A DNA stretch of 64,000 nucleotides from Okamejei kenojei (taxonomy: Eukaryota). The position numbers were made by a program, and so were the translations under genes. The DNA lies in contig CM069165.1 in the NCBI GenBank assembly GCA_035221665.1, forward strand, positions 17,050,001-17,114,000, in the 5' to 3' direction. Below the pieces are notes generated by a model that searched no databases, was not told where the DNA came from, and worked only from the letters and a program-made list of their open reading frames with translations. This document shows, piece after piece, positions 1-64,000 of the stretch (the stretch's first letter is position 1; every line of letters starts with the position of its first letter).

Positions 1-550
1 TTTTTGCAAAGTCTTTGACATTCCTCATTGAAAACGAGGCAGTGGGAGTTGTGAATAGTCAGGAGAATCATGTTATTAGCACCATCAATGTGGTTACATG
101 CATTTTTATAGTGCATTCTACAATTTTAGAGTGCACTCACACTTTTAATGTAGGACTACACAGTCATGTGCTTTGCTGCCCACAGCAGCAGTATGGAGTT
201 TGTAAATAGACTGGTTGAGGAGAAGTGAACTGGCCTGGAGAAAGATGAAACATGGCTATTTGCGAGGCTAGGAAAAGGAAATACAGTAAATACAGCAGAT
301 TTGCATTTGAAAAACAAGTTTCAGTTCCGATTAATTTATTGTCATATATACCAGAATATAATGAAATCCCTTGACCACAAGCAACTCAGAGTAAATGGTA
401 TACTTAGAGTAATGAATGACAGATGCTAAACAGTTTTGTAGGGTCTCAAAATATATTGGGTTTGAACCCATATTCTGCAACAGTTCCCTTATGAAGAGTT
501 GACGACTATAAGGCATAAGGTATAGTTTCAGATGGGGTTTATATGAGTAG

Positions 551-1380
551 AGAAACATAGAAACATAGAAACATAGAAATTAGGTGCAGGAGTAGGCCAT
601 TCAGCCCTTCGAGCCTGCACCGCCATTCAATATGATCATGGCTGATCATCCAACTCAGTATCCCGTACCTGCCTTCTCTCCATACCCTCTGATCCCCTTA
701 GCCACAAGGGCCACATCCAACTCACTCTTAAATATAGCCAATGAACTGGCCTCAACTACCCTCTGTGGCAGAGAGTTCCAGAGACTCACCACTCTCTGTG
801 TGAAAAAAGTCTTTCTCATCTCGGTCTTAAAGGATTTCCCCCTTATCCTTAAGCTGTGACCCCTTGTCCTGGACTTCCCCAACATCGGGAACAATCTTCC
901 TGCATCTAGCCTGTCCAACCCCTTAAGAATTTTGTAAGTTTCTATAAGATCCCCTCTTAATCTCCTAAATTCCAGAGAGTGTAAACCGAGTCTATCCAGT
1001 CTTTCTTCATAAGACAGTCCTGACATCCCAGGAATCAGTCTGGTGAACCTTCTCTGCACTCCCTCTATGGCAATAATGTCCTTCCTCAGATTTGGAGACC
1101 AAAACTGCACGCAATACTCCAGGTGTGGTCTCACCAAGACCCTGTACAACTGAAGTAGAACCTCCCTGCTCCTGTACTCAAATCCTTTTGCTATGAAAGC
1201 TAACATACCATTCGCTTTTTTCACTGCCTGCTGCACCTGCATGCCTACTTTCAATGACTGGTGTACCATGACACCCACGTCTCGCTGCATCTCCCCTTTT
1301 CCTAATCGGCCACCATTTAAATAATAGTCTGCTTTCCTGTTTTTGCCACCAAAGTGGATAACCTCACATTTATCCACATA
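551..1380 (-). mobile_element. CR1/HER1-type LINE, 5'-truncated, young (C-terminal part of ORF2 still open)
   Basis: ORF 655-1503 contains DKCEVIHFG...LYRVLVRPHLEYCVQFWSP...LRGDLIETYKI...FFTQRVVSLWNSLP, typical of the CR1 ORF2 C-terminus; 3' (TTTCTATG)n tail at 551-578. Confidence 0.95.
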
Positions 1381-2269
1381 GAGAGGATTCCCCCGGTGAA
1401 GTTTTCTGAAGGGTAGCTGGGAAGATACTTTGAGAATATCTTTAACTACTTCTGGAGCACACACTAATATTGTGGTTTTGCAAAATGTCCAGATCCCAAA
1501 CAAATATATTCGCTATAACAGTATTTGTGTGCGTGCTGATGTTTTTTTTTTCACTAACATTTGGGAGCGTTTTTGTATGCAAAATGTTTTTGTATGAGAA
1601 TTGTTTTGTTTGCTGTCAACCTTTGAATGTGAATCCTTTTAAGTTTAAAGTGTTGTTTATCAACCTTGGACATATTTGAGAATTTTGCTGAAGATTTAGA
1701 GATGGGTGGCAAGTGCTAATACGAACAGAAAATGCTTGGAACACTCAGCAGCTCAGACAATACACGTGGGGAAACCTTTCTTTCTCTTTCTACAGATGCT
1801 GCCTGACCTGCTGAATATATCCAGCATTGTGTTTTTATTTCAGGTTTCCAGCATTTGCAGTTTTTATTTTATTGTCATTTCTAGTGCCAGTTTTGGTTTG
1901 TGGTAGCCATTTAATGTTAGGATGTAAACTGGCAGTGTAACTGAAACACCCAGAACTGCAGATGATAAACACACGCTGCAGCATTTATTTGAAGTAGTCA
2001 GAGGGGATTGTGACTCAAGGGATTAGAGATGAATAAATGTATTTCCTCTATAATCTTCAAGGTTTAAGAAAATTGGCAGGGGTAGCAAACTTTTATTTCT
2101 GTCTTCACTGGATGTACTGCAATCTTAAGGATTTGTGTGCGATTGACTGACTGATAAGAATTTTTGCGGAAACTAATACAGACGCAGAGGTTGCAGCCTC
2201 GGGAGCATTATCAATAATTTATGTAGCAGAACAGGAGGCCATTTGGCCCTCCAAGCCAAAGCATCATTG

Positions 2270-2700
2270 TGAACAAGACACAGCATGCTGGAGTAGCTCA
2301 GTGGGTCAGCCAGCATGTCTGGTAAACATGGATCAAGACAAGTCAAGAGAGTTTATTGTCATGGATAGGTTAAGTTTCAGGTCAGAATCCCCCTGCAGAC
2401 TCATGACCTGAAATGTCGCGTATCCATGTTCTCCAGTGATGATGCCTGACCCACTGAGTTTCCCCAGCGATGATGCCTGACCCACTGAGTTTCTCCAGCG
2501 ATGATGCCTGACCCACTGAGTTTCTCCAGCGATGATGCCTGACCCACTGAGTTTCCCCAGCGATGATGCCTGACCCACTGAGTTTCCCCAGCGATGATGC
2601 CTGACCCACTGAGTTTCTCCAGCGATGCTGCCTGACCCACTGAGTTTCTCCAGCACTGCCTTTTTTGTGAAGTAGAATTTGCGGTTTCTTGTTTCTACCA
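2270..2700. mobile_element. Penelope-derived terminal fragments arranged head-to-head, hosting a minisatellite
   Basis: gctggagtagctcagtgggtcagccagcat on the left is the reverse complement of gatgctgcctgacccactgagtttctccagca on the right; the same motif ends the GIY-YIG element at 19830. Confidence 0.7.
2431..2653 (+). repeat. 31-bp minisatellite, 7 units plus a partial unit
   Basis: Unit cYccagcgatgatgcctgacccactgagttt starts at 2431, 2462, 2493, 2524, 2555, 2586 and 2617. Confidence 0.95.
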
Positions 2701-3489
2701 TTGGTGACAATCTATTTTGTTCTTCGCTCTGCTCAGGTGAATGTACATTGATTGTCAAGAAAGTACATGGGCATTTGCCTAGTTTGTGGGCGAAGTTTGG
2801 ATCTCTAAAGTCCAAAGATCCTAACCTCACACAAACTAGGCAAATGCTCAAGTAAATTCTCGTTGCTAAATTTCCATTTTAATGTTTGTTCCACCTCCAT
2901 TTTTTTTTTCAACCATTGCAGCCACCATATGCTCAGTGTTTAAACATTAACTTGGAACTTTGTACATAAGTAAATGTACTAAATATTTTAAGCATTTTAT
3001 GGAACTGGTGTTCAGTGTAACATGGATGTTGATTGCTAGTGCCATGGTTATCGTTCTGGGTTAAGAAAAGCTAAAACAGGATTTTAATGTCTCAAATAAG
3101 CAAAAAAAAAACTTCTATGATAAAGTGAAGTTTGCAAGATTTGAGCTGTGCATTTATACATGGCTGTCATATTTGAATGTTGGGCTGATTGTGTCTCATT
3201 TCTATCTGTATTCTTTGTTGAAAAGAGAATTTATATTGCAATGGCCTGTACAGGCATTTCCCAATGTGTGGATTAGGCAACTTGAGTAAACTCGCACTTC
3301 AGTAGACATTTCCCAATAGGTGGTCCTGTTTCCTGAATGACCCGTGTTATTGCAACAGGAGGATAGCAAGGGATTCTCGTCTGTTTTATGGATATAAAAG
3401 TGTCACCCGGGCCCGTTACGCTTCCAGTTTCGGGCACTGTTGGTTTTACACTGGGAAGGCATGAAGGAACAAGGGAGGTGGTGGAGAAC

Positions 3490-3700
3490 AACTCCTGGCA
3501 GAGTCACCAATATCTCCCACAAGGTGCACAAGTGAGCCCTTTTACACCGGCTGCCACACCATCTGGTTGTTGCGGCTCGCGTTGTAGCTCCTGGCTGATA
3601 GCACTTTCTTCAGGCTGCTGCCACCAACATGACGTGCTCGGTTCCTGTCGGCCGTTGCTTTGTCCACTCCTGCAATCACTACCTTCTCTTTCCACCTTGT
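3490..3700 (-). pseudogene. Degenerate linker histone H1-like fragment (copy A)
   Basis: Minus strand reads VDKATADR...SLKKVLSARSYNASRNN..QMVWQPV*KGSLV and aligns with copy B at 4020-4273. Confidence 0.55.
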
Positions 3701-3719
3701 GTAAAATGGTGTGACACCA

Positions 3720-3998
3720 TTTAAGAATAAGGAGTAAGCCATTTAGAAGGGAGACGAGGAAACAGAGAGTGGTGAGTCTGTGGAATTCTCTGCCTCAGAG
3801 GGCGGTGGAGGCAGGTTCTCTGGATACTTTCAAAAGAGAGCTAGATAGGGCTCTTAAAAATAGCGGAGTCAGGGGATATGGGGAGAAAGCAGGAATGGGG
3901 TACTGATTGGGGATGATCAGCCATGATCACATTGAATGGCGGTGCTGGCTCGAAGGGCCGAATGGCCTACTCCTGCACCTATTGTCTATTGTCTATTG
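3720..3998 (+). mobile_element. CR1 LINE 3' fragment
   Basis: gtggtgagtctgtggaattctctgcc...gaagggccgaatggcctactcctgcacct followed by a (attgtct)n tail; possible tgacac TSD at 3712 and 3997. Confidence 0.9.
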
Positions 3999-4019
3999 AC
4001 ACTGGGGTAAGGAGGCGGC

Positions 4020-4273
4020 AACGGTGGAGAGGGGAGTGGCGCAGTCAACAAAGCGACAGCCGATAGGAAGAAGCGGCGGCTAGTGAGAGATGAGGGAGCC
4101 CCCCAGTGACTGAGCGTGTCCTGTCTGTCGAAACAGCCTGAAGAAAGTACTGTAGACCAGTGGCTACAATGCGAGTCACAACAACAGCCGAGTTAATCGG
4201 ATGTTGCGGCAGCTGGTGAAGAAAGGCTTACTGGTACAGACCAGAGGCATTGGCATCTAGGTTTAAGGTGAAA
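4020..4273 (+). pseudogene. Degenerate linker histone H1-like fragment (copy B)
   Basis: 4135-4260 translates SLKKVL*TSGYNASHNNSRVNRMLRQLVKKGLLVQTRGIG, matching the H1 globular domain (LKKAL..GYDV.KNNSRIK..LK.LV.KG.LVQTKGTG); upstream PPVTERVL in another frame; stop codon and frameshifts present. Confidence 0.7.
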
Positions 4274-6429
4274 TAACACAGAATGCTAATTCTGTCAGAA
4301 GAAGCACCCCTGATGCTACCTAACCTGCTGAAGCACTCCAGCACTGTTGTTGTGTCTATTGACTAGCAGCTGTGCTTCTTAAACTCTCAAGCTGAAGCTC
4401 CACCAAGTTTTAAGGTGATTTCAACCTTTGTAAAATGTCACTTGCATATGGGTTTTAGGAAAGTAACCCTTGTGTAAATCTGGGAGTGTCTGTATGGAAA
4501 TCAGGTAGGTACTAATGCGACATGCATGGGTAAAACTCAATGGTTCACATCACCGCAGTAGCGTAATTAAGTCTTTATATGGATTGGTTTAAGAAAACCC
4601 TGTCAACAAATGTGTGCGCCGGTTTATGGTGTTTGGCTGGAATAAGTAGCTTCATCCCACGAGCAGACCCTGTCAGTGTGACAAATGGACGTGTCAGTGC
4701 TGAAGCTGTAAGCCTGTGACAGAGCAAAACGGGCTGCATTTTTCCGTCAATTACCAGCAGTCCAGCGAGCAAACTTTTGACCTTGTCAGAACTGATGGTG
4801 TTAGCCTAAAATTTTGGAATTCGAATCTTGGGCAGCTTGTATCAGCAAGGTGGCAGTATGGAAGTTCAGTTCCAGAGGCTCAATGATTCAACCTGCAGCA
4901 ATTTGCCAAGGAACAATTGTCATGTAAAATGTACTCCTTTGTCGCAGGAGGTAATTTAAAACTGAAGTAGATAGATGAAGGTGTTGAATCTCAGGAATTT
5001 TTTACCAACGAGGGCTGTGGAGGGGTCGCGCATTAGCAGTATTTAAAGTGGAGATGGATGTCTTTTTAATCAGGGAATTAATGAGGCTATGTTCACATTG
5101 ATTGAAGCACCAAGTAATCTACTCCTGTTCTTATTTCCTGTGTTCCTGAAAAGCACACGTTTCACAATGGTTACTTTGGTCTCGGGTCAGCAAAGGAATG
5201 CTCGGAACATCTAGCCCAGCTTTAACTTTAGCTGCAAATCATTGATTCTCACAAATTAAATCTTTCTAAAGTGCATTGATCACTCTGACATCCATAAAGC
5301 AGTAGCTGGTAACTGTATATGATCCCAAAAGAATGGTGGCAAGTTAATTTATTTTGTGTTGTTTGAGGGAAAAATGACCGGTTATGTCATCTAATGTGAG
5401 ATCTTTGGTATCTGCCAAAACCAGCTTCATTTAAAAAAAAATCCATGTGGTGTGCCAATCTGTAATATAGAGTGTGCAATTTGCCACAGAGCTGGCTGTC
5501 AAAAAGAACTGTTTAAAATGCTGGTGTAGTGCATGAGTCTGCAATTTTCTGAACTTGGAACGGCATCAAGCCACTCAGTGTCACATGTGATAAGGGGCAG
5601 GACAAATATGTCTGTCCTAACCTCCTGCCCCCTCCATATAACAGCAGGAACAATTTATTAAGAACACCACATACTGCTCAAATGCCACTTTCCCTTCAGT
5701 TCCTGTTGAGTTGTCACCATTCCTGAGAAGGAAGTGTTTAAACTCTATTGAAACCATAAATTTGTGACCTGAAGTTACTGAACATTTCCTGACGCATGCC
5801 CCATATGTACATTGAGCATTGTATCCCACTCCTCAAATAGACATTATCAACCATCATACATTATATCACTCGTTGAAATGAGGTCACCAAATAACCAAAC
5901 TTATTTTGACAAATTCTTGTGTATACTGTATGCGGAGCCACTGTAAATTAAAGCTGTCAAATCAATCTGCAACACTGAGCAGTTAGTAACCTAATTTATC
6001 TCCTTGCAACATAGGAGGCCATTTTGACCCATCTTGTTTATGCTAACGTGGAGCAATCATACACTCCAAATGTCCCTATAACCTATTCTCTCCACGTTCC
6101 CATCAATACCCACTGATATTAGAGAGCAATTTACAGTGCTGTATTAACATATCAACCGATGGAATGCGAGAAAAGCAGCAAACTTGGGGACCCCCTCTTT
6201 GTCGAGGGGAGAACATACAAATGCACAGATAACACACTGAGGTTCAAAATTTCAAAATTGACAGTTATTGGAGCTGCGAAGAGCAGCTCTACAAGCTGCA
6301 TAAATATCTAGTTGAGTTTGCCATTGGCACAATATGCCACTATAACAATGCTTGGCATGACCTGGCATCCAAATGGCAATTTCTTTGCTAATCAGGAAAT
6401 AGTTATTTTGGTATTACTATAATAATTGG

Positions 6430-6740
6430 GTAAATGCACAGTCTTTTTACCAGAGTAGGATGATCAATACCAAGGGGAGGTAGGTTTAAGGCAAGAGGGC
6501 AAAGATTGAGTAGGTTTCTGAGGAACATCCTTTTCCCACAGACCCGGCTGGGAATATGGAACAAGCGCCATAGGAGGTAGTTGAGGCAGGTCCCGTAACA
6601 TTTAAAAGACACTTGGACAGTACATGGATATGAAAGGTTTAGAGGGCTATGGGCCAAACGCGAGTAGATGGGGCGAGTGCAGATGAATGGGCATGTTGGG
6701 CCGAAGGGCCTGTTTCTGTGATGTATTATTTTGACTACTT
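6430..6740 (+). mobile_element. Old CR1 LINE 3' fragment
   Basis: aggtttaagg...ttaaaagacacttggacag...gggccgaagggcctgtttctgtg CR1 3' UTR. Confidence 0.8.
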
Positions 6741-7285
6741 TGTTCTAACAATACTCCAAAGTGCTTTTACTTCATGTCTTCGGTAATAAGCGACATGTCT
6801 GTGGGATAAAGAATAATAAATTATCTGTTGCAATTAAATGATCCATGTTGCTTGCATTTTATGTGGTGAATCTGAGGCAAGCAGTAGTTAAATGCAGTCC
6901 AGTCCTGCTTTCCTCAAATTTATGTCATCATAAACACATGATAGGATTAAACTTTATTGTCATTCAGACCTTTTCGGTCTGAACGATTAGATCACAGTGA
7001 GTTCACCAGATACCTCCTCACTGTGGTATTAGAGTCTCTGTATTTTTCCCTCCTTGTTCTCCCTCTGCGCTTCCAGGCCTCTGCCGTCCACCAAAATTGA
7101 AAAGCCAGGTTCGCCGCGGTCTGCAGCCCCGAAGTCACCGCAGCTCCGAAAGGTCGTCGCTGAAGCTCCGAAAGCCATGCCGCCGCTGCTGCCATAGCTC
7201 CGAGGCAGCCAGCTCCGCCATTAGGGCCTCAGCACAGACGGAGACTGTGACGGGGGATACGACAAGAAAAGTCGCATTCCCCCGA

Positions 7286-7485
7286 NNNNNNNNNNNNNNN
7301 NNNNNNNNNNNNNNNNNNNNNNNNNNNNNNNNNNNNNNNNNNNNNNNNNNNNNNNNNNNNNNNNNNNNNNNNNNNNNNNNNNNNNNNNNNNNNNNNNNNN
7401 NNNNNNNNNNNNNNNNNNNNNNNNNNNNNNNNNNNNNNNNNNNNNNNNNNNNNNNNNNNNNNNNNNNNNNNNNNNNNNNNNNNNN
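7286..7485. other. Assembly gap (200 N)
   Basis: Run of exactly 200 N. Confidence 0.99.
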
Positions 7486-7728
7486 GTGAGCTGCCACTTC
7501 CGGCCCTCCTCCGACAACAGCAAACCTGTAATGATGCCATTTAAAAGTAATAAAAATATATACTTGTGGAAAATGCTATTGCTGTCCTCTGTCACCAACA
7601 AATTAAAAATAGTGAACACTTTTTGCCGAGTGCAGAGTTTATTAAAAATCTTGACATTGGGTGAAAGTTGCCCAAATTGTAGGTTGCAGACACACTGATA
7701 CATGGTCTGGCACCCACTCATTCTTGCT

Positions 7729-7959
7729 AGACAAAAATGCTGGAGACACTCAGCGGGTGAGGCATCATCTACGAAGCGAAGGAAATAGGCAAAGTTTCGG
7801 GTCTAAACCCTTCTCCAGACTGATGTGGGAGGGGGGCGAAGAACGTTGACCCGAAGCGTTGCCTATTTCATTCGAGGCATAGATGCTGCCTCGCCCGCTG
7901 AGTTTCTCCAGCATTTTTGTCTACCTTCGATTTTCCAACATCTGCAGTTCCATCTTAAA
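7729..7959. mobile_element. Penelope-derived fold-back element with 14-bp TSD
   Basis: Inverted arms agacaaaaatgctggag... and ...ctccagcatttttgtct; TSD cactcattcttgct at 7715-7728 and 7960-7973. Confidence 0.85.
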
Positions 7960-10119
7960 CACTCATTCTTGCTGATCAATTCAACAAAGGTCACTTTAAA
8001 GCCATCATTTAACTACTTAAAGGAAAGTAATGCTGATGCTGAAAACCTGAAATAACCAAGTAGAACAAAACAGAAAATCTATATTAACATTTGTATTAAC
8101 AGCTTTGGGTGAAGCGCCAAAAGGTAATGATGTGGCTTAATTCTATCATTTTTAGAGGCCATTGAAGGCATTGTGGCGATGTTTGGTTTTGCATGGGGAT
8201 TAACATTTTTGCCTGCATTTTGGGGATCATTACAAGTGCAAACAGTTTGGACTCATGGCTTTCATGGAGAGGTTTTCTAATATAAAGGACAGAAGTTGCT
8301 GTTGCCCAATGTTAGGGTAACAATTTTATTTTGTCCCAGCCTTTCAGTAAAATTTTAGGATTGCATCCCGCCATACCTTTTGTTTCGGGCAATGGTTTAA
8401 AGAATTTGTAAGTCATCCAGGAACTGAACAATGTTCTTCAGAGGAGATGGTTTGGATAGGAAGAGAAATCATTAAAACAATTTGCATTTGTTTTGTCTCT
8501 GTCATGATGGAGCATTTTACAGTCAGTGAAGACCTTTTTGAAGCGTTGTCACATTGTAATATAGGAAATGTGACAGCCAATTTGCACACAGCAAGTGTGA
8601 TAATGAGCAGAGGGCGTTATTGTGATGATAATTTGAAGGGTCAATTTTGACCAGCACAGTAGGGAATTAGCCCAGGGGCTCTTTGAGATGATGCCGAGGT
8701 GTTTTTGTGCAACTGAGAGAGCAATGATGTGAATAACAGGATATGTGGATACTGGAGAAAGGGGGATGCATGAATGCACTCAAGATGGCCAACTTGCTAC
8801 AACTTTCAAAATGCAGGATTGGAGATTCGATGGTGGTTAATTGTAATATTGAGAAAGTAGTGTAAACATGTTTAATGTCCATTGCTTTAACATGGAAATG
8901 AAAAAGTGTCCTAAATATTTACAACATATATGTTAATACTCAGTGAAATGTTCAGTTGGAGTATTAGTTTTAATATTTAAGAAAGATGGCAAAAATATGT
9001 CAAATGGTACTAAGGAAAATGGAAAAACTGAAATAGTGTAACCGTAGATATTTTCAAGGGAGGTGTTCACACAGAGAATATTTTTGATAAAGAAAATTGA
9101 TTTGAGTAGTATGATTGTCTATAACCACAGGGGACAGTATTAAAGTATTTTTTTCTTTACAACACTTGACATGGAGTCATTTTCATATGCAGCAAACAAT
9201 GAAGGCGGAAAAACAGTGAAAGCAAAGTTGGTATTTTTAAGAGTTTTGAATAAAAACGTTTATTTGGCTCTCTGCGCACAGCCCCGATTGGAAACATAAC
9301 CTATTCATTCTCCAGAGATGCTGCCGGACCCTCTGAGATAACCAGTTTGATCTGATTGGGTAGAAAAACAAAGCTTTTCACTGTATCTCGGTACATGGGA
9401 CAATAATAAAACTAAACCTAAACACCACCTATTGTGCACAAGCTATCAATGTGTGAATTCAAATGTAACGGAATCAATAATTCCATCATGTTAATCTAAA
9501 ATGAAAAAGCAGTGTTCTTGGCTAATGAATTTAAATGTTGCAGTTCCGATGGCTCCTTAGATTTCGATTAAATTTATTTTCTTATAGTTCATGTTACTTC
9601 ATTGACATGTGAGTACATGTCAGAAATCATTTTGATTTCTTAGAATGGCCACTTCAAATTCCTGGGCATTAAAAACTTAGATTTGTCCTGGGCCAAGCAT
9701 GTAGATGTAATGATGAAGCATGTTGGCACCTCTACTTATAAAGTTTGGCATTTTTCTGAACACTTACAAGTTTCAACAGCTGCACTATAGAGGTATCCTG
9801 ACTGGTTCCATCATGGAGGGCTAGGCTATTCCAATGCACAAGAGCGCATGATCATGTTGTGTGCTGCCCTCCTCTATTGGGGTGTGGTGCTGCCTCAAGG
9901 ATGTGGCATTTATCATCAAGGATCCCCACTATCTGAGCCATGCCTCTGTCTTACTGTTACCATCGGGCAGGTGATGCAGAAGCCTGAAGCACCACATCAG
10001 GTTCAGGAACAGATACTTCCCATAATATTACATTGAACCTGTTTATCCCTATTCCAACCTTGACAACAGAAGGCCACAGTCAACCTCTTGCATTAACATG
10101 GACTTTTATTCTTATGTTC

Positions 10120-10540
10120 AAATAGGCATTCAGCCCATCGAGACTACTCTGCCATGGCTTGTCTACCTTTCCCTCTCAACCCCATTCTACTTCCTTCTCC
10201 CCATAACCCCTGACGCACTTACTAATCAGGAATCTGGCAATCTCCGCCTTAAAAATATCCATTGGCGGACTCCAGCCATCTGTGGCAATTAATTCCACGG
10301 ATTCACCACCCTCTGACTAAAGTAACTCTTCCTCTTTTATCTTTCATCTTTTCTAAAGGTACGTCCTTTTATTCTGAGGCTATGGCCTCCAGTCCCACAC
10401 TCTCCCACAAGTGAAAACATCCTTTCCACATTCATTCTATCCAGGCCTTTCATTATTTGGTAAGTTTCAATGAAGTCCTTCCCCTCATCCTTCTAAACTC
10501 CAGCAAGTACAAGCCAAGTGCCTTCAAACACTTGTCATAT
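10120..10540 (-). mobile_element. CR1 LINE 3' fragment
   Basis: aattccacggattcaccaccctctgac...ccctcatccttctaaactccagc. Confidence 0.85.
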
Positions 10541-10914
10541 TATTCTATTTATATTTTGCAGCAATTTTGTTTTTGGCAGTCTTTTAGAGATGTAGTGTAA
10601 TTTATATATAATTAGTTTTTATGTTTCCCTGAGTCTTTGACAGCTGTTACTAGTAAGTTTTTTTCATTTTACATGCACCTCACTGCTTGTTCAAATGACA
10701 ATAGACTCAAATTGATTTTGTTGAATGTCATCCTTCTGGTCAAATTATTATACACAGATTAGATTGGCATGGTAAGCCAGTGCCTGCAACAAACTTAAAT
10801 GGGGGAAAAGTAACGTGATCCTGAAATGTAATGCATGTGCAAAAGGAGGTTGTTAAGATAACAAATATCAGTTTCCTCTATAAGTGAAGCACTGCGTCAT
10901 CAAAACATGGCGGT

Positions 10915-11260
10915 TCATAAGTGCATGAGTAATAGGAGCAGAAATAAGCCATTTGGCCCATCAAGTTTACTTTGCCATTCAATCATGGCTGTTCTATTTC
11001 CTAACCCCATTCTCCTGTCTTCTCTCCGTAACCCCTGACACCTGTGCTAATCAAAAATCAATCTGTTTCTGCCTTAAAAGTATCCATTGACTTGGCCTCC
11101 ACAGCCTTTTGTGGTAATGAATTCCACAGGTTCACCACCCTCTGACGAAATAAATTCCTCCACCATCCTAAAGGAACATCCTTTAATTCTGAGGCTATGA
11201 CCTCTGATCCTAGACTCTCCCACTGGTGGAAACGTCCACTCTATCCAGGCCTTTCCAAGT
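10915..11260 (-). mobile_element. CR1 LINE 3' fragment
   Basis: ataggagcagaaataagccatttggccc...gaattccacaggttcaccaccctctgac. Confidence 0.85.
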
Positions 11261-14200
11261 TATTCTGAACCTTTTATAAAACTGGCCCGATCTCAGCTGG
11301 ACTACTGTCTCGGTCAGTCCTTATACAAGGTCTCAACCTGAAACATCAGCGAACCTTTTGCCTCCATGGAGTTCATGCAGCAGCTCATTTTTATGCAGAT
11401 TATTAAGAGGACGTATGGCAGTGGTGTTTGGAATTATGAATGGTTTATCATGGGTGTTTAAGAATTAGACAAGGAAAAGGCTGTTTTTGATTGAAGAAGC
11501 TGTTTCAAGTGAAGATGGGACATTTTAAAGGCAGACTTTTCATTGTCTGAGGAAGACTTCAGAACCATCTGAACCATTCCTAACCATCTATCCAAATATC
11601 TTTTGCAAGTTGTAATTGCATTTATGCCTACAGATTCCTCTGACAACTTGTTGCTGGTGTGGATTGCCCTTTAAATGAAAGAGTGACTCCTGGAGTCCCT
11701 CTTAAATCTCTCTCCACTTACTTTAGGCCTATGTCGTCTCATTTTAGAATTCTCTACTCTGGGGAGAAGACTATAAGCATTAACTTTATTCATGCTCTTC
11801 AGATTTTGTATACCTGAAGGAGGTCGCTCCTCGGACTCTTATGCTCTTAAATAAAATATCCCATCTTAACCATCCACTCCCTACAACTCAAGCCACAAGT
11901 CCAGGTAACACCCTGGTGAATCTCATTTGCACTGCTTCCAATTTAAGCCCTTCCTAATGCAGGGCATGCCAAACACAAAGTAACCAAAGTATGGTTCATT
12001 GATGACTTGTTCAGCTGTATAATGATGTCCCAACTTTTGTACTCAAAACGTTTCCCAATATAAGCAATTATGCCAAATGACACCTTCACTGCCCTGTTCA
12101 CTCGAACCGCCCTGGCATTTTCAGTTGTATGATTTACAATTAGGGAGCACAGATATAATGTGGCTGTGAAACAAATTAGAATTTTTGTCCACAATATTAT
12201 GATCTAGAATGATTAGATTAAAAGGCAGCGGATGTAAATTCCACAGTGAATGTCGAAAGGAAATGAAATACCCATGATAAATCTTCAAGCTCAAGAAGTG
12301 AAAAGTAGGAGCAATTTGGCGAACATGATGAACAAAATGATTTCTATTTGTATTCTGTAATAGAATACAAAATCTTCAGCGGGGACTTGGATAATAATTG
12401 TCCTGTAAGGTGAGGTAATGTTTTTATCTCTTAAAACATACATTATGCCATCCAACTCTTCAAGACTGCTCTAAAATTTATAATATCATTACTAATTTCT
12501 ACCTCATTAATCTGCCTTAAAACTGTAATCCTTAAATCGTGTATCTAACAAAAATCTGGCGCACTGTTTTGAAACTTTCATTAAATCATCCTCTAACCTT
12601 CCATGTTGCAGAAGACAGAGTAGTGTTGGTATCCAATCATCGGTTTAACTTTTTAGCCCCGATATGTGGATATATATCTGTGAAGACTTGCTGTTAAGAC
12701 ATCCTCAAGGCCAATGTTTACTTTGAAGCAGAGTCCAGAACGGAACAGATGTCAGTCCAAGGCCTGACAAAGTTGCAGCTAACGTTGCAATGCTTTTGAG
12801 ATCAAAGTCAGCATTTCCTTGGGTTTGTAAATTATTTTTAGTCCCTTTCTGTAGCCTTAAATTTCAATACATGGTACTCCTGAACTCCTTTACTTTTAGT
12901 GCCAAGATTAGCAGAATTTTGCAAAATATTCTGCCCTATCTTCCATTGTTTAAAGTGGGTGGCCACATTTCCCAACAGAAGACTTGCTGCCAGTTGGCTC
13001 ACTGGCAGCCTATTCCTGCCCCTTTGGCAATAGCAGCCAAAGCAGTTTGGTCGAACATTGTATTGCTGTGTGATGAACCTGGGGTTTCATCAAGGTGCTT
13101 CCTGATTACGGCAATGCCGAGATCAATTATTTCTGATTGGGTATCTGTTCCAGCTGTTTGGAGCCTGTCTTGTGTGGACATTTTCTCCGGGGAGACCAAC
13201 GTGGACAAGAGTGTGCAGCCTAATTATCTGCTCACTTGTTTAAACCATTCCAACCCTCTGTTAGGAGCAATAGTAGGCCATTTGGCCCATCAAGCCTGCA
13301 CTTCCATTCATCATGATCACAGCTGCCCCTCTTGCTTGGCTTTATTTTCCTGTCCTATTCCTACTTTGTTTTTTTTTAATCCAGAAGCCAATGATAGCTC
13401 TTTTGGGTAAGTGCCGTGTACAGTTTAAGTCCCAATATATTTTTCGTACTTCATTGGAGACCGACCAAAGAAGGTCCACTCAGTTGATTCCTGGCAAAAT
13501 GGGATGATGTTAGAATGGAGTTTGAGCAGGCTGACCCAATTCAATTACTTCAGAATGACTTATGATTTATTTTACTGTAGTACAAGATTCTGATAGGGTT
13601 TAACAACACTAGGTATATGCTGAGAATGTGTTTCCCTCGGTTTTAGTGTGGCGGTGATATCCAGAAGTGGATTGCATCATTCCAGAAGAAAGGGCAATTC
13701 ATTTAAATTGGAGATGACAAGGAATGTATTTCTCTTTAGATTTTTTTTCTCCTCTTGTCAATAGCTTTATTTGTCACACATGGAACTGAACACAATACAT
13801 TGCACACGTGGGCACTGCCATTTGTGCAAGACTCATTAAATATATTCACGGCAGAGCTCTGTGGACCTTTCGACAGCGAGTGAGTTGGAGTATGAGAAAA
13901 CAGGAAAATGTTGTTTAAGCCAATTATCCTTTTGCTCTTGGCTCGTGTGTTAACCAAGACTCAATATAATTACAGTAAAACTGGGTATCCTTTCTCTATC
14001 AATTTGTGCAACAATTTTGTTTGAGCCTCAATTCAAAGCAGTAATTTGGATTTTTGCGTTGAATGACATTTGAATACTTTTTAAAAAATAAATTATGCTG
14101 CACTGCATACGCAAAACAAAAGATCGGCTTTATTTGCGTTAAAGGTAAATCTTTCTAATCTCCATTCTCACCGTCTCACTCCACTGGCCCCATTTTTTTT

Positions 14201-14602
14201 TTAAGGCCCAGGCCTTTGCTTGTGCAGGTAGTTGGAACCTGAACATTGAGTGGAACCTGTTCCACTTCCAGTCTACTTAAAAATACTGTGTCTCATGAAG
14301 ACTCATGTTTATATTTCCATTTGTGTGAACAATGCAGCAAGATTCAGAATACCAGCAAGGTTGGACAAATTTTGACCCCATTGTCACTTTTCACTCGTGA
14401 TCCAGACATCTCCAGTTTTTTGTGTAATTTGCTGTGTCGTAGCTGGTGCAAGTTGAAATTGTGACTTTTAGAATTCAAATAGAAACATAATTACTGGGAA
14501 TGAATGAGTAGGTGGATGCTATGATGTAGATTAACCTTATCTAATGCATAATTAAAATGCAAAGCTATATTTTCTAATGTTATATTTTTGTCTCTTCCTC
14601 AG

Positions 14603-14743
14603 TCTCCAACTAAAGCTGTGTATAATGCCAGACACTGGAATCAGCCTGAGGCGGAGGAGCTCCCTTCAACACTGTCACAATCTCACAACGCAGCAGGGAG
14701 TGCCACAAGCAAGCAGCCACTGGCGCAGTCTCAGACAACACCG
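14603..14743 (+). CDS. WAPL: WAPL coding exon (first found in window), phase 0-0
   Basis: ttcctcag|TCT...CCG|gtgagt; SPTKAVYNARHWNQPEAEELP matches vertebrate WAPL SPTKAVYNARHWN. Confidence 0.93.
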
Positions 14744-16739
14744 GTGAGTGTCCATTATCGGTGCAGCAAGCAGAAAGTGCCTCTTGGCCAAGTGGCATTC
14801 TTAATAAACACAGTTGCCCTTTGTGGATGGTGCTGGAGAGTGTTTGAAAGCTAGGCTCTGGTATTGGTCTCTTATACAGGGTGGTGTGTAAATGGAATGA
14901 ACTGCCGGAGAAGGTAATTGAAGCAGAAACAATGACAACATTTAAAAGACATTTGGACAAGTACATGGATAGGAAAGGTTTAGAGGGATCTGGGCCAAAC
15001 ACAGGCAGGGGGGAACTCTTGTAGATGGGGCACATTGGTCAAGCTGGACGAAGGGCCTATTTCCGTGCCACATGACCCTGACTAATGTAAGAAATGCACA
15101 TCTTTTCCGTTGCCTTTCTCCTGTGTTCTTGTGTGACTACTGGAAAGACATCTGTCAATTCTCCAGATGTTCCTTTGGCTCTTTGCTGCAGTTTAATCTG
15201 TGCGGAAGCTTCTACACTCTTTCATAAAGAGAAGACACATTTTGCCTTTTTCTCACCAGTTATTATCGTGGCAAAATCTAATTGCTTCAGTATCACCAAG
15301 CTCCACCTTGTTTGTTCATGTAGAGGTTTCAATGCAAAAAAAAGCCATTTAGTGCAATCAATTCATGATGACATCCAACTTTTTCGAGGACCATACACCC
15401 ACCACCATTTGTGTGAAAAAGCTACCTCTTAGCTATTAAATCTTTCCCCCTTCATCTTAAACCTATGTCCTCTAGTTCTTGATTTCCCCTATTCTGGGCA
15501 AGAGACTCTGCGTCTACTCGATCTATTCCTCTCATGATTTTGTACACCTCTACTCCAGAAAGAGGTCTTCAAAATCTATTTCTTCTGCCTTCTTCTGATC
15601 CTCTCATCTCCATTCCCTCATTTGTTTACCGGAATTCACTGGGAACATCTAATTTTAATGACTTAATAGTACTCATATTGTCCATTAAAATTGAGGCTGA
15701 ATTGTTGACAGTTCTTACAGATGTTTGTGGGAAATTATTAATGTTTGATATGATTTAACTTTGAAACTGGAATTGCTGACATTTAGCAGGGGGGGGTGGT
15801 GCATTGTTCTTTCCTGCATTGTCACTTTCTGGCTAAGTTTAAAAAAAAAAAATCCTTGTATAGTGGTTGGTTTCCCTTCTTTTAAGATTTGAATTGAAAT
15901 CCTTGCTTGGTTTCTGAAATAAAGCATCAATGTAAAAATACTCACCAGGTCTACACGCCAATACTGCAAAACAAAACCACGTGATAATAAGCTTTCAGGA
16001 GATGAAATGTCATTGATGTGAAACATCAGCTCACTGCCTCTGTCTGTGCCAACACTACCTGAAAGACTATTTTCAGCATTTCCTGTTTCCTGTGCAGTTT
16101 ACCAACATCTGCAGTATTTTGCTTTCTCTGTTCCAATATTAAGAATACTTACTCTTGTTCTGCTGCCTTTTCGCCTTGTGTCTCAGCCCATGGACTGACG
16201 AATTTGCTCTATACCTTTTGTAAACGTAGACCTGTTTCAGATGAACAGTCAGTGCTGATTGCACAGTGATTAACGCCCAGCCGGTGACCTACTTACAGCT
16301 GAGTTATGGCTAAATGCCATATGACTTGCCTTTACACAACTTAACACTGAGCTTGAATTTCAGCTTGACAAACAGACATTTATCTGGATATATTTTAAAA
16401 AGTTTATTCGTATAGCATCTACTTTTTTTATTACTTTGCCAGATGAGTATGTTATTTGTTGCTCTGGCTTAATTAGAAGGAAGTGGTAAAGTGCTGCCTT
16501 GAAGTCCTTCAGTATTGTTGTGGATTGAGTCTAGCTGATATGTTCAATGTTGTCCATCCATTTCTTGACTTTTCCTATTTCCAGGGCAATAGGTGTCCTA
16601 TCTGAAGAGAGATTGAGTAGGCTAGGACTTTTGCAGGATTTCAACATCACTGGCAAGGCCAACATTTATTGCTCATGTCTTGCTGCTCTTAACAGAGAAA
16701 TTGATGGTGAGCCACCACTACTGCGTGGCTTGCTAGACC

Positions 16740-17620
16740 ACTTGATATTGGTTTATTATTGCAACGTGTACCAAGTGAAAATCTATCATCCTGTACTTGA
16801 GCACAATCAAGCCATATGCAAGTACAACAGATCGTGCAAAGAGAAAAATACCAGAGTTTAGAATGTAGTGTTCCAACATTAAAGCTTTGTTACAGAGAAG
16901 ATGTTCAGGTCAGCATTGTGATAGGTTGGAAGGGCGGGTCCACACCCTTATATTATGACCGTACTGTTCAGTAGTCTGATAATTGTTAGGAAGAAGCTGT
17001 TCCTGAATCTAGTGGTACATGCCCGATGGAAGAAGGGAGAAGAGGGAATGAATGGGCTGAAAAAAATCTTAGGTTGACTGCTTTCTCAACGCATGCATGA
17101 AGAGTAGATGGAGTTGATTGTTGTGGAGGGTGGAATGTGTGATAGACTGGGCTGCATCCACAACTCTGCGATGTTTTGCAGTCTTGGCAGAGGTTTTGCC
17201 AAACCAGGCTTGGATGCAGCCCTATAGAGTCAATGGAGCCTTGCTGACCTTCTCCAGTCTTCTTAGAAGAGTTGTTGGTGTGTTTTCTTGACCATAGCTT
17301 CAATATGGTTGGTCCAGGACAAGTTGTTGGAGATATTTACACCCAGAAACATGAAGCTCTAGAAACACTGGCACCATTAATGCTGATTGTGTTATGTACT
17401 CCACCTCGCTTCCTGAAGTCAAGAACTAATTCCATCATCTTGTAACAGTGAAGTAGAGGTTGTCTTGATACATTCTATCTTCCGTCTGTACTCTATTCAT
17501 TGATGATCTCTGGCCCACCTCAGTCGTCATCTGCAATTTTGTAAATGGAATTAGACCAGAATTTAGCCACAGGGTCGTGAGCGAATAGGGAGTATAGTAA
17601 GTGTCTTCAGAGAGCATTTG
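16740..17620 (-). mobile_element. Degenerate Rex/L2-type LINE
   Basis: aggaagaagctgttcctgaatct, ccacctcgcttcctgaagtc and gtcgtcatctgcaatttt (reverse of a K-I/F-ADD RT motif). Confidence 0.7.
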
Positions 17621-19462
17621 AGTTAACCAGATTGGTGTATCTGGAATCGGGCTAAATAAGTATGGCACATTTCCTACTCTAGAGGTCAAAGTCTTAGAAT
17701 AAGAGATGGGCTATTTATGACTGAGATAAGGGTGAGAAATCTATGTAATTCTTATCTCAAAGGCCAATTAATGTTTTTATTGAGTTTGGTCAGTTTTCTA
17801 AATATTAAGGGAGTTCACGTATATGGGAATAATGTCAGGAAATGGCACTGAGGGGTAAAAGATCTGGCATGATTTTAATGCTGATAGACCACTCTCAAAA
17901 CGCCCGAGTTACCCGCTCCTATTCCAAGTTGCTATATTTCCTTGTATTTAGTCATTTTTGAAATTGAGGCTTCAATACCCGTTTAGTTTAACTCTGCTCT
18001 GGCTGTATCTTTCTTCTACATCTGTCTTCGATATTCCTTATCAGCAGGGTATATGCATTTTCCAATTGTATGGTTGCAGGAGAACATAGGAATAAGAGGA
18101 GGAGTAAGCCATTTGGCCCCTCATGCCTGCTCATCATTTGACGCTGTCACAGCTGGTCTTTCACCACAGCACCACCTCTCTGCATTAATCACTTGATTAA
18201 TTTAATAAACTGTTGAATTGCAAATTATGGCACCACTTTGCTACTACTCTCCTGAATCATGGTGCATTTTTTTGTGAGCAGCCAGATCAATATTATGACA
18301 TTTCACAAAGAAAATAACTGTTAAAAGAAAATCCTGACGTCAAATTAGCAAGATGAATATTTTTTTTAAATACATAGATCAAGACCCATTTTCTGATCTT
18401 GGTAGGTATTTCAAAGCCCACCACAGTACTTAATTAGCAAATAACTGTCAGTGTAATTGCAGCTCGTGCCATACTAGTTTGCAATCTTGTTTGTGGTACA
18501 TAGTTGTAATTTGATGTTTGAGAGCATGTTTCTTATAGCAGCAAACATAGGTATAAATTATGTATAATGCAGTGTTCCAGGATTTTATTTATTTTTCAAT
18601 AACTAACCAGATAAAGTAGGATCATGACCACATCTTGGGTTTGATGCTCAACAGCTCATGCAAGCCAATAATAATCCAAAAAAAGCAATTCCAAATCTAA
18701 ACTTAGGTTATTTTTATACATAATTGGACTCCTTTATGCCACAAATGATTTTCCTGCACTCTGCACCGTACATAATCTTCATTGAGAGGAACCAGTGGGT
18801 GGTATAATGGCGCAGCAGATCTTGTCTCCCAGTTACAGTAACCAAAGTTTGTTCTTGAGCTTGCGGGATACACTTATAGAGACAGAGGAGGCTGCAGAAA
18901 GAGGTTGAATCAGATCAGTGACCCAAAAAAGAGGCATGCAGCAGACACTGCAAATCTGTAAAAAAAAATGTAGAACTCAGCGGTTTAGGCAGCATCCGAG
19001 GAGGGAAATGGGTAGTCAATGTGTCAGGTCGAAATCCTTCATCTAGAATTGGGAGGGGGGATGAAAAGAACTGATGTGCATGTAAAAGGGAATGGATTAC
19101 AAATCAATAATTGGGTCAGTGTGATTACTGTGAGAGCCAGCAACGGCGAGATGGACTGATAGCCTCTTGTTTCATAAAGAAGTATGAAATAACGGAACGA
19201 AAGAAAATAAGGAAAATATTGATTTGTCATTTAATGTGCTTTATTTTTAGCGTGATCTTCCTCTTTCTAAACAAGTGCCAATTGTTTTCAGTTTCATCTT
19301 CAGTATGGCTAAACTTTTACCATAACATTCTCATTATTACAGTTGAAGAGGCCAGTTGCATAACTGTTGGGGTACATGCAGTAGTTGAAGCTTTCTCTGT
19401 GCGCACCACTTTTGTCAGACATTTTCGTCTTAACCTGGTTATAATTTGGATTTTGCTCATAG

Positions 19463-19615
19463 GTCGTAGCCACCACAAATGAAACTGCTCAGAAGGATGA
19501 AGGAGTCTTCAAAGCCCCTCCTCCTCCTCCCCGCGTGATCAAAACTGTAACCATACCAACCCAACCATACCAAGACATTGTGACTGCACTGAAATGTAGG
19601 AAGGAAGATAAAGAG
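19463..19615 (+). CDS. WAPL: WAPL coding exon, phase 0-0
   Basis: ctcatag|GTC...GAG|gtaat; [51 protein letters not shown]. Confidence 0.95.
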
Positions 19616-19829
19616 GTAATGGTCTCATCTCCTCTCAGATTAACTTGGATGATAAAATTGTTCTTGGAGGTTCGCGGGGATATCTGCAAAGCTTGGAGTC
19701 ATTGAATGTTTATCCAAGCTGCTCTTTTTTGCGGTGTTAAAACACAGAAAATATTTTGCGTTGCTCATAAGTTGTAAGATCTCAGTACACAGTTTACATA
19801 GTATTAACAATGTAGTCCCAAATGTATAT

Positions 19830-20820
19830 ATGAAGGAACTGCAGGTGCTGGTTTAAACCAAATATAGACACAAAAAGCTGGAGTAACTCAGCGGGGCAGG
19901 CAGCATCTATGGAGAGAATGAATGGGCGACGTTTCGGGTCGAGATCCTCTTTCAGACTAACGTTAGGGGGGAGGGAAATGGGTAACGAAATGTGAAGGTG
20001 TGAAAACAGGACAAAGGGAATGGAGATCGAGGAATATGCAGAATAGATCATTGTTAGCTGGGAGAAGGTAACAACAAAGCAAATAAAATGTAGTCGAAGA
20101 CAGTAAGACTGGTCCGAGAACTGGGGAGGGATGGAGAGAGAGGGAAAGTAAGGGTTACTTGAACTTAGAGTAGTCAATGTTCACACTGTTAGGAAGTCAG
20201 CTGCCCAAGCAAAATATGAGGTCTGTTCCCCTAATTTGCGCTGGGCCTCACCCTGACAATGGAGGAGGCCCAGGACAGAAAGATAAGTGTGGCCGGGGGA
20301 GTTGAAAGTGTCCAGCAACCGGGAGATCAGGTTGGTTCAGGCAGACTGAACCATACCAAGACATTGTGACTGACCATTCAGGTGGTCAGCTAAATGATCG
20401 CCGAGTCTACCCTTGGCCTCGGGAACATCGGATACAGTAGATGAGGTTGGAGGACGTGCAAGTGAACCTCTGCATCACCTGAAAAGACAGTGGGGGTCCT
20501 TGGATGGAGTCAAGACGGGAGGTATAGGGACAGGTGTTGCGTTTCCTGTGGTTGCAGGGGAAAGTACCTGGGGATGGGGTTGTTTGAGTGGGAAGGGACG
20601 ATTTGACCAGGAGTTGCTGAGGGAACGATCTCTGCAGAAAGGCGTGGAGATGGGAAGATGTAGCTAGTGGTGGGATCCCTTGGAGGTGGCGAAAATGTTG
20701 GAGGATTATGTGTTTTATGTGGCAGCTGATGGGGTGGAAGATGAAGACTAGGGGGACTCTGTCCCTGTTAGGTCTGGGGGGAAGCAAGAACGGAGCTGTG
20801 GTATATCGAGGAGACCCGGG
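19830..20820 (-). mobile_element. Penelope-like retroelement 3' part (Cys-rich linker, GIY-YIG endonuclease relic, pLTR with hammerhead-like core)
   Basis: ORF 20407-20787 RDRVPLV...GTFPCNHRKRNTCPY...FTCTSSNLIYCIRCSR; degenerate CTGA..GA/GAAACGTC core at ~19928-19955. Confidence 0.9.
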
Positions 20821-20879
20821 GGGGGGGGGGGGGGGGTCGTCTCTGATTGCCTATACCAAGGTCTAATGTGCCAAGTTAA

Positions 20880-21390
20880 CTCTGGGAGTATTGTGTCCAG
20901 TTTTAGTCATCCTGCTACAGAAAAGATGTTCATTTGGAAAGAGTGGCGGTAAGATTTACAAAGCTGTTGCCAAGACTTGAGGGCGTGAGCTCAGGGAGAG
21001 GTTGACCAGGCTCGGACATTTATTTTAAGTGCAGGGGGATGAGAGGTGATCTTATAGAGATGTACACGGCCATGAGGGGAATAGATGGGGGTAGATCCAC
21101 AGCCTTTTCCCCAGAGTAGAGGAACCAAGAAACATAGGTATTGTGTTGGCTGAGAGGGAAAAGATTTAAGAGGAACCCGAGGAGCAACTTTTTCACTTGG
21201 AGGGTGGTGGTTATATGAAGCGAGTTGTGAGAGGGGGTACATGAGGAAGGTACTATAATAACTTTAAAAATACATTTGGTATGTGGATATTAAAGGTTTA
21301 GAGGGATGTGGGTCAAATGTAGATTGGACATCTGGTTGGCATGGGCAAGGTGGCCGAAGGGTCTGTTTCGGTGCTGTATGACTGTGACTC
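20880..21390 (+). mobile_element. CR1 LINE 3' fragment
   Basis: gagtattgtgtccagttt (EYCVQF), gagaggtgatcttatagag (RGDLIE), CR1 3' UTR. Confidence 0.85.
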
Positions 21391-21445
21391 TATTTTGCAT
21401 TTAGCTGATGAAATTCTAAGATACTGGTTTGTTTTTGTATTTCAG

Positions 21446-21582
21446 TTGTACACTGTGGTCCAGCACGTGAAGCACTTCAATGATGTGGTGGAATTTGGAG
21501 AAAACCAAGAGTTTACAGATGACATTGAGTACTTGCTCAGTGGATTGAAGTGCTCTCAGCCTCTCAACACACGCTGCCTTAG
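21446..21582 (+). CDS. WAPL: WAPL coding exon, phase 0-2 (start of WAPL domain)
   Basis: tttcag|TTG...AG|gtatgt; [45 protein letters not shown]. Confidence 0.97.
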
Positions 21583-22244
21583 GTATGTTGCTGGGCATAG
21601 AGTCTCGCTGTTTCGGTGCTCTTCATTTTGGTTGATGTATTCTTTGTGGTTATTCTTTTCAATATACTGCAGATTTTACCTGCACTGTGCGAGGGATTGA
21701 GGGAGGAGATTAGTATATTGGTTGTACAGAAAATGGCCCTGTTTGTCACATACCAAAAGCTCTGCCAGAACTAGAAATTATATCTCTGCGATTTATCGAA
21801 TGGGTTCACTCAGGTATTCTGGTTTCAGGGGTGTTAATATTTTATCAAATTAGATTGTAAGTTCAAGTCTCACACTGTAATATATTTATAATGCATATAT
21901 TGATGTATGTATATACAAGACCGTTGGACAGGTACATGGATAGAAAAGGTTTAGAGGGATATGAGCCAAATACATGTAGGTGGGACTAGTGTGGATGGGG
22001 CCTCTTGGTCAGCATGGGCAAGTTGGGCTGATGGGCCTGCTTCTATGCTGTATGACTCTGACTGTTACCATATATTGAGCAATAGAATGGCCCTTCAACA
22101 CAGTTGAAAAGGCAGTGCTGTGTAAGTTCTGTATGTTGCAACAGAAAGAGGAGATTTTTGGGGGGCCAATTTGAGCTTTCTCTGTTTCACATTCTCCCTT
22201 GACCAGCATTTGCAAACTTATTTAACTGCTCATCAATTTCATTA

Positions 22245-23560
22245 AAGTTAGACACAAAATGCTGGAGTTACTCAATGGGTCAGGCTGCATCCCTGGAGAA
22301 AATGAAATATAGTGTGACGTTTCCGGTTGGGGCCCTTCTTCAGACTGATGGTCGGTGGGGGTGGGGGGGGGGGGGGGGGGTGGAGAGCAGAAACAAGAAA
22401 CTATCCGTGTGACACAGTGGCATAACGATAGAGCTTCTGCTTTGCAGCAACAGAGACCCGGGTTCAATCCTGACTACGGGTGCTCGTCTATGCAGAGTTT
22501 GTAAGTTCTCCCTGTGACCCGTGTGGTCTTTCTCCTAGATCTTCAGTTTCTTCCCACACTCAAGACGTACAGATTTGTAGGTTAATTGCCTTGGTATAAA
22601 TGTAAAATTGTCCTTTATGTGTGGAGGGTAGTATTCAAATGCAGTGCTCAGTGAACCGAAGGGCGCTGTATCTCTAAACTATACTTAAAAAAAAAAAGTC
22701 AGGGCCAGAAACGGATGACCTCGTGCATGGCAGCTCCCTGATAGGCCAATTGTTGACTAGGGCCAGTGTGATCCCAAGGGATCATTGTTATATCCAAGCT
22801 GGATTTGCCAGGTACTGTGTTTAATGTGGGATCATTGTTGTAAACTGTGGAACAGGTTAACTGACCTTTAGTGGAGGAAGAGGATGGCAAGAGGGGGGGG
22901 GGAGTGAGTGTAGAAGTCACCTAAAATTAGAGAATTCAACATTCATTCTGCTGGATTGTAAGCTAGCCAAGCAAAATATGAGGTGCTGTTCCTCCAATGT
23001 ACACATGGCCTCGCTCTGAAAATGGAGGAGGTCCAGGATAGAAAAATCAGTATGGGAATGGGCAAGGGGGTTAAAATGGTTGGCAACCAGGAGAGCCAGT
23101 AGGCCTTGATGAACCAAGTCCAAGTGTTCATCTTAGAACCCAGTGGTATGAACATGAGCAGCTTAGAACCCAGTGGTATGAATGTTGAATTCTCTAATTT
23201 TAGTTAAGTTTTACATTTATATACGCTCCCCTCCCCCGTCTCCTCACATTTTTTCCCTCACTTCCTCCACTAAAGGTTGGTTAACCAGTTCCACAGTTCA
23301 CAAGGATGTATCCCTGTTGGGATCACACCATCCTAACCAACAATTTGATCTGTCAGGGAACCACCCTGCCTGAGGTCGTCTGTTGTTTGTCCTGGTCTTC
23401 CAGTTCTCCCCCACCCCCTCTACAATCAATCTGTAGAAGGCTCCCAACCAGAAATGGCACCTGTCCACATTCTCCAGAGATGCTGCCTGACCCGCTGAAT
23501 TACTCCAGCATTTTGTGTTTATCTTTGGTAGAAACTGCAACTGTACTTTATTTTTATTAC
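22245..23560. mobile_element. Penelope element with inverted arms (- arm ~22245-23130 interrupted by a SINE; + arm ~23160-23560)
   Basis: ORF 22917-23123 VANHFN...LEEQHLIFCLASLQ..MNVEFSNFR is a GIY-YIG C-terminus; ctaaaattagagaattcaacattc (22921) is the reverse complement of 23180-23203. Confidence 0.85.
22407..22690 (+). mobile_element. tRNA-derived SINE (HE1-like) with CR1-type tail
   Basis: A box-like cagtggcataacg, B box gggttcaatcc, tail ctgtatctctaaact. Confidence 0.85.
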
Positions 23561-24114
23561 ATTAGGGTCAAGTGTTCAGAATAGTTTTAGAATATGTAAG
23601 GTCGTGGATGATTGTGAGAGCGTTAGATATAGCTCTTCGGGCTAATGGTGCACTGATTTTGGATGATCAGCCATGATCATATTGAATGGCGGTGCAGGCT
23701 CAAAGGGCCGAAGAGCCTACTCCTGCAACTATTTACTATGTTTCTGTGTATGCCACAAATAAAGTATGTTGTGTTCCCACATCCTTCACAGCATCTCAAA
23801 GTTTGATTATTGCAGGTTTGTATTAAAAGAAGTGTGTGTGTCTGACCATCGAATTCAAGTTAAACGTCGCCCATCTCCTTAGATGCTGCTGCACCCGCTG
23901 AGTTTCTCCAGCCTTTTGTGTACCCTCGATTCTCCAGCATCTGCAGTTCCTTCTTTAATAAATTTTCTTTCCTATCTGATCATCTGGTTGATGTTCCCTG
24001 CATTCAGACAGACGATCATGCTGGACCATTTGTTGTCTGTGTTAAACTGTGCCAGTACAGTTGATACTGGCAAAGCATGACAGTATCAGGAGATTTAAAT
24101 TATTGTTGTACTAA

Positions 24115-24297
24115 AGGGCCTGTCCCACTTGGGCGTCATTTACGCGTCAAGACGCACGGCGTGTGTTGTGACGTGCATTTGATGTGCACTTGGCATGCAT
24201 TACGCGCGCATGGTGCGTCAGCAATCTTGTGCAGCGCCCCAAGATTTTGGGATTCACCTGCGTGACGCGCAAATGACGCCCAAGTGGGACAGGCCCT
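24115..24297. mobile_element. PIF/Harbinger-type MITE
   Basis: TIR agggcctgtcccacttgggcgtcattt / aaatgacgcccaagtgggacaggccct; TAA on both sides. Confidence 0.9.
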
Positions 24298-25029
24298 TAA
24301 CTCTCCTGATTCAGTATTGGAAGCAGATTGGCATGGAGACAACCCTGCATGCAGCATAAATGTGTCAGAGAGGCACTGGATAGAAATAGACTTAAACCAA
24401 CCGTCCTTTAATCCTATCCTTATGCTAAAACTTCACATGCTGTGGTTCTGTGACCATGTTCACACCATTCTGTGTTCTTTGTTACAGATCCTTCACCTTG
24501 TTTCAAGTCTAGTTTAAAACCAGTTACTTTTATGTTTGTTTGCATTTCAGCGATGATTTAGATGCTTGTGTATTAAACGGCCAGTAATCTGATATCACCA
24601 CAGTGAGCAAATCTCTGCTTAGTCATTGTGTACTAATTAAACACAGTACCTGGCAAATCCAGCTTGGATATAACTAAAAATAACATTGTTCGTGGCAGTC
24701 GCACTGCAGCTCACAGTGGAACTTGGTCCTGTATCTTGTTTATTGGGTTGCCAAGTAATTGTTTTTAAGATAATCTTGCTTCAATGGAGAATTTGTTTTT
24801 GGAAGAGATGATGGCGCAGTTCACTTTCAATCAATTTAGCAGCATTAGTACACAGTATCTCATTGTACATCAGTGCCAGTTAATATGTAATGCTTTGTGT
24901 TATATCAGTGCCAGTAGCATTTAAAAGGCCATGGTTAATCAGTGCCAGTGCTTTCTATCTTCAATCCTTGTGGCTGTTTATTTAAAATGCTATCCAACTG
25001 CTTGGAAGAAGTGTAAACGAATTGTTGGG

Positions 25030-25215
25030 TACACAAAATGCTGGAGAAACTCAGCGGGCGCAGCAGCATCTATGGAGCGAAGGAGATGGAAGAAGGGTTT
25101 CGGCCCGAAACGTTGCCTATCTCCTTTGCTCCATTGATGCTGCTGCACCCGCTGAGTTTCTCCAGCATTATGTGTACCCTCGATTTTCCAGCATCTGCAG
25201 TTCCTTCTTTAAAAC
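25030..25215. mobile_element. Penelope-derived fold-back element
   Basis: tacacaaaatgctggagaaactcagcgggcgcagcagcatc ... gatgctgctgcacccgctgagtttctccagcattatgtgta. Confidence 0.8.
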
Positions 25216-25247
25216 TAAATGAATTGCTGTTTCCCCTTGAAGCATTG

Positions 25248-25535
25248 GGCAGCAGCATGGTGGTGAAGTGATAGAGTTGCTACCAGAGACCCGGATCCGA
25301 TCCCAACTACGGGTGCTGTCTGTATGGAGTTTGTACGTTCCTCCCGTGACCGCAGGGGTTTTCTCCGAGATCTTCGGTTTCCGCTCACACTTCAAAGATG
25401 TACAGGCTTGTAAGTTAATCGGGTTGGTCTAAATGTAATTGGTCCCAAGTGTGTGTCGGATAGCGTTAATGTGCGGAGATCGTTGGTCGACGCGGACTCA
25501 TTGGGCCGGAGGGCCTGTTTCCACGCTGTATCTAA
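25248..25535 (+). mobile_element. tRNA-derived SINE (HE1-like)
   Basis: Same body as 22407 (gagtttgtacgttcctcccgtgacc...gggcctgtttccacgctgtatct). Confidence 0.85.
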
Positions 25536-25743
25536 CAAACCAATTTCTGTAAGTCTCTGAATGGTGGGAAGGTAAGAGGCTTAAAGAGCAAGTGTTGTAT
25601 CTGACATGGTTGCACAGGAAAATGCTGTGAGAAGGGGTGGCTTGTGGACATTCCTTTGAATGCTCGAAGGGCTGGAAATAAGATGTGGAGACAGACTGTA
25701 GATGCTGGAATCCAAAGTGAAAAACAAACTACTGGAGGAATTC

Positions 25744-25940
25744 TCAAGAAGGAACTGCAGATGCTGGAAAATCGAAGGTAGACAAAATTGTTGGAGATAC
25801 TCAGTGGGTGCGGCAGCATCTATGGAGCGAAGGAAATAGGCAGCGTTTCTGGCCGAAGAAGGGTTTCGGCCCTAAACGTTGCCTATTTCCTTCGCTCTAT
25901 AGATGCTGCCGCACCCACTGAGTATCTCCAGTATTTTTGT
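25744..25940. mobile_element. Penelope fold-back element nested in an older Penelope fold-back (~25690-26090)
   Basis: 15-bp TSD ctactggaggaattc (25729-25743) / ctactgggggaattc (25941-25955). Confidence 0.8.
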
Positions 25941-27015
25941 CTACTGGGGGAATTCAGTGGGCCGAGCAGCATCTGCAGAGAAAAAGGAAAGTCGTCACTT
26001 TGGGTCAAGACCCTTCACCTGGGCCAGTCAAATGCCCATTTCCCTCCACAGATGTTGCCTGGCCCACTGAATTCCTCCAGCAACTCTTTTCCTGCAGGAG
26101 ATATGTTGAAATTTCATTGAAGGGGAGGGCAAGGGAAGCTCTATTCCAACTGCAAGAGAATAAGAGAGAGCAGGAAGTGAATACACGGATTAACCTTGTC
26201 AAACCCCTGGAGAAACAGGATGAAAAGAGGTGTACTCGAGTTACCTGTGGGAGTCGTCAGCATTTTAATGGGTATTAATTCCCAATTTTACCAAAGTGTG
26301 TCGGGATGTATCAAATAGAAGAGTAGCCCATGGTGCATTTGAAAATGGAAATACATTGGAAATGGATTGCAAAATTATGAAACCTTCAGAGGAATGAGAA
26401 TTTCTTCTCGCCTTTAAACAATTTCTCCCTTGATTCCTCCCACTTCAGATAAATTAAAGCTGTAGCGGTGAGCACTCACATGGGTCCTAGCCTCTTAGCT
26501 GCCTCTGGTGATTGTTGACCACAGCGTCTAGTAGCTGAACAGCTGCCACAGCAGAGTGCTGTCACAGTGACTGATTCTTTCAGTCTTTGGCCTTCATGCC
26601 CAGTGTACGCTGAAGGAACAGCATCCCATTCTCAAGTTGGGCATGTTCCAACTGAGGGGTGAATGTTGATATTAATTTCAGATTTACATATTCTCACCTC
26701 TGTATATACATGTACATGTCTGCATATTTCAGTTCACATCCATTCTAACCCTTCCCTCTTAATCCTTTAAAAATGCATGTTTACTCACATCTCCAATTCT
26801 GATGGAGTCCAAGACCCAAAAAACGGATCTTATCTCTCCATAGGTGCTGTTTGACCTGCTGAGTGCTCACAGGACTTTGCCTTTGTCTCTGATTTCCAGC
26901 ATCTACTTTTCTTTTTGTTCCAGTGTATAAGTTGCTGGTTTGGTCCTATTGCCTGTGTGCATACTGAAAGGGCTGGTGGCTCCTTTTTAAGTCTTGCATT
27001 TGATTTGTCTTTCAG

Positions 27016-27127
27016 TATTATCAGCTTGGCCACCAAGTGTGCCATGCCCAGTTTCCGAATGCACCTGAGAGCTCATGGAATGGTAGCCATGGTCTTCAAG
27101 ACACTAGACGATGCACAAAAGAACCAG
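27016..27127 (+). CDS. WAPL: WAPL coding exon, phase 2-0
   Basis: tttcag|T ATT...CAG|gtagag; (S)[37 protein letters not shown]. Confidence 0.97.
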
Positions 27128-27821
27128 GTAGAGTCTCATTGTTCAATGTTCAGATGAAGTGTTAATGACAATTATTCTGGTGTATCATTCCAAGTTCCAA
27201 AATACTTCCAATACTTGCACTGAATCACATGTGGTTAAACAGATTGGGTTCCGGGGGGATGTAAGAATAGAAAGCATGAGAGGTATTAAGGTGTGAATGC
27301 TGGAGCTTGTAGCCTTGGCAACACATGTTGGAGTGATCAAAATCAGGGGCGTGCTCAGAAAGCAGAACTGGAAAGTCCAGAGTAGGTTAAAGGGGATTCT
27401 CCCTGTGTCCACATGGGTTTCCTCCGGGTGATCCGGTTTCCTCCCAAATCCCAAAGATGTGCGGGTTTGTAGGTTAATTGGCCTCTGCAGATTTCCCTTC
27501 GTACAGGGATTGGATATGAAAATGGGATAACATAGAACTTGTGTAAACGGGTGATTGATGGTCGATCGGATGGACTTAGAGGGCTGAAGGATCTGTTTCC
27601 ATGCTATATCTCTAAACTAAAACTAAACATACAAACTAATACATAAGGTAGTGTTTGCAACCATCTTGGTGACATTTAGTAGTGCCTATATTTTTGTTGC
27701 CTGTAGGACGTCCGTGCTCCCCTACCCCTAACGAGAATTTGGTGTCCATGCTCATTGTCCTACTTTAGTCCTTGTGTGCCCATTTGTTGAATCTGTCGTC
27801 TTTTTTGTTCTGGGTTGTCAG

Positions 27822-28046
27822 AATCTAGCTCTTTGCACGGCAGCACTAATGTACATCCTGAGCCGAGATCGGCTGAACATGGATCTGGATCGAGCCAGTC
27901 TGGACCTGATGATTCGCCTCCTGGAGTTGGACCAGGAGCCATGCTCGCGTCAACTGAACGAGAAAGAAATGAAAAAGATAAAGGAGAAAATCCGCAAACT
28001 CTGCGAGACTGTTCACAACCGGCACCTGGACCTGGAGAATATCACG
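27822..28046 (+). CDS. WAPL: WAPL coding exon, phase 0-0
   Basis: tgtcag|AAT...ACG|gtaaga; [36 protein letters not shown]...[16 protein letters not shown]. Confidence 0.97.
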
Positions 28047-29763
28047 GTAAGATGAAGCAGCCTCCTATCTGTCTGCTTTAATTGCTGTCTAAAGGAGGTG
28101 TGGTGCAGTCAGTGGCTTATTGATACTTAATAACGGGTAGACATGATATGTCATCACATTGCTGAAGATGGCTCTGGTGATTGCTCATATTCTGATTCAA
28201 TAGCATACAAGAAATATAGTGATTGTCCTGACTTTTTTTAACGAAGTTTTCCAACTTTCTTGTTACAATTGGAGCTCTACTGTTGATGTCCAGTTTATGT
28301 AACTGGGAATAGAATGTCCCTTCCTGACATTTTACAAACCACTCTATCTTCTTGGTTAATATTGGACTCCAGTTGAGATTATGAGTAGCATTGTAGCAAA
28401 TGCAGCCTCATGCAGCATTATGGCTTGTGTGTCATAAAATTTGCCCTAGACTTGCCCTAGACAATGGTGGCGAAGCAGTTAAATTACTGGAGTAGTAATC
28501 TGAAGAATAATCTCACCAGGGCAGCTGTGGAATTTTAAATCATTTAGCAAGCTGGAATTGTGTGAAGAGACAGTCATTAACGAAGATGACATTTATAATA
28601 TTGTTTCAGGTATGAAAACTTACATCCTTGACATGTCTGACCTTATCGTGACTTGAGACCCACTGACGTGGTTCACTGTTAAATACCCTCTGAAATGCAC
28701 GCCACTCAGATCAGAAGCAATTAGGGACGGGCAATAACTGTCGTTAGCGAGGACCAAATCACACGGAATAACTGAATTGGAAACTAAATTACATTTACAG
28801 ACTAATTACAGGAAAACTTGTTGAAGGCATCAGGTAATCAAAATGAACCTGCTGCACTTCAGGCCAAGGCTGGCAGCTCAAGTTGCTAGTTTGTTTTAAA
28901 AATAGCTCGGTTGAAGAGCTCAGTTAAAACATCTTCAATCATTTCACAGGCTCTGTGAACTCAGTTTTCCCTCGTAATGTTCACATGTCAAGGTGTAAAA
29001 ATGTTGCTCGGGTCACATTGTGATGGGAGGTTGGAGGTGGAAGAAGAGGAGCTGGCAATGGAGAGGAGTGAAAATGGAGGAGGAGGAAAGGAGGCAGAAA
29101 GTAAGGAGAGTGGGGTCGAGAAGGGGAGTTAGGGAGTTGGTGGAAGGAGGCTGTCCCAATTTTACAGTGAGAGAGTGTGCAGTGGAAGAAGTAGTTTGGG
29201 TGGAGGAAAAGGGACCTTCAGGGAGGAGATGCTGGGGTGGAGGAGGGAGCGGATGTTGGGAGATGGGATGAAACTGGAGCTGTAGATGGAAGGGGCTATG
29301 ACAATGCAAGGCCGCCAAGGGATATAGTAGGACAGGGTCACAGAGACTGACAGCTCTGCTGTTGCTCACTCCATGTTGTGAGAGCATGCTGCTGCTCGGA
29401 ATGTGCAGCCTTTGTGATTCCATTCTCGAGTTCAAAAAAATTGCTCCAGTTTTTCACTAATAAACGTAAACCTAAGCTCTGTTCTACCCCTCCTTGTCCA
29501 TCTACGATGTTCTTTTGAACACGAGAGGTCATTTGAATTGGGCAGGTGAAATTATTGACACAACCATTTACCTGATTGGAGTTATTTGTTTTGCCATCAT
29601 TAAGCAGGCTGTTTAAGTAAATATGCTGAGCTTTTACATCCAAAAGCTCTAAACCTAATGACCAAATACAAACATTACGAGGTTTGTGTTCTTCGTGCGC
29701 TTTCCAGTTGCTGGCTTTATAAAGTCTGACCCACTGGCTTTTTCAACATGTTTAGGGGTTAAC

Positions 29764-29903
29764 TTCTTCTTCTTGCATATGGCGTGCACAGCCTAAAGTT
29801 GTCGGACAACTTGTTCCATTTGATCTTATTTGATTGTGCACACTGGGTTGATTGCATTCGTCGAAGCAGGGCGGACCACGTGAAGGTTGCAATCTTCCAC
29901 CCC
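29764..29903 (-). mobile_element. ~140-nt non-autonomous retroposon with a 5' HDV-like ribozyme and (GAA)n tail, copy 1
   Basis: TSD tttaggggttaac (29751-29763) / tttaggggtcaac (29904-29916); colinear with the copy at 34754. Confidence 0.9.
29850..29903 (-). ncRNA. Minimal HDV/CPEB3-like self-cleaving ribozyme (54 nt), copy 1
   Basis: GGGGUGG-AA-GAUUGCA-ACC-UUCACGU-GGU-CCGCCCU-GC-UUCG-A-CGAA-UGCAAUC: 7-bp P1 with G1-U wobble, 7-bp P2, 3-bp P3, CPEB3-type L3, and J4/2 CGAA carrying the catalytic C. Confidence 0.85.
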
Positions 29904-29934
29904 TTTAGGGGTCAACAATGCAAACAAACACCAT

Positions 29935-30452
29935 TATGTTAGGGATTTGACGAGGACTGGGAGAGGTCGTGCAACATCATTCTAGATTTACTAGAATGTT
30001 ACCAGGGTTCCAGCAACTATGTTACAGAGAAAGGTTGAACAAGTTAGGTCTTTATTTCTTTGGAGCGTTGAGGGGGGACTTGATTGAGGTCTTTAAAATG
30101 ATTAGACAGAGTTGACGTGGATACGCTTTTCCCATTGAGGGTAGGGAAGATTCAAACAAGAGGGCATGACATGCGATTTAAGGGACGGAAGTTTAGAGGT
30201 AACGTGAGGGGGAACTTCTTTACTCAGAGGGTGGTTGCTTGTGTGGAATGAGCTTCCAGCAGAAGTGGTGGAGGCAGGATCGATTTTAACATTTAAAAGT
30301 AAAGTGGATAGGTATATGGACGTGAAGGGAATGGAGGGGTATGGTCTGAGTGCAGGTAGATGGGACTAGGGGAAAACAAATGGTCGGCACGGACTGGAAG
30401 GGCCGAGAGGGCCTGTTTCCCTGCTGTAATTGTTATATGGTTATATGGTTAT
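29935..30452 (+). mobile_element. CR1 LINE 3' fragment
   Basis: gagggggacttgattgaggtc (RGDLIEV), ttctttactcagagggtggt, (gttatatg)n tail. Confidence 0.9.
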
Positions 30453-30772
30453 CATGACTTTCTTAATCACTTGCAACTCAGAACGACAGGTGAGAAGAGA
30501 CTTAAATGAGGATTGGTTTCAAATGCTAATTGTGCATATTCACAAGTGTCATACTGCCAAAGGTCAGGTGCCAAAGGAAACATTAAACTGGAAGATGAGA
30601 GTGAAAGACTAATGCTGTCTGCCGCAGAAGAGGTGCATGCTTGTAGATGCCTGATGGTTGATGCTAGCCCCACAAAATGTGGTATTATTTTGTGGGACCT
30701 GGTCCATTAAACAATTTGAGGGAGTATGCTGTGCCTTTCTTGGGTTTAAACCTGAATCTTTTTTTTGGACAG

Positions 30773-30884
30773 ACGGGACATTTGGCAATGGAGACGCTGC
30801 TTTCCCTCACATCCAAGCGAGCAGGCGACTGGTTTAAAGAGGAATTGAGACTCTTGGGAGGATTGGATCACATTGTGGATAAAG
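30773..30884 (+). CDS. WAPL: WAPL coding exon, phase 0-1
   Basis: ggacag|ACG...AAA G|gtacat; [37 protein letters not shown]. Confidence 0.97.
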
Positions 30885-31990
30885 GTACATGTCCACACAG
30901 AATTAGAGTGGGTACTTTTACATTTTCACAGAATCTCTCCAAATGCAAGCATGATTCTTCCATCTCTTGGTAGCTGCCAATGGCCGCAGTCACACTCCTA
31001 TTAATGTCCAGGTTTTGAAGCTAGTTCCTTGCATCTATTGTAATTGACTACCCTGAAAGGTAAGAATGGGAAGTGTTTGACAATGTGTTCCAATGTTTGA
31101 CAACTTAAGTAGCAACGAGGATTTTTGAAGTTACATCAATTTAAAATGTGGACAGGTCCTAGTTTTCCATTTTGGGTATCATCATGGTTATAAAACAAGA
31201 GCAAAAAACTGTATGTTAGAAATCTGAAATATGTTCATGTCATAGGAGCAGAATTAGGCCATTCAGCCTATCAAGTTTACGCCATTTAATCATGGCTGAT
31301 TTATCTTTCCTTCTTAACCCCATTCTCCTGCGTTCTCCTCATAATCCCTGACACCTGTACTAATCATGTATTTTTTTCTCTCTGCTTAAAAATATCCATT
31401 AACGGCCTCCTCAGCCCTTTGTGGCAATGAATTCCCACGAATATAAGCAGAAAATGCTGGAATAATTCACAGGTTGACAGCATCTGTAGAGAAAGACAGT
31501 TCGCAAAGATCATCGACCACAAACAGGACCTCTTTCCGCTTTTGGGGTGGATGTTTTATTTGGGTCCTGTTTCTGTCTGGAGGCTCCAAACATATTTGCT
31601 CCATTGAGACATCCACAATTGTTTGGTATTAAATATGGTATCTCATTGGATTCTTTCCCCCATCTTTGAATATAAACCAGCATCTGCAGTTCCTTCCTAC
31701 ACATTTTATATTTTTGATATTTGTTTTATTTTCCTCAAAATAATCTGCTGAGTGTGCTGCAAAGAATTGAAGATTTTTCTAATATGAATGTATCTATATA
31801 CACCAGTTCGATGGATTTCTAAATAGCAAGGGATCAGAGCTTGTGTTTTCCATCCTCTTGGAGATTTCTGACTAATTTTCATTCAGGTCATTTTTCTAAA
31901 GTTGATAGCATTCAGTTTTCTAATCTGTTTCAGTCAGTCTGAGAAGAAAAGTCAATCCTCATCATCTTAAATATTGTTCTACATTCGCAG

Positions 31991-32088
31991 TGAAAGAATG
32001 TGCGGTACAGTTGAATAAAAATGAGGAGCAGGACAAACTGGTTGCGACGTTATGGGGTGCGGAGCGCTGTTTACGTGTGCTGGAGAGT
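31991..32088 (+). CDS. WAPL: WAPL coding exon, phase 1-0
   Basis: tcgcag|TG AAA...AGT|gtaagt; (V)[32 protein letters not shown]. Confidence 0.96.
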
Positions 32089-33377
32089 GTAAGTATCACA
32101 GTGATGCACGGCATCCATTTTAAATTTGCATCTGGAGCATAAGTCACAACAATGCTTGGCAGAATAGATGATTGTTTCTTTCTGATATCGAAACAGCATG
32201 ACTGGATATCATTCTTTCATTGGCACACAAGGGGCTCCATTTATCCAGCTTTCAGATGTCAGATGAGTTCACAGAATCAATGGTTTATATCACAGGAGAT
32301 AATTTGACCTATTCATGTCACTCCTAGGCAGCAGTATTCTATCTACTCATTCCACACCTCCCTGTAAACAACTTTAAATCTTTACGCTCTTCCCATTTTC
32401 CGTCATCTATCTGCATTGCCAAAAGTGCCCATGATTAAATTTCCTATTTCCATGCCAACTGCTATCCATTTTCTACTACTGTCTCTGCTGAACTTTTGTA
32501 ATAATGGGCCTAGTAATTAACCTGACATCTGCATTACTCTTTTTTTTCCTCCTTGGATTCCTCCTTTTATCAAAAATGACAGCAGGCTCTTGATCAGCTT
32601 TGCCAATGGGCTGAGCAATGGCTGATGGAGTTTAATGCAGATGCGCAAGGTGTTGCATTTTGGGAAGACAACTCGGGGCTGGACCTTGGAGAATGGTTCC
32701 GCATTATCACAGTTCTTTTATCACACCTGTAATTTCCCTGCAAATACATCCTTCTATATCCATCCCATTCATTGAATTTAGTGTTTGCTGTTTTATTTTA
32801 GCTGTCTTTGTTATTGTTGCATCATAATTCACATAGTTAATTGTGCCAACTGCTCCAACTTTGCTGGACATTACATTTTTCAGGCTCTTGAGTCCATATG
32901 CACCCTCCATTAGCTTACCTTGCACCCTTTTCCATTTTTTTTTGCTAGTCTAAAACTACTCTACAACTACCCATGTTGGGTCAAATGGGCCAGTTTCCAT
33001 GCTGTATGGTTTTTATTCTCTTTTGCTTTTTTTTTTCCTTTTTCAATGTTACACCCGTTTACATTTCCCTTTTCACTCTCCCTCCAACAATATGATTAGG
33101 TCCCGCCAGAACAGTGGTTGCAATTCTGTTGAGGGTAAACTAATCTGATCTGTGCAGGCTCCAGCTTCCTCTGAACTGGAGCAACGATCTGAGGAAACTA
33201 AAGCCTTTGCTTCTGTCTAGCTGCTTATTCAACCTTCTGTCCTATTTCTGTACTTGCCAGTACATATAATGAAGGAATGCTGGTTCTAAACTTGATTGAG
33301 TGTCTCCTTTGGCAACATTGCTACAAACTCTGCCCCTCCCATTGCAACCATGTGCGCTGCACTCTTTCACTCTAGAG

Positions 33378-33624
33378 CAAGGGTTCCCAACCTGGGAACC
33401 AGCACACGTAAATTTACCACCGGGGGTAAATTTCACCAATCCAGGGTGTAAATTTGTTGATTCTGGATTTTTACATATTTTTTTCTCATTGATTGACTGA
33501 CTGTTTGGTTCTGGTATACAGTTATCTGTTCATCATTAGTTGTTCATAAATAAATGAAATAACATTGTTATGTGCTATTAAAGTTGCCAGGGGTCACTGG
33601 GCAGAAAAATTTTGGGAAACTCTG
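33378..33624 (+). mobile_element. hAT (Charlie-like) MITE
   Basis: Ends caagggttcccaacc / tttgggaaactctg; 8-bp TSD ctctagag / ctccagag. Confidence 0.85.
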
Positions 33625-34197
33625 CTCCAGAGTGCATTTTCCCTCACATAAGCGCATTTTTCCAAATCCAGGGTTCACTTATGAGGGCAATATCCACAAC
33701 CGTAAAATTGTGCTGAACCTTTCCAGGTTACAAATGGTCCTCAAGAACTCAGCCATTATCCTGGACTGGGTCTGTCACCAAAAGGCTTAGCACTACTTCA
33801 CCGCACGATTAGTAACTCAATCCATTGATGGGATAATGGAGGAAATATTTTGCTTGGGTCTCTGCAAATAGTTCAATTCGTAACACCAGTAAATCTACTA
33901 TCCCACTCTGGGGTTCCAGGTTAAAAGATGATTGATGGCTTTCCCCCTGTTGACAAGCGCACAAATAATGATGGGAAATGTAGAAACAAGGATGGGGAAT
34001 GGTCCAGTTAAGGTAAAATTCACAAATACTACGATACTAAGATACATTTGTAAGTACTGGAGCTGCTGTACTATGTTGCATTTTGTTGTTGAGATTTGGA
34101 AGTTGAATACTGAGATGGAACTTTGACTTCCCTTCAAAGGTTTAAATGTACCACAGGTAAATCTACTTACTGTCTTAATTTATTTTATTTTAATCAG

Positions 34198-34274
34198 GTC
34201 ACTGTTCACAATCCAGAAAACCAAGGTTACCTTATAGCGTACAAAGACTCCCAGCTCATCATGTCTTCTGCCAG
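34198..34274 (+). CDS. WAPL: WAPL coding exon, phase 0-2
   Basis: taatcag|GTC...GCC AG|gtaggt; [25 protein letters not shown]. Confidence 0.96.
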
Positions 34275-34753
34275 GTAGGTGTGTGGTGGAAGAAACCCAT
34301 TGTGTTGGTGTGGGAAGTGAAGTTTACCCGGATGCTTTCAGTTTGTTGTCATGTGTGTTTGTGTTTGACTCTGTGCCCTTTAAGGTGAGTGAAAGATATT
34401 GTCTGCACCTAGATCCCCCGTTCACCACATAATTCATTAAAGTGTACTTGTTTTCCGTCAGCACTGGAGATATAATTAACAATTATCAAAGGAGTTTGAA
34501 TATCTTCACCTGCAAAACTGGAGAAATGCCTCCCAAATGTAAAATTTGATGTTTTTGTAATCTACTTCTGAGAAATCTGTGCAGCACAATTTTATGAGGA
34601 GGATGGGGAGAGTTTTACTTTTGATCTCTTAAAAAACATTTCCTACCCAGTTTTTATACAGTTAACAATAGTCAACAGTAGACACCAACTTTAGTTCATG
34701 TAAACCAAAGAGATCCGACGTTTGTTAACATGTGCCTCATCACCCGGTACTAC

Positions 34754-34893
34754 TTCTTCTTCTTGCGTATGCCGTGCACAGCCTAAAGTTGTAGGACAAC
34801 TTGTTCTATTTGATCTTATTTGATTGTGCACACCGGGTTGATTGCATTTGTTGAAACAGGGCAGACCACGTTAAGGTTGCAATCTCCCACCCC
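34754..34893 (-). mobile_element. ~140-nt ribozyme-headed retroposon, copy 2
   Basis: Perfect TSD acccggtactac (34742-34753 / 34894-34905); same 5' start and (GAA)n tail as copy 1. Confidence 0.9.
34840..34893 (-). ncRNA. Minimal HDV/CPEB3-like ribozyme, copy 2 (partly decayed)
   Basis: GGGGUGG-GA-GAUUGCA-ACC-UUAACGU-GGU-CUGCCCU-GU-UUCA-A-CAAA-UGCAAUC; all helices retained, L3 C>A change and CpG-type changes. Confidence 0.75.
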
Positions 34894-35274
34894 ACCCGGT
34901 ACTACAGATGTCTGAATTACAATACTTTTTTGCATAAATCTGTGTTTTTAACATTTCCTGTGTTAATGACTTCGAAATATGAAACACATTCACAAACCTA
35001 CAGTTGCCTGGATCTCTCTGCTTTGATGGCCTGAGAGTCTGGGGTCAATGATTTGCCAGCTGTCAGTTGATTTCTGAATGCAGCAAACAGTCTGTGCTGA
35101 GACGAACCCCCTTGCTGCAGTCGGCCATATCAAAGTGTTAGATTTCTCTCCATTTTGGGGAAAAATAATGATTGTTTGTTTTTTGTTTTTCAAAATGGAG
35201 GGACCCTATGAAGCTTGTCAGACACAATTTGTATTAACAAATGATGCTCATTTTAATTTGTTAGTCCATATTAC

Positions 35275-35910
35275 TAATGGAACGTTGGCCTTCATAACAA
35301 GAGGATTTCAGTATAGGAGTAGAGAAGTTCTTCTGCAGTTGTACTGGGCTCTGGTAAGACCACATCTGGAGTATTGTGTACAGTTTTGGTCTCCTAATTT
35401 GAGGAAGGACATCCTTATGATTGAGGCAGTGCAGCGTAGGTTCACGAGATTGATTCCTGGAATGGCAGGACTGTCATATGAGGAAAGCTTGTATTCACTG
35501 GAGATTAGAAGGATGAGGGGGATCTTGTAGAAACATATACAATTATAAAAGGACTGGACAGGCTAGATGCAGGAAAAATGTTCCCAATGTTGGGCGACTC
35601 CAGAACCAGGGGCCACAGCCTTAGAATAAAGGGGAGGCCATTTCGGACTGAGGTGAGAAAAAAACATTTTCACCCAGTGTTGTGAATTTGTGGAATTCCC
35701 TGCCACAGAGGGCAGTGGAGGCCAAATCACTGGATGGATTTAAGAGAGAGTTAGATAGAGCTCTAGGGGCTAGTGGAATCAAGGGATATGGGGAGAAGGC
35801 AGGCACGGGTTATTGATTGGGGACAATCAGCCATGATCACAATGAAGGCGGTGCTGGCTCGAAGGGCCGAATGGCCTCCTCCTGCACCAATTTTCTATGT
35901 TTCTATATTT
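35275..35910 (+). mobile_element. CR1 LINE 3' fragment
   Basis: ORF LAFITRGFQYRSREVLLQLYWALVRPHLEYCVQFWSP; tttctatg tail. Confidence 0.92.
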
Positions 35911-36602
35911 TCACAATTGCCATATAATTTTGTCTCGGATTTAGATGTTGCCCTATCATAGAACAGTGCAGCACAAGAACAGACCCTTCGACCCCGCAAT
36001 GTGCAAGCAGGATGCCAAGGCAACTCTTATCTACCGGCACATAATCTATATCTCTCCATTTCCTGCATATCCATATTTCTATCAAAGTCTCAGCACATAC
36101 CCCTCTCTGGTCAGTTTCTAAGCACACACCCTTCTCTTGTCCCATTCCTTAGCACATACCTCGGGTCCTTTTTCTGGAGCCAGACCTGTGTTATTGTCAA
36201 CACAATAGTTCTGCAGGGGGCACAAGCTACTGCATCCTATTTGACATTTATGCACATGCAGTCCACTGTCATGTTTGATCCATTTTTATTCTTGGATTTC
36301 GTTACCCTGGAGTATTTTTCCTCAAACATCCCATTTCTATTTAATTGCGGTATCCATTGTCACCACCACATTAATTTACATCTGTTCCTGAAGCACTGGT
36401 TAATCCCTCCGTGAGAATGATCCCATCCAAGTATGTTGTGGTGCATGTCATCCGTCGAGTTTGGGTCTGCTCTCCCTTTAGTCCAGCATGCTAGTTTTAT
36501 TCCTCTCTATCCGTACTCACTATTCATCTGTTTGATAGTTTAGTTTGGTTTGCATGTGTTTTTGTGGTCAGGATTGTCAAGGTTGCAATATTGCATCCTC
36601 TT

Positions 36603-36870
36603 ATAGTTTAGTTATTTTAGAGATACAGCGTGGAAACAGGCCCTCGGCCCACCAAATCCACACTGACCAATGATTACCCAGACACTAGTTGTATCCTGCA
36701 CACTAGGGACAATTTACAGAAGCCCATGAATCCACAAACCTGTACGTATTGTGGAGTGTGGGAGGAAACTGGAACACCTGGGGAAAACCCACGCGGTAAC
36801 AAGGGTGGAACGTACAAATTCTGAACAGACAACACTTGTAGTCAAGATCAAACCTGAGTCTCTGCTACTG
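36603..36870 (-). mobile_element. tRNA-derived SINE (HE1-like)
   Basis: tttagagatacagcgtggaaacaggccc...ggaggaaactggaacacctggggaaaaccc. Confidence 0.8.
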
Positions 36871-39591
36871 TGCAGCCTTTAGCGTAGCCTTTAATTTATT
36901 TATGTCAAAAAAGCAGGATGTGATCATCGTCACACACGGCTCCATGACCTTCAGTAGTGAGATAACCCCACTGTATATCACCAATGCTGTAATAATTCGA
37001 TATAGTACAGGAGGGAGTTGAAACCAATTCTGGTGCTGAAGATTAAATTGATTCTGCCTTTCTCTCACTGTATTCTAGCCATGCTCCAGAATGCGAGTTT
37101 GGTAACTAATCACAAAGTAAAGTCTAGGGCCACATACTGTGTACTATACTGGCTGTACCTGCATTAGTTGAAAATATTATCCGATGAGATTGAAGCTGAG
37201 AAAGCAGGCATTCAACTCTACCGCAGTGCAGGTATCACAAATCAGAGGGCGTCATCACCCTGTCTGCCCACCCCTCCCCCGGTTAAAGTTGTATTCCTAG
37301 TCCAGTGAGTTTGCTCCATCCCTTTATCCAACAGGCTTCATAGTCGAGTAAGAAAGCTCAAATCCCATTTGAGGAAAGGAAACATAATATTTTCCTCTGC
37401 TGTTCACTTCTGATGAGGCGAAAAAATGAATTTAAATCTTCAGCCTGGTCTTCTGCCAAAGGCAGTTATTCGGCAAGCTTTGCTGAGCAACTTTTACACT
37501 GCCTTCCTGCTCTGATCAGTCATGTTCACATTTCCCCTTTTGAAACTGCTACTGTGTACAGCTGTGCGTTTTTTATATTTAAAAAAAAAGGATGTTTCTG
37601 TTTGCCAGCAAGTTCCTGGTTGACCCAGACAGCGGGCTGAATCTGGTAATCGTCAGCAGCTTTGAGCGGCCCTTGCTCGGTGAAGCATTGTTGTACATCA
37701 TTGTTCTCCGCTGCCTGACCCGCGTCGGCTGGCGAATGCAGCTTGCAGAAGATAATTATTTTCCATTTGCCTTCTGTTGCTGAACGTTAGCTGCCGGTGT
37801 GCTTGGCACCTCTGACAGATGTGAAGACATGTTTCTGCTAATCTGCAGTGTGTTGTTTTCAATTTGGTGGCCTCTGCCTGCCCTTGCTTCCCTTCCCTGA
37901 CACTCAAAAGAAAATATTTATCTGTCCCAATTGCCTGCCTTTGACCAAGAGGTGGTGCAGTTGGATCCGGTGGGCTGTGTTTTCATTACCAGTTCTGTCG
38001 GGTTTCTAGATATAACCACTGAGTGGCACTCCATCCAGTTGCAGAAAAAAGCCACTACACTAGGCATGCTCTCTGAATTTCTTGCGAAAGTAAGTGTCTG
38101 GTAAACTCATGTATTAAACAGGCAAAAGTTAAATCCTGTATGTGCATCGAGAAAATTCATGATTTTTGTCCAATTTACCATGTTGAATTGCACTGTTTGC
38201 TGTAATCTGTAAGATCCTCTATTTACAATTTAATTTAATAACTCCAAAATTATACTGCAATCAAATGCAGTGGATCTTCAGAGGATATTTAAATTAAAAG
38301 AAATATAAAGGACATGATAATTAAAGGATTCCGTCTTGGGATGACCCAGAGCACTTTATGGTCAGTCATATACTTTTAAATATATTTAATCTATAATATG
38401 GGAAACATGGCAGTCAGTTTGCGCACATCAAACCTCCACAAATAGCAATGTAACATTTCCTCTCTGATCTGTGTTTCTGCCCAGCCCAAGGATGAGCTAA
38501 TGGGTTATTCTTTGGAAAGTGAACCAAAATGCCACACACACACGACCAGATGGCATCACATAAAGTAGTGCATTCAAAAGTTCTTGTAAGGGATGAATCG
38601 TTTTGTAATTTACCTACCTGCAGAACTATAATGCATGCCAGCTAAAGATATGAACAACCTAGCTTTTTAAAATTCAGAGTTTGTAAGATTGTAACTGAGT
38701 TATGAAAAAAATGCTTCCGTGTGAGGTTACACACGTGACCAGTCATATTTGACCTCTGACCCTTAACATTGTCAGCACAACATAAAAATGTCACTTGATA
38801 AACCGAAAAAAATGTGAATGATATACAGTACAAAACAGTACACGTGTAATGCTTTCAGAATTAGAAGAGATGTATTCCACAAATTTTCATATTTTTAGCC
38901 ACACACTTGACCAAGAATGGGCATAATGGTTAACTGGGTTCCATAAGTTGCCCCTGGTGCATTACGAGGACTGGGTGTGGAGGAGGTGATAGGTTTGTGA
39001 AAGAGGGAATGGTTCCATGGAGAATAAATGGGGGAGTGGAATTCATGGAAATGTCCTGAGTGCCAGTTTACGTTTTTGGACTGAATGCCTCGTATGTTGA
39101 AAAATATAGGCCAGACATTCTGTTTAATAATTGAAAGATAAATAATTAGTCATGGAACAATCCAATAACTCCACGACTCTTAAAAGTGATGTCATGAGAG
39201 CCTTTACTCTCACCTGGGGAGAACAGGTAGAATTTGGTTCAGCATCTTATCTTAAAGACAACTCCCTGGCGATGTGTTCATCCCTCAGTACACACCAGCG
39301 CATCGGCCAAGATTTTTGTGCCCAAATCTGAATGCAACTTGAATCCACGATCTTGTGACTCAGGCAAGAATACTACCCACTTAGCCATGGCTAACAAATT
39401 GGAAATTACCAATGAAGGCATAGTATTTAAAAAAATTGAAAGCATTTCTATTGAATCCTGGTGAGACCAAGCAATTGCACAGAGATTTAGTTTCAGTCAT
39501 ACAAAGAATCACTGGAGAAAGTATAAAAAAGGACATGAAACAGAACTGAGAAATTATTACTTGAGGAAAGTGAACAGGCTGGAGCTCTTGT

Positions 39592-39870
39592 GTTTAAGGA
39601 ACTGCAGATACTGGAAAATCGAAGGTAGACAAAAGTGCTGGAGAAACTCAGCGGGTGCAGCAGCATCTATGGAGCGAAGGAAATAGGCAACGTTTCGGGC
39701 CAAAACCCTTCTTCAGACTGACGTAGGGTGGAGGGGGGGTGGGCGGGGAGAAGAAAGGAGAAAGGAAGAGGAGGAGGCTGAGGGAGAGCTGAGAAGGGGA
39801 GGAGATAGCAAGGGCTACCGGAAATTGGAGAAGTCAATGTTTATGCCGCTAGGGTGCAAACTGCCCAAGC
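39592..39870 (-). mobile_element. Penelope 3' fragment with intact hammerhead-like core
   Basis: Reverse complement ctgaagaagggttttggcccgaaacgttg at ~39687-39716; GIY-YIG tail ggagaagtcaatgttt...ctgcccaag. Confidence 0.85.
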
Positions 39871-41980
39871 TCTCGTCTAGAAACTATGAATAGTATTATC
39901 TAGTCGAGGTCTTTATCTACCTAATCAAACCTCTAATTTTGGTATCAGTTTTGAGGAGTCTGGAGATGAAGGAACCAAAGCAAAGATAGTCATTAATAGA
40001 TCTAGTGGAGAATTCGGAATAAACAATATTTTTATTTGAGTAGTGCTGGGAAGGCTTGATAAACATGGGGGGTGAAAATTGAATTTACTGGTGAAATAGA
40101 AGGGAAAGTAGTTGTGTAGAGCATGTTTATAGGCATGAGCTTATTAAACAAAATGGCACCTTTCTCAGCTGTGAAATTCTTTGAATAATTAATATACTTC
40201 TTTAATTAGCTCCTTTATGACAATGTGGCACAGGTGCCAGCAATTTGGTGCATCTTCCTTTTGTCAGCAATTTTTAAGAGCTATCTAAAGTCGTTTTCCT
40301 TTTCTGATCCACACTGTAAAAGTTTCTCCTTTGAGTATTTATCCAGTGCCATCTCAAAGCTGTTATTGAATCTGCCACCTGCCCCCCTTTCAGGCTCTGT
40401 GCTCTTGTTGCATGAGTCATTTCACTTTCAGTCTACATGTCCTGACACAGCACAGATCTGCATCTTAACGTGACGCATATCAACATTAATAATTCATTGA
40501 GTTACCTGTGTGGATACCTAGAAATGTCAGTTCATGGAAACGGGTGTTTATTACTTATGTAAGAAGGAACTGCGGATGCTGGTTTAAACCAAAGATAGAC
40601 ACAAAAAGCTGGAGTAACTCAGTGGGACAGGCAGCATCTCTGGAGAGAAGGAATGGGTGACGTTTCAGGTCGAGACCCTTCTTTATCAATTTGTTTTTTC
40701 GACTCTTACATTGAAAATGCCTCATATAGACCCACAAATGAATGCATTCAAGGGTATGTTATCTAATGGAATCAGGCCAAACACTTGCAAGGAAACCTGA
40801 TTACTTCCACTGGCCCCTTTCGACTGTTGAATTAATACTGTTTTGCATATTAAACATCACTTGAAAGAAGCATTGAGGATAGGAGAGACACCGTGTGCTT
40901 TGGCCATGGTGTTCATTGCCCATCAATCACTAAGGACAAATACTTCAAGGGAAGTTGCAAACAGTAAATATTCTCCAAAACTAACAGTACAGTGGCATGA
41001 TCACCCAATGTGAAAACCCTGCTACTTTCTGCAGCTGGACAACACATTGAATTGCTGCACTGCTTAACTAATCTTAGTTGCAAGTAAAGTGATACAAGGT
41101 GTACCACATTTGACTGTTGATGTTCAAGTAACCCTGGCCAAAATTGAAGTCGGGAGCCACAAAGGGAGTTTGGAGTTATAGGCCAATAAGCCCAGCCCCC
41201 GATGATTGCCATAAGATTTCATCATGGTATTATCCTTGGCCAGCCACAATCAACTACTGCAATATCCTTCTGCCTCTCAAAAATGGGGAAGTTCACCATG
41301 ATGAGTAGCAAACAATGTGTTCACTATTTACCATGCTAAATCTGTATACTGTCAACCAGATGCCCCACAAGATCTTGTTAAGGATTTGGAAATGTCACCT
41401 TTTAAACCTGTAATTTGTACTGTAGAAGCATGTGCCTGCAGCAGCACAAATTATAAGATTTTGCTCTGGTTTGTGCACGCTATCTGCTTGGAAAAAATAT
41501 CCATTAATTTGTTAATAATTCTAGATGTTCGAACTACTGTCCAATGGTACGAAATGTGCAATCACTATACAGATTTTGATAGCTCAACATGATGGTTCAC
41601 CACCACATTATCAAGCATTTAGGTATAGGAAATAAAATTATTTAAATGGGCTTCTATAATACAAGAAGAGTAAGGTGATGTGCCTCAATGATTACTGACT
41701 GGTGGCACTAACATCCATGTTGATAAAGTAAATTGAAGAGTTGGTTATGGCACATATCAACTCCTTCCAAAACAAGAACCTGGGCCCTACGATTTGCTAC
41801 CACCACAACAGGTCCACAGAGGATGCAATCTAACTGGCTCTCTACTGCATTGGACCACTTAGACAATAAAAACACATATATCAGCTTGGTGTTCATTGAC
41901 TACAGCTCGGCATTTGCCACCGTCGCTTTTCTCACCTTACCCTTTCATGTCTCTCGTCTCCCTCTCCCCTAACTCTCAGT

Positions 41981-42008
41981 CTGAAGAAGGGTCTCGACCC
42001 GAAACGTC
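41981..42008 (+). ncRNA. Minimal Penelope-type hammerhead ribozyme core
   Basis: CUGAAGA-a-GGGU(CUCG)ACCC-GAAA-C-GUC within a Penelope pLTR fragment (~41925-42080). Confidence 0.65.
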
Positions 42009-42319
42009 ATCCATTCCTGCCAAACAGAGATGCTGCCTGTCTCACTGCGTTACTCCAGCTATTTGTATCCTTCTTCTTTATAGCTGGTGCTTGGCAGCCG
42101 CACCAATTCTAAGATTGCCCTCTGGTTTTGCACGCTATCTTGGAAAAAAAACAATTTATTAATTGTTAATAATTCTAGGTCTTGAAACTACTATCCAATA
42201 GTGCTAAATATGCAATCACCACACAGATTTTGAAGGCTCAGGTTGATAGGTCATGATCACTTTCTCAAGCTTCTAGGTATACAATCCTTTAAAAGGGCAT
42301 CAGTAATACCGCTGCCCAA

Positions 42320-43620
42320 GTTGACATGCTTCAATAACTACAGACCAGTGGCACTAATGTCTGTGGTGATGTAGTGCTTTGAGGTGTTGGTTATGGCGCA
42401 TATTAACACCTTCTTCAACCCACTACAATGTGTTACATGTTACCACCACAGCTGATCAACAAAGGATGCGATCTCACTGGCTCTCGACGCTGCACTCGAC
42501 CACTTGGACAATACAAACATACATCAGGCTGTTCTTCATAGAATGCAGCTCGGCATTTAACACCATCCTCCCCTCCAAGCAAGTTACCAAGTTCATGGAA
42601 CTGGGTCTCTGTGCGTCCCTTTGCAACCGGATCTTGACTTCCTCATCAACAGGCCATAACCTGTAAGAATTAGCAGCAACACTTCCTTCTCGATAACCAT
42701 CAGCATCGGAGCACCTTAAGGCTGGGTGCTCAGCCCCCTGCTCTGCACACCCAATGCTCACGACTGTGTAGCCGAACACCGTTGGAACTCGATCTCGAAG
42801 TTTGCTAATGACATCACCATTGTTAGACGAATTATAGAGGACAATGAGTCTGAGTGCAGGAGGGAGATCGAATGACTGACCAAATGGTGCCAGCAAAACA
42901 ACCTTGCTCTTAATGTCAGTAAGACCAAGGAACTGATTGTGGACTTTGGAAGAGGAAGAACCTGTCTTTCGATGGAACGGTGGTAGAGAGAGTCAAAAGC
43001 TTCAAATTCCTGGACTTGTGCGTCTCTGTAGATATATACTGGATATAGCACATTGATGCAATCATAAGGAAAGCCTATCAACCCCTCTACTTCCTTACAA
43101 GATTGAAGAGATTTGGAATGTCAACAAATACGCTCCAACTTTTGCAGGTGTACAATAGTGAACGCATTGGCTGGTTGCATCACAGCCTGGTTCAGCAAGT
43201 CAAATGCCCAGGAATGAAGAAGATTGCAAAAGTGGGAAACACTGCCCAGTGCATCACTGACCTCCCAACCGTCGTACGGATCTCGAAAGGGCCAGCATCC
43301 TCAGAGACTCACACCACCCTGGCCGCGCTCTCATTTCACTCCTCATCGAAAAGGTATAGGGACCTGAAAACTAACATCCAGGTTCAGGAGCAGCTTTTTA
43401 ACAACTATCGGGCTATTAAACACGATGACCTCCAAATAGACTCTGAACTATATAGACTTTGTGATATTATGTTTACACTATTGTCAATTTATTTATATGC
43501 TGAACTTTTGTCATTTATTATGGGTTTTACAGGGTACTATGTTTACATGTGTGTTGTGCCGCTGCCAGACAGAATTTAATTGTTCCATTTCTGGGCATAT
43601 GACAATAAAACATTCCTGAC
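42320..43620 (+). mobile_element. Degenerate Rex/Babar-like (L2/CR1 group) LINE, RT region and 3' end
   Basis: RLFFIECSSAFNTI, GAP*GWVLSPLL, KFANDIT, LNVSKTKELIVDF; 3' gacaataaa. Confidence 0.85.
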
Positions 43621-43757
43621 CAAGGTCTGACCTGAAAAGCAATACTCACATCCATGAATGAATTAAAAAATATAGACTGAACTGGATATTCTACATCTGT
43701 AGAGATTTTGCCATCTATGCCTCTCAGAAGAAAATAATTAATTGATTTTGAACCTGA

Positions 43758-43886
43758 AGTATAACCATATAACAATTACAGCACGGAAACAGGCCCTCTC
43801 GGCCCTTCCAGTCCGTGCCGACCATTTGTTTTCCCCTAGTCCCATCTATCTGCACTCAGACCATACCCCTCCATTCCCTTCATGTC
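43758..43886 (-). mobile_element. CR1 3' UTR fragment, near-identical to 30320-30452 in inverted orientation
   Basis: ataaccatataacaattacagcacggaaacaggccctctcggcccttccagtccgtgccgaccatttgttttcccc. Confidence 0.85.
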
Positions 43887-46800
43887 AAGTGATTTAGTTA
43901 TTCCCAGTCTTCGGATTGGTATTTATTTTGTCAACTGCAAAAACTGAATTTGAGCAGTGTGGTTGCAGCTGCCTGACTAAATCTCCACGGATCACTGTTT
44001 TCTGCTAAGATGTCTTGCAAAGGCCATGGGACTGAGTTTAGAACTTGATGTGGAACCCAAGTGTGAACACGGCACCTCCACCAGCTTTGCAGCCTCCAAA
44101 TATGCTCTCCGGTTGTTGTGCGGCATCCAACATATTGCCCTGTTAGGAATCTACATTTTAAATTCTAACTAAACCGATACACAAATGGTGAATTAATTAG
44201 TTAGTCATTTCCTCCTCCATGGCATGGACTTTGTTCCTTTCTCTGCATTTTTAGCCTCATCTTCAATTGCTTGTGTGCTCAACTCTCGTTCTCCTCTTCC
44301 CCGCAATTCAGCAGCCGTTGTCACTTGTTGTAGGAGGATTGTGAAGACATCTCCCCTGCAGAATCATAAAGCTAAACAGCAGGGAAACGGGCTCTTTGGT
44401 CATACCTGTCCATGCCAACCAAGTTGGCTTTCACAGCAAGTGACATTTGCATGTATTTGCCCCATATCCCTCTTAACCCCTTCATAATAAATACCTGTCT
44501 AAAAGTATTTTCAGACATCATTGTATCGGCTTCAAGGTTTCAAAGTCCCCGTTTCAAGGTCAGTTTATTGTCACACGTACCAATTAAGGTACAATGAAAT
44601 TTGAGTTTTAGATATGCTATCTTCTGTGGGGAAAAAGGTGTCCTTGAGCTCTCACTTAAATCTCTCCCTTCTCGCCTAAAGGGAGAGGAAGTATCTAAAA
44701 AGCAACCCCATGCCTGATTTATGAGGCTTTATTTATTTGGATGATGATGGTAATTCTGATCTGGTTGACATCTATTGCTTAATCGTGGGTTCCGGGCTTG
44801 ATATTGGCTAAATCCTTGGTGTTGTAGCCTGTGCCACAGGATCCCTTTAGTGTATCGCTCAGATTTGATGTTGTTCCCTTAATGCTATTTATATTGATTT
44901 TCTTTGGTGGGTTAATGCATTAGCTGATCGTGAAGAGTTAATTTGAGTTGCTTTATAGATTGCTTACTTCACTTACTAACCAATGTAGTGATTTATTATT
45001 AGACGCCCCGCCTACTGCACTGTTCATATTATCGCAACCCAACTTGTGCTTGCAGACCGTGCAGCTACACAGCAGACCCAATATGTTGTAGTGTGTTATA
45101 TGTGCTTTTCAATAATTACTGTTGTACCATGTTGGTGAGTATGACTGGGTCATTCGACAGCTTCATCTTGTAGATTGAACGCAATGCAGTCTCAGTTTTC
45201 TGGTTGAGGAAAGGATAGATGGAGTCCAGTAGTATTGAAACTACATGTTGTCATCAGGCCAGTTGAGCATGGCATCCTATTCCTAATAAGGTATATGGTG
45301 GCATGGCTGGAAGATGTCTGCAGGTGAGCTGGATGTCAGGGTGCTCAGGCTGCTTTTGTGCCTGAACAGGCTCAGTAACTGATCAGTAAACAGCACAATT
45401 CAACTTTTCATGTCAGGGTGCAATGTCTTTCGTCTTTCATTGCCTGGTACTTGGTATGTGATGATAGCAGTGAAACCTTGATTATGCAAAGTTCCAAACT
45501 TATTATCCCCCCCTGGCATTATTAGAGAGACCGGAGAAGCTAGGCATGTTTAAGCTGAGAACATTAAATGGAGATATAATGGAATTGTTCAAAATCATGA
45601 ATTATTTTCAGTGAAAAAGAAGAAACTGTTTTCCACAGGTGCTAAGATGATTGACCGCAGAGCACAGGATAAGCAACGTGAGAATCAGCAGAGAGGTGTT
45701 ATATGGAATTCACTGCTTGGAAATGTGATGGAAGTTTCAATATTAACATTGCAAAGGAAATTAGATAAATGTATGACAATGTAAAAATTGCAAGGGTGTG
45801 GGATAAGATCATACAAATACAGCGGAGTGGATAGCTCATTCAAAGTGCTGTCTGTGCTGACTACACTGGGTATCAACTTTCTCATTATTATTGCATGTCA
45901 GGCATTTATTCTGAAGCTGCAGTGCTTTGTGCAGTTTGTCATTTCCTATTGGGGAAAAAAAATGTACAATTATCAAGAATGTCCTAGGTTCATGCCGCCA
46001 CTGCAGCAGGCTCTTTTAAATTCACCAAATTAAACCTTGGGTAGAAACTAGTCTCAATTTTTGAAACTAGAAAGCTGAGGTTCTCTCAAACTTATTCACT
46101 TGAGTTCAAGCAAATAACTAATCGGTTAAGTAACTGTGCTGTTCTTTCCTGGTCCAACCAATATGCGATTCTATTTCCTCAGCAATCCTCAGAAAACACT
46201 TAACTCACCAAGAAATCGCCCTTCGGCCAGATTATACCCGTCGTTTTCAAGAGTCATTTTATCACAACCTGCCTGGGGACAATTAATGAAGGCACAAGAG
46301 AGTGCAGATGCTGGACTCATAAGTGTCCTCCATATGTGGTATTGGCTTCTGTCAGGCTTACCACAACCGAAATGCCTCCAAGTCATCAGTTAATTTCGAA
46401 ATCATGGCTCCAGCCTTTAGATTTCGTGCATGCATTGATATTTTCTTAAGTATGAAAGGTAAACGCTTTTTTATATTGGTTAATGTTTTCCTACACTGGA
46501 GCGGCAGAGAATGCAGTGTTTGGAGTATCCAGAAATAGCCATACATTGGGGAGGGAAACTGCTCAGCTGCTGTGCTTGCCCTGTTACTCACTTGGTCTGG
46601 TACATACTAATTATCTTCCAGTTCTCATTACTTGATGGGTTATGAATGGTTTAAAGGGTAGTGACTGCGACAGAACCCAATGTTGCATTTCTTGTAATTG
46701 AAACGTGGCATTTACAAACATCTGTTGGTGTTTATGAAAATCCAATTGCCAGCTCATTAACAAACCCAGAATGTGGCCAGCACATTTACTTTATGGCTCA

Positions 46801-47402
46801 ACGCCTGTGGTTTTATAGGTTTTGATTCTTGACCATTCTTGATGTGTTTGCATCCTGTGACTGTGGGCAGATGGTTGCTGAAACAATCGGTCTTCAAGCT
46901 TGGCCGGGAGTCGGTGCATTTTCTGTATGTTGTTACATTGAAACTAGTGTCTGGATTACTTGGTACTCTCCAGGTACGCAGGGCAAGGTGGTTCAGTTCA
47001 TTGTTGCAATTAAGCTGTAGTGAACAAATTGCTTTCAATAATGCAAGAGTTAAGATTGCCAGGTTGGTTAATATATCTGGCTCAAGGTATGCTTGAAATA
47101 AATATATTTAAAGAGTGGACACAAATGGTTAAACTATTTAATCAGCTCATTAATCAGTGGAACTTAATTGAAAATATTTTGTGTAATGGAAGGAGAGGTG
47201 AGTTGAATTTGCACCACACATTTGCTTGTCTTTGGTATTTTATCAGATGACAAAATTGTCAGATTTGTGGTATGTCAGGTTTAAATTTTAGCTTTTAAAG
47301 TTTTCAAAAAGCTTAAATCTGAAGGAGCAAATGAAAAGTGTGTTAAGTGTGATTCTGAACACACTGAATTCCTGGTTTTTGCTGGCCTTCCATGTGTTAG
47401 TA

Positions 47403-47635
47403 CAGAGATTCCCATCCTTTTTCATCCCGGTTACCCCTGGCACCTTTAATAGCACATAACAATGTTATTTCACTTATTTATGAACAACTAATGATGAACA
47501 GATACTGGTATACCAAAACCAAACAGTCAGTCAATGAGAAAAAATATGTACAAATCCAGAATCAACAGATTTACCCCCTGGGTAGGTGAAATTTAGCCCC
47601 TGGGGAGTAAATTTACCCCAGGTTGGGATCCCTTG
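47403..47635 (-). mobile_element. hAT MITE, same family as 33378, inverted
   Basis: Shares aaccaaacagtcagtcaatgagaaaaaatatgta.aaatccagaatcaac; end ggttgggatcccttg; imperfect TSD tgttagta / ggttagaa. Confidence 0.8.
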
Positions 47636-47949
47636 GGTTAGAAAGTTGAAGGTTGCAAAAAAAAAGTTAGCCACGATCACTCTGGTATGCCTGCAACAGC
47701 TGATTGTAAGGAAACGCCAGTTACTTCAATTGTAGATGTAGGAAAATGCAAATGTAAATTTACCTGCTACTTGGGCGGCACCATGGGCCCCACTATGATA
47801 TTATCAGTTCTCTGGTGGTTAATGCAGCCAATGTTGGATTCCAGACTTCCGACTTACCTGGTGGGAAAGTTGTGTGGGTATTTTGTAAGGTTGTGCCCTC
47901 TGTTTGCCATTTGATGCGGGACCTCTGTGTGCTCCTGGTGCATGACCTC

Positions 47950-48875
47950 AAGATCTCAATACCGTTGAATGCTGCTCTGAGGCAAAACAGACCAGCGATT
48001 CCCAGAAGCTTTGAGGAAGCTTATATATAATTTGACAAGTAATGGAAGATTGTAAGAAGGTTATAATAATTGTGGGTGACTTGATTTGTCTAATGTTTAT
48101 CAAGATGAAGTTGATAAAGGCATCCTTGAAGAAGAGTTCATGATGAATTCGGGTCTCAGAACAATAAATTGTGGAATCAACCAGATTGCAGGCACTTTTA
48201 AACCTTGCCATGTGTAACAAGATGGGATTAATTAATGATCGCATAGTAAAAGATTCTCGGAGAAGTGTGATAACATGCTACCATTACGCATTTTTAGTAT
48301 CAGAGTGAGAAATAAAAATACCTAACTCTTGCCCAAAGTTAAGTAAGTTAAACAGTTATGATTGCAGAGGTGGCTAAAACTGAAAAGGAAAATAGATTGA
48401 GGAAAGATGGTAAAGAAGCAGAGGCAGACAATTCAAGGTAGTTGATCATTCTCAATAGGCATTCCATTGAGATATAGAGACTTTATGAAAATCATCATTC
48501 ATCTGCGGTTTACTAAAAACACCCGATTTAAAAATATTTGGATTATGGAGAATAAGTGAAATCCCATTTTACAGTGAGCTGATGAAAGCATGGCTGGAGA
48601 GCTGCGTACAATTTTAGTTTCCAAATTTAAGGCTAGTGTGTTTCCTTTAGAGGTAGTGCATGGGAATACATTGGTTCATGGGATAAGGTTGATGTATGAA
48701 GAAATACAGAACAAGTTGAGGTCATTCTTATTTCAGTTCTGAGGAATGACTGTTGTTCTTATTTAAATATCTAAAATTCGGAGAAAGGGTTGTCAGGGTG
48801 GAATTTGGGAGAATCTTTTACTTTGCTAGGGCAACATTTTCAGAATAAGAGGTTGTCCATTTTAGATGGATATGA
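47950..48875 (+). mobile_element. Very old CR1 LINE relic (endonuclease and RT pieces)
   Basis: ataataattgtgggtgactt (IIVGD, APE motif), ctggagagctgcgtacaatttt (LE.CVQF), agaataagaggttgtccatttt. Confidence 0.55.
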
Positions 48876-48878
48876 AGG

Positions 48879-50210
48879 GTAGAGCTCCTGCCTCACAGCC
48901 ACTAAGACTCGAGTTCAATCCTGGCCTCAGGTGCCGCATGTGTGGAGTTGCACAATCATCCTGTGACAGTGTGGGTTTCCTCCGAGTGCTCCAATTTCCT
49001 CCCACATCCCCAAGACGTGGGTTTGTAGGCTAAAGGGCCTGTCCCACTTGGCTGTCATTTGCGCGCCATTTACGCGACCTCGTCGTCACGTTGAGACGCA
49101 CGGGTAGCATGTGGGACAGTCGCATGGAGAAGCACGGATGGGTATGGAGTTGCGCGTGGTATCGCACGCCGCTCCGGGATTTTGTAGCGCACAAAATCTT
49201 CGCGTTCCTCCAGCGTGACGTATCGCATACATATTGCGATCGCACGTTGTTGTCCTGACCTTGTACGTGCAGTATGTACTATCACAAATCAACTATCACA
49301 CATATTTTGATTGTACATGCTTTTGATGGTGGAATGTAGGTGCATTTTGCGATGGAGTTTGAAATCAGATAGTCCCCAGAGAATGTAGGTGACATATTGC
49401 GGTAGGCAGATCTGCCACGTTTGATGCTGATGATGATTCATTAAAAATTGCGAATATTCTGACACTTGACACTTTTATAGAGTTTAAAACATTTTGTTCA
49501 ATGGGCAACTGCACCGATAATTGAGTTTGCGGCGCAAGGTTCAATGTTAATGCAAGGTCAGGGAGTCAAAGAACAATATTCTGTATTTTGCTTATACGCT
49601 GAGTCGGCTCTGATTATTTTACATGTTTATTTATTTTTTGTTCCAGTTTCACTCACAACATGTCATGTTCTTGTCATTCTGAACCCCTATCCCACATCCC
49701 CAAGGGAACGTGCAAAAGTCACTTAATTAATAGGTGTTTCACCATTTCCTCAGTGCGGGGTACCATCCGCAATACAACGATTGGAACCAGTATCATTTGT
49801 ACTAAGCACGGAGCAAAAATGTATATTCTGTAGGGGTGGGGGGGGGGGGGGGGGGAGGTAAGGGGAGGGGAGGATGAAAACATAACCCAAAGTGACCAAT
49901 TTTCTGAATTACACCATAATTCAAAAGTAAATACAGTATTATGCACTAAACAACTTTCCAACATATTGAAATGACGTCGTGCACTCTAGACGGCTGTGCT
50001 GAGGCATGAAGACGCACATGACAGTCGCGCGTCAGTCACTACCGGCCTGTCGCGTAAATGACGGCCAAGTGGGACAGACCCTTAAATGACCTCTGCAAAT
50101 TTACCCTTGAGTGTAGGGAGTGGATGAGAATCTGGGATAGCATAGAACTAGTGTGACCAGGTGATCGACAGTCAGTATGGACTCAGTGGGTTAAACAGCC
50201 TGTTTCTTTC
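48879..50210 (+). mobile_element. HE1-like SINE split by a Harbinger element
   Basis: 5' half with B box gagttcaatcc ends gtttgtaggc-taa; the 3' half resumes taa-atgacctctgcaaatt at 50083. Confidence 0.8.
49034..50082. mobile_element. ~1.05-kb non-autonomous PIF/Harbinger-type element
   Basis: TIR agggcctgtcccacttggc / gccaagtgggacagaccct; TAA TSD at 49031-49033 and 50083-50085. Confidence 0.88.
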
Positions 50211-50606
50211 AAATGAACACTTTCTTTCCTGTAACCTTTCTTTCCTGTAACTTCTGGGCTGTAACCTCTCGGAATTATAAATTATGAGGAACAGACCACA
50301 GAATATAGCTGAAGTCGCAATCTTGTTGAACAGGGAAATAAACTCAAGGTGCAAGATAGCCAACTCCTTTTTCCAATTATGATTCACTACCCAAAAAAGC
50401 AGTGGCTTTTTTTCCTTTCGAACAAAATGGTATTTCCATACTCCTTGATCATCACATTTAATGTTCTCATTTCTAAGTACTGCAGACTGCAATATTTGTG
50501 AAATAATTTCATTGCAATCTGATTTGTTGCATTGTTGAAGCAGATTTGCATGTACCAGTGCACGGCCCTTCCTCTCCTGATATCTTGTTGATGTGCTTCA
50601 CTGCAG

Positions 50607-50782
50607 GGCGTTACGACATTGTGAGCAGTTGATCACACGGTATAATCGGGAAGACAGCAAGATCTGCCTCGCAAACAGCAATTCTCTTCCTGGGTACAAT
50701 GCCTCATGTTATATTGGCAAAGCAGTAGAGGACTGCATGAGAGCCATCTTTGGTGTTCTGCTAAACTTGACCAATGACAATG
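50607..50782 (+). CDS. WAPL: WAPL coding exon, phase 2-1
   Basis: ctgcag|G GCG...AAT G|gtaagt; (R)[22 protein letters not shown]...[23 protein letters not shown]. Confidence 0.96.
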
Positions 50783-52499
50783 GTAAGTTTCGTCGGAACA
50801 ATGCCTGTTCCCTGCCATCTGCGTTAAAGCGTTAAGTTAATAGTGCATAAAATATTATGGTTTGAGACCAAATGTGTCTTTCGTAGTGGATTGTAGGAAA
50901 CTGCTGTGGTGCATTATTAAGCCCGAAAAACCACAAATTGTTGCACGTACTTCTAAATTCCTCCAAGTTCAACAAATTACTCATTACTGGCCCTTTGCTT
51001 CACTCTTTAAATTGAAAGCGCATTGCCTGAAATTCGACCTAGCTTCCCAACAATTAATGATCAAAGAATTTGTATGCTCAGTACCTCGGCATGTCTGCCA
51101 TATTCGGTGTAGCTCTATAAATATCCCTTTACAATAATTGCAGCAGCTGCCAACACCAGAACTGAGCCACCCTGTTGTTGTTCTGTTCATTTCAACATGG
51201 TGCTACCTGTTACCGGCCCATAAAGTTAATAGAGCAGGTTCCTGATAGTGGAGTCCTACCGAAACAATCTGGTAGCATTTAACAATGTGCTTTCAATAAA
51301 ACCACTTCCTCTTATTTACAAATTTCAAGTTACTCATTAGGGAAGGTTACGTTTTCAGTCAGTGACCAGTTGCACTGCTCTCCCATAAATTGTGATGGTG
51401 GGAAATGTATCCAGACTTTATCTCTAAAGAGTACTGTTACTTTGAGAGACACATTTCCAGCTTAATTGTGTTTGTGGGCAATTATTCTGCTGCTTCCCTC
51501 CATCTGTGATGTTCAATTAGATTTTACGCACAGCTAACAAAAGGCAAGCATGACTTAAAATTGAGAAAAATCAACGTGCCGATTCTGGAATGCAAAACAA
51601 AAACGGAAATGAAGACAAACAGCATCCGTAGAAAGAGAAACTAGTTAATGTCTCAGTTCGAAGATCCTTCATCAGAACTTAAGGTTCCCCATTAAGTTCA
51701 ATAAGTATGTTCAGTTCCAGGATTTTATAACATTGCTTTTATCTGATAGCTAATTTTGAGGGAACTTAAAATCTCCATTCTTAATTGATTAAAATCTCCA
51801 TTCTTAATAATTAATTAAAAGTATTCTGGTGAAGGTCTTGGACCTTAAACATTAGCTCTGCTTCTCTTTCCACAGGTGCTGCCTGATCTACTGAGTGTTT
51901 CCAATGCGTTTTATTTCAGATTTGCAGCACCTGCAGTTTGTTTTTTGTGTTTGCATCTATTGTTAGCTTGTTATCTGCAGCTGTTTGTCTCTCCTTTTCA
52001 CTGGGCTGCAAAGTACGGTGAAATAATTCTTTACTGCATTGAGCCATGCATTGGAAGCACCAGAGTTCCGCAACCTTCAAATACCGCCCGGCCACTGTGT
52101 CAGGCACCTGTTCCATCTGTGGAAGTACCTGTGGTTCCTGCATTGTCCTTCTTAGTCACCTCAGTCCCACAAAGCAAGAGTAGAAACAAGTTATCCTTGA
52201 ATCCAAAGAAGAGGTGTTCAACACCAATGCAGGCCTGTTTCTCCATAAGGGTCACGTGGTAGTCATTCCTACAGTCATGTATTAAATATCTGCCATGGGA
52301 TTGGTGAGGGTGAGTTAAGATATATTTATGGCTTATTTTGGTATGCCCGCCAGAGTCTTGCAGTGAAGAGCAATTGCTTCTTTCAATGCTTCTCAACTGG
52401 GCCATTTAATACAAAGGAACCCCCATGTATCAGCAGAGAAAGGAGAGCTTTCTGTTGTTGGTGGGATTGAATGTACCCAGGGTTTGTGTTGACTGGTAT

Positions 52500-53040
52500 G
52501 CAATACGATAGAACTTCAGTTATTCCAGGAGGGAAATTGATTTGCCAACAGTCATAAAAACACAAAATACATGAAATTAAAGTGTCGAGTGGAAAGGATT
52601 GGGGGGAGGGAAGTCAGTCTCAGACAATCCCACGACAGAAGGGGGAAGAGTTGAACAGTTTGATAGCCACAGGGAAGAAGGATCTCCTGCGGTGTTCTGC
52701 TCTGCATCTTGGTAGAACCAGTCTATTGTTGAAGATGATCCTCAGATTAACCAGTGTGTCGGTGGTGGGCATATTGTCCAGGAAGCTCTGCAGTTTGAGG
52801 AGCGTCCTCCCCTCAAAGACCTCCTCCCATGAATCCAACTCCGCTCCCAGGAAGGAGCCAGCCTTCCTGGTGAGTTTGTTAATCCTATAGGCATCTGTGG
52901 CCTTTGCCCTGCTGCCCCAACACACAACAGAAGAAGAAGATGCCACTGGCTGCTACCATTTGACAGAACATCCGCAGCATCTTACTGCAGATGCTGAAGG
53001 AGCGTAGCCTTCTCAAAAAGTGCAGCTGGCTCTGTCTGTT
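52500..53040 (-). mobile_element. Rex1/Babar-like LINE 3' fragment
   Basis: ORF 52620-52946 RINKLTRKAGS...KLQSFLDN...NRLVLPRCRAEHRRRSFFPVAIKLFN. Confidence 0.85.
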
Positions 53041-53099
53041 AGCATTCTGCCAAGTATAAATCTGCGAGTATTACTATTTTGAGCTGAAGATATGAACAG

Positions 53100-53538
53100 A
53101 GACCGGATAGACTCGGCTTGTACTCGCTAGAATTTAGAAGATTGAGGTGGGATCTTATAGAAACTTACAAAATTCTTAAGGGCTTGGACAGGCTAGATGC
53201 AGTAAGATTGTTCCCGATATTAGCGAAGTCCAGGACAAGGGGTCACAGTTTAAGGATAAGGGGGAAATCTTTTAGGACCGAGATGAGAAAATCATTTTTC
53301 ACACAGAAAGTGGTGAATTTGTGGAATTCTCTGCCACAGAAGGTAGTTGAGGCCAGTTCATTGGCTATATTTAAGAGGGAGTTAGATGTGGCCCTTGTGG
53401 CTAAAGGAATCAGGGTGTATGGAGAGAAGGCAGGTACGGGATACTGAGTTGGATGATCAGTCATGATCATATTGAATGGCTGTGCATGCTCGAAGGGCCG
53501 AATGTCCTACTCCTGCACCTACTTTCCATGTTTCTATG
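53100..53538 (+). mobile_element. CR1 LINE 3' fragment, same young subfamily as 551-1380
   Basis: ORF 53118-53447 is nearly identical to the C-terminus of ORF 655-1503. Confidence 0.93.
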
Positions 53539-53935
53539 AGCTGTCACGAAACAAACTGTAGTTCAACTCTCCCTTTTAAATCAAGAGTTGCGAGAGCATT
53601 CGGTGAGGTTAACTGTTGGATGCAATATTGCAATGTTTGAGGTTGGTGCAATGTTCGAGGTTCAGCAGTTACAGTGAAACTAAATTATACACTGAAAATT
53701 CACAGAACATTTCAGAGCAGTGAGCAGAAAGAACTTACTTGGGATACCTGAAGTCACAGATCAGACAGGGAAGGGACAGGAAACTTTCTCCACCAACAGC
53801 CATCAGTGAATCAGATCGCCTTTTTACCAGAATCTGGTAGCTTCATGATTAGAATTAGTGGCCCCGAAATTGGTTTAAAAGTTTCAAATTTATTTAATTA
53901 CTTATATTTAAAATCCCGACCGCCATGTTAAATGA

Positions 53936-54143
53936 ATGCCCCTGTCCCACGTAAGAAACCTGAATGGAAACCTCTGGAGACTTTGCGCCCCACCCAAGGT
54001 TTCCGTGCGGTTCCCGGAGGTTTTTGTCAGTCTCCCTAATGGTCGAAACTGACAAAAACCTCCGGGAACCACACGGAAACCTTGGGTGGGGCACAGAGTC
54101 TCCAGAGATTTCCGTTCTGATTTCCTAAGTGAGACAGGGGCAT
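53936..54143. mobile_element. Fully palindromic Harbinger-type MITE
   Basis: atgcccctgtcccac...ctgacaaaaacctccgggaacc...gtgagacaggggcat; ~95-bp arms with a short spacer; tga/taa flanks. Confidence 0.88.
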
Positions 54144-54189
54144 TAAAGTCATCACTGCCTGTCTGGATCAGTGCTCAGGAGGATAGAGG

Positions 54190-54217
54190 CTGAAGAAGGG
54201 TCTCGACCCGAAACGTC
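54190..54217 (+). ncRNA. Minimal Penelope-type hammerhead ribozyme core
   Basis: ctgaagaagggtctcgacccgaaacgtc, identical to 41981, in a pLTR fragment at 54190-54320. Confidence 0.65.
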
Positions 54218-54487
54218 ACCCATTCCTTCTCTACAGGGATGCTGCCTGTCCCGCTGATTTACTCCAGCATTTTGTGTCTATCTTTGGTTTAAACCAGCAT
54301 TGCAGTTCCTTCCTACACACTCAATGCTCAGGAGGTCTTGCTTCTGGCCAATAACCTACCCCCTACATTTCTGTGGGTATCCAACGATGTGTCGCTTATT
54401 ATTGACGCCATTTATTTGGGAAGTAAACTTATTGCTCATTTTTCAGTTTGTTCAACTATTCATGATATTGTTCCTTTGCCTTTTTAG

Positions 54488-54603
54488 AGTGGGGCAGCAC
54501 CAAGACTGGTGAGCAAGACAACCTCATCAGCACAACCATGAATTGTGTGCTTCAGGTGCCGCAATACATACCTCAGGAACAGAGATTTGATATTCGAGTA
54601 CTG
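54488..54603 (+). CDS. WAPL: WAPL coding exon, phase 1-0
   Basis: ttttag|AG TGG...CTG|gtaaga; (E)[38 protein letters not shown]. Confidence 0.97.
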
Positions 54604-56353
54604 GTAAGAAAATGACATTATTTCCAGCCCAGCTTCTCTCCTCTCCTAACATGATAAATAGAATTGTATTTACCAGCTAAGCTCATTCCTCAATGCCTCT
54701 TTCAATGTGAATATAATCAACTTCTTTGAACCGGATAATCTGTTGCCTCTGTGGCATAAACTTGCTCCGTGTAATGACCAGCAGTACCAGTGCTTTGCGT
54801 TGATCTCTAAGGAACATAACATGGCAAATCGGACACCTGATAGTGATTTAGTCAGTTGAGGTATTGTGTTGATTGTGCAACCACAGCACATTAGATAACG
54901 TGAAGATGGGACTGAGGAAGGGTCTCGACCCGAATCGTTCCCCCTGTCCTTCTCTCCGGAAATGCTGCCTGTCCCGCTGAGTTACTGCAGCTTTTTTTGT
55001 CTCTTCGGTACTGATTCTGGATGATCAGCCATGATCATATTAAATGGTGGTGCTGGCTCAAAGGGCCGAATGGCCTACTGAACCTATTTTCTACGTTTCT
55101 TTATGGTAGGCAAGTTAACTATTATTCAGCAACCCACTGCACCCTTTAACATGAGAATCACTGATTTTTCTGGCATGCTTTCTGCTCATCATCTTCACTG
55201 AGCCAGCCTAGTGATAAAGGTGCACAGTGGTATAATTCAGCTAAGGCCACGGTGTGTGACTAATGTGTAGTTAGTTGGTGTCTATTAAGAATTACAACCA
55301 AGATTTGTTTGTTTAGCCTGGTGATGTATATCCTTTCAATAATGCCCAATTTAAATGTGTGAACAAAAGATCTCCAGCCAATATAAGTTAAAGACTCCAA
55401 GCCCTAACTATTAAGAACACATTTTTAATAGTTGGTAAGTTGATGCACTCCAAGGGATGGTTCTCTCCCGGCTCTTGAATTGAAACCCAAAGGGAGGAAT
55501 TGAGATCACCAAAGACCTACAGTGAAGAGGAATGTTGTCGTTTTCAGATGTTGTCTTTGTCAGATCTCATGCTTATGTGCCATTTCTTATTGAACACATA
55601 TCTTTGACCTCAATGATTCTATCATTGACTCCTACCTTCAACTTGCAGGATAGAATCATCAGGTAGGGTCCCAAACAGCCTGTATTGTGCTCGCTCATTA
55701 GACCCAAACAGTGCTTACTGATCAAGCAGACTGTCAGTATGGAAGTCTCTAATGTGCAGTGAAGGATTCCAAGAATGCTGCAAATGCTTCTGCTGTGATG
55801 GCAAAGTGACTAATGCAAGATATTAACACAAAACCAAACTATAAACTACCTAATAAGGCAAAAAAAGCAAGTATTAGAAGTCCACAGGTTAGGCCAGAGC
55901 AGAGGAGAAGAAAAAAACACGTTTTCAGTTGATGATCTGGCATCAATTCTAATAAAGGGCAACGGGCCTAAAATTTCAATGAATTTCCTCTCCACACGTT
56001 TGTGACCTCGCCTATTGTATGTCACTATTTTCTGTTTTTACTGATTGCGGTGATGTCCTGATACCCGCTTGCTACTTAAAACTTTAGTGAGGGTGAGAGA
56101 CCAAAAGATGGGGTCCATGTGGATCTGGAATTGCAAAAGTAAGATCAAGTTCATTGTCTGGTCAAGACAGTTGACCATAGAGGAGGATGGAACGGTAAAA
56201 GCTACACAATACATTCAGCTTGAGATTAGAAAGGTAAAGTCAGACGGGCGAGTGAAATAAAGCAAGATAAAATTAGGATGTGGACCATTATACCAAAGCA
56301 AAATGCTGCCTGTGATGAAAATCTAAAATTAAAAAACTGAAAATGCTATGTGA

Positions 56354-56569
56354 AGGGCCTGTCCCACTTTCACGACCTCTGCCGAGTTTGCCCTTGACTC
56401 ATACTCGCAGCATGGTCGTCACGAGGTCGTAGGTAGGTCGTAGCAGGCTGTGATGCTAGTCGTAGGTACTCGTGGCATCAAGTAGGTCGGGGCGCTTTTT
56501 CTAGCCTGATGAAAAATGTTCGCAAGTTAAAAAGGCCGTGAATTAGGTCGTGAAAGTGGGACAGGCCCT
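56354..56569. mobile_element. PIF/Harbinger-type MITE
   Basis: 25-bp perfect TIR agggcctgtcccactttcacgacct; tga/taa flanks. Confidence 0.9.
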
Positions 56570-57759
56570 TAAAGATGCAAAGTTTAAGATAGGAAAAAAC
56601 TGTTTTATTTCATATCCAGCATTTACAATATTTTGCTTTTGTGTAATAAAAACAACCATTGGTACATAATTCAGTGCATTGCCTGAAATGGTCAAAAAAT
56701 GAATAACCAGGAGATTTTAGTATCTTGACTGAGCATCCGTCAGAGATAGAAAGACATGGCTAGGTGCAACCTGCAGACCAGGGGCAGCCTCCTGCTGCCT
56801 CAGTCTCTGACACCTTTTTTCTTGCACTTGATTTTCTTCTGATGTCACCTCGTTTCATAATTTTACCTTCCTTTATTTCACTAGTCCTTCTGACTTTATC
56901 TTTCTAATCCCGAGCAATCCGTTCCCCTTGCATCCTATCTCAATTAATTTCAAGATCAATATATTGTGCAGCCTTTCCCTCTTCATCTTCTTCTGTGGTC
57001 AAATGTACTGGGCCACATAGTGAACATGGTCTTACCTTTGCAATTCTGGATCTACCTGCATCCCTGAGGATTCCTTGGGGGTAGATCCTCAATGACTTTC
57101 ATGGATCTTGGTATCTTGGCTTTTATCATCTATGGAAGTGCTTGGCCAGCGCTAACACTGCTCTGTATGAGGCACTTAGACTCCTAGCCGGGTTAATATC
57201 TCATTTTAGTCGCAATGGGGCTGTTGCCCATTGCCACTCATTCTATCGCTGTGTTATCAGAATTATGCAGAGATAATTTTCCATGTTAAATGGAGCTGAT
57301 CTTGCCAGTAAATTGGATTTTTTGAAATAATTATCTTACAGTATCTGTGTGCTGTGAAATGAGTTTGGGTGTGTGGGAGGGGGAGTGGATGGAAAGAGAT
57401 GTCAGTTAACAGAAGGCCAGTGACTCAGTGGTGTTAGCTCGAGCTCAGGGAACAGCGTACTGAAGCATAAGCAGCACTGATTCATTCAGTCCCCACGCAG
57501 TGGGATGTTCATACCAGCCCAAGGGTGAAAACTGCCTCCACACTGTTAAAGGAAATAAACTACTTCAGGTCATCAGATAGGTTGCATTCTCTTCCTCCTG
57601 GACCTTGGCTTTTGTTCTCGAACTAGCAATAGATCTCAATTGTCATCTACATTGGGAAGAACATTTCTCAGATGATTTTTCCCAGCCACAAACACGATAC
57701 TAGTGGCTGATGGCTTTTGGGTTTAATATTTTATAGTCATAACTACTTTCCAGGCTCCA

Positions 57760-58242
57760 GTTCTAACACATGTACCATAGAAAGCATTATATCAGGATGC
57801 ATCATGGTTTGAGAACACTCCATTCAAGACTACATTTATATCTCACACTGCCAGGGCCAGCAGCATAATCAAGGACGAACCGCACCCTGGCCACTCCCTA
57901 TTCTCCCCTCTCCCATCAGGCAAAAGGTATAGAAGTGTGAAAATGCACACCTCCAAATTCAGGGACAGTTTCTTCCCAGCTGTTATCAGGCAACTGAACC
58001 ATGCTACCACAACCAGAGAGCAGTGCTGAACTACTACCTACCTCCTTGGTGACCCTCGGACTATCCTTGATCAGACCTTGCTGGCTTTATCTTGCACTAA
58101 TCGTTATTCCTGTATCATGCATCTATACACAGTAAATGGCTTGATTGTAATCGTGCATTGTCTTTCTGCTGACTGGGTAGCACGCAACAACAACAAAAGC
58201 TTTTCACTGTACCTCGGTACACATGACAATAAACTAAACTGT
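57760..58242 (+). mobile_element. Rex/L2-type LINE 3' fragment
   Basis: gccagcagcataatcaaggac...ttctcccctctcccatcaggcaaaaggtatagaag...gacagtttcttcccagctg; gacaataaactaaact tail. Confidence 0.8.
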
Positions 58243-58299
58243 AATCTTCCTTGCATGTTTGGAAATTTGAATTGTGCATCAGACTACACAGGACTAAAG

Positions 58300-58950
58300 A
58301 CAGTAGTGAAGAAATCAAACTCAATGCTAGCATTTATTTCAAGAGGGCGTGTGTACAAAAACAGGAATGTAATGCTGAGGCTCTAAGGTGCTGGTAAGGC
58401 CGCATTTGAAATACTGTGGGCAATTTGGGGTACCATATCTGAGGAAGGACAATCTGGAGAGAGTCCAGAGGAGGTTTGCAATAGTCCCAGGGATAAGTAT
58501 GTTAACCTATGATGAGTGTATGTCGGAACTGGGTCTGTACTCGCTGGAGTTTAGAAGGATGAGGGGGGAACCTCATTGGAACATACCGAATAGTGAAAGG
58601 CTCAGATAGAGTGGATGTGGAGAGGATGTTTCCACTAGTGGGAGAGTCTAGGACTAGCCTGGGAATTAAAGGACGTTCTTTTGGGAAGGAGATAAGGAGA
58701 ATGTCTTTTGTCAGAGGGTGGTGAATCTGTGGAATTTATTTGCCACAGAAGGCCGTGGATGCCAAGTCAGTGGATATTTTTAAGGCAGAGATAGATGTAT
58801 TCTTGATTAGTACAGGTGTCAGAGGTTATGGGGGGAGGCAGGAGAATGGGGTTAGGAAGGAGAGATAGATCAGCCATGATTGAATGGCGGAGTAGATTTG
58901 ATGGGCCAAATGGCCTAATTTTACTCCTATCACTTATGACCTTATGACTC
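58300..58950 (+). mobile_element. CR1 LINE 3' fragment
   Basis: MLAFISRG, LVRPHLKYC, LYSLEFRRMRG; (cttatga)n tail. Confidence 0.9.
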
Positions 58951-59701
58951 ATTAAAGCTTGGGGCGGTACAATGCTGGCAGTATTCTTCCACACCTATCT
59001 GTTCAATGAGTATTCGCTGCATTTACTGAAACTTAATATTGTGTCTTTTATATCGGATATGATTGAGACGTAAGATTATTGCTTCATTGCTGCTTCAAAA
59101 CTTTAAAATCTATACTGTGACCCAACAGCATAGCTTAGTGGTGTATCTGTCTCTCAACTCGAAGCTCCCCTTCACTGCTGTCTGTGCATGTTGTCTCTGT
59201 GATTGTCTGGGTTTCCGCAGGGTGCTTCGGCTCCCTTGCACGTCTCCGACACATGCTGCTTAGGTTAACAGCATTGTAAATTATCTCTGCTGAGGTTGCT
59301 GCTGTGGGAGAATCAGAGGGATGCTAATCAGTTTGTCACAGAGGTTTCAGGCTCAACTGGCCAAGTGAAAATATGAAAGGAATAAGAGGTGAAGAAAATG
59401 TAATTACATGAGCTGCCTTCTCAAGATAACTTGGTAACAAATGAAGCCAGGTCTTATGAGCAAAGTAATATTGTAGTTTTACAATGAAAGTATTTTGCAC
59501 CACATATTCTGGTACCTTGGCCTTTACTGGTTCACACACTGTTACTGCTGGCCAAAAAAAACAAAAAAATACTGCTGGAATATCTCAGCAGGTCAGGCAG
59601 CATCTGTGGAGGAAAATGGACAGATGAAGTATCAGGTTGTGATTTCAGGTTAGGATCCTTCATACTGTTAACTCAGAATGTCATGTGTTTGTGTTCTGCA
59701 G

Positions 59702-59863
59702 GGTCTAGGCCTGCTGATTAATCTGGTCGAGCACAGTGCTCGCAATAGGCACTGTCTTGTTGACATGGAAACGCCTTGCTCTTTTGATTCATTCTGTGCT
59801 GTGGATGGAAACGATAGCTTGCAGATGGAAGGACAGGTGGGAGCTATCGAGGCCTTGGTGCAG
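59702..59863 (+). CDS. WAPL: WAPL coding exon, phase 0-0
   Basis: ctgcag|GGT...CAG|gtgggt; [30 protein letters not shown]...GAIEALVQ. Confidence 0.96.
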
Positions 59864-61112
59864 GTGGGTGCCTGTTATATAAAGATTTCACTTAAGTATG
59901 CCATTTGATGAAGTGTAACCTAACTTTTTCCATATTACGCAAGTGTGGATATAAATAAGCCAGGATCACTTATCCTGATCAGGACATAAGACAATGAATA
60001 CTGTCCCAGTCAAGTCATTTGTCCTGCCTTTCCTGTACAGGAGAAATGTACCTGCTGCCATGATCTGCAGCCCTGTACTGTTTTCTCCAACTTATTTCCC
60101 ACTGACCAAAAGGTCTTGGTTACGAGGAGAAAAAGGAAAGAGGTTCACCTGGAGTATAAACAACAGCGCAGTATCGTTGATCCGAATTATCTAATTTAAA
60201 AGCTGTATTTTCTATATTATGCTCTTTTGGGTTATGCAAGTTGGTTTAGTTCATATCTGTACATGACCAACTTTCTAGATTTGCTATTTAAAAACGTGAA
60301 GGAAGTGTCGACATTTTGTTCACAGAAATCAGTAAGCTTGGATCTGCCTCAGCCCAGGATCTATGCTCCATATTTGCAGATTAATAAACCGTGAATTTTA
60401 TCTCATCCTGTAGTATAGGGTCTCAATTATGTTGCTTCTAAATGCTTCTTGTATTGAATCTCTTCAGTTAATATTATAGAGATGGTCTGGAGCACAATAG
60501 TCAGATTAATGCCAGTGACTATCTGACTATAGTTACTATACACTCTCGCTAGATTTACAACACATCAAGTGCTGCATCAGATACTTTTCTAATGCAGTGA
60601 GGTTTTTTTCTCAGCCACTCTTTCAGGCCTGTGGAGCCGCTCTGCAAACAGCTTTCCTGTCACCAAAATATCTTTCAGCCTCTGCTTCCTGCCATCTGAT
60701 GATGATTGCATTCAATCCCTTGAATCAGACTGTTCGGCGTAGCCTTGTAAAACGCCTTGTTAAAGTCCATGTTGACTGCTTTGTCCCCTGACTGATTATC
60801 CCCTCAAAAAATAACTATGTTGACTTTCCATAATTAAGGAATGGTGAGTATCTTTAGATTTCATTTTTAACTTGCTTTTTTAAATTGAATTGCAGCGTTT
60901 TGAAAACTGATAACTATTTGCTATTCCTTTGTGTCGGAACTCGAGCTGTTACATTGAAGTGCACCAAATTTTCCTAGGTTGTTATCTGCATCTGTGTGAT
61001 AAGTTGGCATGTTATACGCTCGTAATGAGCCACTGACTCATCTTTAATCAACTTTGGCTTCGTACATTTTGGTTGGTTGACAAAAGTTTGATGAATTATT
61101 TTGCTCTTGCAG

Positions 61113-61317
61113 TTGTTTCTGCAGCGGCAACGTGCTGCCCGACTGGCAGAGACGGAGACTGATGACTTCATCAAAGACACGCCAACACCACCTCAGGATC
61201 AGAGTGGCCAGTGGCAGGAGACTGCCGGGTCATTGGAATGGGTGCAGTCAGAAAATTGCACCAAGAATGATAATGAAAAGAAGGAGGAGGAGGATGAAGA
61301 GATCGACTTGAATAAAG
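61113..61317 (+). CDS. WAPL: WAPL coding exon, phase 0-1
   Basis: ttgcag|TTG...AAA G|gtatga; LFLQRQRAARLAETETDDFIKD...SGQWQET...EEEDEEIDLNK. Confidence 0.96.
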
Positions 61318-62199
61318 GTATGAAAGAGGCATTTCACCAAACAGATGCCTTATCAAAGTGTCACCTCTTCCTCTTCCACAATATTGGGTTTTTTTTTAGA
61401 ATTGTTTCATGTTTCAAATACGTGTTTGCTATAACTCATTAATTGGATTAGGGCACGAGTGCGCACATGATATTGTCAAAGCATCTTCACAAAGGTTTAT
61501 AATTGTTAGCACATTTTTGCTTGCCGTTTGTTCAGAATTTAATTCAGTGTTACATTTGTGGCAGCAACACGTCAGTCTTTACTAATGGTGGCCATGAATC
61601 GCTTTCGCTAACTGGCGGTTATTGTGATGCTGCGCTCCAGTATATTTCTGTGAGGTTAGAAGGCTTTATTAAGGTGTTATACGAGACGCAATGCGCAAAA
61701 CAAAAATCGCGCAAAAACGCACAAAACAAAAAGGGTTTTGGGGGTTCTTTCGGTTGGCTCCGATTTCACAATCTCATCCTGTGATTGTACTCCACTGCAT
61801 ATGGGTTTTGCCCTTAGAAAGACCATGTTTGTCTTGCGAATAACCAGCGGCAACTTTATAAAATGTTTGCACTGCAGTGTTTGCAAACTTCAAAGTGCTA
61901 CTTTTTCAAGGATGTGCAACTTGCTTGCCCTCTTTTAAATAGATGTATACGACCTATAAAAGACTGCTGGACCCCTTGTCAGCTGTGGCAGCTTTCCGAT
62001 CTCTTCCCGCTGCGGTCATTAGAGCCATTTGTTGCTGAGTCGTCTAATCAGCAGTTGGTTAACAATGCAGTGTGATAGACGTGTAATACTGTGAGGTGGA
62101 AACGCAGTCCAATTTTTGCCCGTTTAAACTGCATCAAGCAGAAGAGGATTTGAACTTTTTTCATCTGCTCATTCCACGTAAGCCTGACCAGGGGCTCTG

Positions 62200-62460
62200 T
62201 ATCTGAGGGAACTGCAGGTGCTGGTTTAAATCGGACATAGACACAAAATGCTGGAGTAACTCAGCAGGGCAGGCCGCATCTCTGGAGAGAAGGAATGGGT
62301 GACGTTTCGAGTCGAGACCCTTCTTCAGACTGATTGTTTCAGGTCGAGACCCTTCTTCAGACTGATCCGTTTGAAGAAGGGTCGAGACCCCAAACGTCAC
62401 CCATCTCCAGAGATGCTGCCTGTCCCGCTGAGTTACTCCAGCATTTGGTGTCTATCTTCG
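62200..62460. mobile_element. Penelope fold-back element with three hammerhead-like cores
   Basis: Two tandem minus-strand cores (62301-62328 and 62336-62360, 32-nt period) and one decayed plus-strand core (62371-62398). Confidence 0.8.
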
Positions 62461-63935
62461 GCTCTATCTGAAGCAGGCTGAGGTAGAGTTGCAGAATGTG
62501 TCAACAGGTGAAGGAAAGCTCAACCAAAGCAGCACTTAATTAGATTGCTTGAAATATTGAAGAAGGAAGTGTAGAACAATGTGAACTATAATGATGAAAT
62601 CTGGAGTAAAAAAGCAATCTGCTGGAGGAAGTTAGCAAGTCAGGCAGCATCTGTGGAGATTTGAGGTCAGGATCCTTCTTCAGACTGGATAATAATTGGT
62701 TTCTCAGATGCCTCAAACTCAAATTTGTACATTGCTGTCGAGAATTGAATCTGGCGATTCATGACAGAAATCTACAGCCAGCGGTTTTATTTATTTATGC
62801 TGCAGTGTTCAGATCCTCATTCAGTCCATGTCCAAACGGAATTGCTATGTTTTTTCAAACATTACCTAAAGAATCCAGTCATCCTTGATTTCTCCCTCAC
62901 ATCTACCCCCAAATATGAATAACTTGCACAAACACAGATTCTGACTTTTAACTGAAACTCTCAGTTTAACATTTTATTCTAATGAGATCAGAAGCATGAG
63001 GCAGTTTCTGCTTATTTTAGGTTTTTGCGATGAGCTCTGCTTTCTGCAGTGGTGGCCATTCAGGGCAAGTGTTCATTGGAAAACAAAGGTGCTTCTGTTT
63101 GTCGTTAATAGTGTAAATGCCCTTTATCTGTGCTCTTGAGCTGTAATTTCTGACCCAAACACAAGATTCCTCTATCATAATTCTGAAGTATTTAATAGAA
63201 TTAAATATTTTCAGTAAAATAAGACAAAATATCTGTCTAGACTGACAGGTTTTCAAAGTATTATTTAGCCGATAAGATGTAATGTAGTTATCGAAACTCA
63301 CTAAAGTGCTGGAGAGGGCACTGCTCAATTTTGACTGGGAGAATCTGACTGAATTAAGAATATTTTCTCTTGTTCTGTATCACGGTTGGGGAGTTGGAAA
63401 AGAACAACGAGTAATCCTTCATTGTACATCAATATAATCAGGGTAACCGGGGAGCTCCTAAACAAAAGACAACCTGAGTCCAGATATTTAATTATGCTTG
63501 ATGCAGATAATCCTGACTAGTAACATCAGCATATGATAGAGAGTCTGGTGATATAGAACGGAAAGAGAAGCCCTTTAATCCCATGCCAGCTGACCAACAT
63601 CCATTTCTGCACGAATCCTATCACAATCCAATGTATCTTCCCGCATTCCCATCAACTCCTTCCCCACCAAGCTCCTTGCACCCCCAACCCCAGGCTGATT
63701 AACACACTCGGAGGACAAGCTAGTGGCCCATTTAACCGACCAGGCCTAGCTCTTTTGGGATGTGGGAGGAAATAGGAGCATCTAGTTTAACATATCCCTG
63801 AATTTGAAATCAGTATTCCAAGCCTCCTTTCCTGTTCTACCTATCTTTCATATCTGGTCCTGGTCTGGTCCTCACCCCCACCCCACTCCTCTATCCCAAT
63901 GCCCTGTTGCCAATGATTTGTGTTTTCTTTTGCAG

Positions 63936-64000
63936 CGTTGCAGCATGCTGGAAAGCACATGGAGGATTGCATTGTGGCCTCGTACACAGCACTGCTTCTA
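63936..64000 (+). CDS. WAPL: WAPL coding exon, phase 1 start, runs off the window
   Basis: ttttgcag|CG TTG; (A)LQHAGKHMEDCIVASYTALLL. Confidence 0.96.

Follow-up and report, generated by a model that had tools for sequence, protein, structure and literature searches.

Ribozyme-headed short retroposons have been described from trypanosomes and from fly rDNA. Like the family that we analyse here, the trypanosomatid elements NARTc, RIME, and SIDER are short and non-autonomous, consist of the two end segments from an APE-RT LINE, insert at dispersed sites, and start with a segment of about 77 nt (Pr77) that holds an HDV-like ribozyme from +1 (PMC4035085). The R2 SIDEs of Drosophila also join a ribozyme to the 3' end of their parent, are not transcribed by Pol III, and are mobilised in trans (PMC3414825). 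In vertebrates, ORF-less bipartite LINE derivatives of the kind discussed below include the Vingi-1_EE derivatives of the hedgehog, RTESINE1/2, and Bov-A, and bipartite derivatives are known from four clades, among them Vingi (Kojima 2018, PMC5786205). Finally, the minimal HDV-like or theta ribozymes share with our element a nested pseudoknot core without P4; for the eukaryote set of that study (human, mouse, protists), no minimal ribozymes are reported (Kienbeck 2024, PMC10879173).

The window, a stretch of 64,000 nt from the genome of Okamejei kenojei, holds two 140-nt inserts, both on the minus strand, which align without gaps and are 92.1% identical to each other. Copy 1 occupies 29764..29903 (read from 29903 to 29764), and copy 2 occupies 34754..34893 (read from 34893 to 34754). 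Both end in an (AAG)n tail. Copy 1 is flanked by a 13-bp target-site duplication (TSD) with one mismatch (29751..29763 on the tail side and 29904..29916 adjoining G1), and copy 2 by an exact 12-bp TSD (34742..34753 and 34894..34905, with a possible one-base overlap at G1). An earlier note on this DNA had described two separate insertions of ~140 nt, each with its own TSD of 12-13 bp and a short-repeat tail, and the coordinates bear this out. It had also proposed that the element is excised from read-through host transcripts. Both copies lie antisense within introns of WAPL, so WAPL's own transcript cannot be their source, and for these two copies that transcript is ruled out.

The base next to the TSD had been taken to be G1 of a ribozyme in both copies. 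The TSD limits agree, as does a pseudoknot descriptor: it finds an HDV-like fold in the window only at G1 = 29903 and 34893, with no match on either strand of 10 Markov control windows. The predicted ribozyme of copy 1 (29850..29903, minus strand; nt 1-54 of the element) has the nested double pseudoknot of the minimal HDV-like form, with all helices intact: a 7-bp P1 with a G1.U wobble, a 7-bp P2, a 3-bp P3, and a 7-nt L3, without P4. Its predicted catalytic C is nt 44 (29860), and its nt 38 departs from the family majority. In copy 2 (34840..34893, minus strand) the helices are also intact, but the L3 cytosine partner of P1.1 is changed, and the predicted ribozyme is therefore likely impaired. 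The Rfam scan of the window gave no match at the gathering threshold; the HDV-like models of Rfam include P4, which the element lacks. A weak match to HDV-F-prausnitzii (RF02682; 14.3 bits, E 3.1, cut-off 44) falls exactly at 29903-29850, and at E 1 the scan of 11 LINE loci returned nothing but a palindromic repeat. Plain MFE folding was uninformative and does not set the element apart (z −0.22), as a pseudoknot would lead one to expect.

The predicted fold is also supported by covariation among heads from this and related families. In an alignment of 7 heads of 4 kinds (a small set, chosen by the fold itself and including related rows), 99.2% of the cells are paired and 12 of the 17 pairs have changed on both sides, while none of 500 shuffles was as good and slid controls reached 41-54%. 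G37, C44, and A46 (the P1.1 G, the catalytic C, and the conserved A in J4/2) are invariant in the 7 heads, and G1.U and L3 are likewise unchanged across families. Within the short family, variants above 15% occur in nt 1-54 only at the unpaired nt 8 and nt 45. The catalytic C is kept in 86 of 94 copies, and in 97 of 100 copies of a wider listing. Of 63 copies that do not belong to the best-hit set, only 21 keep all pairs and core bases. One subfamily has about 3,100 copies with the exact 34-nt core, so a strand bias in introns can be tested for. We also considered whether a change at nt 29 that breaks P3 (8 of 94 copies) marks a subfamily that was amplified with an impaired ribozyme. We rejected this, as the change forms a local cluster near a contig end, and a wider listing along contig 1 has it in 1 copy of 100.

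Both ends of the element match one 3.1-kb LINE of the same genome, which has a single ORF for an endonuclease and a reverse transcriptase (RT). The head (nt 1-77; 29827..29903 in copy 1, minus strand) is 85-88% identical to the 5' end of this LINE. The 3' part (nt ~95-140; 29764..29809, minus strand) comprises the last codons of the ORF, the stop, the 3' UTR, and the (AAG)n tail, and is 87-97% identical to the same LINE family. The linker between them (nt 78-94; 29810..29826, minus strand) is peculiar to the short family and, judged by eye, seems to repeat the last part of the head as a local duplication. The LINE is reached from its ORF end plus the common tail (54 matches) and also from the common head, as the copies L168 and L173 start at G1. 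Thus, the element has both ends of one autonomous-type LINE, with the middle deleted and without an ORF. Because one LINE supplies both ends, we conclude from the sequence comparison that the 140-nt element is a bipartite non-autonomous LINE, an internal-deletion derivative of a likely Vingi-type LINE, rather than an RTE-driven SINE with a borrowed tail.

These results modify the earlier note in part. Its description of a SINE-like family with its own head does not hold, as nt 1-77 and nt 95-140 are the two ends of one LINE. It was right that no tRNA, 5S, or 7SL head and no A/B boxes are visible: we found no tRNA in the element and no Rfam family, and the best A+B box pair was no better than those in shuffled sequences (127 of 500 were as good). 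Given these results and the LINE-derived head, we rejected a strict SINE (Pol III-transcribed, with a small-RNA head). Mobilisation in trans by a LINE gains support, since a LINE with the same head, tail, and (AAG)n repeat was found. The note had called for a search for an autonomous LINE sharing either the 5' ribozyme or the 3' end; the 3.1-kb LINE shares both, though the sampled copies are all broken, and the 59 protein-search matches listed include none from the parent family that is intact.

The parent LINE most likely belongs to the Vingi clade, as judged from its sequence and its relatives. The copy L171 is about 3,090 nt long and carries a TSD; Vingi-2_Gav is 3128 nt long. The parent has an RT domain. 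The closest intact database relative, P0001 (75%, 1019 aa), has endonuclease (PF03372/PF14529) and RT (PF00078) domains, and L171 and P0001 agree with the compact single ORF, APE endonuclease plus RT, and length of ~3.1 kb of Vingi. No RNase H family was found on P0001 or on the RT frame of L171 at E 0.01, and the lack of RNase H separates Vingi from Ingi (PMC13708176). In the RT tree, a single clade (100/99) unites all of the families with their database relatives and separates them from 8 distant LINE pieces. This tree contains no labelled Vingi or RTE protein; the Vingi name comes from family B, whose head resembles by eye that of the Repbase-labelled Vingi-2_Gav and with which the parent RT groups at 100/99. 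Also, the parent's ORF terminates in a Cys/His motif, which we take to be a feature of Vingi and not of RTE.

The family numbers roughly 18,000-21,000 copies in this genome. The high copy number that was expected from two copies in 64 kb is confirmed by exact matches to 20-nt words from the head (11,546) and the tail (10,421), as against 0 for reversed-pattern controls. The expected sharp peak of 5' ends at G1 was found as well. When tail-anchored copies are taken in order from contig 1, 77 of the first 80 extend to nt 4 or further toward G1, and 89 of 94 distinct copies start within 4 nt of G1; copies that extend 5' of G1 or are randomly truncated are not the rule. A TSD is present in 77 of the 89 full-length copies, most often of 11-12 bp, and its boundary is exactly G1 in 59 of the 89 (vs. 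12 of 1759 shuffled pairs). The TSD and a simple-repeat (AAG)n tail common to the LINE copies indicate insertion by target-primed reverse transcription. In two other runs (31 and 41 contigs, which do not report RNA ends), contigs have loose ends at 29903 and unrelated flanks. With 3.7-5.0% non-CpG divergence, the burst of the short family looks old and about coeval with the parent LINE family, every sampled copy of which is broken.

We propose that the element, as the LINE's first 77 and last ~45 bases, was likely copied by the LINE's protein after a cut by the predicted P4-less ribozyme, and we consider this account probable. What is observed is that both ends match the LINE, that mostly 11-12 bp TSDs adjoin G1, that the flanks are unrelated, and that the fold covaries. 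Transcription of a source copy would start at a host promoter upstream of it or at one within its own head, and the transcript would self-cleave at G1. The cleaved RNA would then offer both of its ends to the LINE protein, aided by a predicted 10-bp stem between nt 60-69 (29835..29844 in copy 1, minus strand) and nt 114-123 (29781..29790, minus strand). Such pairing of the RNA's two ends is significant in 3 of 5 families; the two exceptions are family C, for which 263 of 1000 shuffles were as good, and family D, for which 374 were. Target-primed reverse transcription would begin in the (AAG)n tail and would nearly always reach G1, as the template is just 140 nt.

A start at G1 is given equally by an internal promoter, and reverse transcription would in any case run through a template of just 140 nt. 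A reading that we consider unlikely, though worth weighing, keeps the same origin but gives the head two functions, as in Pr77 of L1Tc: an RNA polymerase II promoter at or near G1 would drive transcription, the ribozyme would only trim read-through RNA, and the element would therefore not be promoter-less. The 77-nt hallmark of the Ingi clade is both promoter and ribozyme (PMC4035085, PMC3383444), Ingi and Vingi are sister clades (PMC13708176), the head common to the element and the LINE is likewise 77 nt, and both window copies are antisense to the host gene. By analogy with the homologous Pr77, then, the head may also be a promoter. However, the heads of five families are alike in fold and little alike in sequence, as would be expected of an RNA structure more than of a site that binds a factor.

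The missing P4 raises another concern: the P4-less form might cleave little or not at all, and the fold would be kept as a binding handle or a 5'-end shield for the LINE protein. Engineered Vingi templates contain both UTRs (PMC13708176), and 10 LINE insertions have captured the head in inverted orientation, which suggests that it is held at the insertion site. Nevertheless, P4-less phage ribozymes cleave in vitro (PMC10879173), and the invariance across families of G1.U, L3, the P1.1 G, and the catalytic C with its A makes us doubt this explanation strongly. The partner favoured originally was an RTE-clade LINE that shares only its tail with a SINE-like family bearing its own ribozyme head. 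Long TSDs and a microsatellite tail do suit RTE, and RTE elements may bear HDV-like ribozymes and make bipartite elements (PMC5786205). But a single LINE supplies both head and tail, and its RT groups at 100/99, in a tree without an RTE reference, with the family whose head is Vingi-like. Together with the Cys/His end of the ORF, this largely refutes RTE as the partner, and we give it very little credence.

The preferred account, of a Vingi-type LINE with a ribozyme head, also bears on the mammalian CPEB3 ribozyme. In this genome, sister Vingi-type families have heads that are near-copies of that ribozyme and reach up to 66.8 bits with its Rfam model (RF00622, cut-off 35), which suggests that the mammalian CPEB3 ribozyme is a domesticated Vingi head; the literature that we searched holds no report of Vingi-type families whose heads pass this threshold. 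If so, the sister families would be the outgroup that Bendixsen 2021 called missing, and the origin of the CPEB3 ribozyme becomes directly testable. The 59 CPEB3-like matches that were scored, a minority of the candidates, are all more than 4 Mb away from the five located CPEB genes. Taken jointly, we lean toward the view that HDV-like ribozymes would be a general 5' hallmark of the Vingi clade, that the end-to-end stem would make the two ends copyable, that one mini-element would have spread thousands of intact P4-less ribozymes, and that the CPEB3 ribozyme would be a domesticated Vingi 5' end.

The likeness to R2 SIDEs and to the short trypanosomatid elements that had been noted holds up. 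Its novelty for vertebrates stands in part: the bipartite kind was already known there (Kojima 2018), whereas in the literature searched we found no ribozyme heading Vingi elements and no P4-less ribozyme at such copy number in a vertebrate. The family thus extends ribozyme-headed short retroposons to a genome-wide vertebrate family and would make Vingi a further clade with a ribozyme at the 5' end. This is relevant to Kojima's question of why only some LINE clades spawn bipartite parasites. Also, work is under way to turn Vingi elements into gene writers (PMC13708176), and a natural template of 140 nt shows which parts are enough. The differences from the known systems are as follows. The ribozymes of NARTc, RIME, and SIDER have P4 and were assayed, and their heads have demonstrated promoter activity (PMC4035085), whereas the P4-less fold here is predicted from sequence; their parent clade, Ingi, has RNase H, which the parent here lacks; and their hosts are trypanosomatids, while the host here is a vertebrate with about 20,000 copies. 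R2 SIDEs are rare, confined to 28S rDNA, and depend on a restriction-like endonuclease, in contrast to genome-wide insertion with 11-12 bp TSDs (PMC3414825). About 99% of the minimal ribozyme matches are in tailed phages, often beside tRNAs (PMC10879173), whereas this fold heads a vertebrate retroposon. The CPEB3 ribozyme shares with the element a 7-nt L3 and a single-pair P1.1 layout, but the element's helices are unlike those of CPEB3 and lack P4, and the CPEB3 ribozyme exists as one conserved copy in an intron and is reported absent outside mammals (PMC8233481).

The two window copies of the short element, each 140 nt and on the minus strand (copy 1, 29903 to 29764; copy 2, 34893 to 34754), are genuine insertions. 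They are 92.1% identical without gaps, each has an (AAG)n tail, and their TSDs differ in sequence (13 bp with one mismatch for copy 1; 12 bp, exact, for copy 2), much as an earlier note on this DNA had described. The note had also seen no tRNA head or A/B boxes, and indeed no tRNA was found in the element and its A/B boxes score no better than chance (127 of 500 shuffles did as well). Both copies lie antisense within introns of a gene that is on the plus strand (by splice sites and frame) and is WAPL by Pfam. Spliced contigs link exons 27014-27124, 27819-28045, and 30772-30882, and there are further WAPL exons near 34,270, 50,750, and 59,780. (WAPL exons in the window span 27014-59900 on the plus strand.) Because the copies are antisense, they would leave the WAPL pre-mRNA uncut and do not derive from it, and two cases prove no orientation bias of intronic copies. 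The window also contains several copies of a palindromic, MITE-like repeat of very high abundance (7723-7956, 25027-25209, 25746-25944, 39590-39748, 40556-40684, 53935-54323, and 62200-62455) and many CR1-like LINE 3' ends (e.g., 561-1512 and 35276-35910).

The earlier note's expectations of a high copy number and of a sharp 5' end at G1 (nt 1, the predicted cleavage site) were borne out. Across the 2.76 Gb genome, a word from the head has 11,546 exact matches and one from the tail has 10,421. Contig 1 has, over its first 13.1 Mb, 100 head and 80 tail matches with 50 in common, and from this overlap we estimate 18,500-20,800 copies, which is likely an underestimate. Of those 80 tail-anchored copies, 50 contain the exact nt 2-21 word, and when the other 30 were read singly, three were 5'-truncated, so the G1 end is reached in 77 of 80; random truncation or extension past G1 is not the rule. 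(None of those 30 are LINE ends, and two are a segmental duplicate with common flanks.) Similarly, 26 of 30 head-anchored copies continue to the tail. In a set of 94 distinct copies, 30 of which are best hits to copy 1 and hence skewed toward full length, the 5' end lies within 4 nt of G1 in 89. Of these 89, 77 have a TSD, mostly of 11-12 bp, and in 59 of the 89 it ends exactly at G1 (versus 12 of 1759 shuffled pairs). The bases upstream of these 89 copies have nothing in common except a T bias at -1 (43/89). Contig loose ends in two other sequencing runs cluster at 29903, with unrelated flanks, and most of the short-family words that we sampled recur in sequencing runs from seven or more coded organisms. 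The non-CpG divergence of two subfamilies is 5.0% and 3.7%. Full copies also lie in, or just beside, their own parent LINE (L257:499-636 and L146:2460-2591). The first has its own TSD within the endonuclease region of the LINE copy, so the short family was still mobile after that LINE inserted.

The 3' part of the short element resembles the final codons of a LINE ORF, and a pattern built on this idea had 54 matches, about 52 of which are 3' ends of one LINE family. Longer copies of this family encode an RT and an endonuclease, and the full-length ones are headed by the same predicted ribozyme: one (L168/L173) begins at G1, and another (L171) has ~3,090 nt between its TSDs, without the first 9 nt. 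The LINE matches the short element at both ends (85-88% identity to nt 1-77 and 87-97% to nt ~95-140), and the 17-nt linker between these parts looks like a local duplication. The origin of the short element, like its ends and TSDs, is a matter of observation. The sampled parent-LINE copies are all broken, but the closest intact database protein (P0001, 1019 aa, 75% over the RT region) has endonuclease and RT domains and no RNase H. In an RT tree without labelled reference sequences, the parent family (A), four other families from the same genome (B to E), and 13 database relatives form one clade (100/99), separate from 8 distant LINE pieces. The earlier note had proposed a LINE partner in trans, for which this family is the likely candidate, and had held the RTE clade most plausible for it, which the evidence here does not favor. 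Rather, the parent LINE is likely of the Vingi type, given its single ORF without RNase H, its size, a C-terminal motif that we take to be a Vingi feature, and the resemblance between Vingi-2_Gav and the head of a sister family. A single ORF without RNase H is described as a Vingi trait (PMC13708176), and the Vingi-2_Gav sequence is given in the Kojima 2018 supplement (PMC5786205). A young Vingi-type family, with copies ~99% identical (L261:644-3860 on G000:C313, L178, L182, L186, L187, L253, and L255), has an intact HDV-like head with P4; L261 carries frameshifts. This family and the short element are identical in the last 10 bases that precede the (AAG)n tail.

Nucleotides 1-54 are compatible with an HDV-like nested pseudoknot, with a predicted P1 of 7 bp (the G1.U wobble first), J1/2 of 2 nt, P2 of 7 bp, P3 of 3 bp, L3 of 7 nt, a C-N-A-A motif preceding the P2 partner strand, and 7 nt only in the place of P4. 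A descriptor of this pseudoknot matches the window at the two copies only and had no matches in 10 Markov controls. The short element has no Rfam match at gathering, and a weak HDV-family match to copy 1 covers precisely nt 1-54. In this segment of the short family, variants exceeding 15% are confined to the unpaired nt 8 and 45, and about 10 lie downstream. Leaving aside the best-hit set, 21 of 63 copies have every pair and core base intact. In one subfamily, a 34-nt core pattern that leaves two positions free has 3,118 exact genome matches; among 100 listed matches, 95 are unchanged at both free positions, 3 no longer have the catalytic C, and nt 29 is altered in 2. The last count led us to drop the idea of an amplified subfamily with a damaged ribozyme. 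Near the contig end, in the first 5 Mb of G000:C1, many copies have T replaced by C at nt 29 (L032, L033, L055, L057, L059, L113, L114, and L230), whereas this change is rare further along, a pattern that GC-biased gene conversion close to a chromosome end might produce.

Families B and E (by descriptor search) and C and D (by eye) also begin with HDV-like folds. Across seven heads, a small set that was selected by the fold, 99.2% of cells are paired and 12 of 17 pairs changed on both sides; none of 500 shuffles reached this covariation, and slid structures pair 41-54%. The predicted HDV-like ribozyme head is probably a feature of this LINE clade.

The most likely mechanism is that a source copy would be transcribed, its RNA would self-cleave at G1, and the LINE protein would reverse transcribe the cleaved RNA at a nick. 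In this mechanism, cleavage at G1 and the source of transcription are inferred. The start at G1 alone is compatible with either cleavage or an internal promoter. The head may contain such a promoter, in which case the element would not be promoter-less as the earlier note had it: the head of Ingi-clade elements is reported to be both promoter and ribozyme (PMC4035085).

How LINE RNAs might give rise to bipartite elements is suggested by two other observations. Nucleotides 60-69 are complementary to nt 114-123, and both arms derive from the LINE's own ends. When we compared the 30 nt 3' of the ribozyme with the 40 nt 5' of the tail, using 1000 shuffles per family, the end pairing beat shuffles in A (24/1000), B (0), and E (0), with sequences that differ between families, but not in C (263/1000) or D (374/1000). 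Also, 10 distinct parent-LINE insertions, counted among 94 partly overlapping loci with a LINE body, have a short inverted head piece beside a body that often starts more than 2 kb further on (L065, L069, L081, L090, L098, L110, L149, L156/L174, L164, and L166). L1 twin priming gives small deletions, unlike these insertions. Both observations are consistent with a model in which the two LINE RNA ends would be held together during insertion, and jumps between the ends would make bipartite elements. Inverted head pieces are likewise seen at CPEB3-like heads (L197, L201, L203, L205, L209, and L212).

The genome has 59 scored places for the mammalian CPEB3 ribozyme (Rfam RF00622), 30 of them above gathering (best, 66.8 bits), and none of 14 control genomes had any over the cut-off. 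A Vingi-type ORF piece lies within ~300 nt of 12 of the top 20 matches versus 4 of 80 control windows (and two of those 4 fall on the same insertions). At L251 (G000:C14:7155000-7159800), a CPEB3-like head is followed by an endonuclease, an RT, and an (AAG) tail. By eye, 57 of 67 positions of L196 agree with the Rfam consensus in the cmscan alignment, and Vingi-2_Gav matches the human CPEB3 ribozyme at 37/40 and 14/14 bases flanking the P4 loop. As the helices vary freely among the other families, this likeness is hard to explain by convergence. With dispersed copies outside mammals and a single copy inside, the direction was probably from element to host. At least three repeat families have heads above the CPEB3 cut-off (L195-L214, L251, and L252), many joined to Vingi-type ORF pieces, and the L196/L197 type is nearest to the mammalian sequence. 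The alligator SINE2-1_AMi contains a Vingi-2-derived CPEB3-like ribozyme sequence 3' of its tRNA head (PMC5786205 supplement), and its L3 and P1 changes would be expected to disable the predicted ribozyme; the portions of Kojima 2018 available to us (PMC5786205) do not mention this ribozyme.

The short element is real and is of a bipartite-LINE kind that is already known. On its own it is of moderate interest, which is raised by the predicted clade-wide ribozyme and by the probable CPEB3 link. None of the papers searched on Vingi and ribozymes describes a Vingi ribozyme, and Vingi is not among the six ribozyme-bearing clades in the available text of Kojima 2018 (PMC5786205). P4-less ribozymes are reported almost solely from phages (Kienbeck 2024, PMC10879173). 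ORF-less bipartite elements are made by RTE, Ingi, Vingi, and R2, with vertebrate examples (Kojima 2018, PMC5786205), and the tested models among such systems are the R2 SIDEs (PMC3414825) and NARTc/SIDERs (PMC4035085).

Follow-up and report, generated by a model that had tools for sequence, protein, structure and literature searches.

On the minus strand of the window, i.e., the whole stretch of 64,000 nucleotides analysed here, lies a short retroposon whose first 54 nt are predicted to fold as an HDV-type ribozyme lacking the P4 helix (Table 1). The 54-mer is found at 29903-29850 letter for letter as in the original prediction, which placed it at the head of a tiny retroposon; copies, target duplications, a parent LINE and covariation between families all agree with that placement. 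The element is composed of the first 77 and the last about 40 bases of this LINE, joined by a short junction segment. Its 3'-derived part holds the last codons and the stop of the open reading frame (ORF), a short 3' UTR and a (GAA)n tail. From its sequence, part of the junction looks like a short local duplication together with an inverted copy of the 3' part, forming a 7-bp hairpin.

Table 1. Features of the short element and of its surroundings in the window; ribozyme positions run from G1 at 29903.
Feature	Position	Strand	Remark
Whole short element, about 140 nt	29764..29903	-	bipartite non-autonomous derivative of a 3.05-kb LINE
Predicted P4-less HDV-like ribozyme (54 nt)	29850..29903	-	head of the short element
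Ribozyme P1	29903-29897/29874-29868	-	pairing assignment
Ribozyme J1/2	29896-29895	-	
Ribozyme P2	29894-29888/29856-29850	-	
Ribozyme P3	29887-29885/29877-29875	-	
Ribozyme L3	29884-29878	-	
Ribozyme P1.1	C22(29882)-G37(29867)	-	single pair
Ribozyme L4, 5 nt	29865-29861	-	
Ribozyme J4/2	29860-29857	-	putative catalytic C at 29860
Predicted cleavage site	between 29904 and 29903	-	just before G1
5'-derived part, matching the first 77 nt of the parent LINE	29827..29903	-	87% identical
Junction segment	29803..29826	-	between the 5'- and 3'-derived parts
3'-derived part, matching the parent LINE's 3' end	29764..29802	-	97% identical
Target-site duplication, upstream copy, 13 bp	29904..29916	-	abuts G1
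Target-site duplication, downstream copy, 13 bp	29751..29763	-	one mismatch
Second copy of the short element	34753..34893	-	92% identical, in the same window

The second copy is flanked by an exact 12-bp target duplication (34894-34905 and 34742-34753) and is likely inactive as a ribozyme, because a C22A change breaks its P1.1. A search of the 64-kb window for pieces of the parent-LINE ORF found none. Between 29781 and 29844, the segments that follow the ribozyme and precede the tail are complementary over 9-10 bp around a palindromic hexamer. The two ends of the parent LINE show the same complementarity, which might draw the 5' and 3' ends of the RNA close to each other. Positions 29984-30450 belong to another repeat, about 470 bases long and 84-93% identical to its copies at other loci; the short element sits about 80 bases from the end of this repeat.

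Copies, insertion signature and parent LINE

In the genome (2.76 Gb), a 19-mer from the middle of the short element has 13,041 exact matches and a 28-mer from its head 6,130, while the reversed patterns of both have none; these figures are lower bounds on the copy number. The first 70 matches to the middle 19-mer along one chromosome, picked irrespective of the head, were taken as a sample. Sixty of these copies start exactly at G1 and 66 within positions 1-5; three are truncated and one has an insertion. A target duplication of at least 10 bp is present in 49/70, ending between -2 and +4 of G1 in 46 of them, and over 66 copies the average divergence from the majority, counting differences between subfamilies, is 6.3%. 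The base preceding G1 is a T in 34/57 copies (L098-L167), mostly as the final base of the target duplication, and may reflect a target or priming preference. Moreover, in DNA runs of four organisms the G1 boundary is the largest pile of 5' loose ends (428, 391, 241, and 153 contigs), which indicates that the short family is common to relatives. An allele table drawn up from these contigs yielded two positions only and did not serve for a per-site test. From a structural perspective, the element has the traits of bipartite non-autonomous LINEs, that is, joined LINE 5' and 3' ends devoid of an ORF, target duplications and a microsatellite tail.

The parent LINE was found with a pattern that excludes the head: the loci share only the last 40 nt with the short element, and upstream of these they contain a reading frame. 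A LINE-specific 3' 26-mer has 337 matches in the genome (up to one mismatch), and the 30 LINE 3' ends examined are 5'-truncated at varied lengths. Among the long loci, 22 in number, two extend over about 3.05 kb and have the head of the short element in line, and in three the head is inverted. Such 5' inversions, with the head inverted beside the rest of the LINE, are seen in many long copies (L074, L077, L079, L048, L053, L093, L097), and at one locus (L061) a short-element copy is inserted within a copy of its own parent. The LINE has a single ORF with APE and RT domains, in which an RNase H domain was sought and not found; none of the 22 loci keeps the ORF intact, the longest open frame being 423 aa. 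Relatives of this ORF are mostly about 1,000 aa long on 3.2-kb contigs, and the named ones, chiefly from arthropods, are about 50% identical. One relative, P0001, whose contig measures 3,344 bp, is an intact ORF of 1,019 aa with 75% identity to the parent LINE.

The parent likely belongs to the Vingi clade, since a single APE-RT ORF on a LINE of about 3 kb without RNase H fits the definition of Vingi, in which the lack of RNase H separates this clade from Ingi (PMC13708176, in the part available). The original prediction had named R2, RTE and L1Tc as the retrotransposons processed by such ribozymes, and the parent appears to be none of these, but a Vingi-like LINE. That it is instead an RTE or an Ingi element, both clades being known for ribozymes and bipartite derivatives, is a quite unlikely reading, which draws on two points: RTE LINEs are also single-ORF APE-RT elements without RNase H, and the flagged family's head matches the heads of named Vingi elements only in the unpaired core and the fold. 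Besides the absent RNase H, which argues against Ingi, the LINE at locus L168, whose head is like those of named Vingi elements (see below), speaks for Vingi: it is 34-40% identical to P0001, the close relative of the parent, while another LINE piece in the same loci reaches only 23-29%.

Fold and covariation of the 54-nt head

In the window copy all 18 proposed pairs (seven in P1, seven in P2, three in P3 and one in P1.1) are canonical or G-U, and the helices follow each other in the order of the HDV nested double pseudoknot, as had been proposed. A hand-written HDV-type descriptor has this site as its sole match in the window and no match in 100 simulated windows with the same dinucleotide composition, a test that is partly circular given that the descriptor was written after the element was seen. 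In the Rfam search on a 141-nt stretch HDV_ribozyme (RF00094) was the best match, with 19.9 bits (E 0.44) against a cut-off of 50, followed by HDV-F-prausnitzii (RF02682) with 14.3 bits against 44, both on the 54-nt segment, and the CPEB3 model (RF00622) had no match at E<=10. The head is thus below every Rfam ribozyme cut-off, and on 4 kb around the site both HDV models are absent at E<=10, where chance matches only were returned. Nested folding compared with shuffles gave no signal for the head (z -0.02), the 3' part (-1.5) or the whole element (-0.4); for the head this is expected, since a nested model omits the pseudoknot.

Among the 57 ungapped heads of the sample, 31 are intact, with all 18 pairs and the core. 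The G1-U wobble expected at the cleavage-site end of P1 is well conserved, with G1 in 53/57 and U36 in 50/57 heads. The base after G37 is a U in the family, giving a G-U after P1 as in CPEB3, and the C38 of the window copy is a minority allele, occurring in only 4/57. CPEB3 itself tolerates changes at U38 except U38G (author response of PMC9901934, in the part available). J4/2 had been described as CGAA with the equivalent of the catalytic C75: the C is present in 53/57 heads, but by its second base CUAA, which is also the form of the parent LINE, is commoner than CGAA (32 vs 21 of 57). The commonest subfamily alleles sit in J1/2, at the variable J4/2 base and in a U-G/U-A pair. An allele that breaks P3, U29C, is carried by 7/57 heads and has 268 exact genome matches vs 6,130 (about 4%). 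Alternative pairs, G37-C44 and U38-A43, are possible and could hide the catalytic C; they add no stability in the nested model.

A second short retroposon of about 170 nt (L187-L207, e.g., L190:237-405) also has a P4-less head, with P1 and P3 of the CPEB3 type, together with target duplications and an (AAG)n tail. It has at least 683 copies (683 exact matches to a 21-mer), and its parent LINE was looked for and not found. P1 is 6 bp long in 89 of the first 100 matches listed, a length reported as common among R2 ribozymes (PMC3774820, in the part available). The putative catalytic C of J4/2 is present in 12/13 heads of this family. The original prediction took P4 to be reduced to a UUCG loop. 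This was rejected, because the second family has UUCC and the tetraloop is therefore not conserved; in the flagged family there is no P4 helix, and a 5-nt linker (L4) takes its place.

Covariation was assessed on a gap-free alignment of 15 flagged-family heads (the window copy, 11 of the 57 sampled short copies and three of five LINE heads) and 13 second-family heads (those of 21 fetched loci that fit the 54 columns without gaps), 27 of them distinct. Pairing is found in 92.8% of the cells for these 27 heads of two P4-less families, compared with 36-49% when partners are slid. Between the families, 10/17 pairs of P1-P3 are changed on both sides (three in P1, five in P2, two in P3). L3, G37, A43 and most of J4/2 are unchanged, and position 1 is mostly not G in the second-family heads. 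All this is essentially one comparison between two lineages, and in a shuffle test two of the five measures were not exceeded (202/500 and 349/500). The fold had been proposed before the second family was known, and the printed CPEB3 model by which that family was found does not have P2 among its pair sets. Two-sided changes in P1-P3 around a constant unpaired core support the HDV fold, and the first 54 nt are predicted to form a P4-less HDV-type ribozyme.

The covarying helices also weigh against an ordinary tRNA-derived Pol III SINE with a head resembling a ribozyme by chance, a reading already disfavoured and now highly improbable. A segment around L4 does resemble part of a B box, as judged against the consensus, but the tRNA search on the short element found none, nor a small-RNA head, and in an autonomous LINE the head forms the 5' end, with the ORF after it.

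Heads of other families and the mammalian CPEB3 ribozyme

Searched against the genome, the Rfam CPEB3 model gives 30/59 scored candidates above its cut-off of 35 bits, compared with none in 14 control prokaryotes. These candidates are the heads of families other than the flagged one. The best, at L083, scores 66.8 bits on the mammalian model and is identical to CPEB3 at 50/55 positions outside distal P4 (hand count); four of the five differences constitute two compensatory P2 pairs. The same type of head opens a complete LINE, L168:147-3240, with APE and RT homology, a tail and a target duplication, although this copy is broken. L168, L083, L086, L169 and L170 belong to one LINE family, in which an APE-RT ORF comes after a P4-bearing CPEB3-like head. 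Two additional types of head also exceed the cut-off, represented by L084, L085, L089, L091, L094 and by L090, L095, L096; one has a P4 very like that of CPEB3, the other a long P4 and CUAA. At L181:170-265, an element of about 95 nt has a CPEB3-like head with the sister LINE's tail almost immediately behind it.

The flagged head itself shares with mammalian CPEB3 (RF00622) an identical L3, the single C22-G37 pair followed by U38, the G1-U36 wobble and, in one subfamily, CGAA. Unlike CPEB3, it has no P4, its P1-P3 sequences are different and it does not match the model, whereas the sister LINE heads pass the family cut-off. Furthermore, the CPEB3 ribozyme is single-copy, intronic and conserved, while the flagged element is a high-copy retroposon.

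Resemblance to the CPEB3 consensus is also visible by eye in four named Vingi sequences of crocodilian, sea urchin and amphioxus origin, namely the 5' ends of Vingi-2_Gav, Vingi-4_Crp and Vingi-1_BF and a segment of Vingi-2_SPur, as printed in the supplement of PMC5786205; in the available portion of that paper's text, Vingi is not among the clades listed with ribozymes. Taken together, these comparisons suggest that ribozyme heads may be a general trait of Vingi LINEs and that the mammalian CPEB3 ribozyme likely descends from a Vingi head. Convergence on a constrained fold, which would make the likeness uninformative on the origin of CPEB3, is improbable. HDV-like cores do converge, 21/27 core positions of the R2 ribozyme being equal to those of HDV (PMC8256844, in the part available), and the comparison is limited to about 67 nt; however, the identity at L083 runs through helices and J1/2, regions that are free to vary, and the crocodilian, sea urchin and amphioxus heads look similar by eye. 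Descent from Vingi is therefore preferred here. Overall, it seems rather probable that Vingi LINEs and their mini-derivatives are headed by HDV-type ribozymes, that the 54-nt P4-less form of this family is functional and has spread to tens of thousands of vertebrate-genome sites, and that the CPEB3 ribozyme arose by domestication of the 5' end of an old Vingi insertion.

Domestication from mobile elements has been put forward in general terms as the origin of genomic ribozymes (PMC7761336, in the part available). The CPEB3 ribozyme was reported as not found outside mammals, and studies of it have consequently lacked an outgroup (PMC8233481, as far as the available part goes). In the literature searched on CPEB3 and Vingi, no paper was found that ties one to the other, and in the accessible parts of that on HDV-like ribozymes, Vingi and elasmobranch retrotransposons the flagged family was not found described. 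Deleted LINEs with a ribozyme head (SIDEs, NARTc) have been described before, as have P4-less ribozymes; what appears new, in that literature, is that the two occur together in a Vingi-type family of such high copy number, along with the link between Vingi and CPEB3. Ruminski 2011, Webb 2009 and Kojima 2011 reportedly may cover Vingi elements under the name Ingi, which bears on this novelty.

Proposed mobilisation and significance

We hold with good confidence that the short family is a 140-nt non-autonomous retroposon, present in over 13,000 copies, in which both ends of a 3-kb APE-RT LINE, probably a Vingi, are joined, and that its 54-nt P4-less HDV-type head would free itself from read-through transcripts by cutting immediately before G1. 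This is the best explanation for the copy number, the target duplications, the start at G1, the parent LINE with the same head and tail, and the compensatory pairing. A copy lying within a host transcript would self-cleave co-transcriptionally at G1, and the released RNA would start at G1, with its 5' end likely shielded by the pseudoknot. The LINE protein would then bind the LINE-derived 3' end, which would be copied through target-primed reverse transcription. With so short an RNA and a 5' end set by cleavage, almost all new copies would be full length and again furnished with a complete ribozyme, so that the element would need no promoter of its own. Cleavage, 5' protection and trans-mobilisation are proposed here after R2 SIDEs (PMC3414825) and L1Tc/NARTc (PMC8256844), as described in the available parts of these papers.

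In these R2 SIDEs of Drosophila, as in the flagged element, a 5' ribozyme and a LINE 3' end are joined by internal deletion and mobilised in trans; they are rare and confined to rDNA sites, whereas the flagged element is dispersed, in more than 13,000 copies, with an APE-type parent and a P4-less head. NARTc/RIME/SIDER, with the Pr77 of L1Tc/ingi, are likewise short bipartite derivatives of the Ingi group with an HDV-like ribozyme head (PMC3383444, PMC4035085, PMC8256844, all in part). They are trypanosomatid elements with a 77-nt head of shown promoter activity, in contrast to the vertebrate-sized genome, the 54-nt head and the parent without RNase H of the present family. Joined 5' and 3' ends of Vingi LINEs are also described for Vingi-1_EE, SINE2-1_ACar and SINE2-1_AMi (PMC5786205, in part). 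As to the head, a short linker in place of P4 and a size of about 55 nt are shared with the theta and minimal drz ribozymes of gut phages (PMC10879173, in part) and with two further P4-less ribozymes, that of silkmoth R2 and an abalone ribozyme with 5 nt for P4 (PMC3774820, in part), so that a ribozyme lacking P4 has precedents among animal retrotransposons. According to these two sources, P4 is dispensable in known active ribozymes. Theta ribozymes lie directly downstream of phage tRNAs, and phages account for about 99% of the minimal matches (PMC10879173); the flagged element has no tRNA, and its ribozyme stands at the 5' end of a retroposon of high copy number.

Poly(A) RNA-seq reads from a related organism (848 of them, about 6% of one run) show no pile-up of molecule starts or ends, including at G1, and 255 reads cross G1 into unrelated flanks (strand not given, fragmented library, many copies decayed). 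Over the head, the two mate directions stand at about 295 to 210; were the library stranded as usual, sense transcripts would be the fewer, a bias too weak to use. These reads lend no support to cleavage and are in line with another reading, in which the head acts as an internal promoter, or as a fold that binds protein and protects the end, the 5' end is set by transcription start, and catalysis is weak or lost in the P4-less lineage; a dual role as promoter and ribozyme, as reported for the Pr77 of L1Tc (PMC3383444, PMC8256844, in part), is a possible variant. A precise 5' end is expected under either model. Nevertheless, this alternative is unlikely, given that the 5' end coincides with G1 of P1 in 60/70 copies and that L3 and the putative catalytic C persist between families despite the complete divergence of their helices. 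A self-cleaving head remains the preferred explanation.

If this is true, Vingi heads would be the outgroup that CPEB3 studies have lacked, and near-identical heads on LINEs make the origin of CPEB3, a ribozyme linked to memory (PMC8233481, in part), directly testable. CPEB3-like LINE heads would also supply structure-function studies with natural variants. With its native UTRs, Vingi-1 serves as a platform for gene insertion (PMC13708176, in part), and a self-cleaving 5' UTR would bear on template design. As for the genome itself, thousands of intact minimal ribozymes, as extrapolated from the 31/57 intact heads sampled, could cut the host transcripts in which they lie in sense orientation.
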